Positions 1 to 64,000 are shown, counted from the first letter of the stretch. The stretch is DNA of 64,000 bases from a virus (IMGVR_UViG_3300006151_000007:1-64000); one strand, 5' to 3'. Translations and numbers: made by a program. Notes: generated by a model not told the origin, from the letters alone.

Positions 1-59
1 CCCAGACCCTGTACAGTGCGCGGGAACGCCTGCGCCATACGCTGGGCCGGGAGCCGGCT

Positions 60-335
60 TTGTCCGAGCTTTCGGAGGCTACGGGCCTGACGCCGGAGGA
101 GATCGTGGCGCTGATCCCGCCGCCCAACGCCCCGCTGACACTGGAGGAACTGCGGGAGATGGACGGTCAGCCGGTTTGGTTCTGCAAATGCCACAATGGC
201 CTGTGCAATTGGTGCGTGATAGATCACACAAATGAGACGAACATCTTTTTCACAGACGGCACGGTTCGTCTGATGAGTTCCTATGGCGATGGTTGGTTGG
301 CCTACCGCCGCAGGCCGGAGGAGGAGATCACATGA
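60..335 (+). CDS. Phage hypothetical protein
   Basis: PLTLEELREMDGQPVW segment is shared with the ORF at 50660-51031. Confidence 0.65.
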   Translation: MSELSEATGLTPEEIVALIPPPNAPLTLEELREMDGQPVWFCKCHNGLCNWCVIDHTNETNIFFTDGTVRLMSSYGDGWLAYRRRPEEEIT

Positions 336-529
336 CCAACCTCTACGCCAAAGCCCTCCACGCCGCACCGAAGAAGAAGCCCCTCCCCCGCAAGTGCTCC
401 ACCTGCGCGGACCGGGACTGCCGGACACGGGGGAAGGTGTGCGACTGGAGGCACTGCAAGGACTGGAAGGAGGGACCGCGCAAAGCCTGAAAACGTGTTC
501 CGAGGGTAAATTACCAACCGATTACGAAT

Positions 530-1138
530 TTGGAGGATACCATGAACCTTCGCAAAGCGATAGCGATCGATTTTGACGGATGCCTCTGCTCCGACAAGTA
601 TCCGGACATCGGGGAGCCGAACTGGGCTGTTATCTACCGGGCAAAGCAGGAGCGGCGCAGGGGGGCGGGCCTGATCCTCTGGACCTGCCGGGAGGGGCAG
701 CTCCTTCTGGACGCTTTGGCCGCCTGTGAAGCCTGGGGGCTGACCTTCGACGCTGTGAACGAGAGCCTGCCGGAATGGATCGAGGCATACGGGAACGACC
801 CGCGGAAGGTGGGTGCTTCGGAGTACGGGGATGACCGGGCGGTGCGTCTGCCCACGGCTCCCCATTTTGCGGGGGGCCCTGGAGATGATTCTGTAGAACT
901 GTTCTCCCCGCCTCCGGGAAACAGGGACTTGGCCCTGAAGCCGCGTCCCTTCTGCAAGAGCCCCAACGTGCTCTATGAGCGGTATGCGGGTCCGGCGGGA
1001 GGAGAGCGGTGGCGCTGTTTCTGCGCGAACTGCGTCGCCGGGATCGACCCCGGCTGGGCAGTGGACCGTCTGACGGTGCGGGAGATGTGGAACCGCAGAG
1101 GAACGGAGGCGAGACCGAGAGATGAACTGGAAGCGTGA
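530..1138 (+). CDS. HAD-like phage protein joined to a degenerate Lar-like Zn-finger segment
   Basis: IAIDFDGCL (DxD motif) and LILWTCR; C-terminal LKPRPFCK...CFCANC. Confidence 0.55.
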   Translation: MEDTMNLRKAIAIDFDGCLCSDKYPDIGEPNWAVIYRAKQERRRGAGLILWTCREGQLLLDALAACEAWGLTFDAVNESLPEWIEAYGNDPRKVGASEYGDDRAVRLPTAPHFAGGPGDDSVELFSPPPGNRDLALKPRPFCKSPNVLYERYAGPAGGERWRCFCANCVAGIDPGWAVDRLTVREMWNRRGTEARPRDELEA

Positions 1139-1562
1139 AGCGGCGGACCGGCTTCGCGGCTATGAGGCCCAGAAGCAGGCCCTGGAGAGCATCCCCATGG
1201 AGCTGCGGCGGCTGGAGAGCGCCTGTACCGGCCTCCGGAGCGCCGCCGCGGACCGCGCGCCGGTCTCCGGCGGAGGGGAGGACCGGGAGGACGCCCTGCT
1301 GAGCAACATCGTCCACCGGGACGAGCTGAAGCGGCGGCTGAAGCAGGCGCGGCTGTGGGTAACGATGGTGGACAAGGCCCTGACGGTCCTGGACAGCGAG
1401 GAGCGGCTTGTTCTGGAGCGGTTTTACATCCATCGGGCCAAGGGGGCCGCCGAGGCCCTGTGCGAGAGCCTGAACCTGGAGAAAAGCGCCGTCTATGACA
1501 GGCGGGACAGGGCTTTGCGGCACTTCACCCTCGCCCTCTACGGCATCACCGAGACAGAGTAA
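1122..1562 (+). CDS. ArpU/DUF1492-like late transcriptional regulator
   Basis: Position just before the packaging genes; C-terminal HTH-like ERLVLERFYI...LCESLNLEKSAVY. Confidence 0.75.
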   Translation: MNWKREAADRLRGYEAQKQALESIPMELRRLESACTGLRSAAADRAPVSGGGEDREDALLSNIVHRDELKRRLKQARLWVTMVDKALTVLDSEERLVLERFYIHRAKGAAEALCESLNLEKSAVYDRRDRALRHFTLALYGITETE

Positions 1563-1565
1563 AAA

Positions 1566-1612
1566 GTCCGGAAAAAAACCGGACGATTTTTCCGAAAAGC
1601 CGTGGTACAATG
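1566..1612 (+). promoter_or_regulatory. Candidate late promoter
   Basis: Inverted repeat GTCCGG-N7-CCGGAC (1566-1584) and TG-N-TACAAT -10 box (1604-1612). Confidence 0.5.
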
Positions 1613-1706
1613 ATAGGGTAAAATTCTGACAAAGCCGGGCGGCCTCCTCCAACCGAGGGGGCCGTCAGTCTGTTCGGAAGGAGGTCTCCGGCCCCGCGTT
1701 TCTCCT

Positions 1707-2348
1707 TTGCGCGGGGTCTGGTCCGAGCCGGTACCGGTCGCCAACGTGACCGGGGCGAGAACCATTACCACGGGGCTCTCTCTGGGGAGCATCCAGCTTG
1801 CCCTGAGCGGCGGGGCTATCACCTACGCCGTCACCTTCCTCTGTACGGACATCATCGGCGAAATCTGGGGGAAGAACACGGCAAAGGGCGTGGTGAAGTA
1901 CGGCCTGATCGGGCAGATCTTCGCCACCGCCTGCATCATGATCACCGGGGCGTTCCCGGCCACGGACCCTGTGATGGACGGGGCCTATCAGACGCTGCTG
2001 GGGCAGAACTGGATCTTTGTCATTGGCAGTCTGAGCGCCTACCTGGTCTCCCAGACCTGGGACGTGCTGGTGTTCCACTTTCTCCGGGACCGGTATGTGG
2101 AGCGGCACGGGAGCACCAGGGGAGGCCGGTGGCTGTGGAGCAACGGCTCCACCCTGACCAGTCAGGTGTGGGACACGGTGATCTATGCCGTTATCAGCTT
2201 CGGCCTGGGCCTGGGGTTGCTCTTCACGGCGGAGGGGCGGGCACAGCTCCTGGGGATCATCCTCGGGCAGTACCTGCTGAAAGCGGGGCTCGCCCTGCTG
2301 GACACGCCGTTTTTCTACTTTTTCACCCGGAACGCTGACAGGCGATAG
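1707..2348 (+). CDS. yhhQ: Queuosine precursor transporter (VUT/YhhQ family), N-terminus apparently truncated
   Basis: Multi-TM protein with YAVTFLCTDIIGEIWG and STLTSQVWDTVIY motifs; first helix missing before VANVTGAR. Confidence 0.8.
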   Translation: MRGVWSEPVPVANVTGARTITTGLSLGSIQLALSGGAITYAVTFLCTDIIGEIWGKNTAKGVVKYGLIGQIFATACIMITGAFPATDPVMDGAYQTLLGQNWIFVIGSLSAYLVSQTWDVLVFHFLRDRYVERHGSTRGGRWLWSNGSTLTSQVWDTVIYAVISFGLGLGLLFTAEGRAQLLGIILGQYLLKAGLALLDTPFFYFFTRNADRR

Positions 2349-2381
2349 GCCCCGTACCATGAAACGTAAGGAGAGGAGGAA

Positions 2382-2885
2382 ATGCCGAAAAACAGAACAG
2401 ACCTGCCCTGGGAGCGGCAGAATGGCGAGAGCGCCCAGGCGTTCGCGGCATTCCTTGTTTACCTGAACTTGGGGGCAGAACGGAGCCATCAGACGGTATC
2501 GCAACAGTGTGGTAAAAGTATATCGCTGATTGGGCGTTGGAGCCGTGCTTATGGCTGGGTGGAGCGGTGCCGGGCCTGGGATAATTATCTCCAGCGAGAG
2601 GCCAAAAAGGCGGCGGTCGCAGAGATCCGGAAGATGAATCAGCGGCATATCAGCATGGCCCAGCAGATCCAGGACGCGGTCTTACAGGCGCTCATTGACC
2701 TGGGGAGCGATATCGTCACGCCACAGAACTTTGCCGCTGTGGTGAAGCTCTCTACCGACCTGGAGCGGCAGAGCATGGAGGCGGAGGCGAAGGAGACCAT
2801 CAGCAGCGAAGAGCTCCGGGAGCAGGCGGAGGACGATCCGCTCACCGCGGCGCTGAAGGAGGATATGGACAGTGGGCTTTTCTGA
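2382..2885 (+). CDS. Terminase small subunit
   Basis: PWERQNGES...GRWSRAYGWVERCRAWD HTH; directly upstream of terL. Confidence 0.8.
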   Translation: MPKNRTDLPWERQNGESAQAFAAFLVYLNLGAERSHQTVSQQCGKSISLIGRWSRAYGWVERCRAWDNYLQREAKKAAVAEIRKMNQRHISMAQQIQDAVLQALIDLGSDIVTPQNFAAVVKLSTDLERQSMEAEAKETISSEELREQAEDDPLTAALKEDMDSGLF

Positions 2886-4089
2886 GAAACAGCGGCAGAT
2901 CCTGCGCTTCCCCTACACGCAGTATCAGGCCCTGATCTGTGACGGCGCGGTGCGCTCCGGGAAGACCAGCGTCATGAGCCTGAGCTTCGTCCTCTGGGTG
3001 ATGGGGAACTTCCGGGGGTGCTCCTTCGCCATCTGCGGGAAGTCGGTGGGCAGTGTGGAGCGCAATATCGTCACGCCGCTTTTGTCCGTGGGCTACCTGC
3101 GGGGGCACTTTGATATCCGATACCTCCGGGGGGACCATATGCTCCTGATCCGCCGGGGGGAGCGGGAGAACCGGATCTACCTCTTCGGCGGCAAGGACGA
3201 GAGCAGCTATGCGCTCATCCAGGGCGTCACCCTTGCGGGGATCCTCCTGGACGAGGTGGCCCTGATGCCCCGGTCCTTCGTGGAGCAGGCGTTGGCCCGG
3301 TGCTCTGTGGCGGGGGCCCGCTTCTGGTTCAACTGCAACCCGGACAGCCCGCGCCACTGGTTCTACCAGGAGTGGATACTGGGCGCGCAGCGGCACAACG
3401 CCCTGCATCTCCACTTCCTCATGGAGGACAACCCGGGCCTGGGCGCGGAGACCCTGGAGCTCTACCGGACCACCTACTCCGGCGTGTTCTACCAGCGCTA
3501 TGTCCTGGGGGAGTGGGTGGTGGCGGAGGGCCTGGTCTATACCATGTTCCACAGCGGCCTGGTGGTGGACGAGATCCCGTGGCAGGCAAAGCAGCGGGGC
3601 CGCTGGTTCATCTCCGTGGACTACGGCACCGTCAACCCCACGTCGGCGGGGCTCTGGTGCCTCTGGAACGGCACGGCGTACCGGGTGAGCGAGTACTACT
3701 ATGACAGCCGGAAGCCGGGGCATATCCAGCGCACGGACGAGGAGCACTACCTGGAGATCGAGAAACTTGCCGGGAGCAGGCAGATCGAGCGGATCGTCCT
3801 GGACCCCTCCGCCGCGAGCTTCAAGGCGACGATCCGGCGGCACGGGCGCTTCTCCGTGTGGGACGCCGTGAACAGCGTCCTGGACGGCATCCGCCTGACG
3901 GCCACCCTGCTCAAGGCCGGGCGGCTGAAATTCCACCGGAGCTGTGAGGGATGCCTCGGCGAGTTCCAGGCTTACCGATGGGATACAGACGCCCGGGAGG
4001 ACGCTGTTATCAAGGAAAATGACCACGCCATGGACGATATCCGCTATTTCTGTGCCACCGTCATGGCGCGTGGGATGAGAGGAGTGTGA
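2872..4089 (+). CDS. terL: Terminase large subunit, PBSX family
   Basis: Walker A DGAVRSGKT, Walker B ILLDEV, nuclease VDYGTVNP and NDHAMDDIRY. Confidence 0.95.
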   Translation: MGFSEKQRQILRFPYTQYQALICDGAVRSGKTSVMSLSFVLWVMGNFRGCSFAICGKSVGSVERNIVTPLLSVGYLRGHFDIRYLRGDHMLLIRRGERENRIYLFGGKDESSYALIQGVTLAGILLDEVALMPRSFVEQALARCSVAGARFWFNCNPDSPRHWFYQEWILGAQRHNALHLHFLMEDNPGLGAETLELYRTTYSGVFYQRYVLGEWVVAEGLVYTMFHSGLVVDEIPWQAKQRGRWFISVDYGTVNPTSAGLWCLWNGTAYRVSEYYYDSRKPGHIQRTDEEHYLEIEKLAGSRQIERIVLDPSAASFKATIRRHGRFSVWDAVNSVLDGIRLTATLLKAGRLKFHRSCEGCLGEFQAYRWDTDAREDAVIKENDHAMDDIRYFCATVMARGMRGV

Positions 4090-4092
4090 GAG

Positions 4093-5499
4093 ATGGGACT
4101 GATCGACTGGTTTCGCAGCCTGGTCGGGCGGCTGAGAAGAAAAGATACCCCCTCAGGTGTGATCGAGAAGGAATTCGGCGCACACCCGGCGGCATCCCGC
4201 GACATGGCGGACAACGCCGCCCTCTGGTACGCCATGTACACCAACCATCCGCCCTGGGAGACCTGCGACGTGCGGCCCCTGGGGCTTCCGGGGGCCATTG
4301 GCCGGGAGCTGAGCCGCCACGCGCTGACGGAATTCTGTATCACCGTATCCGGCAGCGCCCGGGCGGAGTACATCGACCGGCAGGTCCAGCGGGCGGCGAG
4401 GAGCTTCCGGGAGGACCTGGAGCTGGGCCTCTGCCTGGGCGGCGTGGCCTTGAAGCCGTACCCGCAGGACGGACAGCTCCTGGTGGAATCCTACACCGGC
4501 GGCTTTACCCCCACCCGTTTTGACGGCACGGGCAGGGCCGTGGGCGGGGTGTTCCGAAGCGAGCCGGTCCGGCAGGGGAACGAGTGGTACATCAAGCTGG
4601 AGTACCACGATTTCCTCTTGCAAGAGGACGGGACCACGGCCTATGTTGTGGAGAACAAGGCGTACCGCAGCAGCCGGGAGGGCCTCGTCGGCGCCCAGGT
4701 GCCTCTGGAGAGCGTGGAGGCGTGGGCTGACCTCTCGGAGCGGGAGGTGATCGAGGGCCTGACAGGGCCGCTCTTCGCCTATTTCAAGCCGCCGGTCTCC
4801 AACGACATTGAGCCGTCCTCCCCCGTGGGCGTGTCGGTGTACGCCGGGGCCACGGCGGAGCTGATCCGGCAGGCGGATGAGCAGTGGCAGCAGCTCCGCC
4901 GGGAGTACCGCACGGGAAAGCGCAGGATGCTCTTCAACGGCTCTGTCATGGACCATGACCAGGTGGATGATGAATTCTTTGAATACGGAGACTTCACTGG
5001 CGACGCCAACTTCTTCCAGTTCATCAACCCGGAGCTGCGGGACGACCAGTTCTACAACGGCTTCCAGCGCATCTTACAGCGCATCGAGTTCAACGTGGGC
5101 CTTGCTTTCGGCACCTTCTCGGACCCGCAGGCCGTCGAGAAGACGGCCACCGAGCAGATCATGACCAAGCACCGGCAGTACGTGACGGAGGACGCCATTC
5201 AAAAGGCGTTCCAGGCAGCGCTGGAGGACCTGGTGTATGCCCTGGACGCCCTGTGCGACCTTGCCCGGCTCGCGCCGGCGGGGGCGTATCAGGTGGACTG
5301 CAAATGGGGCGACGGCGTCCTGGACGACCCGGAGACCCGGCGGCAGGACATGGCGCTGGATATGCAGCGGGTGGCCGCCGGTCTCATGCGGCCTGTGGAT
5401 TTCGTCATGAAGTGGGACAAGGTGGACGAGAAGACCGCCCGGAAGCTGCTGCCGGACATGGAGGACCTGACGGATGAGCCGGAGGAGGAGATCGAGTAA
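4093..5499 (+). CDS. Portal protein (A118-like)
   Basis: 468 aa after terL; clear paralog at 55814-57226. Confidence 0.9.
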   Translation: MGLIDWFRSLVGRLRRKDTPSGVIEKEFGAHPAASRDMADNAALWYAMYTNHPPWETCDVRPLGLPGAIGRELSRHALTEFCITVSGSARAEYIDRQVQRAARSFREDLELGLCLGGVALKPYPQDGQLLVESYTGGFTPTRFDGTGRAVGGVFRSEPVRQGNEWYIKLEYHDFLLQEDGTTAYVVENKAYRSSREGLVGAQVPLESVEAWADLSEREVIEGLTGPLFAYFKPPVSNDIEPSSPVGVSVYAGATAELIRQADEQWQQLRREYRTGKRRMLFNGSVMDHDQVDDEFFEYGDFTGDANFFQFINPELRDDQFYNGFQRILQRIEFNVGLAFGTFSDPQAVEKTATEQIMTKHRQYVTEDAIQKAFQAALEDLVYALDALCDLARLAPAGAYQVDCKWGDGVLDDPETRRQDMALDMQRVAAGLMRPVDFVMKWDKVDEKTARKLLPDMEDLTDEPEEEIE

Positions 5500-6284
5500 T
5501 GCCCCGGTATCCGTTTACCCCGGAGCTGCTGGACGCGCTGCCGGAGGAGCTGTGCGAGCTGTTCCGGGGCCTGGAGGTGCGGCTCCTGGAGGAGATCTGT
5601 TCCCGGTTGAAGATTGCGGACCAGCTCAACGAGGTGACAGTGCAGGACATCCGCGCGCTCCGGGCCCACGGCATCGACCTGGAGGACATCAAAAAGGCCA
5701 TCCGCAAGTACACCAACACCGGGGAGGACAAGATCAATGCCCTGCTGGATGACGTTGTGGCCCGCAACCAAGCCTATTACATCTCCATGATCGACTTGGC
5801 CCAGGTCACAGCGCCGGAGCGGCTGATTGACCAGGAGGATACATACGCCATCTATGAGCAGACCAAAGGTCAGTACCGGAACATCACCCAGTCGATGGGT
5901 TTCCTGGTAAAGCAGGGTAGGCACAAAGTCATGCTCCCGCCCGCGCAAGCGTACCAGTGGGCACTGGATAGCGCGGAGCTCCAGATACAGTCCGGGGCCG
6001 TCAGCTACAACCAGGCAATCGCCGTGGCGGTGCGACAGTTGGCCGACAGCGGGTTGAAGACCGTGAGCTACGAGAGCGGGCACATCGACCAGTTGGACGT
6101 GGCCGTGCGCCGCGCGGTGATGACCGGCGTGAACCAGCTCAACCAGAAGTACCGGGAGCAGTCCATGGACTACCTGGAGACGGATCTGCTGGAAGTGACG
6201 GCCCACCTGGGGGCGCGGAACACAGGAACGGGCTTTGTTAATCATGAATCGTGGCAAGGTGGGATTTATCGGTGGAAACGTTAA
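5499..6284 (+). CDS. Minor capsid protein, N-terminal fragment
   Basis: Aligns to the N-terminal part of the intact paralog 57227-59035, up to NHESWQG.IYRW. Confidence 0.9.
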   Translation: MPRYPFTPELLDALPEELCELFRGLEVRLLEEICSRLKIADQLNEVTVQDIRALRAHGIDLEDIKKAIRKYTNTGEDKINALLDDVVARNQAYYISMIDLAQVTAPERLIDQEDTYAIYEQTKGQYRNITQSMGFLVKQGRHKVMLPPAQAYQWALDSAELQIQSGAVSYNQAIAVAVRQLADSGLKTVSYESGHIDQLDVAVRRAVMTGVNQLNQKYREQSMDYLETDLLEVTAHLGARNTGTGFVNHESWQGGIYRWKR

Positions 6285-6363
6285 GAAAAATAATTAAAAA
6301 TGCGGTTGCCTTGCCGCCTGCCAGCATGTTTCATAAAAAGGCGAATTACGAAAGACGGTAATT

Positions 6364-7029
6364 ATGGAAAGGATTATAGATAAAACAGGAAAAAAGTATG
6401 GACTTTTAACTGTAATTGAACGCGCAGATAGTAAGAACGGTGAGACCAGATGGATATGCCAGTGTTATTGCGGAAGAAAGACTGTCGTAAGGGGTGGGAA
6501 TCTGACCAGCGGCGCAATAAAGAGCTGTGGCTGTCTGCGAAAAGAAAGAGCGACCGAGGGGCACACCACACACGGTGCGTCAAAAGAAAATGGGAAAAGA
6601 AGTAAGTTGTATTCTATATGGATTGGTATGCGTAGAAGGTGCTATGATGAAAACAGCATCAATTACAATTATTATGGCTTGCGTGGAATCACTGTTTGCG
6701 ACGACTGGAAAGATGATTTTGAAAAATTCAAAGAGTGGGCATTATCGTCTGGATACGATTCGACGCTGACCATTGATAGAATTGAAAATGACAAGGGGTA
6801 TTCTCCAGAAAATTGTCGTTGGATTGGGGCTAAAGAGCAAGCGAGAAACCGGAGAAGCAATAATGTTATAACATTTAACGGAGAAACTCATACAGCGGTT
6901 GAGTGGGAAGAAAAACTTGGCTTTTCAAGGGGAACGATTTCCAGAAGAATAAGATCGCGCGGTTGGTCGGTTGAACGCGCTTTGACAGAACCTATACACG
7001 CAGAGAATAGGGGGAGGTGGTTAAAATGA
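6364..7029 (+). CDS. Free-standing HNH-type homing endonuclease
   Basis: CQCYCG...SCGC N-terminus, YSIWIGMRRRC, LTIDRIENDKGYSPENCRW; low GC. Confidence 0.85.
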   Translation: MERIIDKTGKKYGLLTVIERADSKNGETRWICQCYCGRKTVVRGGNLTSGAIKSCGCLRKERATEGHTTHGASKENGKRSKLYSIWIGMRRRCYDENSINYNYYGLRGITVCDDWKDDFEKFKEWALSSGYDSTLTIDRIENDKGYSPENCRWIGAKEQARNRRSNNVITFNGETHTAVEWEEKLGFSRGTISRRIRSRGWSVERALTEPIHAENRGRWLK

Positions 7030-7100
7030 GTAACGCCAAATATCCTGACTTTGTAGAAGTCTGCGGCTACGGTAATGTGGCCGGGATTGGCGGAGCTTAG
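7026..7100 (+). CDS. 24-aa middle fragment of the minor capsid gene
   Basis: GGAGG RBS then MSNAKYPDFVEVCGYGNVAGIGGA*, matching YPDFAKTCGYGSVTGIGGA of the intact paralog. Confidence 0.7.
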   Translation: MSNAKYPDFVEVCGYGNVAGIGGA

Positions 7101-8052
7101 TAATGAAAATTGCAGACATAGTTTTTGGCCGTACATAGAAGGCGTTTCTGAACCAACGTACTCTCAAAAAGAACTTGATGATATGAAAGGGGAAAATCAC
7201 AAGTTTACGTTTGAGGGTAAAGAATATGATGGGTACAGCAGCACCCAGATGCAGCGCCGCGTGGAGCGCGAGATACGAAAGCAGAAGCGGTTCAAAACGG
7301 CGTTCGAGGCCGCAGGGCTGAGCGACGCTGCCGCTGCCGCTGGCTCGAAGCTGCGGGCGCTCAACGAGAAATACCGAGCGTTCAGCAAGGCGGCGGGCCT
7401 TCCGGAGCAGCGGGAGCGGATGAGGGTGCAGTATGTGGATTACGCCTCCTATGCAAAGGCGGAAAAACTGCTTGAAAAAAGTTCAAGGTCTGGTATACTG
7501 AAAGATACAGGATATCAGGGGGTGCCGATCACCGAAGAAGCCATCCAGCGCGTACCGCTGGTCCAGCCGGAGGGTTGGAGCATAGAGCAGGCAGAGCGGC
7601 TGCAAGCGGCTCATCGGGACTTGCTGCGGGCCGTCAAGGAAAAGCCGGTGGGCACAGAGGCCGGGGCGGTCTACACGCCGGACATGCGGTTGATAGAGCG
7701 GCGTATCGGCGCTGATTCGGAGCAGACGATTTCGTTGCCACGTTATGCAAGTCCGCATATTCTCATTCATAATCATCCAAGCGGAGAACTGTTTAGCCAT
7801 ACAGACATAGCCCCATTTGTAATGAACGAAAATATGCAGGCTATAACTGCTGTAGGCAACTCTGGGAATGTATATATGTTAATAAAAACAGATGATTATG
7901 ATGGGTTTCGATTTTTACAGGCTTATAATGCTGTGCTGGGACGATTGCAGGGGGCAGTAAGATCGTCAGATGTGAGAAAGTATATAGCGATTATGGAGAA
8001 ATTCTTAGAGGAGGTCGGAGAATATGGCGCGAATTTTATCAAGAGAGGATAA
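7075..8052 (+). CDS. Minor capsid C-terminal fragment with JAB-like extension
   Basis: Homology resumes at NCRHSFWPYIEG (7108); C-terminal HNHPSGELFSHTDI; no RBS for the 7075 ATG. Confidence 0.75.
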   Translation: MWPGLAELSNENCRHSFWPYIEGVSEPTYSQKELDDMKGENHKFTFEGKEYDGYSSTQMQRRVEREIRKQKRFKTAFEAAGLSDAAAAAGSKLRALNEKYRAFSKAAGLPEQRERMRVQYVDYASYAKAEKLLEKSSRSGILKDTGYQGVPITEEAIQRVPLVQPEGWSIEQAERLQAAHRDLLRAVKEKPVGTEAGAVYTPDMRLIERRIGADSEQTISLPRYASPHILIHNHPSGELFSHTDIAPFVMNENMQAITAVGNSGNVYMLIKTDDYDGFRFLQAYNAVLGRLQGAVRSSDVRKYIAIMEKFLEEVGEYGANFIKRG

Positions 8053-8200
8053 GGAACGGTTAGAGTCCGACCTTGCACTGGCAGAACCGTACGACGAAGA
8101 CGCACCAGAACTGCGCACTCTGGATGGAGAAGTGGATTTTGACCGAATGAGAGCCACAACGGCAAAGAAGATTCTTGAAATGGCAAAAGAAGAAACATAA
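8024..8200 (+). CDS. 58-aa protein, candidate immunity protein 1
   Basis: GAGGAGG RBS; MARILSREDKERLESDLALAEPYDEDAPELRTLDGEVDFDRMRATTAKKILE; overlaps the toxin stop; absent from the ORF track. Confidence 0.75.
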   Translation: MARILSREDKERLESDLALAEPYDEDAPELRTLDGEVDFDRMRATTAKKILEMAKEET

Positions 8201-8242
8201 GCGCCATGAATGTGAAAGCATTTGGAGTGGAGGCGAAAGAAT

Positions 8243-8413
8243 ATGGCGTGCGATTTATCACCTGAGCAAAAAGCTTATTTTGAAGAGCTTTTAAAAAAAG
8301 CAGAGCCGTATCCTGAAGATGACCCGATATTTGATACGTTGGACGGAAAGCGAGATATGGATCGCGCAATGGCCACCATCGCTAAGATGGCGCTGGAAGG
8401 GCGGCTGAAATAG
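8243..8413 (+). CDS. 56-aa protein, paralog of 8024-8200
   Basis: Shares AEPY.ED.P...TLDG..D.DR..AT.AK..LE with the preceding ORF. Confidence 0.75.
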   Translation: MACDLSPEQKAYFEELLKKAEPYPEDDPIFDTLDGKRDMDRAMATIAKMALEGRLK

Positions 8414-8414
8414 T

Positions 8415-8561
8415 ATGGTCAGGGTCATTCATGACCGTAGCTGGTATTGCTGCCCCCATTGCGGCAAGGCGCTATTCCCAGTTCGGACGGATACGAAAGT
8501 GAAGAATATGCCATTCCGGTGCAAGGCGTGCAAGCACGACATTGAAGTGAATATCGCATAA
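8415..8561 (+). CDS. 48-aa Zn-finger protein (Cys-rich KTR/Com-like)
   Basis: WYCCPHCGK...FRCKACKHDIEVNIA; read by eye. Confidence 0.7.
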   Translation: MVRVIHDRSWYCCPHCGKALFPVRTDTKVKNMPFRCKACKHDIEVNIA

Positions 8562-8632
8562 GAGCCAAGAGCCTGTGAGCCAAGAGCCATCGACAGCTTC
8601 CGATTTGGGAGCAGTTGATGGCTCTTTATTTT
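8561..8632 (+). promoter_or_regulatory. GAGCC repeats plus terminator-like hairpin
   Basis: Four GAGCC units, the last opening the stem AGAGCCATCGAC...GTTGATGGCTCT, followed by a U-rich tract. Confidence 0.6.
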
Positions 8633-8713
8633 TGACCGTCCCGAAGTCGCAAAACTACGGGGCCGCAGTGGAAGCGACCCACGCGAAAAAAGCGAAGCGG
8701 TGAAGGAGAGACC

Positions 8714-9340
8714 ATGACGAGAGAATCTTTGAAGGGCCTGGGGCTTGAGGATGCCGCCATCGACAAGATCCTGGACGAGAACATGGCGGACATCGGAAAG
8801 GAGAAGGCCAAGACCACCGCGGCGAAAGCCGACCTTGCGGACGCGCAGGGGAAGCTTTCTGCGGCCACAGCGGAGCTGGAGGCGCTGAAGAAGTCCAACG
8901 GCGACGTCGCGGCAGTGCAGAAACAGCTCGCGGACCTCCAGGCCAAGTACGAAAAAGACACGGGCGAGCTGACCGCCAAGCTGGCGGACCGGGACTACTC
9001 CGACGCGATCGCCCGGGCCATCACGGGGAAGTCCCTCAAGTTCAGCTCCAAGAGCGCGGAGCGGGCCTTCACCGCCGCGCTGAAGGAGCAGAAGCTGGAG
9101 CTGAAGGACGGGGAGCTGGCCGGCCTGGACGACTTCATCAAGGCCCAGCGCGAGGCGGACCCCGACGCGTTCGCCCCGGACAGGCCCGTGCCCCGATTCG
9201 CTACCGGGTCCGGCAGCGGCGGAGGGCATGGAGCGCCGCCGGAGACCGTCCCAGCCAACGTGGCCCAGGCAAGAGAGATGGGCGCGGCCCGTGCGGCCAA
9301 GGCGAAGGCGACCAGCGACGTGCTCAAAAATTACTTATAA
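8714..9340 (+). CDS. Capsid scaffolding protein (GP20-like)
   Basis: MTRESLKGLGLE N-terminus, coiled coil, DPDAF; paralog at 59556. Confidence 0.85.
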   Translation: MTRESLKGLGLEDAAIDKILDENMADIGKEKAKTTAAKADLADAQGKLSAATAELEALKKSNGDVAAVQKQLADLQAKYEKDTGELTAKLADRDYSDAIARAITGKSLKFSSKSAERAFTAALKEQKLELKDGELAGLDDFIKAQREADPDAFAPDRPVPRFATGSGSGGGHGAPPETVPANVAQAREMGAARAAKAKATSDVLKNYL

Positions 9341-9352
9341 AGGAGAGATCGC

Positions 9353-9697
9353 ATGAAGTTCAAGACAACGACCGTAGGCGGGACGATCGAGATCCTCGCC
9401 GCAGACGATTTCGACGCTGTCCCGTTCACCGTGACGGAGGCCACTGCCGTCAAGGCGGGGACGCCGATGACCATCAAAGGCAAGAAAACGGCTCCCGCCT
9501 CTGCTGACGGCATCCTGCTGTACGATGTGGACCCCGAGGAGAACCCCAATGCAGCTTTGGTGGTGCGGGGCATCATCGACCAGAAGAAGGCGGAGGCACA
9601 TTCCGGCGTGACCTATGACGCGGCCGCACTGAAAGCGGCGGTCCCCGGCATCGTCCTGCGCGACGACATCGGCGTGACTGCCGCCGACACGAAGTGA
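9353..9697 (+). CDS. Head decoration protein
   Basis: VKAGTPM and GILLYDVD; lies between scaffold and capsid genes. Confidence 0.75.
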   Translation: MKFKTTTVGGTIEILAADDFDAVPFTVTEATAVKAGTPMTIKGKKTAPASADGILLYDVDPEENPNAALVVRGIIDQKKAEAHSGVTYDAAALKAAVPGIVLRDDIGVTAADTK

Positions 9698-9707
9698 GGA
9701 GGTACAT

Positions 9708-10829
9708 ATGGACCTGAGAAGTTTTTTCACACCTGACGCTATCGCGGCCCAGTATGAGGAGGTCGCGTCCAACCAGATCCCCTACCTGGGGTCCGGCTTG
9801 TTCCCGGCCAAGAAGAAGGCCGGCCTGGACCTGCTCTGGATCAAGGGCTCGAAGGGGCTCCCTGTGTCTCTGATGCCCTCCGCTTTCGATGCGAAAGCTA
9901 CCTTCCGGGACCGTATCGGCGTCAAGAAGCTGGAGACCGAGATGCCGTTCTTCCGCGAGGGCTTCAAGATCAAGGAGAAGGACCGCCAGGAGCTGCTTCG
10001 CGTCCAGGAGATCAACGATCCGTATGCCCGCGCCACGATCGACCGGGTATTTGACGACGCCAACGCTCTGATCGCCGGTGCGAACGTGGTCCCTGAGCGG
10101 ATGATCATGCAACTGCTGTTCCCGAAGGATGGCGACGTGGGGATCGATATCTCCGCCAACGGCGTGACCTATGTCTACAACTACGATCGAGACGGGGCAT
10201 GGAAAGCCAGCAACTACACCGCGTTGACGGGGAACGACCTGTGGACGTCCGCTGCCACCGCCGACCCATTCCAGGTGTTCAAGGCCGCGAAAGACAGCGT
10301 CCGCAGCCGTACGGGGACCGAACCGGTCATCGCCGTCATGAACACGGCCACCTTCAACCTGCTGTCCGCCACGGACGCGGTGAAAAAGCGCTACCTCACC
10401 ACCAGCGGCCTGACCCTGGGCTATCTCACCGACGATGAGGTCAAGAGCGTCATCAGCGGGACGTCCCGCGTCCAGATCGCCATCTACGACAAGCAGTACA
10501 AGGACGAGAGCGGTGTGGCCCACGCCTTCGTACCGGACGGCTATGTGGCGCTGCTCCCCTCCGGGGCGCTGGGGAGCACCTGGTATGGTACCACTCCTGA
10601 GGAAGCGGACCTGATGTCCTCCCCCACCGCCGAGGTGAGCATCGTGGACACCGGCGTGGCCATCACCCGGATCATCGAGGAGCACCCAGTGAACGTGAAC
10701 GTTTTCGCCTCTGAGATCGTCCTGCCCTCCTATGAGCGCATGGATGAGGTGGCGGTGATCAAGGTCATCGGGGAGAGCACCGCCGCCCTGAACGACGAGC
10801 AGACCACCCAGAGGGCCCGCACGAAGTGA
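9708..10829 (+). CDS. Major capsid protein (Phage_cap_E-like)
   Basis: LFPAKKKAGLDL.WIKG, GSTWYGTTPEE and SEIVLPSYE. Confidence 0.9.
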   Translation: MDLRSFFTPDAIAAQYEEVASNQIPYLGSGLFPAKKKAGLDLLWIKGSKGLPVSLMPSAFDAKATFRDRIGVKKLETEMPFFREGFKIKEKDRQELLRVQEINDPYARATIDRVFDDANALIAGANVVPERMIMQLLFPKDGDVGIDISANGVTYVYNYDRDGAWKASNYTALTGNDLWTSAATADPFQVFKAAKDSVRSRTGTEPVIAVMNTATFNLLSATDAVKKRYLTTSGLTLGYLTDDEVKSVISGTSRVQIAIYDKQYKDESGVAHAFVPDGYVALLPSGALGSTWYGTTPEEADLMSSPTAEVSIVDTGVAITRIIEEHPVNVNVFASEIVLPSYERMDEVAVIKVIGESTAALNDEQTTQRARTK

Positions 10830-10846
10830 GGAAGGAGGCCCGTGGG

Positions 10847-11266
10847 ATGTATGCCGACTATGACTTCTACCTGAACGCCTATTTCGGGAACGCGATCTCG
10901 GAGGAGGATTTCCCCCGGCTGTCTGAACGGGCCTCCGACTACATCCGGGCGGTGACCGGCGGCGTCTCCGACCGGGTGGACGGCTGGCAGCAGGAGGCCG
11001 TCAAAAAGGCTTCCTGCGCCGTCGCCGACATCCTCCTGGACGAAGAGATCATGACCGCCAGCGCGTATCAAGGGGGCGCACAGGTGTCCAGCGAAGCGGT
11101 AGGGGGCTGGTCGCGGAGCTACAAGTCCGCGACCGTCTCCGCCGCCGACATGCAGGTCATCGACAGCCGGAAGCGGGACGCGCTGCTGCTGTACCTGGGG
11201 AATCTCCCGGCGTTCGCGCCAATCTTCAAAGTGAGGTCTTATCCATGCCTGCACCGCACCGAATGA
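10847..11266 (+). CDS. Head-tail connector
   Basis: MYADYDFYLNAY...RASDYI; SEAVGGWSRSY. Confidence 0.8.
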   Translation: MYADYDFYLNAYFGNAISEEDFPRLSERASDYIRAVTGGVSDRVDGWQQEAVKKASCAVADILLDEEIMTASAYQGGAQVSSEAVGGWSRSYKSATVSAADMQVIDSRKRDALLLYLGNLPAFAPIFKVRSYPCLHRTE

Positions 11267-11778
11267 ACTGCCCTCGCCGGGCAAACGCCCGCCGTCCTGC
11301 CATGTTCCCCCATACGATCACGTTGTACAACGTAACGATAGAGACGGACAAGGCCACGCTGGAAAGCGAAGTGATCAACCACATCACTATCCTCAAGGGC
11401 GTTTTTGTGAACGCCTCCAAGGCCGCTAATGTCCGGGAGAGCGGCATCGCCGGTGCGGACGCAGTGGACGTCTATATCCCGTTCGACGTGGAGGCCGTGG
11501 ACGCTGCCACGGGAAAAGCGAAAGGATACATGCCGCCCATCGAGTTTTGGAGGTCCGAGGACAAGTCCGACCACTGGACGCTGGCGATCAGCGCGAAGAG
11601 CGCGGGAGTGGACGGCTACACGTTCTTCGTCAAAGGCGTGGCCTTGCCGCCGGAGGGGACGAAGCCGGAAAAAGTGCGCAGCGTGGTAGAGGCCATGTAC
11701 GACGACGCCTACAACATCACGAAGATAGACGTGATGGACTATGGCGGGCTCAAACACTTTGAGATAGGGGGCGATTAG
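11245..11778 (+). CDS. Head closure/neck protein
   Basis: MFPHTITLYN...HFEIGG; synteny. Confidence 0.7.
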   Translation: MPAPHRMNCPRRANARRPAMFPHTITLYNVTIETDKATLESEVINHITILKGVFVNASKAANVRESGIAGADAVDVYIPFDVEAVDAATGKAKGYMPPIEFWRSEDKSDHWTLAISAKSAGVDGYTFFVKGVALPPEGTKPEKVRSVVEAMYDDAYNITKIDVMDYGGLKHFEIGGD

Positions 11779-11779
11779 T

Positions 11780-12232
11780 ATGGGCTATCTAAAGATCAGC
11801 ATCCGGGACGACTTCTCCGATGCCCTGATGAAGAAGCTCAGCCAAGCAGGCCCAAGGGCGGCGCACGCGCTGGCGAACGAAATCGCTGTAGATACCACTC
11901 CTTTCGTTCCTGCCTCCGGTGCTCAAGCGGGGATGTACAACAGGACTCAAGTTGTGGACGGAACGATCATCTATCCCGGGCCTTACGCAAGATACCTATA
12001 TCATGGCAAAGTCATGGTTTTCGAGGACCCGCCGTATTTGCGCACGATAGATGGGAAAGAAGTGCTTTCGCATTATGGCCAGCACAAGCATCCAATAGAA
12101 AAGCCGCTTGAAATCAAAAAGCACTACCACAAGGATGCGACAGATCATTGGTTCGAAGTATCCAAAGAAAAAAATTTGGAAAAATGGACCAGGGCCGCCG
12201 GGAGGCTGGTGAAGGATGAGCTTGACGAGTGA
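11780..12232 (+). CDS. Neck protein (minor capsid-2 like)
   Basis: IIYPGPYARYLYHGK and DHWFEVSK. Confidence 0.75.
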   Translation: MGYLKISIRDDFSDALMKKLSQAGPRAAHALANEIAVDTTPFVPASGAQAGMYNRTQVVDGTIIYPGPYARYLYHGKVMVFEDPPYLRTIDGKEVLSHYGQHKHPIEKPLEIKKHYHKDATDHWFEVSKEKNLEKWTRAAGRLVKDELDE

Positions 12233-12689
12233 CAGCAGACCTCGCGTATTGGTAGCAGCCAGCGAACGTGACAAGATCGACCGGAACGTGCTGATCTGGC
12301 TGAACACCTACCCGGAACTGCCTGACGACATAGCGAAGGACATGATCGTGCCAGAATCACATCTCCTCCCGGACGTCCCAGGCATGGCGATGTCTACGAT
12401 CACCACCGCCTTCGTCAACCGGCGATACATCCTGGGCGGCTATGAGGCAGAGTACAACTTCAAAGTGATATACCGTATCAAGCCCGGCAAGAGCATGGAC
12501 ATGAGCCTGGAGGCAAATGAACAGCTCAACCGTCTGGGGAGTTGGGCCAGCCAAAACATGCCAGACTTGGGAGACGGCATCCGAGTGCTTCGGGTCGCTC
12601 CGACGTCCTACGCGGACCTCTATGCTCCATATGAAAATGGGGACGAGGACCACCAGATCATGATGAAAATTACATATGAGGTGATATGA
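12216..12689 (+). CDS. Tail terminator-like protein
   Basis: Synteny; paralog at 63144. Confidence 0.65.
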   Translation: MSLTSDSRPRVLVAASERDKIDRNVLIWLNTYPELPDDIAKDMIVPESHLLPDVPGMAMSTITTAFVNRRYILGGYEAEYNFKVIYRIKPGKSMDMSLEANEQLNRLGSWASQNMPDLGDGIRVLRVAPTSYADLYAPYENGDEDHQIMMKITYEVI

Positions 12690-13240
12690 TGGCAGATTTT
12701 GAATTCAATACCATTCCCGGCCAAACGATAGCGCGGGAATTGATGATCGCATACCTGAACGTCGGGACGAACACGCTCCCCCTCTGGTCTGCGGTTGGCA
12801 AGCGCGTGGAGGACAGCACCGCTGAATACGACTGGGGCGAAGAGACTAAGCAGGATATCTTGGGGAACACTTGGGGCACCATGAAAAAGCCGGTCATCAC
12901 GCAGACCTTCGACCCGTGCGAGTTGGATTCCGCAGACGAGGGCCAAAAAAAAATCTGGAACCTGGCCGTGGTGGAGCAGGACGCCCAGGCACTTTCCAAC
13001 CAAGACATGCTGATCGCCCATTGGTACACCGATGCGCAAGAATCTCTCGTTGGCAGCTTTGCCGAGCGGTATGAGTCCTGCATGGTCAAGCCCTCCAGTC
13101 TGGGCGGCGCGGGCGGCGGCAATATCGGGATGCCGCTGGATGTGACATACGGCGGCAAGCGCACCGTCGGCACCGTCAGCAAAGGCGCGGGCGGCGCTGT
13201 GACTTTTACGCCCGCCACCTCCGCCGCGATGGAGGAATGA
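12686..13240 (+). CDS. Major tail (tube) protein
   Basis: Synteny; acidic beta-rich 184 aa. Confidence 0.75.
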   Translation: MMADFEFNTIPGQTIARELMIAYLNVGTNTLPLWSAVGKRVEDSTAEYDWGEETKQDILGNTWGTMKKPVITQTFDPCELDSADEGQKKIWNLAVVEQDAQALSNQDMLIAHWYTDAQESLVGSFAERYESCMVKPSSLGGAGGGNIGMPLDVTYGGKRTVGTVSKGAGGAVTFTPATSAAMEE

Positions 13241-13243
13241 TCT

Positions 13244-13684
13244 ATGAAAGAACTCAGTTTTGACTCCGGCGTGGTCTCCTACTCCCTCAACGGGAAGTGC
13301 GAGGTCTCATTCAACCCGGCGGACCACAGTTTCGTGGAAAGGTTTTACGACACGTTCGATAAGCTGGGCGACATCCAGGAGTCCTACGCGAAGAAAGCCG
13401 ACGAGATGCAGGATCCCAAGGACGCGTTCGGCTTGGCGCAGCAGCGCGACAAGGAGATGCAGCAGGCCCTTGACGGCTTGTTCTCCATGCCGGTCTGCGA
13501 TGCCGTTTTCGAGGGAATGAGCCTGTGCGCGTTCGCAAACGGCTTCCCAGTGTGGCTCAACTTGATGCTGGCCATCTTGGACGAGGTCGAGGCCAACATC
13601 GGCGAGATCCAGAAGCAGGCGGACCCCCGCGTGAAGAAGTACACAGAAAAGTATAAGAAGTACGCTCCTGGGCGTCAAAAATGA
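13244..13684 (+). CDS. Tail assembly chaperone
   Basis: Position after the tail tube gene. Confidence 0.6.
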   Translation: MKELSFDSGVVSYSLNGKCEVSFNPADHSFVERFYDTFDKLGDIQESYAKKADEMQDPKDAFGLAQQRDKEMQQALDGLFSMPVCDAVFEGMSLCAFANGFPVWLNLMLAILDEVEANIGEIQKQADPRVKKYTEKYKKYAPGRQK

Positions 13685-14232
13685 ACTGGGGATTACCGGA
13701 AAGCGTAGAGGTCCAAGGTGTGAACTACCCCATCCGAACGGACTACCGCTGTATCCTGGACATCATGACCGACATCTCCGCTCCAGGAGTGGACGATCAG
13801 GAACGGGCCCTGGCGTTGCTCATCGGCCTGTACCCGGACTTTGACGATATGCCCCATGAGCACTATGAGGACGCGATACAGGCCGGGCTGCATTTCATCA
13901 ACTGCGATTCCGGCAATGAACCCCATAAGGCGCCCCGTTTGGTGGACTGGGAACAGGACTATGGCCTCATCGTCTCGCCCATCAATCGAGTGATCGGAAG
14001 TGAGGTCCGTTCGATCGAATATATGCACTGGTGGACGTTCCTTGCGGCCTATCAGGAGATAGGCGACTGCACCTTTGCCCAGGTGGTCCGCATCCGGGAC
14101 CACCTGGCGCGAAGGAAGAAACTGGACAAGTCCGACCAGGAGTGGTATCGAAAAAACAGGCATCTGGTGGACTTCAAACGAAAATATACCAGCGCAGACG
14201 ACGCTCTCGTAAAGGAGTGGAGCGGCGGCTGA
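13681..14232 (+). CDS. Gp15-family tail assembly protein
   Basis: IRTDYRCIL, DWEQDYGLI and YMHWWTF. Confidence 0.8.
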   Translation: MNWGLPESVEVQGVNYPIRTDYRCILDIMTDISAPGVDDQERALALLIGLYPDFDDMPHEHYEDAIQAGLHFINCDSGNEPHKAPRLVDWEQDYGLIVSPINRVIGSEVRSIEYMHWWTFLAAYQEIGDCTFAQVVRIRDHLARRKKLDKSDQEWYRKNRHLVDFKRKYTSADDALVKEWSGG

Positions 14233-14306
14233 ATGCCGGTTCGCCTGAGAGATCTTGCGGCTCGTTTTCCACATCCGCTGATACATCATCAAAAGGAGAA
14301 ACTATC

Positions 14307-15005
14307 ATGAAAAATGAACTTATGATCATCGAGCGTAAGGAAATGGCCGTTGTCAGCAGCAGAGTGATTGCGGAGCGGTTCAATAAGCGTCACAATAACT
14401 TGCTTTCCTCCATTTCTGCAATTACAAAGGGTCTGCTTGAAAATAAGCAGACCCCCGCAGACTACTTTATCAAGTCGTGGTATAAGGAGGACCAGAACGG
14501 GCAGACATACCCGGAATATCTTTGCACGCGCGACGGCTTTTCTCTCTTGGTGATGGGCTTTACCGGAAAAGAAGCCCTGGAATGGAAGCTGAAATACATC
14601 AACGCGTTCAATCAAATGGAGGCGTTCATCCAGGAACGCAGATCGTCTGAATGGCTGATCACCCGAAAACAAGGGAAGCTCATCCGCCGGGCAGAGACCG
14701 ATACTCTGGCTAACCTGGTGGAGTATGCCGAAGCCCAGGGAAGCCGGAACATGCGAAAGCAGGTCTACACCATTTACTCCAAGCTGGTCAATGGTCTTGT
14801 CGGGATCGAGAGCGGCGAGCGAGAGACAGCTCCGTTCAAGACGATATCCGTGATCGCCTTTTTGGAGGATATGATCCTCCATACCGTGGACGAGGAGATG
14901 CGGAAGGGCACCCACTATAAGGAGATCTACAAGATCTGCAAGTCGAACGGAGAGCAAGTCATGCGGTTCGCGTATCTGCCTCCTGCCCAAAAGATCTCGG
15001 CGTAG
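14307..15005 (+). CDS. Rha-family regulator
   Basis: VVSSRVIAERFNKRH and YLCTRDGFSLLVMGFTGKEALEWKLKYINAF; AAAGGAG RBS fixes the start at 14307. Confidence 0.85.
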   Translation: MKNELMIIERKEMAVVSSRVIAERFNKRHNNLLSSISAITKGLLENKQTPADYFIKSWYKEDQNGQTYPEYLCTRDGFSLLVMGFTGKEALEWKLKYINAFNQMEAFIQERRSSEWLITRKQGKLIRRAETDTLANLVEYAEAQGSRNMRKQVYTIYSKLVNGLVGIESGERETAPFKTISVIAFLEDMILHTVDEEMRKGTHYKEIYKICKSNGEQVMRFAYLPPAQKISA

Positions 15006-15054
15006 TCTGAAGAAGGGCAGCGGCCTACCTGCCGCTGCGAAAGGAGTTTGAACT

Positions 15055-15222
15055 ATGGATGAAAACAAAGTGACCTTGCACGTGGATATCGACATGAGCG
15101 AAATGGACGAAGTGACCAGAAAAGCGGAACGGCTGAACGAGCTTTTAGAAAGGGCCAGCTCAATCGTCGATGAGCTGGCCGCAAAGAGGTCGATCACGCT
15201 TTCAGTGGATGTTGGGGATTAG
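15055..15222 (+). CDS. 55-aa hypothetical protein
   Basis: AAAGGAG RBS; MDENKVTLHVDIDMSE... Confidence 0.6.
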   Translation: MDENKVTLHVDIDMSEMDEVTRKAERLNELLERASSIVDELAAKRSITLSVDVGD

Positions 15223-15381
15223 ATCGATTTCTTTTCCGCAATGTGGGCATGCGCTTTTCCCAGTAGGAACAAGAACTTTTGCATGACAGTTTTTGCAGGA
15301 AACTTCATACATTTTCTTTTCGACGGCTTTTTGCGCCTCACGTTTGATTGCAGCGTTCATTTTACTGAAATCTAACTTCAC
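15202..15381 (-). CDS. Small Zn-ribbon protein
   Basis: CKNC...CPHC; GTG start with a G-rich RBS. Confidence 0.55.
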   Translation of the reverse strand: MKLDFSKMNAAIKREAQKAVEKKMYEVSCKNCHAKVLVPTGKSACPHCGKEIDLIPNIH

Positions 15382-15444
15382 TTTTTCACCCCCTTCCCCT
15401 CGCATCTTACCACACCACCCCGCATTTTGAAAGAAGGTGATCAC

Positions 15445-18402
15445 ATGGCAGTCAGTTCCACGGCTGACGGTAGCGTCGTTATCGATATCGATATGGATGT
15501 CGGTCAAGCGGAAAAGCGACTGGCGAAACTGCGGTTAGACATCAAAAAAACAGAGAAAGAGCTTTCCGACGCGATAGCGGCGCGGGACGAAGCGCAGGAA
15601 AAACTTGAAAGCATCCCGTTGGATGCGGAAAAGAAGAAGCTGGAGGAAATGAAGCAGACCTGGGAAAAGTACGTCGAAATAGATCGCGAACTTGTCCCAG
15701 TGAATAGAGAGATCTCCCAGTTAGAAAGCAAGCTGGCGGAACAACAAAGCGCTCGCTTGCGAACAGAGGAACAGCTCAAAAAAACAGAAGAGGCGATCGT
15801 GTCCGCAAAAAAAGAGCTAAAGCTTTTGGAGGATTCTCCCAGAGACGATGATAGCTATCGGACGCAGCTAGAGGAAACGAAAGCATTTCTGGAAACTGGG
15901 AAACCAGCGATCAACGCGATGCAAGCCCGCCTGGAAGAGTACGACAGAGGTATCAAAAATACATCTGCGGCCCTCAATATCCTCAATGAAAAAGCGGCTC
16001 AGCTTTCTCTTGGCATCCCAGAAAATATAGTGACCAATAAAGAAATCGAAGTGCAAGAAGAAAAAGTCAAGGACATTCAGTCGGAATGGGAATCGGCGAA
16101 GAAGGAAGTTGACCGTTACAACAAAAGTATTGAGAGCGCGACCCAAAAGCTGGGCCAGCAAGAGACCGAGGCGGGCATCCTCATCCAAGAGATTGACGAG
16201 GCGGTCAAAAAGCAGGGTGGTTTTTCCAAGGCTTCCAACGCTGCCGAAAAATCCATGAGCCGCCTTGGCGGGCGTATCATGGAATTGGTAAAGAGCGCGT
16301 TCATCTTCAACGTGATCTCCAGAGGTCTGAGCGCGGTCCAGCAGGTCATGATGAAATACATCAAGACCAACGACGGCGCACGACAGGCGATCGCACAATT
16401 GAAAGGAGCGTTGCTGACGCTGGTGCAGCCACTGGTCGAAGTCATCATACCGGCGTTCACGCTGCTGGTGAACATCTTGACAAGGATCATAACAGCCGTT
16501 GCGCGGTTTGTCTCCATGCTGTTCGGAAAAACGCTCAAGCAGTCCAAGGACGGGGCGAAGTCTCTATACGAAGAGGCCAACGCCATCGACGCCGTAGGTG
16601 GAGCGGCAGACGAGGCGGCGGGCTCCCTGGCCGGATTCGACGAGATCAATACCATCAGCACGGAAAATGCAAATGGCGCGGGCGGCGGGGGAGCTGCTGG
16701 CTCTGAGATCGCGCCGGATTTTGGATTTTCGACAGGCAAGTACAAGGATATGATCGATGAGCTCATGGTTTATCTAAGCGGGGCGCTTTTGGTCATCGGC
16801 GCTATCCTCCTGTTTTCCGGCGCGAACATCCCCCTTGGGTTGGGCCTCATGGTCCTTGGCGCGGCTATACTCGCGCAGGAGATCGCGGAAAACTGGGGGG
16901 AGATCGACGGGAAGATAAATGAAGCGGTCCAAAGGATATTCATCATACTTGGTGGCGCGCTTCTCGTTATCGGCGCGATCCTTTGCTTTACTAGCGCGAA
17001 CATCCCCCTTGGAATCGGGCTTATGGTCCTTGGGGCAGCTATGGCATGGAGCGCTGCGACCCTGAATTGGGGAAGTACTGGAGAAGAGCTAAGAAACGCG
17101 TTGGCGTCACTTCTGCAAATCATTGGTCCAATGATCGCCATAATCGGCGTGATACTTGCTGTAACAGGGCACTTGCTCCTTGGTATTGGGCTTATCATTG
17201 CAGGAATTGCACTGTTTACAGCAGGAGAAGCGGCGGGAGAAGCGGGTGATTTCATAGAAAACATTCGCTCAAAACTTTCTGACGCATTAGGTGTTATTGG
17301 CGCATTTCTCGCAGTCGTTGGCATTTTGTTAATCGTAACAGGGCACTTTTTAACTGGCTTAGGGGTTCTAATTGCCGGAATAGCCGTTCTCGAATATTCA
17401 GAAGTTCGAGATGATGAAGGAATGACCATGAAGGATAAAATCAAAACCGTTTTGGAGAAAACACTGAAGGCTGTATCTCCAATGATTGCGATCGTCGGAT
17501 TGATTCTCCTTCTTGTTCCCGGACAATTTTTGGTTGGTCTTGCACTTCTGATTACAGGGATAGCCATATTTGAGTATTCGAAAGTAAAAGACGATGGAGG
17601 GATGAGCGTACAAGAAAAAATTGAGACGGTTCTAAAAAATACGCTCAAAATAGCCAGCAGTTTCCTGCTTGTGCTTGGGTTGATTCTTTTGCTTATTCCT
17701 CCAATGTGGCCTACAGCCTTTGGGTTGATTGCGGCTGGTGTAGTCGGGCTTGTCGCCGCAAAAGTGCTCGATTCTGATGCAATGAAAAACAAATTAAAAG
17801 AGATGTGGCAAGGTATAAAAAACTGGTGGAATTCAGGAGACGGCCCAAAAAAGTTTTTAACGATAGAATACTGGAAGGGTGTTGGAAAAGATATCATCGA
17901 CTGGTTTCTTGATGGGTTGAAAGGCGCATGGGACGGCCTGACGCGCTGGTTCAATGGAGTATGGGACAACCTATTCGGGAACAGGACGGCATCCGTCAAT
18001 GTGAAAGCGACATCTTCCGCCGGAAACTACGACAGCGGCCCTCGCAGGGCAGGCCGTCTCATCCCTGAGATCTCCGCTTATAACATCCCCTCTCTCCCGG
18101 AAGCGAAGATCCCGCGCTTGGCCCAGGGCGCGGTCATCCCGCCCAATCGCGAATTCTTAGCGGTCTTGGGGGACCAGCGGAGCGGGACGAACCTGGAAGC
18201 CCCAGAAGATTTGGTCCGCAAGATCGTCCGGGAGGAATCTGGCGGCGGGAATGCGGAAATGGTCCAGCTACTCCAGGCCATATTGAACGCTGTAAAAGAA
18301 GGTAAGGTCATTATGGTAGGCGAAACTGTGCTGGGCAGAACTACGATCAAGGCAATCAACAGCGTCAATACAGCCGCCGGGAAACAACTCCTTCTGATCT
18401 GA
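15445..18402 (+). CDS. Tape measure protein
   Basis: About 985 aa; coiled-coil N-terminus, LAGFDEINTI, repeated TM hairpins, IPRLAQGAVIPPNREFLA. Confidence 0.9.
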   Translation: MAVSSTADGSVVIDIDMDVGQAEKRLAKLRLDIKKTEKELSDAIAARDEAQEKLESIPLDAEKKKLEEMKQTWEKYVEIDRELVPVNREISQLESKLAEQQSARLRTEEQLKKTEEAIVSAKKELKLLEDSPRDDDSYRTQLEETKAFLETGKPAINAMQARLEEYDRGIKNTSAALNILNEKAAQLSLGIPENIVTNKEIEVQEEKVKDIQSEWESAKKEVDRYNKSIESATQKLGQQETEAGILIQEIDEAVKKQGGFSKASNAAEKSMSRLGGRIMELVKSAFIFNVISRGLSAVQQVMMKYIKTNDGARQAIAQLKGALLTLVQPLVEVIIPAFTLLVNILTRIITAVARFVSMLFGKTLKQSKDGAKSLYEEANAIDAVGGAADEAAGSLAGFDEINTISTENANGAGGGGAAGSEIAPDFGFSTGKYKDMIDELMVYLSGALLVIGAILLFSGANIPLGLGLMVLGAAILAQEIAENWGEIDGKINEAVQRIFIILGGALLVIGAILCFTSANIPLGIGLMVLGAAMAWSAATLNWGSTGEELRNALASLLQIIGPMIAIIGVILAVTGHLLLGIGLIIAGIALFTAGEAAGEAGDFIENIRSKLSDALGVIGAFLAVVGILLIVTGHFLTGLGVLIAGIAVLEYSEVRDDEGMTMKDKIKTVLEKTLKAVSPMIAIVGLILLLVPGQFLVGLALLITGIAIFEYSKVKDDGGMSVQEKIETVLKNTLKIASSFLLVLGLILLLIPPMWPTAFGLIAAGVVGLVAAKVLDSDAMKNKLKEMWQGIKNWWNSGDGPKKFLTIEYWKGVGKDIIDWFLDGLKGAWDGLTRWFNGVWDNLFGNRTASVNVKATSSAGNYDSGPRRAGRLIPEISAYNIPSLPEAKIPRLAQGAVIPPNREFLAVLGDQRSGTNLEAPEDLVRKIVREESGGGNAEMVQLLQAILNAVKEGKVIMVGETVLGRTTIKAINSVNTAAGKQLLLI

Positions 18403-18410
18403 GGTGTGAC

Positions 18411-18773
18411 ATGAAGATATTGGTCATCAATGGGCACGACTACACGCGATGGGTCGCGGACGACGGCTATAACTGGAGCCGGGACGACATCGACAGCTCG
18501 AAAACGGTCCGAGTCAAGAGCGGGAAGATGCGCAGGGACAAGATCACAGAGAAGAGGAACCTTTCCTTCTCGATGCTGCCCATGCCGGAGGAGATGGCCG
18601 CTCAGCTCGATACGGACCTCCACGCGAAGCAATTCGAAGTGAGATACCACGACCTGCACGGGGACCAATCCCGCCAGTTCTACTGCTCTCAATTCCCTGG
18701 CGGGCTGCGTCAGGTCACTGACGGCGACGCTCTGATGTGGGGCGGGATCTCATTCAACCTACACGAGATATGA
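18411..18773 (+). CDS. Distal tail-like protein
   Basis: Follows the tape measure gene. Confidence 0.6.
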   Translation: MKILVINGHDYTRWVADDGYNWSRDDIDSSKTVRVKSGKMRRDKITEKRNLSFSMLPMPEEMAAQLDTDLHAKQFEVRYHDLHGDQSRQFYCSQFPGGLRQVTDGDALMWGGISFNLHEI

Positions 18774-18782
18774 GGTATAACG

Positions 18783-19484
18783 ATGGCTCAAACGACCAGC
18801 GCATCATGGAAAGCGCTATGGCGCACGCCGGGGACGGAGCGGGAGTACCGGTTCGAGATCGCGGGGAAGGTGTACGGGCCGGACGTGGAGGTCACGCATT
18901 CGGTGGACAGCGGGCTGTATGAGCAGTTCGGCATCGGGAACGCGGCCACGGCGAAGCTGACGATATCGCTTTTCGCGGACAGCATCCCGCGCGCGGCCAC
19001 CATCAAGCGGTATATCCGCCTGCGCAACGGGGAGCGCGTCAGCGAATGGCTGCCCAAAGGCGTGTTCTTCGCCAACCGGCGCAGCGAAGAGGACGGGTAC
19101 TGGACCGTGGAAGCTTTCGACGCCATGCGGAAGGCCGAGCGGCCTTGGGAGCCGGACCAAAGCCTGAGCTTCCCGCTGTCCATGCCGGCCGCGGTGCGGG
19201 AGTTCGCCCGGCTGATGGGGGTGGAGGTGGATGAGCGTACACGGCTCGACCCGGCCTACACCATCGACTATCCGACCAGCGACCCTGACAGCGATACGGG
19301 CGACTACTACAGCATCCGGCAGGTGCTGCAATGGATCGCTGCCGCCCATGCGGGGAACTGGATCGTGACTGGGGAGGGGAAGCTGCTCCTGGTCCCGCTT
19401 CTGTCCTTCCCGGAGGAAACGAGCTACCTCGTCACCGAATACGGCTCGGCGATCACATTGGGGGGAGTGAGACTGCTTGTCTGA
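18783..19484 (+). CDS. Tail/baseplate protein
   Basis: Synteny; WLPKGVFF...WTVEAFDAM. Confidence 0.65.
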   Translation: MAQTTSASWKALWRTPGTEREYRFEIAGKVYGPDVEVTHSVDSGLYEQFGIGNAATAKLTISLFADSIPRAATIKRYIRLRNGERVSEWLPKGVFFANRRSEEDGYWTVEAFDAMRKAERPWEPDQSLSFPLSMPAAVREFARLMGVEVDERTRLDPAYTIDYPTSDPDSDTGDYYSIRQVLQWIAAAHAGNWIVTGEGKLLLVPLLSFPEETSYLVTEYGSAITLGGVRLLV

Positions 19485-21165
19485 TAAATTCTTCGTGGGC
19501 CTGGACCTGACCGGCATAGAGGACAACGGACTGCACGATCCGATCTCTCGGGTCACGCTGCTGCTGGACGACGAGAACAGCGTCACTGCCGGGGACGATA
19601 CAGGCGGGGAGCTGCTGGCGGACTGCCCATACGCCACACCGGCGATCGCGAACGCCATATTGGCCCAGGTGAAAGGCTATCAGTACCATATGTTCAGCGC
19701 AGACGACGCCGGCCTGGACCCGAGCGCGGAGCTGGGGGACGGCGTGACGGCGGGCGGCATATATTCCGTGATATCCAGGCTCAGCGACGATGGGAGCGGA
19801 TACCTGGGCGTGACAGCGCCTGGAAAGGCCGAGATGGAGGAGGAATATCCCACCAGCGGCCCGATGACGGTGGCCTTCGACCGTAAGATCGCCCAGACCC
19901 GCTCCAGCATCACCAAGACGGCAGAGCAGATCACGCTCATGGTGGAGGACCAGGTGGAGGGGCTGGAAGGGAAGCTGGAGCTGACCGCCAGCAGCCTGAG
20001 ATCGGAGATCGTGGACAAAACAGAGGGGCTGAGCTCCAAGATCGAACAGACCGCCAGCAGCCTGACGTCGCGGATCGATGCGACGAACGGGCGCGTGTCC
20101 TCCATCGAGCAATACGTGGACGGCATCACGCTATCGGTGTCGAACGGGTCCACCTCCAGCACCATCGCCTTGAAGTCCGGCAGCGCCACCATCGCCAGCC
20201 AGACGATCCGGATGGACGGGCTCGTGACCTTCACCGGGCTCCAGAGCGGCACCACCACCATCGACGGGGCGTGCATCAAGACCGGGCTCATCTCGGCAGA
20301 GCGATTGGAGCTGACCGGAGCGATCACATGGGGGGACCTCGCCTATGATGCGCAGGGCAAGGTCGTGGACGCGCAGGACGCGGCCAACTCCGCAAAGTCC
20401 ACAGCGGGCGCCGCTCTGTCTACCGCTCATACCGCGACCGCGATGGCCAGCGCAGCAGACACGACGGTACGCGGCTGGACGTATCAGGGCACGACCTACA
20501 TCGACGGGAACCAACTGATGACCGGGACCGTCAAGGCATCCACGCTCCAGGGCGGCTCGATCTATCTGCTGGACTATTATGGGAGCCATGCGGGTTCGAT
20601 GACGCTGTCCGGTGCGTCGTCAGCCGGATACGCCGTGGACATCGACAGCTATGGCGCGATGCGGCTCACGGCGCGGTATGGCGACGTATATATCTATTCC
20701 GAACAGTATGGCCACTATCTTTGGCTCAGCGATGACGGCGTTTACGTCAACAACACCTTCGCGTCCCGCAACGTGGCCTCGCTTGGGAACAGTACGTTCC
20801 CGTGGAACGACGTGTACGCCCACAACGCCACCATCCAGACTTCCGACCTGACGCGGAAAAAGGACGTGCGATATGGCCTGGAGGACTATGAGGCGCTGTT
20901 CGACGCGCTCAGGCCGATGAGCTTCGTTTTCATGGACGGGGAGAGCGGCCGGCGGCATCTCGGGATGGGGGCCCAGGACGTGGAGGAGGCGATGGACAGA
21001 GCGGGGCTATCCAGCCTGGATTTTGCCGGGTTCATCAAAACCGGGCGCTCGGACGGGGCCGGGAGCGATTACGCCCTTCGATACGGGGAGTTCATCCCAT
21101 TGTGCATCGAGCAGATACAACATCTGAAAGCCCGCGTGGCGGAGCTGGAAAGGAGGATGGCATGA
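19477..21165 (+). CDS. Tail spike/hub protein with C-terminal peptidase S74 chaperone domain
   Basis: IQTSDLTRKKDV...LRPMSF...HLGMGAQDVEE...ALRYGEFIP. Confidence 0.8.
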   Translation: MSDKFFVGLDLTGIEDNGLHDPISRVTLLLDDENSVTAGDDTGGELLADCPYATPAIANAILAQVKGYQYHMFSADDAGLDPSAELGDGVTAGGIYSVISRLSDDGSGYLGVTAPGKAEMEEEYPTSGPMTVAFDRKIAQTRSSITKTAEQITLMVEDQVEGLEGKLELTASSLRSEIVDKTEGLSSKIEQTASSLTSRIDATNGRVSSIEQYVDGITLSVSNGSTSSTIALKSGSATIASQTIRMDGLVTFTGLQSGTTTIDGACIKTGLISAERLELTGAITWGDLAYDAQGKVVDAQDAANSAKSTAGAALSTAHTATAMASAADTTVRGWTYQGTTYIDGNQLMTGTVKASTLQGGSIYLLDYYGSHAGSMTLSGASSAGYAVDIDSYGAMRLTARYGDVYIYSEQYGHYLWLSDDGVYVNNTFASRNVASLGNSTFPWNDVYAHNATIQTSDLTRKKDVRYGLEDYEALFDALRPMSFVFMDGESGRRHLGMGAQDVEEAMDRAGLSSLDFAGFIKTGRSDGAGSDYALRYGEFIPLCIEQIQHLKARVAELERRMA

Positions 21166-21323
21166 AAGAGCTGCGAAAAGAGCTGGACCAGGCGTACAGC
21201 CTGATCTCGTCTATCCCAGTCAACGGGGACGGCGTGGATATCATGGCCGCGGCCAGGGAGCACCTGCGCAAAGCGTACCGGATGGCCGGCGGACCCAAGG
21301 GCGAGGTGGCAGACGATGGCTGA
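21162..21323 (+). CDS. Small tail-associated protein
   Basis: AGGAGG RBS; overlapping start and stop codons. Confidence 0.55.
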
Positions 21324-22017
21324 CAGGACCACCGGCGGCTTGAAGGCCGTATCGGAGACGGCGATAGGCGACCTGCCGGGGATACTGGACCTGTACGATG
21401 ATACGCTGATCCCTGTGGAGCAACAGGGGGAGGCGCGCCATATGAAAGGGTCTCAGTGGAAAAAATACGCCCAGGTAGGCGTGGAGGTCTACGTCTCCTC
21501 TGCCCGTGACGCCGCCGCACAAGCTACCGCTGCGGCCGGGGAAGCCAAGGGCCAGGCGCAAGCGGCCAGTGCGGCCAAGGATGCCGCGCAGGACGCCAGG
21601 GACGAAGCGCGGGAGGCCGTGAAAGCGGTAGAGGACATGACCGTGTCCGCAGACCAACTGCCGCCTGAGAGCGACCCTGTGGCCGAAAAAACGGCGGTGG
21701 GGAAGTCGTTCCACATCCACTTCGGGATCCCGGCGGGGAAGCAAGGCCCGGCCGGACCGCAGGGAGCACAGGGGGCCCAGGGCCCGGAAGGCGCACAGGG
21801 TCCGCAGGGAGCGGCGGGGCCTGTCGGACCGCAAGGACCGCAAGGCGTGCAGGGACCTGCAGGGCCTCCCGGGATCAACGGCGTGGCGGTCTCGGCGGCT
21901 GGGCAGTACGCGTTCAATGTGGATGAGGCGGGGCATCTGATCTTGAGCTACACGGACGGCGACGCGCCTGATTTTTCCATAGACAGCAGCGGGCATTTGA
22001 TCTTGAACATCGAATAA
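21316..22017 (+). CDS. Collagen-like tail fibre protein
   Basis: Gly-X-Y repeats [13 protein letters not shown]. Confidence 0.8.
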
Positions 22018-22030
22018 AGGGGGACACATC

Positions 22031-23629
22031 ATGCCACAGATCGATCTAGGGAACGTAGTAGGCCCGCAGGGGCCGCAGGGAGAGACCGGCCCGCAGGGGC
22101 CTGCCGGACCTGCCGGACCGCAGGGCGAACAGGGACCGAGGGGCCCGGAAGGACCTGCCGGCCCGCAGGGCCAGCAGGGCATCCAGGGGCCTCCAGGCGC
22201 TCCGGCGGTCGTGAACGGGTCGAACACGCTGACCATCGCCGCCGGGGAGAAAATAGAGCTGGCGCAGAGCGGGGACACGCTGACCATCGACTGTACCGCC
22301 AGCTCCCGGAACATCCTGATCAACTGGGACTTCCGTAAGCCGGTGAATCGGAACGGGAAGGAGGAGTACACAGGGGCCCTTAATGTGACGATCGATCGCT
22401 GGTCGCACAACGGGGGTACGGCGATCTTTTCCAATGGGTGCGCACGATGGGACGAGGACACGGTCATGTTCCAAAAAACGTCCAGCGATCTGGACTCTGA
22501 ACGGTACTATGTCTCGTATATGGACGCTGACGGTCGGGTGTTCGGAGGGCCGCTGCTCAAAAGATACTCCCTGTATGGAGACTATTGGTTCACGACCGAT
22601 GATGCGGGCATTTTCTACATGAAGCCCAAAGCCGATAGTCCGGCCATGGTGGCGGTCAAGGTCGAGCTCGGCGCCCGGCAGACTTTGGCCCACAAAGAGG
22701 GCGACAGGTGGGTCTTGAACGACCCGCTTGACTATGACCTCCAGTACGCCTTATGCAGCCAGTATAGCCAGATCACTGGAGCGCGGGTGGAAGATCGATA
22801 CATCAATGAGGACCTTTTTGATAACTCATATTTTCTGGACCCCATCAACCAGAGTGATAAAACAGAGTACACGGGCACAGGGTATGGGATCGACCGTTGG
22901 TACTGCTCTATGGTGCAGGTCACGGCGGAAGGGATAAGATCCATGGACCGGGGCGCCTATATCCAACAGAGACTGGATGGGCCGGTGAAGGACCTTTTGG
23001 CAGGGAGAGAGATCACGATATCCTGCATCGTGAACGGGGAGCTTTACTCTGGGACCGGGATCTATCAAGCGTCTCTTTCGGCACAGAAATATCTCTTTGT
23101 GGGCGAAGATATCCAGATCGTTCTCCTTACGGATGGTTCCATATTGTTTTGGTTCCCGGATGGGGGCAAGGCGATAAAGTCTGCCAAATTAGAGCTTGGC
23201 AAGCAGCAGACCCTGGCCCACAAGGAAGGGGACGTCTGGGTCCTGAACGAACTTCCCAACAAGATGGAAGAGCTTTTGAAATGCCAAAGGTACTATATAA
23301 GAGCAAGGATATCACGACCGCTGTGCTTTATCTTCGATGATGGCGGGACTTGTTCGGCCTGGGTCTCCTTGAAGCTGCCCGTAGCGATGAGACTGAACAG
23401 ACCGGCGGTCTCAAGGTTCACGATCAACAGTTGGATATCTCATCAAGGGCAGATCTACGACCCGATGGGGACGGGTGTCAAGTCAGTGGAGGTGATGACC
23501 GATGGGTCATGTGAAAAAGATGGGAACATCGCGTTCAAGTTTGCGCTGAACGACGATCTGGCTCATTATGCCGCAGGATCTTTAGGGTGTATCGCTTCCA
23601 TTTCACTGACGCTGAATGCGAACTTGTAA
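22031..23629 (+). CDS. Collagen-like tail fibre / receptor-binding protein with two tandem modules
   Basis: N-terminal G-X-Y repeats; two copies of EYTG...IDRW...[17 protein letters not shown]. Confidence 0.75.
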
Positions 23630-23642
23630 GGAGGAGATCGAT

Positions 23643-24017
23643 ATGGACGAGTTGGAGATGGCTCCCATCATGGAGCCGTTCTGTAATAAACACTACATCA
23701 TCACCGACGCCCGAGGGCGCATCACGGACGGTTGGAGCAATGGGCCGTTCCCGGACCGGGACGCCACGGACGCCATCTGCATCGAGGAGCAGGGCGGCTA
23801 CCAGTTCCGGCTGTTCCCCGGCGGGGAGGAGAACCCGGCCTTGTACACGGAGGACGGCGTCCCGCTGTACCGCTGGGACGGGGAGACGGTGATCTCCCGG
23901 ACGGCGGAGGAGATCCAGGCGGACCTGGCGGCGATACCTGAGCCCCTTCCCAGCGAGCAGGAGCGGCTGCGGGCGGACGTCGATTTTCTGGCGGCTTTGC
24001 AGGGGGTGAGCCTGTGA
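23643..24017 (+). CDS. Fibre-associated hypothetical protein
   Basis: RBS present; ends ERLRADVDFLA before XkdX. Confidence 0.6.
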   Translation: MDELEMAPIMEPFCNKHYIITDARGRITDGWSNGPFPDRDATDAICIEEQGGYQFRLFPGGEENPALYTEDGVPLYRWDGETVISRTAEEIQADLAAIPEPLPSEQERLRADVDFLAALQGVSL

Positions 24018-24145
24018 GCGTATATGAGCTGGCCCAAAAGTACTACCCCAGGCTGTGGGACAAGTCCCGCCTGGGGGCGTTGGTAGAGGCCGGGAGGCTG
24101 ACGGCGGAGGAAATGGAGGAAATCATCTATCCAAAGGAGATATGA
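24014..24145 (+). CDS. XkdX-like protein
   Basis: MSVYELAQKYYPRLWDKSRLGALVEAGRLTAEEMEEII; read by eye. Confidence 0.7.
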   Translation: MSVYELAQKYYPRLWDKSRLGALVEAGRLTAEEMEEIIYPKEI

Positions 24146-24148
24146 TCT

Positions 24149-24472
24149 ATGTCTGAGAACTGCAACCCGAACGACTGCCCCGTGTCTGCCCGTGTGGACG
24201 CATTGGAGAAGGAGTTCGACCGCTATCGTGGCAACTCCTCCGAGACCCATCGCCTGATGTTCGACCGCATCGGGGCGTTGGAGCGGAGCGGGGCCGCGCT
24301 GGGGGAGAAACTGGACAGCATCGACGAGAAACTGGACGGCCTGGCGGAGACCGCCAAGGCCCTGACGGAGAAGCCCGCGAAACGGTGGGACGGGTTGGTG
24401 GATAAGCTGATCTATGCCGCCGCGCTGGCGGTCGTGGCTTGGATCGCCGCCGGTATGCCTGGGCTGGGCTGA
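24149..24472 (+). CDS. Coiled-coil protein with C-terminal TM (XhlA-like, lysis-associated)
   Basis: Coiled coil then LIYAAALAVVAWIAAG. Confidence 0.6.
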   Translation: MSENCNPNDCPVSARVDALEKEFDRYRGNSSETHRLMFDRIGALERSGAALGEKLDSIDEKLDGLAETAKALTEKPAKRWDGLVDKLIYAAALAVVAWIAAGMPGLG

Positions 24473-24486
24473 GAAAGGAGATACCT

Positions 24487-24690
24487 ATGATGAGTGAAAA
24501 GACGAAGAAGTGGCTGAGGGCGGCGGCTGTCCGGGCGGTCAAGACCATGGCGCAGACGGCGGTGGCCACCATCGGGGCGTCGGCGGTGCTCACCGCCGTG
24601 GACTGGCCCATGGTGGCGTCGGCGTCGGTGCTGGCTGGGGTGCTGTCCCTGCTCACCTCCCTGGCGGGCCTGCCGGAGGTGGAGGCATGA
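24487..24690 (+). CDS. Holin (Dp-1 family)
   Basis: RAVKTMAQTAVATIG...VDW...LSLLTSLAGLPEV. Confidence 0.85.
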   Translation: MMSEKTKKWLRAAAVRAVKTMAQTAVATIGASAVLTAVDWPMVASASVLAGVLSLLTSLAGLPEVEA

Positions 24691-25469
24691 ACCTGCTGGA
24701 ATGTCTGCTCACCGCCAACCGGTGCTACAAGACCGGGGCGAAGATCAGGCCCAAAGGCGTGATGGTGCACTCCACCGGGGCCAACAACCCGATGCTCCGG
24801 CGGTATGTCCAGCCGGTGGCCACCACGCCGGAGAAGGATGAGCTGCTGTGGCAGCTCGGGGTGAACCGCAACGGGAACCACTGGAACCGCCCGGGCCTGG
24901 ACGTGTGCGTCCACGCGTTCATCGGGAAGCTGGACGACGGCAGCGTAGCGGCGGTGCAGACGCTGCCGTGGGACCATCGAGGCTGGCACGCAGGGACCGG
25001 CACCAGCGGCAGGAGCGCCAACGACACCCACATCTCCTTCGAGATCTGCGAGGACGATCTGACCGACCCGGCCTATTTTGGTCAGGCGTACCAGACCGCC
25101 GTGGAGCTGACGGCTATGCTGTGCGCCCGCTACGGGCTGGACCCCATGGCGGACGGAGTGGTGATCTGCCACCAGGATGGCTACCGCCGGGGAGTGGCCT
25201 CCAACCACGGGGACGTGTACAACTGGTTCCCCAAACACGGAAAAACGATGGACGACTTCCGGGCCGAGGTGGTCTGGGCGATGAAAGGAGATAGAGCGGA
25301 CATGGTGTACTTCAAGACACTGGACGATGTGCCCGAATATTACCGCGCAGCGGTTGACAAAGCAGTGGACAGGGGAGCGCTCAACGGCACCGGCGGCGGA
25401 GAGCTGAACGTTTCCGAGGACCTGTGCAGGACCCTCACTGTGCTGGACCGGCTGGGGAAGCTGGATTGA
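24687..25469 (+). CDS. Endolysin, N-acetylmuramoyl-L-alanine amidase (Amidase_2)
   Basis: GVMVHSTG, VHAFIG, WHAG, ISFEICED and ICHQ...HGD. Confidence 0.9.
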   Translation: MNLLECLLTANRCYKTGAKIRPKGVMVHSTGANNPMLRRYVQPVATTPEKDELLWQLGVNRNGNHWNRPGLDVCVHAFIGKLDDGSVAAVQTLPWDHRGWHAGTGTSGRSANDTHISFEICEDDLTDPAYFGQAYQTAVELTAMLCARYGLDPMADGVVICHQDGYRRGVASNHGDVYNWFPKHGKTMDDFRAEVVWAMKGDRADMVYFKTLDDVPEYYRAAVDKAVDRGALNGTGGGELNVSEDLCRTLTVLDRLGKLD

Positions 25470-25516
25470 CGCACGGGCCACGATGTGGTAATATTTGAAA
25501 GAAAGGAGCGCAGGAT

Positions 25517-25852
25517 ATGGATAACAAGAAAGAGAATCTTCCCATCAAGTTGGAATACAGCGACGTGCAGACCGTCCCGCTGGCGCTGCATGAGATGCAC
25601 ATGGCAAGGCTGAACCGGCTGCTTCGGTGGCTGTGCGTGGCCTGGGCGCTGTCTATGGCTTTCGTGGTCTCGGCCTTCATATGGCTCTGGAACCAGTACG
25701 ACTACGAAAGCAGCACGGAGCTGTCGGGGGTCTATAACCTGGTCGATTCCCAAGGCAACGTGATCAGCTCCGACCTTTCCCCAGACGATGTCATCCGTAT
25801 CCTGGAAGAGCTGAACGATGGCAAGGATCAGGCGGTCCAAGACCAGAACTAA
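25517..25852 (+). CDS. Single-TM hypothetical protein
   Basis: AAGGAG RBS; one TM segment LCVAWALSMAFVVSAFIWLW. Confidence 0.7.
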   Translation: MDNKKENLPIKLEYSDVQTVPLALHEMHMARLNRLLRWLCVAWALSMAFVVSAFIWLWNQYDYESSTELSGVYNLVDSQGNVISSDLSPDDVIRILEELNDGKDQAVQDQN

Positions 25853-25857
25853 GAAAA

Positions 25858-26106
25858 ATGGGAAAAGCAAGGGTACGCGCGTGCATAAGTGACACCGGCC
25901 TCACCCGTTCAGAATGGGAGGCGGCGATCCAGGAGGCGGCCCTTGGGATAGAGGACACCCGCATCGCGGAGCTGTATCTTTTGGATGCGGTCCCGCAGGT
26001 CGATATCGGCGAAGAGCTTGGCTTGAGCCGCAGCGCCATATCCAAGCGGCTGTTGAAGATCGTCGATAGGATAGAGCGCACGGCCAGAAAACTGCATATG
26101 ATCTGA
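25858..26106 (+). CDS. Small HTH protein (sigma-70 region 4-like)
   Basis: VPQVDIGEELGLSRSAISKRL. Confidence 0.7.
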   Translation: MGKARVRACISDTGLTRSEWEAAIQEAALGIEDTRIAELYLLDAVPQVDIGEELGLSRSAISKRLLKIVDRIERTARKLHMI

Positions 26107-26112
26107 CTGGCG

Positions 26113-26146
26113 GAACGCCCCCTCCGAATGATCGGAGGGGGCGTTC
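26113..26146. terminator. Rho-independent terminator
   Basis: GAACGCCCCCTCCG-N6-CGGAGGGGGCGTTC perfect stem. Confidence 0.8.
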
Positions 26147-26313
26147 TATTGCGTATCTACTTGCTGGAGGAGTACATGAAAAGCCGTCTGGAAAACAAAT
26201 TTATCCGCGCTATTCTTGATGTAAACTGATAACCGGCCCCAGAGGGAGGAACAGCTTACCCTTTCCCTGTTCCTCCTGCCTGCGGGCTTTGTCCTGTATT
26301 TTGGAAGGGGGCG

Positions 26314-26496
26314 ATGTCTTTGCCGAAAGAGCAACCCGATAAAGCGACGTATGAAATTGAACTTCCACAAGCCATTATAGAAACCTTTGCCCGCTTTCTT
26401 GTCCCGGAGATACGGATATACTATGACAGCGAACAGGGTCAGCGGGAGTTTGCGGAGTGGCAGGAAACACAAGGGGAGGGAATCAGCGAGAATTAA
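26314..26496 (+). CDS. Small hypothetical protein
   Basis: GAAGGGG RBS; 60 aa. Confidence 0.5.
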   Translation: MSLPKEQPDKATYEIELPQAIIETFARFLVPEIRIYYDSEQGQREFAEWQETQGEGISEN

Positions 26497-26549
26497 AGCG
26501 ATATGCAAAAGCAGGGAACAAGTCACAAATCTTGGCCCCTGCTTTTGCC

Positions 26550-27068
26550 TTAGTGCAACTTGAAACCCAATTCGCGTATCATGTGGTAAAGATTTGCAAC
26601 TTCGACTTCAAATACTTTTGCTATATCAGGTATTTTTGCATTTTTACTTGGATACCTACTATTAAGTCCCTTGTTAGGAACTTCAAATGTAACTAAAGTA
26701 TAGTTATGTGCGGATGCTGTTGCAATGAGCCATGGGTCAGCAACGCTTCCTTTTGACCACTCTGTCAATGCAGATGGCGTATAACATGGATTTCTTTGAA
26801 TATATTGCAGGATAGCACTATACTTTTCCAAAATATTTGGTTGCCTATGATCTACATAAAGACCGATTTCAAGGGCATTCATCCACTCTTTCAGGCTATC
26901 GTTTCCCTGGAGGATTTCACTCCTTACTATATCCAAAATAGCTATTTTCCCATTCTTAATGGCCTGTTCCATCTGATTCCAAAATCCTGGAGCAAAATCA
27001 AATGGATAGTAAGTAAGATGTGGAGTTATCAATGAGTTTGAGTCAATCAAGAAAATGGCTTCACTCAT
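26550..27068 (-). CDS. DUF4411-family PIN-like protein
   Basis: FLIDSNSLI...YYPFDFAPGFW...ADPWLIA...VTFE...KIPDIA. Confidence 0.8.
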   Translation of the reverse strand: MSEAIFLIDSNSLITPHLTYYPFDFAPGFWNQMEQAIKNGKIAILDIVRSEILQGNDSLKEWMNALEIGLYVDHRQPNILEKYSAILQYIQRNPCYTPSALTEWSKGSVADPWLIATASAHNYTLVTFEVPNKGLNSRYPSKNAKIPDIAKVFEVEVANLYHMIRELGFKLH

Positions 27069-28240
27069 TTTGTTCCACCTCCTACACTACCAGCCAGATT
27101 AGCAAATGTAGAACGATTTGTATTTGTAAGCCGGTAAGCATCAGTATAGAGGGTTTTTCCTTCCTGTACGCTACCTACGAGCATGGAAAAAAAACGTTTG
27201 TCAATTCTACTTGCAGCAGTGCGATAAAAATCTCCACCACTTTCACCCTGTTCTTTCTTCCTTTTTCGGCTATCATTATAGAGCTTTACTGCCTGCTTTG
27301 CTATTTTTTGATAAAGCTGATAATCAATAAACCCGCTGTCATACGCTTTCCTTGCGATCACAGTAATGCCACACTTAAATTCACGCACAAGTATTTCAAT
27401 TGCCTGTTCAACATTATTTTCTTTGATCGTTAAATTCCAACTGTTTATAAATGTGGTTTGTGGCACCAATATTTCGGCTGCTACAGCATTACAAAGCGTT
27501 TCAGTTTTGTTAACCTTTTTCCCTGTGCTGTATCGATCATTAAATAAGCTATTCTCTCCTATACATATGTGAGAGAACTCATGCAACAAAGAGAAAAGCC
27601 TGCCATTTATAGAATCATTAGAATTAATAAAAATCAAGGGTGCATAAGCATCAATAACAGAAAAGGCCCTAAATTCTTCTACATCAAGTGGGCGATGAGT
27701 ATTATTACCCACGATTCCACTCATCATCACAATAACCCCTGCGTTGCTGATCGCAGTTCTTATTAGACTAAAAGATTCTTCGACAGTGCAAGTGTCCTTA
27801 TACCATTCATAGCTAATGTCTAACAAACTACGAACCTTTTGTGCAAACGTTTCAAAAGAAGATGTGCTTTTTAGCCCTCCAACAAAAGTCAAAGGACTAT
27901 TTGCTTCAGAAATTAAATACTCATGCATCCACGTCTGCACTTGATCCATATCATGCAATGTATCAATTAAATTCCGACTTGGATTTTTTAATTCTATGCT
28001 ATCGATTGTGCGGTACTCGACAATGGACAGCTCTTCTACTGGTGGAGTTTGCAAGAAAAAATACCCTAATGGTATACCTGTTGCTTTGCTCACTTTTTCA
28101 ACTTGATTAAAGGTAGGTTTTTTTTCGCCGTTTACCCACAAATTCAAATATTCTCTTATTTGATTTGGAAGTGCGTCAATTTTGATATGTGCAATAACCC
28201 AATCCAGTATCTCCATAGAAACATTGACAGGTACTTGCAT
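27065..28240 (-). CDS. HTH-fused ImmA/IrrE (COG2856) Zn metallopeptidase
   Basis: N-terminal HTH; FSLLHEFSHI (HExxH); ETLCNAVAAEILVP. Confidence 0.9.
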   Translation of the reverse strand: MQVPVNVSMEILDWVIAHIKIDALPNQIREYLNLWVNGEKKPTFNQVEKVSKATGIPLGYFFLQTPPVEELSIVEYRTIDSIELKNPSRNLIDTLHDMDQVQTWMHEYLISEANSPLTFVGGLKSTSSFETFAQKVRSLLDISYEWYKDTCTVEESFSLIRTAISNAGVIVMMSGIVGNNTHRPLDVEEFRAFSVIDAYAPLIFINSNDSINGRLFSLLHEFSHICIGENSLFNDRYSTGKKVNKTETLCNAVAAEILVPQTTFINSWNLTIKENNVEQAIEILVREFKCGITVIARKAYDSGFIDYQLYQKIAKQAVKLYNDSRKRKKEQGESGGDFYRTAASRIDKRFFSMLVGSVQEGKTLYTDAYRLTNTNRSTFANLAGSVGGGTK

Positions 28241-28311
28241 TATATTCTCACCTCCAAATTATTACTTTTCGGCACCATCTCTATGATAACAATATTTTAC
28301 TTTAATAATAG

Positions 28312-28345
28312 GCGGAGGTCAAGGCTTTTATACCTTGACCTCCGC
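28312..28345. promoter_or_regulatory. Inverted repeat overlapping the -35 box of the immA operon promoter
   Basis: GCGGAGGTCAAGG-N8-CCTTGACCTCCGC; minus strand reads TTGACC-17-TAAAAT. Confidence 0.6.
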
Positions 28346-28737
28346 TGTTCATTTTGACATCAGAGCCACACCAAGACGACAAAGCCGCCCTTAAAATAAT
28401 AGGTGTTCCTCCAATGTCCGCTTGCTGAAGACTGTCTTCTGTTCAGACGGACGATGCTGGGCATATTCGATTTTCATGGTAAACCTTCAGGAGCATAAAT
28501 CTGGGTGCGCCTATATTGCTATAAACTGTGATATTTGTCAACTAAAAAGGTAGAAATAAAAAAATATGCGCCAACGAGCAGCAAGGCGGGCCTAAGACTG
28601 CCCCGCCTTGCTCTGCACTAGACCAGGGGGGGCATAAGGTCACATGGGATTTTGGTCAGTCTGGCTCCCCAGGGGCATTATGGGAAAGAAAAATGATGAA
28701 GGGGGCTAAATAGCCAGAAAAAGTTTTTGAAAACCTC

Positions 28738-28766
28738 TTGACAGTGGGTTAAACCCATGCTATAAT
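28738..28766 (+). promoter_or_regulatory. Perfect-consensus sigmaA promoter with palindromic spacer
   Basis: TTGACA-17-TATAAT; spacer contains TGGGTTAAACCCA. Confidence 0.85.
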
Positions 28767-28797
28767 GGATACAACCTAAAGGAAAGGGGGGCGCAAA

Positions 28798-28950
28798 ATG
28801 GGGACCGAAGCTGAGAGGCAGGATACCAGAAAAGCGATGGCGTTTGATTTGTTTTCCATTATCGACAAAGACCCGGCGAAGGAGACCTACACAAAAGAAG
28901 AGATCAAAAAACTGATTTTTGTGTATGTTACCACAGCAGACCAGAAGTAA
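28798..28950 (+). CDS. 50-aa hypothetical protein
   Basis: G-rich RBS after the promoter; MGTEAERQDTRKAMAFDLF... Confidence 0.7.
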   Translation: MGTEAERQDTRKAMAFDLFSIIDKDPAKETYTKEEIKKLIFVYVTTADQK

Positions 28951-28994
28951 CAGGAACGGGGCCGGGGGACCGGCCCCGCCCAAGAGGTGAGGAC

Positions 28995-29168
28995 ATGGCA
29001 GAAACGCAAGCGCGAAAGGAATGGACGAAGGAAAACACTACCTTCGTCGGCTTGAAACTGAACAACCGCACCGATAAAGATATTTTGGAGGCTTTGGAAG
29101 GGAGATCCAAGCAGACTGAAATAAAGCGGTTGATCCGTCAGGGCATGGAGCATGACCTATCAAAATGA
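28995..29168 (+). CDS. 57-aa ribbon-helix-helix-like protein
   Basis: GAGGTGAGG RBS; FVGLKLNNRTDKDILEALEGRSKQTEIKRLIR. Confidence 0.65.
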   Translation: MAETQARKEWTKENTTFVGLKLNNRTDKDILEALEGRSKQTEIKRLIRQGMEHDLSK

Positions 29169-29200
29169 AGCAAACATCCTTTTCTGAACAAGTACAGCGA

Positions 29201-29234
29201 AAACTCCTCCGCTGGAATCAGCGGAGGAGTTTTT
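29201..29234. terminator. Bidirectional terminator
   Basis: AAAACTCCTCCGCTG-loop-CAGCGGAGGAGTTTT between convergent genes. Confidence 0.8.
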
Positions 29235-30459
29235 AGTCGGTCGAAACAGTTCCTAGAAGCTCTTCAAGCTTGTCGCGGTCCCAGAGGAGGACACCTGTGG
29301 CTTCGGCTAACTGCTTCGCGCCAGCAGTAAAATATTGATTGGTCATGACTACGCCCACTTGACAATGGTATAGTGCCTTCCCAGCGTGTACTTCCTGTAT
29401 AGGTCCATTCCCCAGATTGGAGGAATAGCATTTACATTGGATAGCATATCGAATACCATCCTTGACAGCTATAACATCAACTCCCTGGTCTCCACTGCCT
29501 TTTGTGACTTCAACATCGGTAAAGCCGTTCTTTTTTAGGAGTTCAGCACACCAATACTCAAATGCATGGCCATCCATACCGTCTGTTTCCTCTATTTTCC
29601 CAACAACAGCTTCGCACTGTTCGAGAATAGATAAACAAGCCATTGCATCAATCAAGTTGCTATCGCTCATTTCAGATAAATGCCTTTCCATTTCTTCTGA
29701 AAATAATCGACTAAATCCAGCCCCATTTTCCCTTATTAGATCTTTATAAAATGAAGTTGCCCGAATTAAGGCAGAATGGATTTGGAGTTCTTTGTTTTTC
29801 TCTAGTTCTTTCAAAATATTTGAAGGTTTATCTGTTAATCTGTTGCTTTTTGCAATAAATAGCTCGTATTTTGCCATAGTTGAAAGAATTGGTATTAACT
29901 TGTTTCTTTTTTCGAAATACGTATCAATGCGCACTGATTTATTCATTTCGTCATTATAAGAAACGACATCCCATTTTTTCTGTTCCATATATCGATTTAT
30001 AACTGCATAAAATCCATAAAAAATTGTAAAAGACCAAAAGGATACAAAAACAAAGCAGAAAGAAATTTTGTTATAGTTTTCTGGAACCATTTTCAACATA
30101 AAAAATCCGATAATCAAAAGAACAACAAATCGGACCGCTCTTTCTGCCGTTGTGCTTGTTCGGCTATTTCCATCTTTTGTAAATTCTTTTTTAATTGCAC
30201 GGCATATTGTATTGTCTACTTGTAAAGTGCTTCTTTTTCCGTCTTTGAAAAAAACAACTATAAAATTACCCTTATTGTAGAACTTTTTGATTTCAAAATT
30301 TTTTACATTGACCCAATCGTCTCCTACCTTAACTTCGCATCTATAAGCAGTTTCGGGAGATATCTTTACTGTTTTGAAAAATGGCAAGGTTATAACCACA
30401 CTGGAAAAAGAAGTCAGAAGCCCTTGCCCTTTATAATCTCCGCTTATTACTTTGTTCAT
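29233..30459 (-). CDS. Membrane-anchored Mrr-type restriction endonuclease
   Basis: Two TM segments; C-terminal MDGHAFEYW...GDQGVDVIA...AIQCK...IQEV; low GC. Confidence 0.8.
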   Translation of the reverse strand: MNKVISGDYKGQGLLTSFSSVVITLPFFKTVKISPETAYRCEVKVGDDWVNVKNFEIKKFYNKGNFIVVFFKDGKRSTLQVDNTICRAIKKEFTKDGNSRTSTTAERAVRFVVLLIIGFFMLKMVPENYNKISFCFVFVSFWSFTIFYGFYAVINRYMEQKKWDVVSYNDEMNKSVRIDTYFEKRNKLIPILSTMAKYELFIAKSNRLTDKPSNILKELEKNKELQIHSALIRATSFYKDLIRENGAGFSRLFSEEMERHLSEMSDSNLIDAMACLSILEQCEAVVGKIEETDGMDGHAFEYWCAELLKKNGFTDVEVTKGSGDQGVDVIAVKDGIRYAIQCKCYSSNLGNGPIQEVHAGKALYHCQVGVVMTNQYFTAGAKQLAEATGVLLWDRDKLEELLGTVSTD

Positions 30460-30586
30460 AAAATCCCCTCCACTTACAAAATACCACATTGTTTACAAAA
30501 TATCAATATTTTCTTGAATTTTGTTATAAGCTGTGTTATTATACAAAATATGGGCAAATGCCCTGGTTTTTTGGAGGGATGAGACA

Positions 30587-31138
30587 ATGAAGAAAGCAAT
30601 GTGTTTGATTTTGTCGATTGCGATTTTTTTGCTTTTGTGTTCATGTGAGTATGGAGACGATGCAAACAGGGAAAATTCTCAGCAACCTTTACCCAGCGAA
30701 ACAAGTGATACGGAAGAGACTGTAAACAGTGTTGGGCTAGATGGAACTATTTCAGGCGACTGCTTCGATATCTCTATTGTAGATGTAAAATGGACGGATG
30801 CGCTGGAAACATCTCTTTATACTGTTACTCCTGAAAAGGATGGGAATAAGTTGCTATGTCTGATTTTTTCTGCTAAAAATACAACAGATGAAACATACAA
30901 CTTAGGATCTTTTAATGCCTACGTCGATAAACAAGCAACGCTCCCCACATCGGTGATTGGTGGGATCGATGATGCAATGATATTTGTTGGAGCGGTCGCA
31001 AGCGGAATGGAAATGAGAGCATATTCAGTTTGGGAACTCCCCGGAGATTGGGAGGAATTTCAGCTAAATTACTTTGAATCAACTGGGCCAGAGTGCCAAC
31101 AGTATTTTATACTTCATCAGGATGATATCGCTTCATAA
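30587..31138 (+). CDS. Lipoprotein (DUF4352-like)
   Basis: Signal peptide with lipobox LLCSC; acidic linker; beta-rich domain. Confidence 0.7.
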   Translation: MKKAMCLILSIAIFLLLCSCEYGDDANRENSQQPLPSETSDTEETVNSVGLDGTISGDCFDISIVDVKWTDALETSLYTVTPEKDGNKLLCLIFSAKNTTDETYNLGSFNAYVDKQATLPTSVIGGIDDAMIFVGAVASGMEMRAYSVWELPGDWEEFQLNYFESTGPECQQYFILHQDDIAS

Positions 31139-31150
31139 TGCTGTGATGCA

Positions 31151-31182
31151 AAGGCCCTCGCTACAAAAAGTAGCGGGGGCCT
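31151..31182 (+). terminator. Terminator
   Basis: GGCCCTCGCTAC-loop-GTAGCGGGGGCC followed by a T tract. Confidence 0.65.
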
Positions 31183-31202
31183 AAATTTTTTCTGAAACCT
31201 AC

Positions 31203-31241
31203 TTGACTCCTTGCTAGCAAGTGTGATATATTGCTAGCAAG
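31203..31241 (+). promoter_or_regulatory. Promoter with two palindromic operators
   Basis: TTGACT -35; TTGCTAGCAA at 31211 and 31231. Confidence 0.7.
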
Positions 31242-31252
31242 GAGGTGGACGA

Positions 31253-31426
31253 ATGTCGCCGAGCAACAGCCCCGAGTATTATCGAAAGCGGCGTGAAACT
31301 ATTGGGCAATTTAGTGTTTCTGTGGCAAGGGAAAAGTTAAACGCGCTGACGGAAAGGTTGAACCAACAGAATAAAACAAAGACACAATGGCTCAACGAAA
31401 AAATTGATGAAGAACTCGGGAAATAA
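31253..31426 (+). CDS. 57-aa RHH-like DNA-binding protein
   Basis: GGAGGTGG RBS; QFSVSVAREKLNALTERL...KTQWLNEKIDEEL. Confidence 0.7.
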   Translation: MSPSNSPEYYRKRRETIGQFSVSVAREKLNALTERLNQQNKTKTQWLNEKIDEELGK

Positions 31427-31553
31427 AAGGAGCGCCCACCCTCCCAGCAAGAAGATGTGGACGCTCAGAAACACCAGGAGGTCTCCCCACTGGATACCTC
31501 AGTATACCATGAAGGGAGCCTCCGCGCAAGAACAAAAGGAGGTTCTTAGAAAA

Positions 31554-31757
31554 ATGACCGAGATCGAGAAGATGAAGAAGTACATCGAGCGGACGAAGTT
31601 CCACAGCGCCGGGTTTTACATGAACCTGGACGAAGCGTTCGAACTCGCAAGGCAAGCGTTTGGCTGCGGAGACCTTCCTATTGAAGCCATCTCTCTGGCC
31701 TTCAACTATGGTCGGGCCAAAGGCTACCGCGCAGCGAAAGCGGAGGTGCGGGCATGA
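31554..31757 (+). CDS. Phage hypothetical protein
   Basis: GGAGG RBS; AISLAFNYGRAKGYRA. Confidence 0.65.
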   Translation: MTEIEKMKKYIERTKFHSAGFYMNLDEAFELARQAFGCGDLPIEAISLAFNYGRAKGYRAAKAEVRA

Positions 31758-32305
31758 ACGAGCTGAGAGTCCAGGACTTCCACGGGAATCAGGTCATCGA
31801 TAGCCGGGACGTGGCGGAGATGGTGGAGCGGGACCATCGGGAGTTGCTGAAAAGCATTCGTACTTATGCAAAATATTTGACTGAGGGCGAAATCCCCCTC
31901 AGTGAGTTCTTCATCGAATCCGAGTATAAGGACAAAACTGGACGAATCCTCCCTTGTTATCTCATCACAAAAAAGGGCTGCGACATGATCGCCAACAAGA
32001 CCACGGGCAAGAAGGGCGTGCTGTTCACCGCCGCCTACGTGTCGGCCTTCGAGGAGATGCGCCAGGCGCTGACCACCGCACCGGCCCGTGTGAGCTTGCC
32101 GGAGGGTGTGTCGCTGAGCGGCTTGGCCAAGCTCATCTCCATCACGCGCCGGGTCATGCTGGACGCAGGGAGCACGCCGCAGGACGTATGCGGCATGGTC
32201 CGGGAGACGTTCGGGGCCGCAGGGCTCCCGGTCCCGTCCACGTTCCCCAAGCAGATCCCTGGACAGATGAGCCTGTTCGAGCATGGAGAGGGGGCGTCGG
32301 CATGA
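31754..32305 (+). CDS. Rha-family regulator/antirepressor
   Basis: IDSRDVAEMVERDH...CYLITKKGCDMIANK. Confidence 0.85.
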   Translation: MNELRVQDFHGNQVIDSRDVAEMVERDHRELLKSIRTYAKYLTEGEIPLSEFFIESEYKDKTGRILPCYLITKKGCDMIANKTTGKKGVLFTAAYVSAFEEMRQALTTAPARVSLPEGVSLSGLAKLISITRRVMLDAGSTPQDVCGMVRETFGAAGLPVPSTFPKQIPGQMSLFEHGEGASA

Positions 32306-32427
32306 ACGAGAGGACTATGACGATTGCTCAGATTGCAGACCTATGCCAACAGGCGGACGCGCGGGAATTGGACCTGATATGGCGCATCCTCCACGCCATG
32401 CTCGATAGGAAGGGGGTCCAGGCATGA
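32302..32427 (+). CDS. 41-aa helical peptide
   Basis: ATGA-coupled at both ends; ARELDLIWRIL. Confidence 0.6.
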   Translation: MNERTMTIAQIADLCQQADARELDLIWRILHAMLDRKGVQA

Positions 32428-33206
32428 ACGAGTTGCAGATCTTCAACCACCCAGACTTTGGGCAGGTTCGTACATACGAGGAAAACGGGAAGGTACTTTT
32501 TTGTGGCGTTGACGTTGCTTTTACGCTTGGTTATTCAAAACCGCGTAACGCTTTGGCCCAGCATTGTAAGGGAGCCCTAAAACGGGGCATCCAAACAAAC
32601 GGCGGGATGCAAGAGATGATTTTCATACCCGAGAGTGACTTGTACCGCCTTGTGTTTGGTTCTAAGCTACCCACGGCGGAGAAGTTCACCGATTGGGTGA
32701 CGGAGGAAGTCCTCCCCTCCATCCGCCGTACAGGGGGGTACACGGTGCAGCCTACTCCCATGACCCCCGCCCAGCTCATCGCCGCCCAGGCCCAGCTCCT
32801 GGTGGACATGGAGAAGCGCATGGACGAAGTTCAGGGCCAGACCCGCGCCCTGGAGGCGAAGGTGGACACGGCCATGAAAGCGTTCTCCCGACCGGCGCAG
32901 GATCACTGGAAGGCCGACATGGACAAGGCGGTGAAGGAGCTGAACGCCCGCATGGGCTGGAGCCTGCCGAAGCTGCAAGGGAAGCTCTACCAAACGCTGG
33001 AGGACACGGCGAACTGCAACCTCAATATGAGGCTGACCGCCCTGCGTAAGCGGATGAAAAAGACCGGCATGAGGTACAGGGACGCGAGGATGCTGAACAA
33101 GCTGGACGCCGTCGCGGCGGACAAGCAGCTCCGGGCCATCTTCGAGGGTATCGTGAGGAGCTATCAGGCCCAGGCGGTCCCCAGCAGAGAGGAGGCCCAG
33201 GGATGA
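32424..33206 (+). CDS. BRO-N antirepressor
   Basis: MNELQIFNHPDFGQVR...FIPESDLYRL...WVTEEVLPSIRRTGGY. Confidence 0.9.
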   Translation: MNELQIFNHPDFGQVRTYEENGKVLFCGVDVAFTLGYSKPRNALAQHCKGALKRGIQTNGGMQEMIFIPESDLYRLVFGSKLPTAEKFTDWVTEEVLPSIRRTGGYTVQPTPMTPAQLIAAQAQLLVDMEKRMDEVQGQTRALEAKVDTAMKAFSRPAQDHWKADMDKAVKELNARMGWSLPKLQGKLYQTLEDTANCNLNMRLTALRKRMKKTGMRYRDARMLNKLDAVAADKQLRAIFEGIVRSYQAQAVPSREEAQG

Positions 33207-33454
33207 GCGACGGCGACAAGAAGCTCTACGAGCTGACGCTGAACGCGGACGGCCTGCGCTTCCGGCGCGCCGACCCGCACCCGCTGACGGCGGAACAGAA
33301 GTACGACATCGCCAGGAAGCTGCTCCTGCTGGCCGCAGCCGCCCTGTGCGCGGGTTTCGTGTGGGCGATCGCCGCACTGTGCGACGTCCCCGGGCTGCTC
33401 ATAACGCTGGCGGTCATATCAGTGTTGGTGATGATGGGGAAGGGGCTGGATTGA
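33203..33454 (+). CDS. Small two-TM protein
   Basis: Two hydrophobic segments; ATGA coupling. Confidence 0.55.
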   Translation: MSDGDKKLYELTLNADGLRFRRADPHPLTAEQKYDIARKLLLLAAAALCAGFVWAIAALCDVPGLLITLAVISVLVMMGKGLD

Positions 33455-33584
33455 GGGCAGGCTTTCCGCGATCTAAACGCAAAGGAGGCTGGGGAGACCC
33501 AGCCTCTTTTCATCTTTCCCATAACTTCACATATCTTCACCGAAACGCCGCACAAGGATCGTTCAGATATGATATGCTCGGACC

Positions 33585-33649
33585 ATAGGAGGACATAGAG
33601 ATCAGGCAGCAAGGCTGCCATGCCGATAGGCGTCTCTGTGTCCTCCTAT
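33585..33649. repeat. Long imperfect inverted repeat
   Basis: ATAGGAGGACATAGAGA ... TCTCTGTGTCCTCCTAT with an inner GGCAGC/GCTGCC stem. Confidence 0.8.
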
Positions 33650-34119
33650 TCATAGATGCTCGTATATTCCCCCATCCCGGAAAAGTCCATCTCCCCAGAG
33701 AACGTTCCTTTATATGGCGCGTCTACCGGGCCGGAAAGCTTTTCGAACATGATGAGCGCATACTTATCGCCTTCGCGTAGCTCGATCTCGTCATTCGATA
33801 CGTTCGTCAGACGGAAAAAGACCTTCGTGTGGTGTCCCGGCTGATATATCGGAGCATCTAGGGACAAACCCTGACGGATCCTGCTGTTTTTCAGCGACAA
33901 GCGAGCTATCATATCGTTCGGTAGCTTGATGTTCTCCTTAGTGCCTACGAAAACCGATTCTCCGCTTTTCAAAGTGACGTGAGAAGTCAGGGCCTCTCGG
34001 GAGACGAAATGATCCGCACGCAGATCGTACCCGATGCTAGTGAGACAATCCGGCTCGTGGTTCTCGATCAGATCGTGCTTCGATATCCAGTTATGTATCT
34101 CGCGGTCTGTCAGCACCAT
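33646..34119 (-). CDS. dcd: dCTP deaminase (trimeric dUTPase superfamily)
   Basis: MVLTDREI, IGYDLR, LPNDMIARLSLKNS.IRQGL and YKGTF. Confidence 0.75.
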   Translation of the reverse strand: MVLTDREIHNWISKHDLIENHEPDCLTSIGYDLRADHFVSREALTSHVTLKSGESVFVGTKENIKLPNDMIARLSLKNSRIRQGLSLDAPIYQPGHHTKVFFRLTNVSNDEIELREGDKYALIMFEKLSGPVDAPYKGTFSGEMDFSGMGEYTSIYE

Positions 34120-34210
34120 ATATACCCCTCCTCGCTGATGGTACGCTTATTATACACCGAACGATGAAGATCGTAAAGCAAGAAAAATACGCTTCGATTT
34201 GGAGGTGCCC

Positions 34211-34598
34211 GATGGGCTACGCCTATTACGACCCGAACCCCGCCGGGCGGTCCGTCGGGGACTGCACCGTCCGGGCCATCTCGAAAGCTCTGGGGCAGAC
34301 GTGGGAAGAGACCTATGTGGGGCTGGCCTTGGAAGGCTTCCGGTGTGGCGACCTGCCCAATGCCGACGATGTGTGGGGGAGCTACCTGAAAGCGCATGGC
34401 TTCACCCGGCACTGGCTCCCGGACGAGTGCCCGGAGTGCTACACTGTGGCGGCGTTCGCGCAGGACGAGCCCCAGGGCATCTACGTCTTGTCCATGCCGG
34501 GCCGCCATGTGGTGACTGTGGTGGATGGGAGATATTTCGACTCATGGGACAGCGGGGGAGAGGTCCCCACATACTACTGGATGAAGGAGCGTCGATGA
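34211..34598 (+). CDS. Conserved hypothetical protein, papain-like peptidase candidate
   Basis: GDCTVRAIS...HVVTVVDG..FDSWD. Confidence 0.7.
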
Positions 34599-35092
34599 TG
34601 GCATACCCTACCTATCAATATCCGGGCTACCAGCCCACACCGGTCTACTATCCGAGCCCTGTGCCCGACCAGCTCGCCCAGCTCCGGCAGAACCAGATGC
34701 AGCAGCCGATGATGCAGGGGCCGCAGATGCCGCAGCAGCCGGTCCAAGCTGTGCCCCAGCCTCAGCAGGCCGACCCCGGCGGGATCATCTGGGTGCAGGG
34801 AGATGCCGGAGCAAAAGCGTACATGGTGGCCCCTGGGAATACGGTCCCGCTGTGGGACAGTGAGGACCAGGTGATCTATCTGAAATCGGTGGACATGTCC
34901 GGTATGCCGTCCATGCGGGTACTGGATTACACGGAGCGCAGCATCGCACAGCCACAGCGCCAGGAGCAAGCTGCGCCCAAGATAGACCTGACCCCATACA
35001 TCACCCGGGACGAGCTGGAGGACATCCTGGCCGAGCGCCTGAAACGGCCTGGGAGGACCGCCAAGCCAAAGGAGGAAGCGAACGATGAGTAA
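34595..35092 (+). CDS. Q/P/Y-rich low-complexity protein with a globular core
   Basis: AAGGAG RBS; Q/P/Y N-terminus, then IIWVQGDAGAKAYMVAPG. Confidence 0.75.
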   Translation: MMAYPTYQYPGYQPTPVYYPSPVPDQLAQLRQNQMQQPMMQGPQMPQQPVQAVPQPQQADPGGIIWVQGDAGAKAYMVAPGNTVPLWDSEDQVIYLKSVDMSGMPSMRVLDYTERSIAQPQRQEQAAPKIDLTPYITRDELEDILAERLKRPGRTAKPKEEANDE

Positions 35093-35327
35093 TCCCATTT
35101 TCCAGGCCCTTGGCGGGCCGTGCGGACAGCAGGGAGGCCCTATGGGCATGATGCAGGCTTTCCAGCAGTTCATGCAGCAGAATCAGGGCAAGGACCCGAA
35201 TGAGATGATCCGGCAGATGCTTTCCTCCGGCAAGCTCAACCAGCAGCAGCTCGACCAGGCCCAACAGATGGCGAAGCAGATGGAGGGGCCGCTGAGCGGG
35301 ATGAAAGCGATGTTTGGTTTCAAGTAA
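35085..35327 (+). CDS. Q/M-rich small helical protein
   Basis: GGAGG RBS; 80 aa. Confidence 0.75.
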   Translation: MSNPIFQALGGPCGQQGGPMGMMQAFQQFMQQNQGKDPNEMIRQMLSSGKLNQQQLDQAQQMAKQMEGPLSGMKAMFGFK

Positions 35328-35380
35328 GTCTAAAAATGCGGCCGCATTTTAGAAAATACATCAACAAAGGAGAGTAAACT

Positions 35381-36262
35381 ATGTCTCTTGGTAGTGAAAG
35401 CGGCGTTCCTGCCGTCATGAATGTGGCTCCCACCGGCTCCGGCTACAATGGGAACGGCGGCGGCTGGGGCGGTGATTGGGGAGCTTGGATCATCCTGTTC
35501 CTCATCTTCGGCATGTTCGGCTGGGGCGGCATGGGTGGCTTCGGCGGGTTCGGCGGCGGCGCCGGCCTCCAGGGTGCTCTGACCCGCGCCGACCTGTGCA
35601 GCGAGTTCAACTTCAACGGCCTGGAGAACGCCGTGCGTGGGGTACAGCAGGGCATCTGCGACAGCACCTATGCCCTCAACAACTCGATCAACGGCCTGGG
35701 CGTGAACGTCATGCAGGGCTTCCACGGCGTGGACAATGCCATCTGTAACCTGGGCTTCACCACCCAGCAGGGCTTCAACGCCACCCAGGTGGCCATGATG
35801 CAGGGCAACAATGCTCTTCAGGCGCAGCTCGCCCAGTGCTGCTGCGACAACCGGGTGGGCCAGATGCAGATCGCCAACCAGATGCAGGCGGACACCTGTG
35901 CCCTGACCAACACCATGAACAACAACACCCGGGACACTTTGGCGAACCAGGACGCCAACGCTCGCGCCATCTTGGACGCCCTGACTGCCCAGCGGCTGGA
36001 GGCCAAGGACGAGCGCATCGCCGCTCAGGCCGCCCAGATCCAGGCGCTCCAGCTCAGCGCCTCCCAGGCGCAGCAGAACGCCGCGATCGGCGCGATGATC
36101 TCCGCCAGCGAGGCCACCATCCTGCGCCGCACCGGCGCGGAGTGCCCCACTCCTGCCTACGTGGTGCAGCCGCCCACTCCGGTGAACTTCCCCACCAACT
36201 GCTGCGGCACGTTCAACGGCTGGGGCAACAACGGCGGCTGTAACGGCGGCTGCGGGTGCTGA
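35381..36262 (+). CDS. Gly-rich TM, N/Q-rich coiled-coil, Cys-rich protein
   Basis: AAGGAG RBS; WGAWIILFLIFGMFGW; 13 Cys including CCC and a terminal GCGC. Confidence 0.85.
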   Translation: MSLGSESGVPAVMNVAPTGSGYNGNGGGWGGDWGAWIILFLIFGMFGWGGMGGFGGFGGGAGLQGALTRADLCSEFNFNGLENAVRGVQQGICDSTYALNNSINGLGVNVMQGFHGVDNAICNLGFTTQQGFNATQVAMMQGNNALQAQLAQCCCDNRVGQMQIANQMQADTCALTNTMNNNTRDTLANQDANARAILDALTAQRLEAKDERIAAQAAQIQALQLSASQAQQNAAIGAMISASEATILRRTGAECPTPAYVVQPPTPVNFPTNCCGTFNGWGNNGGCNGGCGC

Positions 36263-36380
36263 CACGATCCAACGCATTTTTTGACGCAGTCTGATGCGTT
36301 GGCTCCCCGGAACGACGGGTGATCATTTCGGGGCGGCGGACCATGTGTCTGCTGCCCCTGACATTTAGGAGGTATGATCT

Positions 36381-36779
36381 ATGGCCTGTAGACCTGTCTG
36401 CAAGCTCTGTGACCGGCTGGTGATCAGCCAGGCCGTAACCTTTACCGGCGGCAATCTGGCGATCGACCTGCCCGCCGGGAACTATAACAACAAAGAAAAG
36501 TACTGCATCGTGGTGGCCCAGGCGATCCCTGCTGCCACGACTATCAACGCGCCTGTGGTGGTCACCATCGGCGGCGGAACGGAGCTCTATCCTTTGACCG
36601 ACCGTTGCTGCGCACAGCTCACCGCCTGCGCCATCCGGACCAGGACGCGGTATGCCACAGTGGTGTCCACCAGCGGGACCGGAGGCACGTTCAAGCTTCT
36701 GGGCAACGCCTGCCCGTGCCCCACCAACAACTTGGCCAGCATCAACGGGACGGCCCCCGCCGCCGCGCCTACGGCCTGA
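36381..36779 (+). CDS. Cys-rich beta protein
   Basis: AGGAGG RBS; 9 Cys in 132 aa. Confidence 0.8.
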   Translation: MACRPVCKLCDRLVISQAVTFTGGNLAIDLPAGNYNNKEKYCIVVAQAIPAATTINAPVVVTIGGGTELYPLTDRCCAQLTACAIRTRTRYATVVSTSGTGGTFKLLGNACPCPTNNLASINGTAPAAAPTA

Positions 36780-36795
36780 AAGGAGAGACGACATC

Positions 36796-37227
36796 ATGGA
36801 AAAACTTTACGACCTGAAGGACAAGCTGTGCGAGGAGCTGGAGGAACTCGCCCGCAAGCAGGAGATGGGAGCGGGGGATCTGGAAGTCATCCACAAGCTC
36901 ACCGACACCATCAAGAACATCGATAAGATCTGTATGCTGGAGGACGAAGGCGGCTACAGCGAAGCTGTGGATGGCGGAGACTATGGCCAGGGCTCCAGCT
37001 ATGCCGGCCGTGGCAGGCGCGATACCAGAGGCCGGTACAGTCGAGACGACGGGCGGGACGGCGGTATGGCCGGCTACAGTTCCCGCCGCCGGGACAGCCG
37101 CGGCCGCTACAGCCGCGACGATGGCCGCAGCGAGATGATGGAGCATCTGGAGATGGCTCTGGACTCCGCCACCGAAAAGGACCGGGAGACCATCAAGCGC
37201 TTCATGCGCCAGTTGGAGAACGCCTAA
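36796..37227 (+). CDS. Acidic helical protein with Arg-rich repeats
   Basis: AAAGGAG RBS; RRD[TS]RGRYSRDDGR twice. Confidence 0.8.
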   Translation: MEKLYDLKDKLCEELEELARKQEMGAGDLEVIHKLTDTIKNIDKICMLEDEGGYSEAVDGGDYGQGSSYAGRGRRDTRGRYSRDDGRDGGMAGYSSRRRDSRGRYSRDDGRSEMMEHLEMALDSATEKDRETIKRFMRQLENA

Positions 37228-37239
37228 GGGGGTGCGGCG

Positions 37240-37578
37240 ATGTCCGCGCCGAACCTCAAAGAGATAGAATGGGCCATCTCTGAGTTGGAGCAGGAGGAGA
37301 GCTCCGAAGGCCGGTACACGCTGCTGGCCGCGCTCTACACCTGCCGGAACGAGATGCTTGGCCTGTCCGCTCCCCAGCCGCAGATCGCGGCCTACTCGGA
37401 AGCGCCGGCTCCGGCCCAAGAACGGCTGGGCCATTATGGCGACAGCGACTTTCTGAGGGCGGTAGCGGGGAAGGACCCGTCGGACGCATGGGCGGTCATG
37501 GACGAGCTCATGGAGACGCTCCAGGTGGTGAACCAGAGGGCCTATGACAGCGTGATGCGGAAGCTGGGGAGATTGTGA
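37240..37578 (+). CDS. Hypothetical protein
   Basis: AAGGGGG RBS; last gene of the operon. Confidence 0.75.
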   Translation: MSAPNLKEIEWAISELEQEESSEGRYTLLAALYTCRNEMLGLSAPQPQIAAYSEAPAPAQERLGHYGDSDFLRAVAGKDPSDAWAVMDELMETLQVVNQRAYDSVMRKLGRL

Positions 37579-37580
37579 CG

Positions 37581-37606
37581 AGGAGGGGCTGAGAGGCCCC
37601 TCCTTT
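37581..37606. terminator. Terminator at the prophage junction
   Basis: AGGAGGGGC-N6-GCCCCTCCT-TT. Confidence 0.75.
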
Positions 37607-37639
37607 GTTAGCCATATATAGTATGACCTACGGGTTAGT

Positions 37640-38965
37640 TCAATTATGGCGAAAAGGAGATACAAAAAAACGGTCGTCGTTCGTCACGGTTATCGTGCCG
37701 ATGACTCGGCTCCAAAACTCCTTTTTTTCCTGTCTTGAAAGCCATCCATACGCCATCAATATGTTTTGTACGGGCTTGATGTCTACGAGCTTGGGGGGCT
37801 GGGCTTCAGGAGCGTGGACTTCTCGCAACTGATCTCGCAGGGAAAGGTAGTCCCGTTCATACGACTCCTTTTCGATCAGGTCGTTCAGATACAGGTCCTT
37901 CAGCTTCTCCATCTTCCGCTTGATCTTTTCCACATCGACGGTCGGTCGTTTCGATACCGCCGATCGTGTGGCCAAAACATTATGCATCTCGTAGCTCGAT
38001 ATGAGGTTCTCCAAAAGCCATTGCTCCAGGACGAGTTCGCTCGTCCTTTTTTTATGTGTGCATAAGTGTAACTTCTCATATTTCGTACAGCGATAGTATG
38101 TATATTTTTTTGCGACCACATGAGCGCTCAACCGGTTCCCGCATTCTGCGCAACGCACGAGGCTGGTGAACAGATACACCCGGTCGGATCTGGCAAGGTT
38201 CCGTTGCGCTCGTTGCTTGAGCAATTCCTGGCATAGCTGGAACTGCTCCTGCGAAATGATAGGCGGGCAGAAGTCGTCTTGCCCGTGCGCGCGGCCGATG
38301 TATCGTTCGTTATCTAAGAGGGCGCGGATCCCGGTCTGCCCGTACACGAGGCCATATTTGTTCATGACGTATTCCCGCAAGGCCCGGACCGACCGGATGA
38401 TGGTATATTGCTGGAATATATCTTGTGCGATCGGCGCGGTGTCTGGGTCGATCGCCATCTTCTTGTTCTCTATCTTATATCCCAGAGGCACCTTTCCGCT
38501 GATGACCTCTCCACGCTGCACCTTATCTTCAAAAACGAACTTGATACGTTCTCCAGTCCTGTCCGCCTCGTCCTGAGCCACGCTGAGCATGATGTTTATC
38601 TTCAGCCGCCCGGATGCGGTGGAGGTGTCGTAATCCTCCTGGATGGTGCGCCAGTCCACGTGGCACTTCTCCAAGATCTCCTGGACTTTGTAGTACTCTG
38701 CGATATTGCGGAACCATCGGTCCAGCTTGGTGAACACGATGAGCTCGCCCCTTCCGGCCTGGGCGTCCAGGAGGAGTCGTTGCAGCTCCGGGCGCTTCTT
38801 GGCGGGCTTTCGGGCGGAAATGCCCGCGTCTATATAGACGCCCACCACCTTGTGCCCGTTGGTCTTGGCCCACTCCTCCAGGGCGGTGACCTGTGCCTCG
38901 ATGGACAAGCCATGGACCGCCTGCTCCTCAGTGGATACACGGGCGTATAGGAAAACTCGCTTCAT
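37640..38965 (-). CDS. Large serine recombinase (integrase)
   Basis: LYARVSTEEQ, FTKLDRWFRN, recombinase domain, Zn ribbon CAEC...YYRC. Confidence 0.95.
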   Translation of the reverse strand: MKRVFLYARVSTEEQAVHGLSIEAQVTALEEWAKTNGHKVVGVYIDAGISARKPAKKRPELQRLLLDAQAGRGELIVFTKLDRWFRNIAEYYKVQEILEKCHVDWRTIQEDYDTSTASGRLKINIMLSVAQDEADRTGERIKFVFEDKVQRGEVISGKVPLGYKIENKKMAIDPDTAPIAQDIFQQYTIIRSVRALREYVMNKYGLVYGQTGIRALLDNERYIGRAHGQDDFCPPIISQEQFQLCQELLKQRAQRNLARSDRVYLFTSLVRCAECGNRLSAHVVAKKYTYYRCTKYEKLHLCTHKKRTSELVLEQWLLENLISSYEMHNVLATRSAVSKRPTVDVEKIKRKMEKLKDLYLNDLIEKESYERDYLSLRDQLREVHAPEAQPPKLVDIKPVQNILMAYGWLSRQEKKEFWSRVIGTITVTNDDRFFVSPFRHN

Positions 38966-39101
38966 TTTATCATCTCCTGGAAAACGTTGCCCGACTCATG
39001 ATACCACAAATGGGGTCCAATAAACCGGCACTTTAAGCGATTTCTCGAAAAATCTACGGTTTCCACGAATGCGGCTGCTTCGTTTTGTGGAAGATTGCGG
39101 G

Positions 39102-39130
39102 TTGAAAGCGTGGAACGGTTGTATTATAAT
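39102..39130 (+). promoter_or_regulatory. SigmaA promoter facing the 3' end of the repressor gene
   Basis: TTGAAA-17-TATAAT. Confidence 0.75.
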
Positions 39131-39171
39131 TTGCAACAGGCAAGCGGATAATAGATTGGGAGGAGATATCG

Positions 39172-39273
39172 ATGAGGGACGCAATTTTAAGGGAAAAGAT
39201 TTTGGAACTTCTTGAATCAGCCAAAGAACGCGAACTAGACCTAATATATAGGATCCTAAAAAACATGATATAG
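39172..39273 (+). CDS. 33-aa helical peptide
   Basis: GGGAGGAG RBS; MRDAILREKILELLESAKERELDLIYRILKNMI; not in the ORF track. Confidence 0.7.
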   Translation: MRDAILREKILELLESAKERELDLIYRILKNMI

Positions 39274-39299
39274 AGATTACTTGGACTGAGCCAAACGGC

Positions 39300-39707
39300 T
39301 CAGTCCTTTTTTGTATCCCCAAACAACTCTAGCGCCTTTCGTTCAATAAACTCCCACTCTGATTCATCCAGCCGGGCCAATATCGACACAAAGCGTCGCT
39401 TAAAATTATCTTCTTCTCCTTTCAAAATGTTTCCGACAAAATCTGCGATTTCTTGGCTACGGGTCGTAGGCACGAACATGTCTCCCTCGCCAGTTCGAAG
39501 CCAATTTTCATTTACATCAAACTCTCGGCAGATAGCCAAACGTATTTGGTCGGAAACTGCATTTTCTCCATGTTCAATTTTAGAAATAGCAGATTTTTGT
39601 ACGCCTACCCGTTCTCCAAATTTCTCCATTGTCAAGGCCTTAGCTTTCCTCACCTCTTTGATCCTTTCGTTTTCGGTCAAATCGACCACCTCCTTATTTA
39701 CATTCAT
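39300..39707 (-). CDS. CI-like XRE repressor
   Basis: RIKEVRKAKALTMEKFGERVGVQKSAISKIEHG...WLRTGEG. Confidence 0.9.
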   Translation of the reverse strand: MNVNKEVVDLTENERIKEVRKAKALTMEKFGERVGVQKSAISKIEHGENAVSDQIRLAICREFDVNENWLRTGEGDMFVPTTRSQEIADFVGNILKGEEDNFKRRFVSILARLDESEWEFIERKALELFGDTKKD

Positions 39708-39796
39708 ACTATAGCATAAAAAAAATGGACCGTCAAGAAAGAAGTTTCTTTAAGACACAGAAAAAGCTTGACAAAGTTTCTTTAAGGGATTATACT
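39700..39796. promoter_or_regulatory. Divergent lysis/lysogeny promoters with a repeated operator
   Basis: Rightward TTGACA-17-TATACT (39768-39796); leftward TTGACG...TATAGT; AAGTTTCTTTAAG at 39742 and 39774. Confidence 0.75.
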
Positions 39797-39828
39797 GTGC
39801 CTGTAAGATACGAACAGGAGGTGAGACG

Positions 39829-39981
39829 ATGTCTGAGAAGGACAAAAGAATCATGGAGACATTTGAAAGGGTCGTTCCCAATCTGAGCGAAATCGACAAG
39901 GAAAAGCTGCTGGCTTTTGGTGAGGGCGTAGCTCTTATGGCCGAGCGGCAGAGGAGCGGCCTAACTCATGGCAGCGCGTGA
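39829..39981 (+). CDS. 50-aa protein in the cro position, no evident HTH
   Basis: AGGAGGTG RBS; MSEKDKRIMETFERVVPNLSEIDKEKLLAFGEGVALMA. Confidence 0.75.
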   Translation: MSEKDKRIMETFERVVPNLSEIDKEKLLAFGEGVALMAERQRSGLTHGSA

Positions 39982-40465
39982 GGGGAGGTGAGGATGTGGA
40001 AATCATCATTAAGGGCGAACCCAATGAAATCGCTGCCCTCGTGCTGGCGGCACAGGAGCAACAGACCCACGTGGAGGGCATTGACGTAAAAAAGCTGATC
40101 GCGGAAATCAACCGCGCCACCCAGGAAGCTGGAAAAGCTGTCTTGTTGGTGTAAGCCCAACTACCTGCTGGGCCTTGACGCCAGCCGGCCCAGCGCGTGA
40201 GGGGGAAGGTCGGCGGGGGAGGGGGTGAGTCATTGAAAAAGACTTTTGAAGAAATCAACAATTCTAGGCCATTCTTGTACAGTGAGAACGATGAGACCCG
40301 CAACAGTAGAATTGATGATTGCAACCGCAATGTCGTGCCTGAACTTCTCTCGCTCATTTATGGGACCCTTCGCATCCTGCTCTTTTTTATCAGCATTTTC
40401 TCTGGTGCGATCATTGCGCTCCTTCTCAGAATGATTGCCACACTTACCTGAGAGGAGGTGAGCAT

Positions 40466-40627
40466 GTGGACCATCCCCATTCTTTTGAGGACTACAAGGC
40501 CGCGCTCCAGGACACGCCCAGCGAACGTATCCGAGAGGAGCTGCTGGCCGAAGCAGACAGGGGCGGCAGGTTCTCCCCCTGGCAGATGGCGGAGCTTTCT
40601 ATGGTCCGGGCGGAGTTGTGGGCGTGA
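40466..40627 (+). CDS. 53-aa hypothetical protein
   Basis: GGAGGTG RBS; GTG start; MDHPHSFEDYKAALQ... Confidence 0.5.
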   Translation: MDHPHSFEDYKAALQDTPSERIREELLAEADRGGRFSPWQMAELSMVRAELWA

Positions 40628-40702
40628 AAGGAGCGCCTGGGCCGTCAGCATCATGCCGTTGGATGATCCAGACAAACTCTATACAGCAAAGGGGAAAGTC
40701 AA

Positions 40703-41239
40703 ATGAAAGCAAAAGATTTCTATGGCAGGAGCGTCGTGGACAGCCGTGAGGTCGCGGCGATGGTGGAGAAGAAGCATAAGAATCTTCTTGCCGACATTCG
40801 TGGGTACATCGAAATAATGGAGAGATCTGGAGAGCTGAAATTTCAGCCGTCCGAATTCTTTATCCTCAGTACTTATGTAAGTGAGCAGAACAAAGAGCTC
40901 CCTTGCTACTTGATCACCAAAAAAGGCTGCGACATGATCGCCAACAAACTCACGGGAGAGAAGGGCGTGCTGTTCACTGCCGCCTACGTGTCGGCCTTCG
41001 AGGAGATGCAGCAAGCCATCACGGCCCCCAGGCACATCCCCGAGGTCTCGCCGGGAGGGCTGGCCAAGCTCATCCTTGCCACCCGCAAGGTGATGCTGGA
41101 GGCTGGGAGCTCCTCCCTCGACGTGCGGGAGGCCACCAGGAGCATCTATGAGACTTGGCGCGTCCCCGTCCCGCCCGTGCTCACGAAGCATCTCCCCGAC
41201 CAGATCAGTTTGTTCGAATGCCCTGCCTTGGAGCAGTAA
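40703..41239 (+). CDS. Rha-family regulator
   Basis: VVDSREVAAMVEKKH...CYLITKKGCDMIANK; paralog of 31754. Confidence 0.85.
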   Translation: MKAKDFYGRSVVDSREVAAMVEKKHKNLLADIRGYIEIMERSGELKFQPSEFFILSTYVSEQNKELPCYLITKKGCDMIANKLTGEKGVLFTAAYVSAFEEMQQAITAPRHIPEVSPGGLAKLILATRKVMLEAGSSSLDVREATRSIYETWRVPVPPVLTKHLPDQISLFECPALEQ

Positions 41240-41547
41240 AAAGTTCCGTCCAGCGGTGCAAGCCGGACAGGCACAGCGACATATCTTTGAAAGAAGGAGA
41301 TGATCCTATGGCGATGTTCGATCCAGTCTGTGTTACAAAAGTGATGAGCGATATCTTGAGTCGCAGAGGTGTGGAGCTGATACTCGTGCCAAAAGGCGAG
41401 CCGACACCGTCTCAGGATCGACCTGAGGAGTCTGCATGAAGGTCCGCTGGATGGTCTTCCATCCAGCGGTGATGGACAAGCCCTATCGGATCATGCCTCA
41501 ACGATGAGCTTTTGACGTGAAGGGTCGTCTGTGGTCTTGACATAGTT

Positions 41548-42378
41548 GTGGGTATGAAAATACATTTTGTAACTTTGAGGAGGATAAAAATGATCGAACT
41601 GACAAGAAACTTTCCCCTGGACGTCATCGAGCAGGGGTTGAAGGACGAGGACTGGCGTGTACGGGCCGCAGCGATGGACGCCTGTCAGGGGCGAGAGGTG
41701 CCCTTGGACATCATCGAGCAGGGGTTGAAGGACGAGGACTGGCGTGTACGGGCCGCAGCGGTGAACGCCTGTCAGGGGCGAGAGGTGCCCTTGGACATCA
41801 TCGAGCAGGGGTTGAAGGACGAGGACTGGCGTGTACGGGTCGCAGCGGTGAACGCCTGTCAGGGGCGAGAGGTGCCCTTGGACATCATCGAGCAGGGGTT
41901 GAAGGACGAGGACTACGATGTACGGACCGCAGCGATGGACGCCTGTCAGGGGCGAGAGGTGCCCCTGGACATCATCGAGCAGTGGTTGAAGGACGAGGAC
42001 TGGCGTGTACGGGCCGCAGCGGTGAACGCCTGTCAGGGGCGAGAGGTGCCCTTGGACATCATCGAGCAGGGGTTGAAGGACGAGGACTGGCGTGTACGGG
42101 TCGCAGCGGTGAACGCCTGTCAGGGGCGAGAGGTGCCCTTGGACATCATCGAGCAGGGGTTGAAGGACGAGGACTACGATGTACGGACCGCAGCGATGGA
42201 CGCCTGTCAGGGGCGAGAGGTGCCCCTGGACATCATCGAGCAGTGGTTGAAGGACGAGGACTGGCGTGTACGGGCCGCAGCAATGAATGTATGGCCAGAG
42301 GGTGATCACCACCGAACTGCTGGCCCAGGTCTACGAGACCGACACCAACAACATCACACAGAATTTCAAGCGCAATAA
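41548..42378 (+). CDS. HEAT-repeat protein (29-aa repeats)
   Basis: Eight copies of PLDIIEQGLKDEDWRVRAAAVNACQGREV; start probably 41590. Confidence 0.75.
   Translation: MGMKIHFVTLRRIKMIELTRNFPLDVIEQGLKDEDWRVRAAAMDACQGREVPLDIIEQGLKDEDWRVRAAAVNACQGREVPLDIIEQGLKDEDWRVRVAAVNACQGREVPLDIIEQGLKDEDYDVRTAAMDACQGREVPLDIIEQWLKDEDWRVRAAAVNACQGREVPLDIIEQGLKDEDWRVRVAAVNACQGREVPLDIIEQGLKDEDYDVRTAAMDACQGREVPLDIIEQWLKDEDWRVRAAAMNVWPEGDHHRTAGPGLRDRHQQHHTEFQAQ
41614..42290 (+). repeat. 87-bp tandem repeat, about 8 units
   Basis: Unit starts at 41614, 41701, 41788, 41875, 41962, 42049, 42136 and 42223. Confidence 0.95.
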
Positions 42379-43123
42379 AAGCAATTTTAGGGAAGGGGTC
42401 CATTACTTCCTGCTGCAAGGAAAGGACTTGGACTCCTTCAGATTGCAAGTGACTGATAGTCATCTGCAAATTTCTCCAATGACTCGCTCACTTTACCTTT
42501 GGACCGAGCGCGGTGCCAACCGCCACTGCAAGATTCTGGACACCCCCAAAGCCTGGGAGCAGTTCGACAACCTGGAGGAGACCTACTTCATGGTGAAAGA
42601 GCAAAGGCGGGAGGCGGTGCAGGGGAAGCGTGCCAGCTCCGCAGAAGAACTGGCCGCCGAGAAGCGTGCCACCACCATGCTGCTCAACGCCAAGAACCGC
42701 GCCGCCGCGTTCCTCCAAAAGCTCTATGACCGGGCCGGGGTCAAGCCGGAGTATCAGGCGCTGGCGGTCAGTGACTTCTACCAGACCGACGGCGTCCACC
42801 TCCCGCGCATCGCCTTACAGGGCACGAAGGTCACCTATGACAAAAGAACGATCGCGGAAAAGCTGGGCGTCTATTCCAAAGCCTCGGGCGGCAAGGCGCC
42901 CCACACGCAGGCCATGGGAGCGATCATCTCCGAACTGACGCTCTCGCCGGAGGAGCGAGAGGCGGTCCCTTACATCCGCAACGGCCATGATGGGACGGAC
43001 TTCCAGTACACGCAGAGCGTCATCGACAAGGTCCGCAGTTGGTTGGAGGAGCGGGCCTGGCCGGATACGATCTCTGCCGGAGGCAAGAACTATCCCATCG
43101 TGTATCGAAAAGCGAAGGGATGA
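42287..43123 (+). CDS. ORF6N-domain DNA-binding protein
   Basis: GQRVITTELLAQVYE...NF.RN...F.EG.HYF.L...LYLWTERGA.RH.KIL. Confidence 0.85.
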   Translation: MYGQRVITTELLAQVYETDTNNITQNFKRNKSNFREGVHYFLLQGKDLDSFRLQVTDSHLQISPMTRSLYLWTERGANRHCKILDTPKAWEQFDNLEETYFMVKEQRREAVQGKRASSAEELAAEKRATTMLLNAKNRAAAFLQKLYDRAGVKPEYQALAVSDFYQTDGVHLPRIALQGTKVTYDKRTIAEKLGVYSKASGGKAPHTQAMGAIISELTLSPEEREAVPYIRNGHDGTDFQYTQSVIDKVRSWLEERAWPDTISAGGKNYPIVYRKAKG

Positions 43124-43204
43124 GGGCACCTATCCCACATATGTGGATAGGGCCGGAAGATCGTGTCGGCAGCGTTTTTTGTACATTTGAATGAGGAGGC
43201 AACT

Positions 43205-43492
43205 ATGGAAACGAAGATCGAAGCAGGTTCGAGAGTGTGGGTCGTAGAGCGCGACGAAGAAGGTCTCGCCTGTGAGGTGTCGGGGTATATGTTCCTCGCG
43301 GAAGTGGCTGGGTTCGTCATCGCGACACCCTATATCAGCGGCACGAAGCATATCGAAAGTATCATGGCCTACCACGCCCAGATGACCGCCGAGAATTACG
43401 ACACAGATCTGGCCGTGCTCCCGGCCGAGGACTGCTGGCCCACGAGAGAGGCCGCGCTCGCGGCGCTTGAAGAGGAGGGGGGAGCGCGATGA
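43205..43492 (+). CDS. Phage hypothetical protein
   Basis: GAGGAGG RBS before METKIEAG. Confidence 0.6.
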   Translation: METKIEAGSRVWVVERDEEGLACEVSGYMFLAEVAGFVIATPYISGTKHIESIMAYHAQMTAENYDTDLAVLPAEDCWPTREAALAALEEEGGAR

Positions 43493-44070
43493 GGAAGCGT
43501 CTGGACGATTTGTTCGCCCTGCTGATGCTGGCCTTCGGAGTGGCGGCGGTGCTGGCCGGCGGCTGGTGCCTGGCCCATTCCATCGATCGGGCCGGGGAGG
43601 AGGCAGAGCCTATCCCTGTGGCCAGCGTACATATCGAGCTGCCCCAGCCGTCCCTTGAGCCTGCGCCCGCGCAGGAGCCGCTGCCCACGCCGACTCCAGC
43701 GCCTTACGACCCGGACGTCCCACTGTCCCTGGAGCTCCAGCTCGTGCTCGACGAAGTCTGCGCTGAGACCGGGGTCCCTGTGGCCCTGGCCCTGGGTTTG
43801 ATCGAGGTGGAGAGCGGTTTCCAGGCGGACGCCGTGAGCCCGTCGGGCTGCGTGGGCCTTTGCCAACTGAACCCCCTCTATTTCCCGGACGAGCTCTCCC
43901 CGGCGGACAACATCCGCTATGGTGTGCGCCATCTGGGCGAGCTATTGGAACGGTACGGGGACACGGCGGCAGCCCTCACTTCATATAACGCTGGCCACGA
44001 CACCGGCGCGAGAAGCTACGCGGACGCCGTGCTCGCGGCGGCGGAAAGGTGGGGGGAGCTGTGTACATGA
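43489..44070 (+). CDS. Membrane-anchored lytic transglycosylase (SLT domain)
   Basis: N-terminal TM; LIEVESGF.ADAVS..GCVGLCQL; ALTSYNAG. Confidence 0.85.
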   Translation: MRKRLDDLFALLMLAFGVAAVLAGGWCLAHSIDRAGEEAEPIPVASVHIELPQPSLEPAPAQEPLPTPTPAPYDPDVPLSLELQLVLDEVCAETGVPVALALGLIEVESGFQADAVSPSGCVGLCQLNPLYFPDELSPADNIRYGVRHLGELLERYGDTAAALTSYNAGHDTGARSYADAVLAAAERWGELCT

Positions 44071-44135
44071 GGTCTGGCCGGGTCCAGGAAGGGCAAAGTG
44101 AGGTATTGGACCGCATCGACCAGGGGGGAAAGGGA

Positions 44136-45107
44136 ATGAGCGGAGGACTACACCTTGACGATCCCCGGTCACAGTATATCGCAAGGATCAGTCACGGGAA
44201 AGACAGCCTGAAAATGCTGGATGTGATCGTGTCGCGCGGCCTTCGGCTCGACCGGATAACCACAACGGATATTTGGGCGACCGATACCATACGTGGGGAA
44301 CATCCGGAAATGGTGGAGTTCAAAGCGCGGGCGGATGAATACATCTGGCGGAGATACCGCATAGAAGTCGAACACCTATGCGCTATGAGGAACGGCGAAA
44401 AGGTCACGTATGAAAAGCTGTTTTACCATGTGCCGAAACGCAAGCCCGAGAAATGCAGGGGAGACATCGTCAACGATAAGGGAGGATCCTCGGGCCCCCG
44501 ACGCTGTGGGGACCGTGGTATCGATCGGACCTCGCACGGAACGCGAACGGACAGGCCGCAAGGCTTCCCTGCACAGATCGGGAGCTGGTGCAAGAAGCTC
44601 AAGATCGACTATATACGGATCCCAAGTCAGTGTCGGTCGGGAAGGGGATCTGCGTACCAAGCTCAAAACAAGGGCTTCCGGCAGCCCCACCGCATCGTGG
44701 AATACCTGGGGATAGCTGCGGACGAACCAAAACGATTCGGACAGTTGAGCGACAGGAAACGCGCCCCTCTTGTGGAGTTTGGGATCGAAGAGGGTTTGTG
44801 CGGGCTTTACTGCCAGTATGAAGGGATACTTGCCCCAAGCTATGGAGCGAGCTGCCGGGACGGGTGCTGGATGTGTCACAACCAGGGCGTGGACCAGCTA
44901 CGACAGCTACGAAAAAACCATCCGGAGTTGTGGGCGCTGCTCCTGAAATGGGATGCGGACAGTCCGGTGTCCTTCAAGCCGAACGGCCGCACGGTACACG
45001 ATCATGACCGGCGCTTCCAGATGGAGGACGAGGGCCTGATCCGAGCAGATGATAGGGGCTTTCGATGGTCCATGCTGGATGAACAGTTGAACTACAGATT
45101 GTTTTGA
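44136..45107 (+). CDS. PAPS-reductase-family protein
   Basis: RISHGKDS PP-loop; YLGIAADEPKR; RDGCWMCHNQ. Confidence 0.75.
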   Translation: MSGGLHLDDPRSQYIARISHGKDSLKMLDVIVSRGLRLDRITTTDIWATDTIRGEHPEMVEFKARADEYIWRRYRIEVEHLCAMRNGEKVTYEKLFYHVPKRKPEKCRGDIVNDKGGSSGPRRCGDRGIDRTSHGTRTDRPQGFPAQIGSWCKKLKIDYIRIPSQCRSGRGSAYQAQNKGFRQPHRIVEYLGIAADEPKRFGQLSDRKRAPLVEFGIEEGLCGLYCQYEGILAPSYGASCRDGCWMCHNQGVDQLRQLRKNHPELWALLLKWDADSPVSFKPNGRTVHDHDRRFQMEDEGLIRADDRGFRWSMLDEQLNYRLF

Positions 45108-45119
45108 AAAGAGGCAGAC

Positions 45120-45160
45120 ATGAGACCTATCTACGAACCGAAGGGCGCGGCGGAGAGTGT
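45120..45160 (+). pseudogene. Possible N-terminal remnant of a phage radical-SAM gene
   Basis: MRPIYEPKGAA resembles the start of phage radical-SAM proteins (from recall), then the similarity stops. Confidence 0.35.
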
Positions 45161-45241
45161 CGACTACTGGAGGCCACCCAGCTATCCCCATACATCCCCA
45201 CATGGCATCCAGGGAAGGAGCAGGATAGGGAGGTGGTCTAG

Positions 45242-46582
45242 GTGGAGCATTTAGGCGACATCACGAAGCTGAACGGATACGAGGTCCCGGTGGTGGACGT
45301 GGCGATCGGCGGGAGCCCGTGCCAGGATCTGAGCATCGCGGGGAAGCGGGCGGGGCTGGCGGGGGCGCGGAGCGGGCTGTTCATGGAGCAGGTCAGGATC
45401 GTGAAGGAGATGAGGGAGGCAGATGCAGGTCGAGGCCATGCAGGAGAGCTTGTTCGACCCCGATACATGGTGTGGGAGAACGTCGTCGGAGCCTTTAGTT
45501 CCAACAAGGGAGACGATTTCCGGGCGGTCCTCGAAGAGACGATCCGGATCGCAGCCCCGGACGCTCCCGACGTTCCATTACCTGCAAAGGGACGCTGGCC
45601 TTTGGCAGACTGCTGGATGGGGGACGGCTGGTCCGTCGCCTACCGAGTTCTCGACGCGCAGTTTTGGGGAGTGCCCCAGCGCCGCCGTAGGATCGCGCTT
45701 GTCGCAGATCTTGGAGGACACGCCGCACCGGAGATACTCTTTGTCCGCAAAGGCGTGTGCGGGGATTCTGCGCCGGGCGGAACGGCGGGGGAAGAAACTG
45801 CCGCCGGAGCTGAAGGAGGCGCTGGAACGGCAGTCGCGCTCCGGATGAGGTCCGGATGCGAGGGCGGCGGCAAGGGGGCGCTGATCCAGGTGGAGAAGAG
45901 CGGGACGCTTGGGTGTAACAACGATCAGACGATCTTTCGTCTGAACGATCAGGGCGGGAACGCCATCGTCATGCGGCAGCACAGGTTCGGGGAGTACCGG
46001 GAGGGCGTGGGGACACTGACCTCACACAACGGAACGCGCCATGCCTCGGAAACGCTCGTAGTAGACGGGCAAGTGCGCCGTCTCACTCCGCTGGAATGCG
46101 AACGCCTCCAGGGCTTCCCGGACGGGTGGACGGACATAGGGCCGTGGAGGGACAGCGTGGGGAAGCTCCACAAGCAGAGCAGCGACAGCGCACGCTACAA
46201 GGCCCTGGGGAACTCCATCGCCCTGCCGCCCTGGGCCTGGGTGTTGAAGCGTCTGTGCGCCTGCTATGAGCGGCCCGCGACCATGGCCAGCCTGTTCGAC
46301 GGGATCGGCGGCTTCCCGCTGATCTGGGAGAGGCTGAACGGCCCGGGCTCCTGCCTGTGGGCCAGCGAGATCGAAGAGTTCCCCATGGCGGTCACCGCAT
46401 ATCATTTTGGAGAGCCGCAGGAACGATGGAGAGGAGGACGGCAAATGGGCCGCTACTATTATGACATGGCAGGACGAGGCCGCGAGCTTCCGGAGCGTTC
46501 GCTGGAGCCGCCGGATTGTTGGCGGGAGGGGCCGGAGGAAGAGGAGGACGAGGACGATGCTGACGAAGATCCCTATCGCTGA
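45242..46582 (+). CDS. DNA cytosine-C5 methyltransferase, circularly permuted
   Basis: GGSPCQDLS, WENV, QRRRR, LTPLECERLQGFP, LGNS, then SLFDGIGG at 46283; reads in frame into a small acidic ORF at the 3' end. Confidence 0.9.
   Translation: MEHLGDITKLNGYEVPVVDVAIGGSPCQDLSIAGKRAGLAGARSGLFMEQVRIVKEMREADAGRGHAGELVRPRYMVWENVVGAFSSNKGDDFRAVLEETIRIAAPDAPDVPLPAKGRWPLADCWMGDGWSVAYRVLDAQFWGVPQRRRRIALVADLGGHAAPEILFVRKGVCGDSAPGGTAGEETAAGAEGGAGTAVALRMRSGCEGGGKGALIQVEKSGTLGCNNDQTIFRLNDQGGNAIVMRQHRFGEYREGVGTLTSHNGTRHASETLVVDGQVRRLTPLECERLQGFPDGWTDIGPWRDSVGKLHKQSSDSARYKALGNSIALPPWAWVLKRLCACYERPATMASLFDGIGGFPLIWERLNGPGSCLWASEIEEFPMAVTAYHFGEPQERWRGGRQMGRYYYDMAGRGRELPERSLEPPDCWREGPEEEEDEDDADEDPYR
45423..45848 (+). 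CDS. Nested alternative-frame methyltransferase subunit (M.EcoHK31I beta-like)
   Basis: LSQILED...YSLSAKACAGILRRAERRGKKLPPELKEALE. Confidence 0.7.
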   Translation: MQVEAMQESLFDPDTWCGRTSSEPLVPTRETISGRSSKRRSGSQPRTLPTFHYLQRDAGLWQTAGWGTAGPSPTEFSTRSFGECPSAAVGSRLSQILEDTPHRRYSLSAKACAGILRRAERRGKKLPPELKEALERQSRSG

Positions 46583-47543
46583 TATGTCCCATGAGGACTG
46601 GCTGGCGGAGCGGAGAAAGAGCCTGGGAGGCTCGGACGTCGGCGCGATCGTCGGGCTGCACCGATACGCCACGCCTTACACGGTCTGGGCCGAAAAGACG
46701 GGACGCATCCCGCCGAAGGAGGACAACGAGGCCATGCGCCAGGGCAGGGACCTGGAACGATATGTGGCGGAACGGTTCACAGAACGCTCCGGCAAAAAGG
46801 TGCAGCGATACAGCTATTTGCTGCGGGATGGTTCCGTCCCATATCTACACGCGAACATAGATCGACGCGTCGTGGGAGAGCGGAGCGGCCTGGAATGCAA
46901 GACCGCCTCGTCTTGGAACGCCGCTCTGTACGCTGGGGGCGGCTTCCCGGAGAGCTATTATGCACAATGCGTGGCCTATTTGGCGGTGACCGGGTGGGAA
47001 CGGTGGTATCTGGCGGCGTTGGTGCTGGGGCAGTCGTTCCACATCTATCAGATCACGACCATAGCGGACGATGGAGCTCCTGAGTGGTGCGAGGGCAGCG
47101 TATATGTGGGCCCGGACGAGATAGATGCGCTGAAGCGCTGCGCTTCCGAGTTCTGGGAGAACTATGTCGTCCCTGACGAGCCTCCACCGCCTGACGGGCT
47201 GGACCCAACGGGGGAGGCCATACAGGAGATCTATGCGGACGACGATGGCGGAACGGTCGAACTGTTCGGCCGCGATGGGCTCCTGGAGGACTATTTCCGG
47301 CTTTGCGCCGAGAGAGAGGAGACACAGCGGAGGATAGAGGCCATCAAGCAGACCATCCAGATGGACATGGGGGAGAGCACAGGCGCGGTGTGCGCAGCGG
47401 CTCACGTCTCATGGAAGCTCCAGCACCGAAGGAGCTTCGACCCCGCGGCGTTCCGCAGGGTACATCCGGAGATATCACTGGAGCCCTTTTACAAGCAGAC
47501 ACAGAGCCGTGTATTCAAGATCACGAGAGAAAAGGAGACATGA
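46557..47543 (+). CDS. YqaJ-family viral recombinase exonuclease
   Basis: WLAERRKSLGGSD, HANIDR, GLECKT and YYAQC..Y. Confidence 0.9.
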   Translation: MLTKIPIADMSHEDWLAERRKSLGGSDVGAIVGLHRYATPYTVWAEKTGRIPPKEDNEAMRQGRDLERYVAERFTERSGKKVQRYSYLLRDGSVPYLHANIDRRVVGERSGLECKTASSWNAALYAGGGFPESYYAQCVAYLAVTGWERWYLAALVLGQSFHIYQITTIADDGAPEWCEGSVYVGPDEIDALKRCASEFWENYVVPDEPPPPDGLDPTGEAIQEIYADDDGGTVELFGRDGLLEDYFRLCAEREETQRRIEAIKQTIQMDMGESTGAVCAAAHVSWKLQHRRSFDPAAFRRVHPEISLEPFYKQTQSRVFKITREKET

Positions 47544-48391
47544 ACATGGAGAACGCGATCCAAAAGGCCCAGGCCGGGAAGATGGCCACAGGGAAGGCCA
47601 CTACCATACAAGACTATGTCAAACGCATGGAGAAGGAGATCGAAAAAGCGCTCCCATCCGTCCTGACCCCGGAACGGTTCACCCGCATCACGCTGTCCGC
47701 GCTGTCTACCGACCAGACATTGGCGCAGTGTACGCCCAGATCGTTCCTGGGGGCCATGATGACGGCGGCGCAGCTCGGCTTGGAGCCGAACACGCCGCTT
47801 GGGCAGGCGTATCTCATCCCTTATCGCAACCACGGCAGACTGGAATGCCAGTTCCAGCTCGGGTACAAGGGGATGCTGGACCTGGCCTACCGCTCCGGCG
47901 TGGTGAGCACGATCCAGGCCCACGTCGTCTATGAGAACGACGAGTTCGATCATGAGTTCGGGCTGGAACCGAAGCTCCGTCACGTCCCGGCGAAACGGGA
48001 CCGGGGCGCGCCTGTATGGTTTTACGCCGTGTTCCGGACGAAGGATGATGGATACGGTTTCGATGTGATGAGCGTGGAGGAGATCAGGGCCCACGCTCAG
48101 AAGTACAGCAAGGCATATAAGAACGGCCCGTGGCAGACGAACTTCGAGGAGATGGCGAAGAAAACGGTGTTGAAGCGGGCGCTGAAATACGCGCCGCTCA
48201 AGACGGAGTTCGTCCGGGCCGTGGCTTCTGACGAGACGATCAGGTCCGGGCTGTCCGACGACATGTTCGACCTGCCCGATGAGACGGTCATCGAGACGGA
48301 GGATTATGAGGTCGGCGAGGTCACCGGGGAGCTGCCGCTCGGCGGCGAGGATGGCCCGAAGGGAGCCGCGTCAGGAGAGGGCTCCCATTGA
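47540..48391 (+). CDS. recT: RecT single-strand annealing protein
   Basis: SFLGAMMTAAQLGLEPNTPLGQAYLIPY...QFQLGYKG; EMAKKTVLK. Confidence 0.92.
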   Translation: MNMENAIQKAQAGKMATGKATTIQDYVKRMEKEIEKALPSVLTPERFTRITLSALSTDQTLAQCTPRSFLGAMMTAAQLGLEPNTPLGQAYLIPYRNHGRLECQFQLGYKGMLDLAYRSGVVSTIQAHVVYENDEFDHEFGLEPKLRHVPAKRDRGAPVWFYAVFRTKDDGYGFDVMSVEEIRAHAQKYSKAYKNGPWQTNFEEMAKKTVLKRALKYAPLKTEFVRAVASDETIRSGLSDDMFDLPDETVIETEDYEVGEVTGELPLGGEDGPKGAASGEGSH

Positions 48392-48520
48392 CATCGTCAC
48401 CCAGGCGGAGCCGGATGCGGTGTGGCTGGCGGGGCAAGGCGCCAGTCACACCGGCCGCCGGCACAGGCGGAAGGGCGAAGACAAGAGCGCGATCTACATT
48501 GAGTACAGGAGGGATACGAA

Positions 48521-48955
48521 TTGCTGAACCATATCGTCATCATGGGCCGCCTGGCCCGCGACCCGGAGCTGCGCCACACCCAAAGCGGCATCCCCGTGGC
48601 CAGCTTCCGCCTCGCGGTGGACCGGGACTTCAAGGACAAGAACACCGGCGAGCGCGCCACTGACTGGATCGACGTGGTGGCCTGGCGGGGCGCCGGCGAG
48701 TTCGTCAGCCGTTATTTCACCAAGGGCCGCATGGCCGTGGTGGAGGGGCGGCTGCAGATGCGGGACTGGACGGACAAAGACGGCGACCGCCGCACTTCCG
48801 CCGAGGTGGTGGCGGACAGCGTATACTTCGCCGATGCCCGGCGGGACAGCGACAGCGCCGGCACGTCCGGGAGCCCTCAGGCCCCGGCGGGACATGGCGC
48901 TGCGCCGGGCGGCTGGACCTCCGGACCGACCGACGACGGCTCCCTTCCCTTCTGA
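48521..48955 (+). CDS. ssb: Single-stranded DNA-binding protein
   Basis: MLNHIVIMGRLARDPELR; C-terminal DDGSLPF. Confidence 0.95.
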   Translation: MLNHIVIMGRLARDPELRHTQSGIPVASFRLAVDRDFKDKNTGERATDWIDVVAWRGAGEFVSRYFTKGRMAVVEGRLQMRDWTDKDGDRRTSAEVVADSVYFADARRDSDSAGTSGSPQAPAGHGAAPGGWTSGPTDDGSLPF

Positions 48956-48968
48956 GGCGGTGAGGCGA

Positions 48969-49286
48969 GTGACCTACATCGACTATCTGAACGACTTCAA
49001 CCAATGGCTCGAAACCAACGCTCTGCCAGCGTCCTCACAATTGATGTTCTACAAATTATTGTACGTCTTCAATAGAGCGGGTTGGCCGGAGTACGTAGGA
49101 GTAGATAACTTGCGGTTGATGCTCATGACAGATACCAAGTCTGAAAAAACGGTCATCCGTGCGCGGGACAAGCTGGTGGAGGCCGGGTTCATCACCTACA
49201 AAAAGGGGCGGAAGGGGATGCCGAACCAATACGCTCTTTGTGAGAAACACTGTAAAAATTACAGTATAAACGACAGTGTATCTTAA
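48969..49286 (+). pseudogene. Replication initiator N-terminal HTH, apparently truncated
   Basis: TAA at 49284 precedes the iteron-coding tract; the downstream S-rich/HIKTKT tract is out of frame and contains stops. Confidence 0.55.
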
Positions 49287-49366
49287 AAATATACTGTAAC
49301 CATTACAGTGTATCCGCCAGTATATCCACCAGTATATCCGCCAGTGTATCCGCCAGTATATCCGCC
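49249..49366. repeat. Candidate replication origin
   Basis: Five 12-bp repeats AGT(A/G)TATCC(G/A)CC at 49307-49366; two ACTGTAA-N3-TTACAGT palindromes at 49249 and 49293. Confidence 0.7.
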
Positions 49367-49553
49367 AGCCATATAAAGACAAAGACATAGACAAAGACAA
49401 AGACGTAGATATACTGACCTGTTACGTAGTGCTCCTGTATAGACGTTCTAAGACTTGAAACTATCATCCTCCTAACGAAAGAGGAGGAGACTTATACCTG
49501 GTACGTAGGCGCGGAGGCTTCCTCTCCGCCTTCTCGACAAGAGGTGAGGTTTT

Positions 49554-49913
49554 TTGAAAAGAAATGAGATCGACGACCTGTTCCGTTTGCTGGCGATCTT
49601 CCGCCCTGGGGACAAGCACCTGTCGGACCCGATGCTGCGCTCCGCGTGGTTCCTGGTCCTGGAACCGTTCGACCACGACGATGTGAGGGATGCGGTGGCA
49701 GGATACTTCAGGGAGAACAAATATTGGCCGGACGTGACGGACATCGCGAAACGGTGCCCGCGCCCTGTATGTGCCGGGCCGGCGGGAACGGGCCCTGCGG
49801 CAAAGAACGCGATGTGTCTCCCGAGCCTGGAGCGTGTCCGCAGGCATGACGAATGGATCGACAAGTTCCTCGACGATCTCGATCCAGGCTGGAGGGAGCG
49901 TTGGAGGGCATGA
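49554..49913 (+). CDS. Replication accessory protein (helicase loader/inhibitor-like)
   Basis: Follows the initiator; AW..VL...VRDAV...WPDVTDI. Confidence 0.55.
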   Translation: MKRNEIDDLFRLLAIFRPGDKHLSDPMLRSAWFLVLEPFDHDDVRDAVAGYFRENKYWPDVTDIAKRCPRPVCAGPAGTGPAAKNAMCLPSLERVRRHDEWIDKFLDDLDPGWRERWRA

Positions 49914-50286
49914 TGGCGAAGCTGGTGGTCCCCGGGCCTCTGCCGGGGCTGAACGACCTCATCACGGCCGAACGCTCCCACAGGCAGAAGGGCGCAGCCA
50001 TGAAGCGGCAGGTCCAGCGGGTGGTAGAGCAGTGCGCCAAAAAGCAGTTGCGCGATTTTCGGCCCACTCGTCCGGTTTGGATGAGCACACCTGGTATGAA
50101 CGAGACCGCCGCAGGGACAAAGACAACATAAGCTCGTTCGGGCGGAAGGTGATCCAGGATGGGCTGGTCAAGGCCGGGGTCCTCGCCAATGACGGATGGG
50201 CGCAGATAGCGGGCTTTTCTGACGAGTTCCACGTGGACGCGAAGCGGCCGCGCGTAGAGATCGAGATCGGGGAGGTGACGATATGA
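49910..50286 (+). pseudogene. rusA: RusA-like resolvase with a frameshift
   Basis: LPGLNDL...PVW in one frame, TWYERDRRRDKDNI...IQDGLV in another; shift near 50087. Confidence 0.75.
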
Positions 50287-50663
50287 CAGGACTTTCGAGC
50301 GCAGTCGAGCTGTACGACCCATATGGGATCAGCCATGCCGTCAGGCCGTGGGTCAGCCCGCCGGACCCGCCGGAGCAGGTACATACCTGCGACCCGCAGA
50401 CGGCGATCGACCGCTGCCTCGACTGCAAACGGAAACGATGCTATGGGAACTGTGCGCCGCACGAGGGAGAGCAGACGAGGACATGGGGATGCTATGACGA
50501 GCTCGACGCTCGGATAGATGCCCTGCTGCGCGCCGGCTTGAGGAGCGGCCCCATTTGCCAGGAGCTCGGGATCGCGATGAAGGAGCTCAAGAACGCGAAG
50601 GCGAGGCTGCGCTACAGGGCCAGACGCGACGCAGCGGAGGGGAGGAGGGGGAAAGACGGATGA
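50283..50663 (+). CDS. Hypothetical protein
   Basis: CLDCKRKRC plus HTH-like C-terminus; ATGA coupling. Confidence 0.55.
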   Translation: MTGLSSAVELYDPYGISHAVRPWVSPPDPPEQVHTCDPQTAIDRCLDCKRKRCYGNCAPHEGEQTRTWGCYDELDARIDALLRAGLRSGPICQELGIAMKELKNAKARLRYRARRDAAEGRRGKDG

Positions 50664-51031
50664 GACCGATCGATGCAGATGGACTTGAGATCGACATGGC
50701 GGAAGAAGTGTTCGACGGAGATGGGGGCTATAAGATCTTCGGGTACAGCAAACGGCAGATCGACGCCGCACCCACCATCGCCTCGCAGCCCAACGACCCG
50801 CTCACCCTGGAGGAGCTGAGGGGGATGGACGGGGAGCCGGTGTGGATAACGCCGGGCGGGTTTTGGGCGTTGGTCATAGCTAAGGCTGATGAGCGCGTTA
50901 GACTTAGATGCAATGACGGCGAAACCGTTTGGGCGGATAAAGAAATCGAATTGGTGGGGCCGGTATACCGCCGCAGGCCGGAGGAGGGGGTTAGGAGAAC
51001 GATATGCGTTATTCGTGGTGGGGGCATATAA
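50660..51031 (+). CDS. Phage hypothetical protein
   Basis: MRPIDAD...IDAAPTI plus PLTLEELRGMDGEPVW. Confidence 0.65.
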   Translation: MRPIDADGLEIDMAEEVFDGDGGYKIFGYSKRQIDAAPTIASQPNDPLTLEELRGMDGEPVWITPGGFWALVIAKADERVRLRCNDGETVWADKEIELVGPVYRRRPEEGVRRTICVIRGGGI

Positions 51032-51309
51032 AGGCGATCATACGGGCATATCCAGCCCGCCAGGGGAAGGAGCTATCTGGCGTAGCCCTGAGAGATCAGA
51101 TGGCCGTGCAAGGAGCCATAGAGGCTACAAGACACATGGATGGCGGAGAAGCGAGGATGAAGGTCATCAGATTGTTGCACTGGAGCGTTCCGATTACACT
51201 CAATTTGAACGGAGTCGCACTTGCTGTCAAGTGTGATAGGGCCACAGCGGCAAGATGGCAGCGCAAATTCTTTGAAGAAGTGGCGAGGAACCGAGATCTG
51301 CTCGATTGA
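51004..51309 (+). CDS. Putative late regulator
   Basis: Last gene before terS; C-terminal HTH-like segment. Confidence 0.55.
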   Translation: MRYSWWGHIKAIIRAYPARQGKELSGVALRDQMAVQGAIEATRHMDGGEARMKVIRLLHWSVPITLNLNGVALAVKCDRATAARWQRKFFEEVARNRDLLD

Positions 51310-51641
51310 AAGATGCGACTTTTTGACCTTGTTTTTATGCGATAATAAGGCAGGTGGGAGCCCTCCATCCTCCCACCCATGCTCCTCCTCCTCTTGACCA
51401 CGAAGGGGCAGCGGGTCTCGGTCCGCTGCCCCGGATGTGGGAGATGTGCCGTTCTTTGAAGCTCATATCTCTGTGTAGCGGGAAGCGGCAGGGGCTATAT
51501 GCAGTGGACCGGCGCATGGACCGGGAGCTGCACTGTGAGAGGAAACGCATGGCGGGGTATGTTCCCGCAGCCTTTTCTATCAGATCAAAATGCAAAACAT
51601 TCTCCTTGGTTGAGATAGACCTGGAGCAAGAGGTGATGAGA

Positions 51642-52085
51642 GTGGCCCGTGGTAAGTTTGGATATTGGCTGACTGAGGACGGGCTACTGCTGTTGGGCGG
51701 GTGGGCCCAGGAGGGGCTGACCGATGAACAGATGGCAGAAAAGATGGGGATCGTTCCATCAACGCTATACGACTGGAAAAACAAATTCCCAAAGATTTCA
51801 GAGGCCCTAAAAAAGGGAAAAGAAATCGTTGATATCCAGGTCGAAAACGCTTTGCTCAAACGGGCGCTCGGCTATGATTATCAGGAGGAACGGGTCGAGC
51901 GTTCTGACAAAGACGGCGTAAAAGTGATCCAGACGTTGAAGCATGTCCCGCCCGATACGACGGCTCAGATCTTTTGGCTGAAGAACCGCAGGCCAGATAA
52001 ATGGCGAGACAAGCCGGTCGACGTGAAAGAACAGACCACCGTGGAAGACCTGACCGCGCTGGCGGAGAAATTGAGGGCTGAATGA
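51642..52085 (+). CDS. Terminase small subunit
   Basis: WAQEGLTDEQMAEKMGI...TLYDWK...VENALLKRALGY...IFWLKNRRP. Confidence 0.85.
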   Translation: MARGKFGYWLTEDGLLLLGGWAQEGLTDEQMAEKMGIVPSTLYDWKNKFPKISEALKKGKEIVDIQVENALLKRALGYDYQEERVERSDKDGVKVIQTLKHVPPDTTAQIFWLKNRRPDKWRDKPVDVKEQTTVEDLTALAEKLRAE

Positions 52086-52086
52086 C

Positions 52087-53376
52087 ATGACCCTCACCCA
52101 AACCATCCCTTGGTCCGACTTCTCGGACAAGCATAAATACTACATCCACAATGCCCTGAAAAGCCGCATCTGCGTGGCGGAGGGGGCGATACGATCCGGA
52201 AAGACTATCGACCACTGCATCATCGCCGCAGCGCACCTGGAGCTGTGTCGGGACAAGATCCACCTCGCGTCCGGCTCCACCATCGGCAATGCCAAGCTGA
52301 ACATCGGTGTATGCAATGGTTTCGGTTTGGAGGCCCTGTTCCGTGGCCGCTGTAAGTGGGGCAAATACCGGGACAACGAGGCACTGTTCCTCTACACCCA
52401 GACCGGCGAGAAGGTGGTCGTTTTCGCCGGGGGCGGCAAGGCCGACAGCTACAAGCGTATCTTAGGAAATTCCTACGGTTTGTGGATCGCAACGGAGATC
52501 AATGAGCACTACGACAGCGACGACAGTCGGGAGTCGTTTATCAAGGTGGCCTTTGGCCGTCAGGCGGCAGCGCAGGACCCGCTGGTGCTGTGGGACCTGA
52601 ACCCCTGCAACCCGAACCATCGGATCTATGAGGACTACATAGACCATTACGCAAGGACCGGTCTCTCAGGCTACCTATACGAGCATTTCACCATCGACGA
52701 TAATCTCTCCATCTCCAACGAGCGTCGGGAGGAGATCAAGGCGCAGTACGATCCGTCCAGCATCTGGTACAAGCGGGACATCCTTGGGCAGCGGTGCGTG
52801 GCCGAGGGCCTGGTGTATCCCATGTTCAGCGAAGAGGGCCACGTGGTGGACGAGATACCCTGGCAAGCCCTCCAGCGGGGGAGATGGTATATCTCGGTAG
52901 ATTATGGCACAGTGAACCCGACCTCGGCGGGGCTTTGGTGCCTGTGGCGGGGGACGGCGTATCGCGCCGGCGAATATTACTATGACAGCAGGAAGCCTGG
53001 GAACCATCAGCGCACGGATGAAGAGCATTATGCAGGTCTGGAGGAGCTGGCCGGAGACAAGAAGATAGATCGGATCGTCGTGGACCCATCCGCAGCCAGC
53101 TTCAAGGAGACGATCCGGAGGCACGGGAGGTTCGCCGTGTGGGACGCAGACAACAGCGTCGTGGATGGCATCCGGTTGACGGCGTCGCTGTTGCAGGCCG
53201 GTCGGATCCTGATCCACAGGGACTGCAGGGGCCTGCTGTCGGAGATCGCCGCATACCGCTGGGACACGGAAGCGTCGATGGATACGGTGATAAAAGAAGC
53301 GGATCACGCCTGTGACGACATGCGGTACTTCTGCTCCACTATCATGGCGCGGGAAGTGCGGTCTGCGGGCATATGA
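52087..53376 (+). CDS. terL: Terminase large subunit, PBSX family
   Basis: EGAIRSGKT, ATEINEH, VDYGTVNP and DHACDDMRY. Confidence 0.95.
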   Translation: MTLTQTIPWSDFSDKHKYYIHNALKSRICVAEGAIRSGKTIDHCIIAAAHLELCRDKIHLASGSTIGNAKLNIGVCNGFGLEALFRGRCKWGKYRDNEALFLYTQTGEKVVVFAGGGKADSYKRILGNSYGLWIATEINEHYDSDDSRESFIKVAFGRQAAAQDPLVLWDLNPCNPNHRIYEDYIDHYARTGLSGYLYEHFTIDDNLSISNERREEIKAQYDPSSIWYKRDILGQRCVAEGLVYPMFSEEGHVVDEIPWQALQRGRWYISVDYGTVNPTSAGLWCLWRGTAYRAGEYYYDSRKPGNHQRTDEEHYAGLEELAGDKKIDRIVVDPSAASFKETIRRHGRFAVWDADNSVVDGIRLTASLLQAGRILIHRDCRGLLSEIAAYRWDTEASMDTVIKEADHACDDMRYFCSTIMAREVRSAGI

Positions 53377-53421
53377 CAGGGACATTTCGATGGGCTATCA
53401 AAAAAGAGGAGGATATCTAGC

Positions 53422-53796
53422 ATGAACGAACTGAAAGTGTTCAACTATGAGAGCAATGAGGTCCGCACCATCATGCGTGATGGGGAGCCGTGGTTCGTGC
53501 TCAAGGATGTGTGCCGGATCTTGGACATATCAGACCACAAGGTCGTTGCTAGGCGATTGGATAAGGATGAGGTGTGCCAAACACCCATCACCGATAGCAT
53601 GGGTCGCAAACAGGATACGACCATCATCAACGAGTCGGGCCTGTACAACGTCTGGGACACCAATGCTGTTGACCGTGGCGAGGATGTGCCGCTCAAGGAA
53701 AACGACCACTGCATGGATGCCGTGCGATATATGGTGAAGACCTTGCGCCTTGTCAAAAAATCTGCCGAAAAGGAACACAGGTCTATTTGGGATTAG
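53422..53796 (+). pseudogene. Chimera: BRO-N fused to the C-terminal end of another terminase
   Basis: BRO-N up to INESGLY, then WDTNAVDRGEDVPLKENDHCMDAVRY. Confidence 0.75.
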
Positions 53797-53800
53797 GAGG

Positions 53801-54049
53801 ATGAAGATGGGAATCCATCCATATGAACAGAAGATAGAGTTAAAACCTTGCCCGTTTTGTGGCACTCCAATGAATACAGGCAACCATTTCGGGCTTTTTG
53901 GATGGCACGAGCCAGATTGCTTCTTTTTCTATCTCGACGAGCATGAAGTGGATATGTACGAAGAAGATATATTTCCGGGGTTTATTTCCGCATGGAACAA
54001 AAGATACGAGCAGAAAAGGGAAAACGTAAATGCAGACAGGCAACATTGA
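53801..54049 (+). CDS. Lar-like Zn-finger protein
   Basis: ELKPCPFCG...AWNKR. Confidence 0.65.
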   Translation: MKMGIHPYEQKIELKPCPFCGTPMNTGNHFGLFGWHEPDCFFFYLDEHEVDMYEEDIFPGFISAWNKRYEQKRENVNADRQH

Positions 54050-54254
54050 AAATATCTCTTTTTCTAAATTCCGTTGTAACGGCTGCGGAATGGTGTTCAG
54101 CATTGTGGAGCCAAAAGAGATTTGCCCGGAATGCGGATTATTCTTTTGCGAAGCGTGTGCCAAAAGCGGAAAATATTCAAGCAATAAGTTGAAGAATATG
54201 GGAAATGTAGGAGGCGAGCCGCCGAATTGTAAATCACATATCAAGGTCTGGTAG
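54030..54254 (+). CDS. Small Zn-finger protein
   Basis: CNGC, CPEC and CEAC. Confidence 0.5.
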   Translation: MQTGNIENISFSKFRCNGCGMVFSIVEPKEICPECGLFFCEACAKSGKYSSNKLKNMGNVGGEPPNCKSHIKVW

Positions 54255-54349
54255 ACTGCGGACAGGACGAACGCCGTCGAATGGATCTTATCCGTTCCGT
54301 GGTGGATCAGCACCGCAGCAGCGAAGCGTATAAGATCGCCGCTAAATGA
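54236..54349 (+). pseudogene. Probable N-terminal remnant of an SPP1-type portal gene
   Basis: TYQGLVDCGQDERRRMDLIRSVVDQHRSSEAYKIA*; family match from recall. Confidence 0.5.
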
Positions 54350-54362
54350 GAGGAGCATCATC

Positions 54363-55121
54363 ATGAACGAACTGCAAATCATGAACATCAAGGGTATCAA
54401 GTGCTATGAGAAGGATGGCGTTGTGTACCTGGACCTCGAAACCTGTGCTCGTGGGTTGGGGTTTACGCAAGAGAAGAGCGGTGTGGAATATGTCCGTTGG
54501 GAAACGGTGAACGGTTATTTGGAGGAAATTGGTTTTCCCAAGAAGTTGGGAAAGGGTGATTTTATCCCCGAAAACATCTTCTACCGCCTTGCCATGAAGG
54601 CAAAGAACGCCGTCGCGGAGGCGTTCCAAGCCAAGATCGCCGATGAGGTCATCCCCTCCATCCGCCGCAACGGCGGATACATCCACGGGCAGGAGAACAT
54701 GACGCCGGAGGAGTTGATGGCAAAAGCGCTGATGGTGGCGCAAAAGACTTTGGCCGACCGGGAGGCCCGCATCTCGGCACTGGAGATCGCCAACTCCGCC
54801 CTGACAGTGGAGACGCAGGTCATGAAGCCCAAAGCGGACTACTTCGACGAACTGGTTGATCGGAACCTGCTGACCAATTTCCGGGAGACGGCGAAGCAGT
54901 TGGAGGTCAGGGAGCGGGACTTCATCCAGTTCCTGACCAACAAGAAGTACATCTACCGGGACAAGCGTGGCAAGCTGATGCCCTATGCCCAGCATGTGGA
55001 TAGCGGCCTGTTCGAGGTCAAGGAGTGCTTCAACGAAAAGACCCAGTGGAGCGGCACCCAGACGATGGTGACGCCCAAGGGTCGGGAGACCTTCCGGCTG
55101 CTGTTCGTCGGGGCGGCGTGA
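54363..55121 (+). CDS. Antirepressor with KilA-C/ANT domain
   Basis: FIPENIFYRL, VIPSIRRNGGY, KPKADYFD and TPKGRE. Confidence 0.9.
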   Translation: MNELQIMNIKGIKCYEKDGVVYLDLETCARGLGFTQEKSGVEYVRWETVNGYLEEIGFPKKLGKGDFIPENIFYRLAMKAKNAVAEAFQAKIADEVIPSIRRNGGYIHGQENMTPEELMAKALMVAQKTLADREARISALEIANSALTVETQVMKPKADYFDELVDRNLLTNFRETAKQLEVRERDFIQFLTNKKYIYRDKRGKLMPYAQHVDSGLFEVKECFNEKTQWSGTQTMVTPKGRETFRLLFVGAA

Positions 55122-55156
55122 ATGGCTCGGCTATCAAAAAGAGGAGGATATCCGTC

Positions 55157-55777
55157 ATGAACGAACTGAAAGTGTTCAACTATGAGAGCAATGAGGTCCG
55201 CACCATCATGCGTGATGGGGAGCCGTGGTTCGTGCTCAAGGATGTGTGTATGGTGCTGGGCATTGCGAACCATAAGAATGTTGCGGCTAGGCTTGAGGAT
55301 GATGAAAAAGATGGGGTCCGTATGGCGGACCCCATCGGACGGATGCAGGATACGACCATCATCAACGAGTCGGGCCTGTACGACGTCATCCTCCGTTCTG
55401 ACAAGCCGGAAGCCAGGCCCTTCCGAAAGTGGGTGACGGGCACCGTCCTCCCGGCGATCCGTAAGACCGGCTCGTACAGCGCCGACGTCCTGACGGACGG
55501 AACGAAGGCCGCGCTTGCCGAAGCCAAAGCCAAAAACGCCCGGGCCCGCGTGGCTTCCATGTGGATGAAGCTGGCCAAGGAAAACCCCATCCCGGAGTAC
55601 AAGGCGATCTGTGCCCATTATGCCAGCGCGGAGCTGACCGGCGGGCAAGCGGTGCTCCCTCTCCCCGAGGCGACGGAGCGTACATACAGTGCCGCCGAGG
55701 TCGGAGAGCTGCTGGATGGCATAAGCGCCGATATAGTGGGGCGCATGGCGAACCAGGCCCCCGCGATCTTGATATGA
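55157..55777 (+). CDS. BRO-N antirepressor (C-terminus possibly truncated)
   Basis: INESGLYDVILRSDKPEA.PF.KWVT..VLP.IRKTGSY. Confidence 0.85.
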   Translation: MNELKVFNYESNEVRTIMRDGEPWFVLKDVCMVLGIANHKNVAARLEDDEKDGVRMADPIGRMQDTTIINESGLYDVILRSDKPEARPFRKWVTGTVLPAIRKTGSYSADVLTDGTKAALAEAKAKNARARVASMWMKLAKENPIPEYKAICAHYASAELTGGQAVLPLPEATERTYSAAEVGELLDGISADIVGRMANQAPAILI

Positions 55778-55813
55778 GGCGGGGGAGATATCGCATCCAA
55801 GAGAGGGAGATAC

Positions 55814-57226
55814 ATGGGCATCATCGAATGGGCGCTGAACAAGTTCGGCTACACGAAACAGGATAGAGTGACGATCCCTGCCGGGACCATCGAGAAGGAG
55901 TTCAGTGTGCTCCCTGCCGCCTCCCGGAAGATGGAGGACGCTATCGACCTCTGGTATTCCATGTATATCGACCACCCTCCCTGGGAGAGCTGCGATGTGC
56001 GGCCGCTGGGATTGCCGGGGGCCATCGGTCGGGAGCTGGCCCGTCATGCGTTGACGGAGTTCTCTGTGGCCGTGTCCGGCAGCGAAAGGGCGAAGTACAT
56101 CGACCGGCAGATGCAACTGGCGGTGGCAAGGTTCGGGATCGATCTGGAGCTGGGCCTCTGCCTGGGCGGGGTGTGCCTCAAGCCGTACCCGGAAGATGGC
56201 CGCATCTTGGTGGACGCTTTCACAACGCGCTTCACGCCGACCCGCTTCGATGGGGCCGGCAAGGCGATAGGCGGCGTGTTTGAGAGCAAACCTGTGCGCC
56301 AGGGAAAAGACTGGTTCGTCAAGCTGGAGTACCACGACTTCCAGATACGCGAGGATGGCAGCAAGGTCTACGTGGTGGAAAACAAAGCATTCCGCAGCGG
56401 ACGGGACGGCGGGATCGGTACTCAGGTCCCTCTCGATGCCATAAAGGAATGGGCAGGACTGGAGGAGCATAAGGAGATCGAAGGTCTGACCGGCCCGCTG
56501 TTCTCCTATTTCAAGCCGCCGATAGCCAATCGGGTGGAGCCAGATTCGCCTATGGGGGTCTCCGTGTATTCCGGAGCGGTGATGGACCTCATACGGGAAG
56601 CGGACCTGCAGTGGGAGCGTATCTGGTGGGAGTTCAAGAGCGGGGAGCGGAAGATCTTCTCAGATGCCACGCAGATCGATGCAGGACAGATCGGGGACCG
56701 CCTTTTCCTGAAAGGCTCTTTTACCAGGGATGGGAACCTGTTCGAGCAGTTCAGCCCGGAGCTGCGGAACACCGCGCTATATGACGGGCTCCAATATATC
56801 TTGAAGATCATCGAGTTCAATGTGGGGCTCGCTTTCGGAACGATCTCCGACCCGCAGTCCGTCAACAAGACGGCCACCGAGGAGATCATGACCAAACACC
56901 GGCAGTATGTGACGGAGGACTGCATCCAGAAAACGTTCCAGACGACATTGGACGATCTGATCTACGCTATGGACGCGTGGTGCGACCTGGCGCAGCTTGC
57001 TCCGGCTGGGGAGTACAGCGTGGGATACAACTGGGGCGACGGGGTCCTGGACGATCCTGAGACCAGACGGCAGGACATGGCCATGGGGCTCCAGCTCCTT
57101 CACGCCTCCGTTATTGGGCCGGTGGAATACCGTATGCGCTACTTCGGCGAAGACGAGGAGACCGCCCGGAAGATGCTGCCGGATATGGAAGATATGACGG
57201 ATGAGGAACAGGACGAGGTGGAGTAA
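55814..57226 (+). CDS. Portal protein (A118-like)
   Basis: Paralog of 4093-5499 along its full length. Confidence 0.9.
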   Translation: MGIIEWALNKFGYTKQDRVTIPAGTIEKEFSVLPAASRKMEDAIDLWYSMYIDHPPWESCDVRPLGLPGAIGRELARHALTEFSVAVSGSERAKYIDRQMQLAVARFGIDLELGLCLGGVCLKPYPEDGRILVDAFTTRFTPTRFDGAGKAIGGVFESKPVRQGKDWFVKLEYHDFQIREDGSKVYVVENKAFRSGRDGGIGTQVPLDAIKEWAGLEEHKEIEGLTGPLFSYFKPPIANRVEPDSPMGVSVYSGAVMDLIREADLQWERIWWEFKSGERKIFSDATQIDAGQIGDRLFLKGSFTRDGNLFEQFSPELRNTALYDGLQYILKIIEFNVGLAFGTISDPQSVNKTATEEIMTKHRQYVTEDCIQKTFQTTLDDLIYAMDAWCDLAQLAPAGEYSVGYNWGDGVLDDPETRRQDMAMGLQLLHASVIGPVEYRMRYFGEDEETARKMLPDMEDMTDEEQDEVE

Positions 57227-59035
57227 ATGCCGCGCTATCCGTTCAGCCCGGAGATATTGGATGCCCTCCCCGAAGAGCTGGCGGAGCTGTTCCGGGGCCT
57301 GGAACTGAAGCTGCTGGAAGAGATCTGCTCCAGGCTTCGTCTGGCCGGCGAGCTGAACGAGGTCACGGTCCAGGACGTCCGGGCTTTGCGCTCCCACGGC
57401 GTGGATCTGGAGGACATCAAGAGGGCCATCTCCAAGACGACCGGCGTCGGCATGGACAAGCTGGAGGCCCTGTTGGACGATGTAGTGGCGCGCAATCAAA
57501 GATACTACACATCGATGATCGATATCGCACAGGTGACTTTTCCGCAGAGGCTGGTGGACGAACGGGATATCGACGCTATCCGGCGACAGACTGTCGATGG
57601 ATTCACCAACCTCACCCGGTCCATGGGGTTCCTGGTACGGGACGGACGGCACAAGGTCATGCTTCCGCCAGCAAAGGCGTACCAGTGGGCCCTGGACAGC
57701 GCGGAGCTCCAGATACAGTCCGGGGCCATCAGCTACACCCAAGCCATCGGCGGGGCGGTCAAACAGTTGGCGGAGCGGGGGATGTGCGTCGCCTATGACG
57801 AAAGCGGGAACGTGCTCCCCAATCGGGTGGCCTATGAGAGCGGGCACATCGACCATCTGGACGTGGCCGTCCGGCGGGCGGTCATGACCGGCGTCAACCA
57901 GCTCAACCAGCAGTACCGGGAGCAGTCCATGGACTGTCTGGAGACGGACCTTGTGGAGGTCACGGCCCACTCCGGGGCACGGGACACGGACGGCCCCAAC
58001 GGCTGGGAGAACCATGCGGCGTGGCAGGGGAAGGTGTACCGCTGGAGCGCGAAGCCGAAGACCTCCAAAGGCGTCTACCCGGATTTTGCAAAGACCTGCG
58101 GATATGGGAGCGTTACCGGCATCGGCGGGGCCAACTGCCGCCATTCCTGGTGGCCGTTCGTCGAGGGCGTCAGCGAACGCGCCTACACGGACGGGGACCT
58201 CGCCGCCATCGACCCGGAGCCCTTCCGGTATGAGGGCCGCACCTACACTGCCTACCAGGCCACCCAGAAGCAGCGGGAGATCGAACGTACCGTGCGGAAG
58301 CTGGAGCGGACAAAGACCGCATACACTGCCGCGGGGCTCACCGGTCAGGCAGACGCCGCGAGCATCCGCCTGGGGCGGCTGAAGAAGGAGTACCGGAAGT
58401 TCAGTAGGGCCGCAGGGCTGAAGGAACAGCGAGAGCGGATGCGGGTGCTGGATAGAAGCGGAGCGGCCTCCCGTGGGCAGAGCGCAGGAAGCAGCGTTGC
58501 AGGCAGGCCGGGAAGACCGGTGCAGATCGGAACGGTGGATTTCTCCGACAAAAGGGCGGTTCTTACCCAGATGGATGCAGCGCAGAAAGAAACCGAACCG
58601 CTGGACTACGAGGTCAACCGCACCGTGACGGCGGACGGAAAGGTCTGGCGCGTTGTGGGCGAGGCCGGGGAAGTTCATCCGGAGAGTATTCCCAGCAGTC
58701 TGACTGGGTCCTACTCCTATCACAATCACCCGGCGGCACAAACCTGGTTCTCTTTCAGCGCAGAGGATGTGCGGTTCTTCTTCGAAAGTAGGCAGGCATA
58801 TTCCAAAGCATCTGATTATTTATATGAATATATCATGGAAAGAACACCGGATACTCTTGCAGTATCACCGGATGTGGTGTATCATAGGTTCAAAGAGATT
58901 TTCAAGACAGACGTTTTTCAACTTTCCGATGAAGGGAAGATCAATATTGACGAAGATGGGTTCCATGAAGTCATGCGGCGATTAAGCCGAGAATTTCGCT
59001 TTCAGTACAGGAGGGTAAAAACAAATGGCAGTTAA
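57227..59035 (+). CDS. Minor capsid protein, intact, with JAB-like C-terminal extension
   Basis: HSGAR...WQGKVY...GANCRH; C-terminal YHNHP....FSFSAEDV. Confidence 0.9.
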   Translation: MPRYPFSPEILDALPEELAELFRGLELKLLEEICSRLRLAGELNEVTVQDVRALRSHGVDLEDIKRAISKTTGVGMDKLEALLDDVVARNQRYYTSMIDIAQVTFPQRLVDERDIDAIRRQTVDGFTNLTRSMGFLVRDGRHKVMLPPAKAYQWALDSAELQIQSGAISYTQAIGGAVKQLAERGMCVAYDESGNVLPNRVAYESGHIDHLDVAVRRAVMTGVNQLNQQYREQSMDCLETDLVEVTAHSGARDTDGPNGWENHAAWQGKVYRWSAKPKTSKGVYPDFAKTCGYGSVTGIGGANCRHSWWPFVEGVSERAYTDGDLAAIDPEPFRYEGRTYTAYQATQKQREIERTVRKLERTKTAYTAAGLTGQADAASIRLGRLKKEYRKFSRAAGLKEQRERMRVLDRSGAASRGQSAGSSVAGRPGRPVQIGTVDFSDKRAVLTQMDAAQKETEPLDYEVNRTVTADGKVWRVVGEAGEVHPESIPSSLTGSYSYHNHPAAQTWFSFSAEDVRFFFESRQAYSKASDYLYEYIMERTPDTLAVSPDVVYHRFKEIFKTDVFQLSDEGKINIDEDGFHEVMRRLSREFRFQYRRVKTNGS

Positions 59036-59252
59036 TAAAGATCATCCCGATTACCCGGTATACTCAAGAAAGCATAAAGACTTGTGGGACGCGTATTTGA
59101 AACTGGAAGAGGAGGAGCTTGAAAAGTATCCTGAGTATCACGGACTGGACCATCCGGCCTGTGTCACGTTGCGGCCTTTTTATCGGAAGTTTAGTGAAGA
59201 TATCAAGGCCCTGCAAAAGGAATACGCGTATCTATTTACGGAGGAGAAATAG
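59025..59252 (+). CDS. 75-aa candidate immunity protein
   Basis: Overlaps the toxin-domain stop; GGAGG RBS; lower GC. Confidence 0.6.
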   Translation: MAVNKDHPDYPVYSRKHKDLWDAYLKLEEEELEKYPEYHGLDHPACVTLRPFYRKFSEDIKALQKEYAYLFTEEK

Positions 59253-59302
59253 CATCAACACACTGCAAACCGTGAATATCTAGCGTCATAGAAATGAATA
59301 TG

Positions 59303-59356
59303 GAGCGCCAAGAGCCATCAGCTGCCGGGAACCCCCGGTTTCTGATGGCTCTTTTG
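59303..59356 (+). promoter_or_regulatory. GAGCC-type hairpin before the scaffold gene
   Basis: GAGCGCCAAGAGCCATCAG...CTGATGGCTCTTTT. Confidence 0.6.
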
Positions 59357-59369
59357 TTGGGAGGATACC

Positions 59370-59483
59370 ATGACCGATCTGTATTTCAAGATGAAGATCA
59401 TCGCATGGGCCGCAAAGGTTCCCCTGGTTATAATCATCGCGGTTTGCTGCCTGATCGCGTTTATCATCGACAAACGACGGTAA
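59370..59483 (+). CDS. 37-aa TM peptide
   Basis: GGGAGG RBS; hydrophobic core and a KRR tail. Confidence 0.55.
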   Translation: MTDLYFKMKIIAWAAKVPLVIIIAVCCLIAFIIDKRR

Positions 59484-59555
59484 AATCCGCTGCGGCGGTT
59501 TTATGCAAATTTTGACGGCCCGGCGTCGCAAAAATTCCGGGCAAAGGGAGGTATC

Positions 59556-60200
59556 ATGACACGCGAGTTTCTGAAAAACCTCGGTCTGGAGGACTCCGTC
59601 ATTGACAAGATTCTGGCTGAGAACACCCAGGACGTCAACCAGGAGAAGGCCCAGACCACCACCGCCCAGACCGCTCTGGCGGACACCCAAGGCAAGCTCA
59701 CCGCCGCGAGCGAGGAGCTGGAGAAGCTGAAAAATGCCGGCGGCGATGGCGATGCAGCTGGTATCAAGAAGCAGCTCTCCGAGCTCCAGGAGAAGTACAA
59801 GACCGACATTGCCGAGCGCGACGCCAAACTGGCGGACCGGGACTACTCCGACGCCATCACCCGGGCCATCTCCGGCAGGGCGCTGAAATTCTCCAGCAAG
59901 GCGGCGGAGCGGGATTTCATCGCCCGCGTCAAGGAGAAGAAGCTGGAGCTGACGGACGGGGAGCTCACGGGCCTGGACGACTTCATCAAGGCCCAGCGGG
60001 AGGCGGACCCGGACGCCTTTGCCCCCGACAAGGCGTCCCCGCGCTTCATCACCGGAGGCGGCGGCGGGCACGGCGCTCCCGGCGGTGGCGGGACGAAAAC
60101 ACCGGCGGAGCTGATGGCGGAGGCCATCGGCAAGGCCAACGCGGAGAGCGGCAAAGCCGCCAATGACATCATTTCTGCTTATACAGGAGGGAAATCGTAA
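59556..60200 (+). CDS. Capsid scaffolding protein
   Basis: Paralog of 8714-9340. Confidence 0.85.
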   Translation: MTREFLKNLGLEDSVIDKILAENTQDVNQEKAQTTTAQTALADTQGKLTAASEELEKLKNAGGDGDAAGIKKQLSELQEKYKTDIAERDAKLADRDYSDAITRAISGRALKFSSKAAERDFIARVKEKKLELTDGELTGLDDFIKAQREADPDAFAPDKASPRFITGGGGGHGAPGGGGTKTPAELMAEAIGKANAESGKAANDIISAYTGGKS

Positions 60201-60532
60201 TGGCACTTGAAGCGATGGGGTACAAAACCAAAACCGTCAGCGCGGATGTGGAGATCCTCTACAACAGCGAGTTCGTGGGGGACGCCATAACGCTGGACGC
60301 CGCCTCCTTCACGGACGGCGTGTGCAAGGCCGGCACGCCGATGGCCGCAAAGGGGACCAAGGCTGCGGGGGCGGACGCGTTCGGCATCCTGCTCCACGAC
60401 GTGGACCAGAAGCGCCCCCAGGGCACGGTGGTCGTCGGCGGCTACATCAATACCGCTGCGGCGGAGGCCCACTCCGGCGTGACCATCAGCGAGGCGGTCA
60501 AGGCCGCGCTGAAGAACGTTGTATTTATGTGA
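60200..60532 (+). CDS. Head decoration protein
   Basis: CKAGTPM and GILLHDVD. Confidence 0.75.
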   Translation: MALEAMGYKTKTVSADVEILYNSEFVGDAITLDAASFTDGVCKAGTPMAAKGTKAAGADAFGILLHDVDQKRPQGTVVVGGYINTAAAEAHSGVTISEAVKAALKNVVFM

Positions 60533-60548
60533 CGAGGAGGAAAAGAAC

Positions 60549-61781
60549 ATGAGGCTGACTGAAATCTACAGCGCGAAGGCGATTGCCATCCAGCAGACGG
60601 AGGCCGCCGGCAACCGGCAGGCGTATTTCGGCGAGGGCCTGTTCCCGCCCAGGAAGAAGATGGGCCTGGACCTGAAGTGGATCAAGACCCACAAGGGCCT
60701 GCCCGTGTCCCTGGCGCCGTCCAACTTCGACGCGAAGTCCACCCTGCGCAGCCGGGAGGGCATCAAGATGGACGAGACCCAGATGGCCTTCTTCCGGGAG
60801 TCCATGCTGGTCAAGGAGGAGGACGAGCAGAACATCATGCGGGTGCGGGAGGCCAGCGACCCCTACGCCCTGGAGGTCCTGAACCATGTCTACGACGACA
60901 CCAACACCCTGGTGGAGGGCGCGCGGGTCGTGGCGGAGCGGATGCGGATGCAGCTTCTCGCACCCGTGGACGATGGCTCCCCCCGGATCAACATCGAGGC
61001 AAACGGCGTCCAGTACTCCTACAACTACGATGCCGGCGGCACCTACCAGAGCGGCCATTACCGGGCCCTGACCGGCACGGCCCAGTGGAGCGACCTCGCC
61101 AACAGCGACCCCCTGAGCGACGTGATGAGCGCCCAGGACGCCGTGGAGGCCGAGACTGGCACCCGGCCCTCCATGCTGCTCCTGAGCAAGAAGACCATGG
61201 GCTACCTCAAGAAGAACGTGAAGGTCCGCTCCGCCATTCTCGCCCAGAACGTCACGGCCAACGTCCTGGTGACAGACGCCCGGGTGACGGAGCTCTTCAG
61301 CACGGAGCTGGGCATCCGCCTCGTTGTCTACACCAAGAAGTACAAGGACGAGACCGGTACGACCCACCAGTTCTATCCGGACGATATGGTCACCCTCCTG
61401 CCGGACGGCGCCCTGGGCAGTACCTGGTACGGCACCACGCCCGAGGAGCGCACTCTGCTGGGCAGCGGCAAGGCGGATGTGGCGATCGTGGACACCGGCA
61501 TCGCCGTGGCGGTCAGCGTCACCATTGATCCCGTGAACACCAAGACCACAGTCTCCGAGATCGTGCTGCCCTCCTACGAGCGCATGGACGAGACCTTTGT
61601 GATCAAGGTCGCCGGCGACACATCTACTGCCGCCCTGTCCGATGTTCCCAATGAGCAGGACGATCTCGACAGTATGACGAAGGACGAACTGCTCGCCTAC
61701 GCCAACGCGCACAACATCAGCGGCGTCAGCGCCTCCATGAACAAGGCGGATATCCTGTCCGCGATCAAGGCCGCGAGCTGA
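60549..61781 (+). CDS. Major capsid protein with HeH-like C-terminal extension
   Basis: Paralog of 9708; extra DLDSMTKDELLAYANAHNISGVSASMNKADIL. Confidence 0.9.
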   Translation: MRLTEIYSAKAIAIQQTEAAGNRQAYFGEGLFPPRKKMGLDLKWIKTHKGLPVSLAPSNFDAKSTLRSREGIKMDETQMAFFRESMLVKEEDEQNIMRVREASDPYALEVLNHVYDDTNTLVEGARVVAERMRMQLLAPVDDGSPRINIEANGVQYSYNYDAGGTYQSGHYRALTGTAQWSDLANSDPLSDVMSAQDAVEAETGTRPSMLLLSKKTMGYLKKNVKVRSAILAQNVTANVLVTDARVTELFSTELGIRLVVYTKKYKDETGTTHQFYPDDMVTLLPDGALGSTWYGTTPEERTLLGSGKADVAIVDTGIAVAVSVTIDPVNTKTTVSEIVLPSYERMDETFVIKVAGDTSTAALSDVPNEQDDLDSMTKDELLAYANAHNISGVSASMNKADILSAIKAAS

Positions 61782-61798
61782 GAAAGGAGGCCCGCCGG

Positions 61799-62221
61799 AT
61801 GGCTTACGCTGACTACGATTTTTACCTGAACGAGTACCTCGGGGACGCGATCACCGGGGAGGACTTCCCGCGGCTCTCCCAGCGGGCCTCCGACTACATC
61901 AGATCGGCCACCAAGGGCCTCTCCGACAGGGCGGACGGCTTGCAGTTGGAGGCCGTGAAAAAGTGCGCCTGCGCCATTGCGGACATCCTGCTGGACGAGA
62001 GCATCATGACGGCAAGCGCGTTCAGCGGGGAGCAGGCGGTCTCCAGCGAGACGGTGGGGGGCTGGTCCAGGAGCTACCGCGCCCCTTCCGTCTCCTCCGC
62101 TGAGGTGTCATACCTCGCCGGGCGGAAGCGGGAGGCCCTGCTGCTGTACCTGGGGGAGCTCCCGGCCTTCGCCGGTATTTTCAAAGTGAGGTCGTACCCA
62201 TGCCCGCACCGAAGAGGCTGA
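61799..62221 (+). CDS. Head-tail connector
   Basis: Paralog of 10847. Confidence 0.8.
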   Translation: MAYADYDFYLNEYLGDAITGEDFPRLSQRASDYIRSATKGLSDRADGLQLEAVKKCACAIADILLDESIMTASAFSGEQAVSSETVGGWSRSYRAPSVSSAEVSYLAGRKREALLLYLGELPAFAGIFKVRSYPCPHRRG

Positions 62222-62736
62222 GCCGCCCCCGGCGGCTGAACGCGTCCCCAGCGGCGGGGATGTTCCCCCACGCGGTCACGCTTTACAACGTGGCCGTCAG
62301 GACCGGCAGGGGGACGGTCAGGAGCACGGTGGAAAGCAGCGTCACCCTCCTGCGGGGCGTGTTCCTGGACGCCTCCAGGGGGGCGGACCCGGACCGGAAC
62401 GGCCTGGAGGGCGCGGACGGGGCGGTCCTGTACGTGCCCTCCGGCGTGGAGGCCGTGGACGCGGTGACCGGGGAGCCGAAAGCGTACCTGCCGCCGGTGG
62501 AGTTCTGGAGCGCGGGAGATAAAAGCGGCTTTTGGACCCTGGCGGCCAGCAGCCGGAGCGCCCCCGGCAGGGGCTTTACCTTTTTCGTGAAGGGCCTTGC
62601 CCCTCCTCCGGAGGGTACGTCTCCGGAGGAGGTGCGGGGGCGGCTGGAGGCGCTGTACGACCAGGTGTACCACGTCTCCAGGATCAAAGAGCGGAATTTC
62701 GGAGGACTGGCCCACTGGGAGATCGGAGGGGTGTGA
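62200..62736 (+). CDS. Head closure/neck protein
   Basis: Paralog of 11245. Confidence 0.7.
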   Translation: MPAPKRLSRPRRLNASPAAGMFPHAVTLYNVAVRTGRGTVRSTVESSVTLLRGVFLDASRGADPDRNGLEGADGAVLYVPSGVEAVDAVTGEPKAYLPPVEFWSAGDKSGFWTLAASSRSAPGRGFTFFVKGLAPPPEGTSPEEVRGRLEALYDQVYHVSRIKERNFGGLAHWEIGGV

Positions 62737-62746
62737 GAAGGCCGGT

Positions 62747-63160
62747 TTGACATTCAAAGTGGAAACAAGGGGCTTCGGAGATATCGCCCGGAGGATGGCC
62801 CAGGCCGCGCCTGGGGTGAAGCATACCCTCGCGGTCCAGATGGCGAAGGACACGGAGCCGTATGTCCCCGCGCGGACGAAGTCCTTTGCCGGCCGGACGC
62901 AGGTGGACGGCGACACCATCATCTACCCCGGCCCCTATGCCCGGTTCCTCTACAGGGGGAAGCTGATGATCGACCCCAGGACCGGCAGTCCCTTCGCGAC
63001 AAAGGGGGCGACCAAGATCGTCACGGGCAGGGACCTGGATATCAGCACGGCGGTCCATAGCAAGGCCCAGGACCACTGGTTCGAGGCATCCAAGGCCCAG
63101 AACATGAGGAAATGGGAGCGAGTAGCAGGGAGGGCAATGCGGCATGAGTTCGGAAGATAG
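62747..63160 (+). CDS. Neck protein
   Basis: IIYPGPYARFLYRGK; paralog of 11780; start uncertain. Confidence 0.7.
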   Translation: MTFKVETRGFGDIARRMAQAAPGVKHTLAVQMAKDTEPYVPARTKSFAGRTQVDGDTIIYPGPYARFLYRGKLMIDPRTGSPFATKGATKIVTGRDLDISTAVHSKAQDHWFEASKAQNMRKWERVAGRAMRHEFGR

Positions 63161-63620
63161 GACCATTGAATTTGTCTCCGCTTTTGAGGAGGCGGGAATC
63201 TCCAGAAACCTTTTGGATTGGCTGAACAAGTGGCTGGAGGCGCAGGCGGACATCCCCTTTTCCATTGATTTCATTGACTATGAGTTCATGGAGGACGAGA
63301 CGCCCGGCATGGCGATGTCCCTTGTCCAGAGCGCCTATATCGTAGAGCGGTTCATCAACGGGGCATACACAGCGGACTATCAGTTCAAGATCATCTACAG
63401 GACGGCTCCGGATACCCCGGAGGCCCGGCTGAGCGCGGACGAGCTCCTGGACGGGCTCGCACAGTGGGCCGCGGGGCAGAAGCCGGATATCGGCGACGGT
63501 CTGGAGGTCCAGGAGATCGAGCAGGTCACTCCCGCCGCCCTCTTCGCCCGGATGGCGGGGGGCTGGGAGGACCATCAAATATTCATGCGGATGACCTATC
63601 AGGTCCATCCCGGAAAGTGA
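63144..63620 (+). CDS. Tail terminator-like protein
   Basis: Paralog of 12216. Confidence 0.65.
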   Translation: MSSEDRTIEFVSAFEEAGISRNLLDWLNKWLEAQADIPFSIDFIDYEFMEDETPGMAMSLVQSAYIVERFINGAYTADYQFKIIYRTAPDTPEARLSADELLDGLAQWAAGQKPDIGDGLEVQEIEQVTPAALFARMAGGWEDHQIFMRMTYQVHPGK

Positions 63621-63627
63621 GGAAACT

Positions 63628-64000
63628 ATGGCAGAAAAAAGAAGCGCGTTCCTTCTCTTCATCAACACGGCGAAGGGGACCGGCGCGGGAACCTACGCCC
63701 TGGTCGGCGACGGCGTCACGGAGCTGACGATCTCCTACAACCCTCAGACCAGCACAGAGCAGTACATCCACCAGGACACGGCCACCACGGAAATGACCGG
63801 CTACCAGCCCAATGCCCCTGTTACCTCCCAGGTGGTCAAGGGGGACCAGGCCTTTGAATTCATCAACGATATGCGCAGGCGTCTCCCCATTGGCAGCGAC
63901 GCCCATACGGATATCGTTATGGTGGATGTCTTCGAGACCGCATCCTCCGGCAGCTACCCTGCTACGAGGCAGCCGGTCTCCATCCAGATCGACAGCTACG
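63628..64000 (+). CDS. Major tail protein (runs off the window)
   Basis: MAEKRSAFLLFINT...GDGVTELTISYNPQT; synteny. Confidence 0.7.
   Translation, partial: MAEKRSAFLLFINTAKGTGAGTYALVGDGVTELTISYNPQTSTEQYIHQDTATTEMTGYQPNAPVTSQVVKGDQAFEFINDMRRRLPIGSDAHTDIVMVDVFETASSGSYPATRQPVSIQIDSY

Follow-up and report, generated by a model that had tools for sequence, protein, structure and literature searches.

A widespread, undescribed accessory gene cassette of gut viruses with a predicted papain-like peptidase, a cysteine-rich protein and a swappable small beta protein

What are the seven small genes that lie between the cargo region and the integrase of the virus IMGVR_UViG_3300006151_000007, and do they belong together? 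We addressed this question in the 64,000-nucleotide stretch of this virus that was analysed (positions 1 to 64,000, hereafter the window). The initial annotation described an unexplained operon of seven co-oriented, tightly spaced genes closed by a terminator and suggested that its products form a self-assembling, proteolytically matured structure. We found seven plus-strand open reading frames, which we named g1 to g7, and the features of the locus are as follows.

34212 to 34598, plus strand: g1, candidate minimal papain-like cysteine peptidase, 128 aa, phrog_3754.
34595 to 35092, plus strand: g2, 165 aa, with a Q/P/Y-rich low-complexity N-terminus, a small conserved beta-rich core (IIWVQG...LDYTE) and a basic C-terminal helix, phrog_21718.
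35085 to 35327, plus strand: g3, 80-aa Q/M-rich protein with a conserved N-terminal M-x-N-P-x-F-x-A-L-G-G, phrog_22984.
35381 to 36262, plus strand: g4, the signature protein, 293 aa, with an acidic or neutral N-terminal leader, a Gly/Trp-flanked hydrophobic segment (WIILFLIFGMFGW), an N/Q-rich helical region with an invariant CCC motif, a coiled-coil stretch and a Cys/Gly-rich C-terminal tail, phrog_16490.
36266 to 36365, plus strand: g4-g5 spacer with two stable hairpins (-53.3 kcal/mol, z -2.3), a possible internal attenuator or processing site.
36381 to 36779, plus strand: g5, allele A, 132-aa protein predicted to be all-beta, with a Cys-rich N-terminus.
36796 to 37227, plus strand: g6, 143 aa, with helical ends flanking an R/G/S/D/Y-repeat disordered centre, phrog_28802.
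37240 to 37578, plus strand: g7, 112-aa helical protein with a disordered middle.
37576 to 37610, no strand assigned: terminator hairpin shared with the convergent integrase gene.

The gaps between consecutive genes are -1, -8, 53, 118, 16 and 12 nt, the ATGA start of g2 overlaps the g1 stop, and each start is preceded by a GGAGG-like Shine-Dalgarno site. The hairpin overlaps the g7 stop codon (-29.6 kcal/mol, z -4.1, followed by UUUGUU) and closes the block 30 nt before the convergent serine-integrase gene at 37640-38965. The start of g1 is the ATG at 34212 rather than position 34211 as first annotated, because the upstream ATG at 34164 has no Shine-Dalgarno site and homologues start at M-G/S-Y. 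A consensus scan found no plus-strand sigma-70-like promoter in the 92-nt gap before g1. The compositions given in the initial annotation were also correct: g4 has 13 Cys, g5 has 9 Cys, g2 is Q/P/Y-rich, g3 is Q/M-rich and g6 is R/D/G-rich. Thus, the described operon is real, although the statement that none of its proteins resembles a virion protein needs correcting (see below).

To ask whether the proteins belong to known families, we scanned all seven against Pfam and NCBIfam and found nothing usable, whereas five fall in PHROGs of unknown function. Pfam scans of the alternative g5 allele (allele B), of other allele A members and of individual g2 members also found nothing. PDB sequence-profile searches with alignments of g1, g2, g4 and both g5 alleles returned nothing significant, and the ESM Atlas returned only unnamed viral clusters for g4 and g5. 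Literature searches for a description of the cassette or for proteomics of carrier phages found nothing.

We next tested whether the seven genes co-occur in other phages, the absence of which had been proposed in advance as grounds for rejecting the initial reading, and found that they do. The same gene order was present in nearly all IMG/VR loci long enough to show it, and the order g1 to g7 recurs in dozens of independent phage and prophage loci. Using narrow HMMs, 31 of 66 eligible loci overall had all seven genes, including g7 after g6. Of these 66 loci, 32 carried g5 allele A, 34 carried allele B and none lacked a g5. Conservation is far beyond chance, and the invariant core is g4 plus the small beta protein that follows it. 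The two g5 alleles are unrelated (hhalign probability 0.7%), and allele A has 367 representative clusters. The alleles are exchanged independently of g4: g4 is up to 89% identical across different g5 alleles, and its mean identity is the same within and between types. The longer g5-containing representatives look like deletion or chimeric gene calls and were not used as Rosetta-stone evidence.

The g4 family is large, with at least 7959 relatives at E<=0.001, and 222 of the scanned species genomes matched strict g4 patterns, across Oscillospiraceae, Lachnospiraceae, Bacilli and others. Alignment of g4 relatives showed invariant Cys. g4 relatives with similar neighbouring genes occur in Clostridium perfringens phages, in crAss-like phages and in Bacteroides phages, including C3_41T2LP, and g4 itself occurs in predicted Methanomassiliicoccales viruses. 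The same g4 architecture was seen in crAss-like and Bacteroides phages, and functionally similar RD/YD-repeat proteins to g6 occur in the Bacteroides-phage cassette. The full cassette is present in Butyrivibrio phage Ceridwen, an apparently virulent phage that has no integrase and was seen only in lytic growth on a host that does not sporulate. In Bajarodcaudo virus 5 the cassette follows the holin and endolysin genes, and none of the 107 annotated features is an integrase. The cassette is also not specific to the prophage end, as it lies inside the head operon in Dulem virus 35 and among replication genes in other phages. In phiCP26F, most of the cassette is deleted between flanks 96-98% identical to vB_CpeS-17DYC, with a remnant of g7 surviving as gp36. 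We conclude that the cassette is optional and not tied to spores or lysogeny.

To examine the candidate enzyme, we modelled g1 with AlphaFold2 (pLDDT 88). All top VIA structural matches were papain-like peptidases, led by the C39 double-glycine leader peptidases LahT150 (6mpz, Z 7.3) and ComA (5xe8, Z 7.1), a class that also includes PCAT1, and by Josephin deubiquitinases (Z 7.0), over 101-108 residues. Z values near 7 are within the range of generic fold matches. C18 lies in the first long helix (residues 15-27), H99 starts strand 99-104 and D110 ends strand 107-110, and all three residues are invariant in 24 homologues, consistent with the Cys-His-Asp enzyme candidate first proposed. However, g1 had no Pfam or NCBIfam hit at E<=0.1, including PF03412 and PF13529, is not fused to an ABC transporter, has no proven GG-leader substrate and has no ubiquitin-like partner, and no exporter is encoded in the cassette. 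A search for longer fused forms of g1 found none, which is weak evidence. g3 carries a conserved ALGG and many g4 N-termini read (Y/L)S(L/V)xDIAAxTG(G), but the g4 leaders resemble LSxxELxxIxGG only loosely, with the GG often replaced. In distant cassettes a small HExxH metallopeptidase candidate takes the place of g1, although all such matches were below Pfam's gathering cut-offs, and HExxH candidates also occur in the Bacteroides phage (a PolyVal metallopeptidase) and in crAss cr116_1.

The AlphaFold2 model of g5 allele A (pLDDT 86) had a single clear PDB match, bead III of the Pseudomonas phage Pa193 tail fibre gp47 (9b45_2 residues 236-340; PMC11456595), at Z 5.9 over 99 residues against 3.3 for the next hit, with a Foldseek probability of 0.97. 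Matches in BFVD included many predicted tail-fibre and receptor-binding proteins at E around 1e-3. Unlike the Pa193 bead, g5 is a stand-alone 132-aa protein with a Cys-rich N-terminus, encoded outside the tail module. No TNF-like chain was listed among its top PDB matches. This comparison is relevant to the BclA C-terminal domain and ExsFA (BxpB) exosporium TNF-C1q-like trimers, in which a stalk protein, a knob protein and a proteolytic step occur together, as we infer here; the cassette is not restricted to spore formers.

We then considered the topology of g4. Over 127 members there is a single hydrophobic peak, with 0.36 K/R on average in the N-flank against 1.8 in the C-flank, and the maximum hydropathy outside the first 110 residues is below 0.9. 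The hydrophobic core is short (about 13 residues), so true membrane insertion is uncertain. A Gly-rich hydrophobic segment followed by long helical or heptad regions, a partner subunit, a dedicated protease and conserved Cys recall class I viral fusion proteins and spanins, but by architectural analogy only. The profile match to HA2 was not significant (E 0.06-0.4), and g4 lacks the C-terminal membrane anchor of a class I fusion protein. The charge bias does not fit the type II, N-in topology of an i-spanin, and the g5 N-terminus MACRPVC has no signal peptide or lipobox that would make it an outer-membrane lipoprotein partner. We therefore rejected membership in both classes.

Taken together, the analysis establishes a fixed gene order, an invariant core of g4 plus a small beta protein, two unrelated alleles in the beta-protein slot, a peptidase gene (by predicted fold or motif) that is usually present, carriage by apparently virulent phages and by phages of non-sporulating hosts, and, by eye and without a predictor, no N-terminal signal peptides. 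What follows is inferred from sequence and predicted structure, without experimental or expression data. With moderate confidence, we propose that this is one copy of a self-contained, optional, horizontally exchanged late-gene cassette of gut and rumen tailed viruses. In this view, the products would assemble in the cytoplasm late in lytic growth into a cysteine-rich helical rod (g4), a shape inferred from sequence features alone, whose Gly-rich hydrophobic tip would interact with a membrane and would probably be exposed or matured by the cassette's own peptidase. An interchangeable, probably trimeric knob (g5) would pair with the rod, and the disordered Q/P/Y-rich and R/D/Y-rich proteins (g2, g3, g6 and g7) would act as assembly or matrix partners. 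Cleavage is itself inferred, as no cleavage site is defined and the N-terminal GG-like motifs are not strictly conserved. In the window, the cassette is separated from the lysis genes by about 9 kb of cargo and an oppositely oriented gene; it therefore needs its own promoter, which the consensus scan did not find, and it could be expressed in the lysogen here. We think that the cassette serves virus spread, as an egress device, a particle accessory or a persistence factor, rather than lysogenic conversion or sporulation.

The interpretation in the initial annotation was thus supported in part. A proteolytically matured, cysteine-rich multi-protein assembly remains the most economical reading, and an occlusion-like shell, a fusion or pore complex, or a condensate is neither shown nor excluded. 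The spore-coat or exosporium reading was not supported. Its compositional likeness to coat proteins (Tyr/Gln-rich, Arg-repeat and Cys-rich) and the presence of SipL and SpoIVA genes near the prophage in some hosts are outweighed by carriage in phages of Butyrivibrio and by g4 relatives in phages of Bacteroides and predicted archaeal viruses, none of whose hosts sporulate. In addition, no coat-protein Pfam or NCBIfam family was matched. This reading is largely refuted by host range and we consider it very unlikely.

Two alternatives deserve more weight, although both remain tentative. The cassette could encode a virion-attached accessory fibre or decoration, in which g4 trimers form a stalk, g5 a distal receptor- or mucus-binding knob, g1 matures the fibre and g6 and g7 act as assembly chaperones. 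The bead-like g5 model, the swapping of the knob slot as seen for receptor-binding proteins, the co-orientation with late structural genes, the absence of signal peptides by eye and the labels 'viral fiber' or 'spike protein' given to g4 relatives by crAss annotators are consistent with this possibility. However, the cassette moves between siphoviruses, crAss-like phages and predicted archaeal viruses with unrelated virions, so no conserved docking partner is evident, it is dispensable in viable relatives, and the hydrophobic Gly-rich segment and low-complexity partners are unusual for fibres. About equally possible is a membrane-tethered egress or lysis accessory, in which g4 would insert N-out/C-in in the cytoplasmic membrane late in infection and, with g5 and its partners, modulate membrane disruption or release. 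The cassette directly follows holin and endolysin genes in many Firmicutes phages and in crAss cr116_1, the cytoplasmic membrane is the one structure shared by all host types, and g4 has a glycine-zipper-like segment whose charge bias favours N-out/C-in. Against this, the post-lysis position is also the generic cargo hot-spot, the cassette lies elsewhere in several genomes, these phages already encode holins, and g4 has no lipobox or second membrane segment and is not spanin-like.

The remaining readings are doubtful. A lysogenic-conversion or superinfection-exclusion moron would fit the terminator at the prophage right end next to attR or the integrase, the position after the lysis genes seen for cargo of temperate Firmicutes phages, the optional nature of the cassette and, in the window, the uncoupling from the late operon. 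Yet the cassette is a fixed seven-gene module that is carried by apparently virulent phages, embedded in late operons and conserved across viruses of different host phyla, and no plus-strand promoter was predicted. A bacteriocin-like system, in which g1 would cleave double-glycine-type leaders from products released by phage lysis instead of by an ABC exporter, would fit the C39-like fold and the ALGG of g3. It is less likely still, given that no C39 or leader family was matched in Pfam or NCBIfam, TD, GS and GN variants replace the GG, the products are large (80-293 aa), no immunity gene is recognisable and the peptidase is replaced by unrelated HExxH enzymes. A remote but not excluded possibility is that the cassette is a pan-gut-virus device independent of host and virion type, whose cysteine-rich rod-and-knob complex and sticky low-complexity partners, made in bulk late in infection, would act after lysis as a redox-switched protective or adhesive matrix, reduced and loose in the anoxic gut and disulfide-locked on exposure to air. 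This would aid transmission between guts, as a bacterial-virus analogue of occlusion bodies.

The cassette is one of the commonest multi-gene blocks of unknown function in gut viromes, with the g4 family spanning viruses of Clostridia, Bacilli and Bacteroides and predicted viruses of methanogenic archaea. Cultured carriers exist (Butyrivibrio phage Ceridwen and C. perfringens phages CPD1 and vB_CpeS-17DYC), as do near-isogenic natural deletion relatives (phiCP26F and, by tblastn, phiCP39-O and phiCP13O), and its role is therefore directly testable. A conserved, mobile, optional module with its own predicted protease and a swappable putative knob points to a virus function not yet in the textbooks, such as egress, particle accessory, persistence or competition.

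To examine the proposed operon, we first asked how the genes in this part of the 77-kb IMG/VR virus record are arranged. Seven genes, here called g1 to g7, lie on the + strand between 34212 and 37578 with overlapping or short spacers, and a GGAGG-type ribosome-binding site precedes each start. A strong hairpin terminator overlaps the last stop codon. The gene immediately upstream, which is dCTP-deaminase/dUTPase-like (PF22769, E 2.5e-13) and could be a nucleotide-pool or defence gene, is on the other strand. Therefore, the block cannot simply be read from the preceding genes, yet a consensus scan found no + strand promoter. The initial annotation described the composition of these proteins accurately, including 13 Cys in g4 and 9 in g5, and the observation of a seven-gene block was confirmed. 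None of the seven proteins matched Pfam or NCBIfam, and five fall in PHROGs of unknown function (3754, 21718, 22984, 16490 and 28802). We also found two stable hairpins in the 118-nt spacer between g4 and g5 (z -2.3), which may form an internal attenuator or processing site that sets stoichiometry. The features in and around the block are as follows.

1-26 kb, structural and lysis genes of one phage, including a collagen-like tail fibre, an XhlA-like protein and an endolysin at 24510-25469
26100-31200, low-GC (0.41-0.42) island of mostly minus-strand cargo, followed by anti-repressor genes
26550-27068, partner (phrog_11126) of the regulator at 27065-28240
27065-28240, HTH/metalloprotease-like regulator (phrog_2439)
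29233-30489, 418-aa protein
33646-34119, minus strand, dCTP-deaminase/dUTPase-like gene, divergent from the cassette
34212-37578, + strand, the seven-gene cassette
36266-36365, two hairpins in the g4-g5 spacer
From 37640, serine integrase and repressor opening a second phage genome with its own terminase, capsid and tape-measure genes

The full record, including its remainder (L120, record positions 64001-77241), holds two complete and different structural modules, with terminases at 2872 and 52087, capsid genes at 9708 and 60519, and tape-measure genes at 15427 and about 65157. This looks like two phage genomes in tandem, or a chimeric assembly, joined at the cassette-integrase junction. A 54-kb IMG/VR contig (L005) shows the same junction. 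The low-GC island between the lysis genes and the anti-repressors is absent from L005, which is otherwise near-identical, and it may be a toxin-antitoxin or defence insert. In integrated prophages elsewhere, the cassette is the last operon before host DNA, whereas in the circular genome of Dulem virus 33 it abuts the integrase, as it does here.

To determine whether the gene order is conserved, we performed tblastn and HMM searches over 118 loci and found the order g1-g2-g3-g4-g5-g6-g7 again and again. Among 66 loci with enough flanking sequence, every one has g4 followed by a small beta protein. Of these, 31 have all seven genes by our narrow HMMs and 19 show only the g4-g5 core, although on inspection the core-only loci still carry diverged analogues of g2, g3 and g6. 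The g4 family is very large, with at least 7959 hits. Literature searches returned no paper describing the cassette.

The gene following g4 comes in two alleles, A (present in the window and in 32 loci) and B (34 loci), which show no detectable homology (hhalign probability 0.7%). Cassettes whose g4 proteins are up to 89% identical carry different alleles, and mean g4 identity is the same within and between allele classes. We conclude that this slot is exchanged by recombination independently of the rest of the cassette. We predicted the structure of allele A from a 60-sequence alignment (pLDDT 86), and its one clear PDB match was bead III of the Pa193 tail fibre gp47 (Z 5.9 compared with 3.3 for the next hit). 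A search of BFVD returned many predicted tail-fibre and receptor-binding proteins.

The g1 protein was confidently predicted (pLDDT 88) to fold as a minimal papain-like enzyme with invariant C18, H99 and D110. Every listed VIA match from rank 1 to about 40 is a papain-like peptidase or a close relative of that fold, with C39 double-glycine peptidases and Josephin leading at Z about 7. There was no sequence-family match, and thus this is a fold-level assignment. In distant cassettes without g1 (Blautia-, Bacilli- and Anaeroplasmatales-binned loci), a small HExxH protein follows the g6 analogue and shows weak, below-cut-off similarity to SprT/M78/DUF6782. The Bacteroides-phage and crAss versions carry HExxH or PolyVal metallopeptidase genes. 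The replacement of one putative peptidase type by another suggests that proteolysis is integral to the module.

All members of the g4 family share an almost uncharged or acidic N-terminal leader of about 35 residues and one short hydrophobic segment flanked by Gly and Trp. This is followed by an N/Q-rich region with invariant Cys, including a CCC motif, then a coiled-coil stretch and a Cys/Gly-rich tail. The charge bias weakly favours an N-out/C-in orientation, and there is no second hydrophobic segment. One 92%-identical g4 homologue (protein P0004, 274 aa) lacks the hydrophobic segment (maximum hydropathy 0.69), and is either a natural deletion variant or an assembly artefact.

We next asked which hosts and lifestyles are associated with the cassette. 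The full cassette, interrupted by an HNH endonuclease, is in Butyrivibrio phage Ceridwen, an isolate that was only seen growing lytically and that its authors judge to be virulent (PMC7372960). Butyrivibrio is not known to form spores. A reduced cassette is in C. perfringens phages CPD1, XP41-N3, 17DYC, HMD-PC1, PMQ04 and CPQ4. Homologues of g4 with identical architecture occur in many crAss-like genomes, where they are annotated "spike protein/glycoprotein" or "viral fiber", in the cultured Bacteroides phage C3_41T2LP, and in predicted Methanomassiliicoccales viruses. In one of the latter, vir215 (L130 1652-2686), the g4 homologue lies just downstream of a reverse transcriptase gene next to a tail protein, which may be a diversity-generating retroelement. 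The genomic position of the cassette varies: it lies after lysis genes in most cases, inside the head module (Dulem virus 35, L066), or beside recombination genes (C3_41T2LP). In some phages, though not in this window, a small sigma-70 region-4-like HTH gene lies immediately upstream of the cassette (loci L001 6641-6877, PF04545, 26.7 bits in L001; and L066 4777-5031), and it may be a dedicated regulator. HNH/I-HmuI-type homing endonuclease genes are inserted inside or right beside the cassette in several unrelated phages, namely Dulem virus 33, Ceridwen, CPD1 and Bacteroides phage C3_41T2LP (L003 7073-7624; L124 7518-8312; L125 5618-6241; L127 3934-4554), which fits a conserved sequence that is often shared between co-infecting phages.

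The cassette is also dispensable in viable relatives. In phiCP26F, the 2.9 kb holding g2'-g4-g5 and the start of g7' is replaced by 1.4 kb of other genes, while the flanks are 96-98% identical to vB_CpeS-17DYC and a g7' remnant survives as gp36. Phages phiCP39-O, phiCP13O, phiCP34O and phiCP9O likewise gave no g4 hit.

Taken together, these analyses newly provide the predicted fibre-bead fold of allele A, the lack of detectable relationship between the two alleles and their free exchange, the statistics for the g4-plus-knob core, the recurrent replacement of the candidate peptidase, and a natural pair of cassette-plus and cassette-minus phages. The interpretation in the initial annotation was supported only in part: a proteolytically matured, cysteine-rich multi-protein assembly remains the most economical reading, but we excluded its spore-coat reading on the basis of host range. 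Further, carriage by apparently virulent phages and embedding in late operons make pure lysogenic conversion unlikely. What remains is a non-secreted, protease-matured, cysteine-rich rod-and-knob assembly with disordered partners, made late in infection. The gene order, the core, the two alleles of the slot after g4 and the range of carriers were observed directly, whereas the exchange of alleles, the lack of secretion, the rod, its assembly with the knob, peptidase activity, maturation and late expression are inferred from sequence features, structural models and genomic context. The assembly could ride on the particle, work at the membrane during egress, or act after release; our data do not distinguish between these possibilities, and we consider the first two about equally likely. 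The portability of the cassette across unrelated virions and hosts speaks for a self-sufficient device aimed at something universal, either the membrane or the gut environment.
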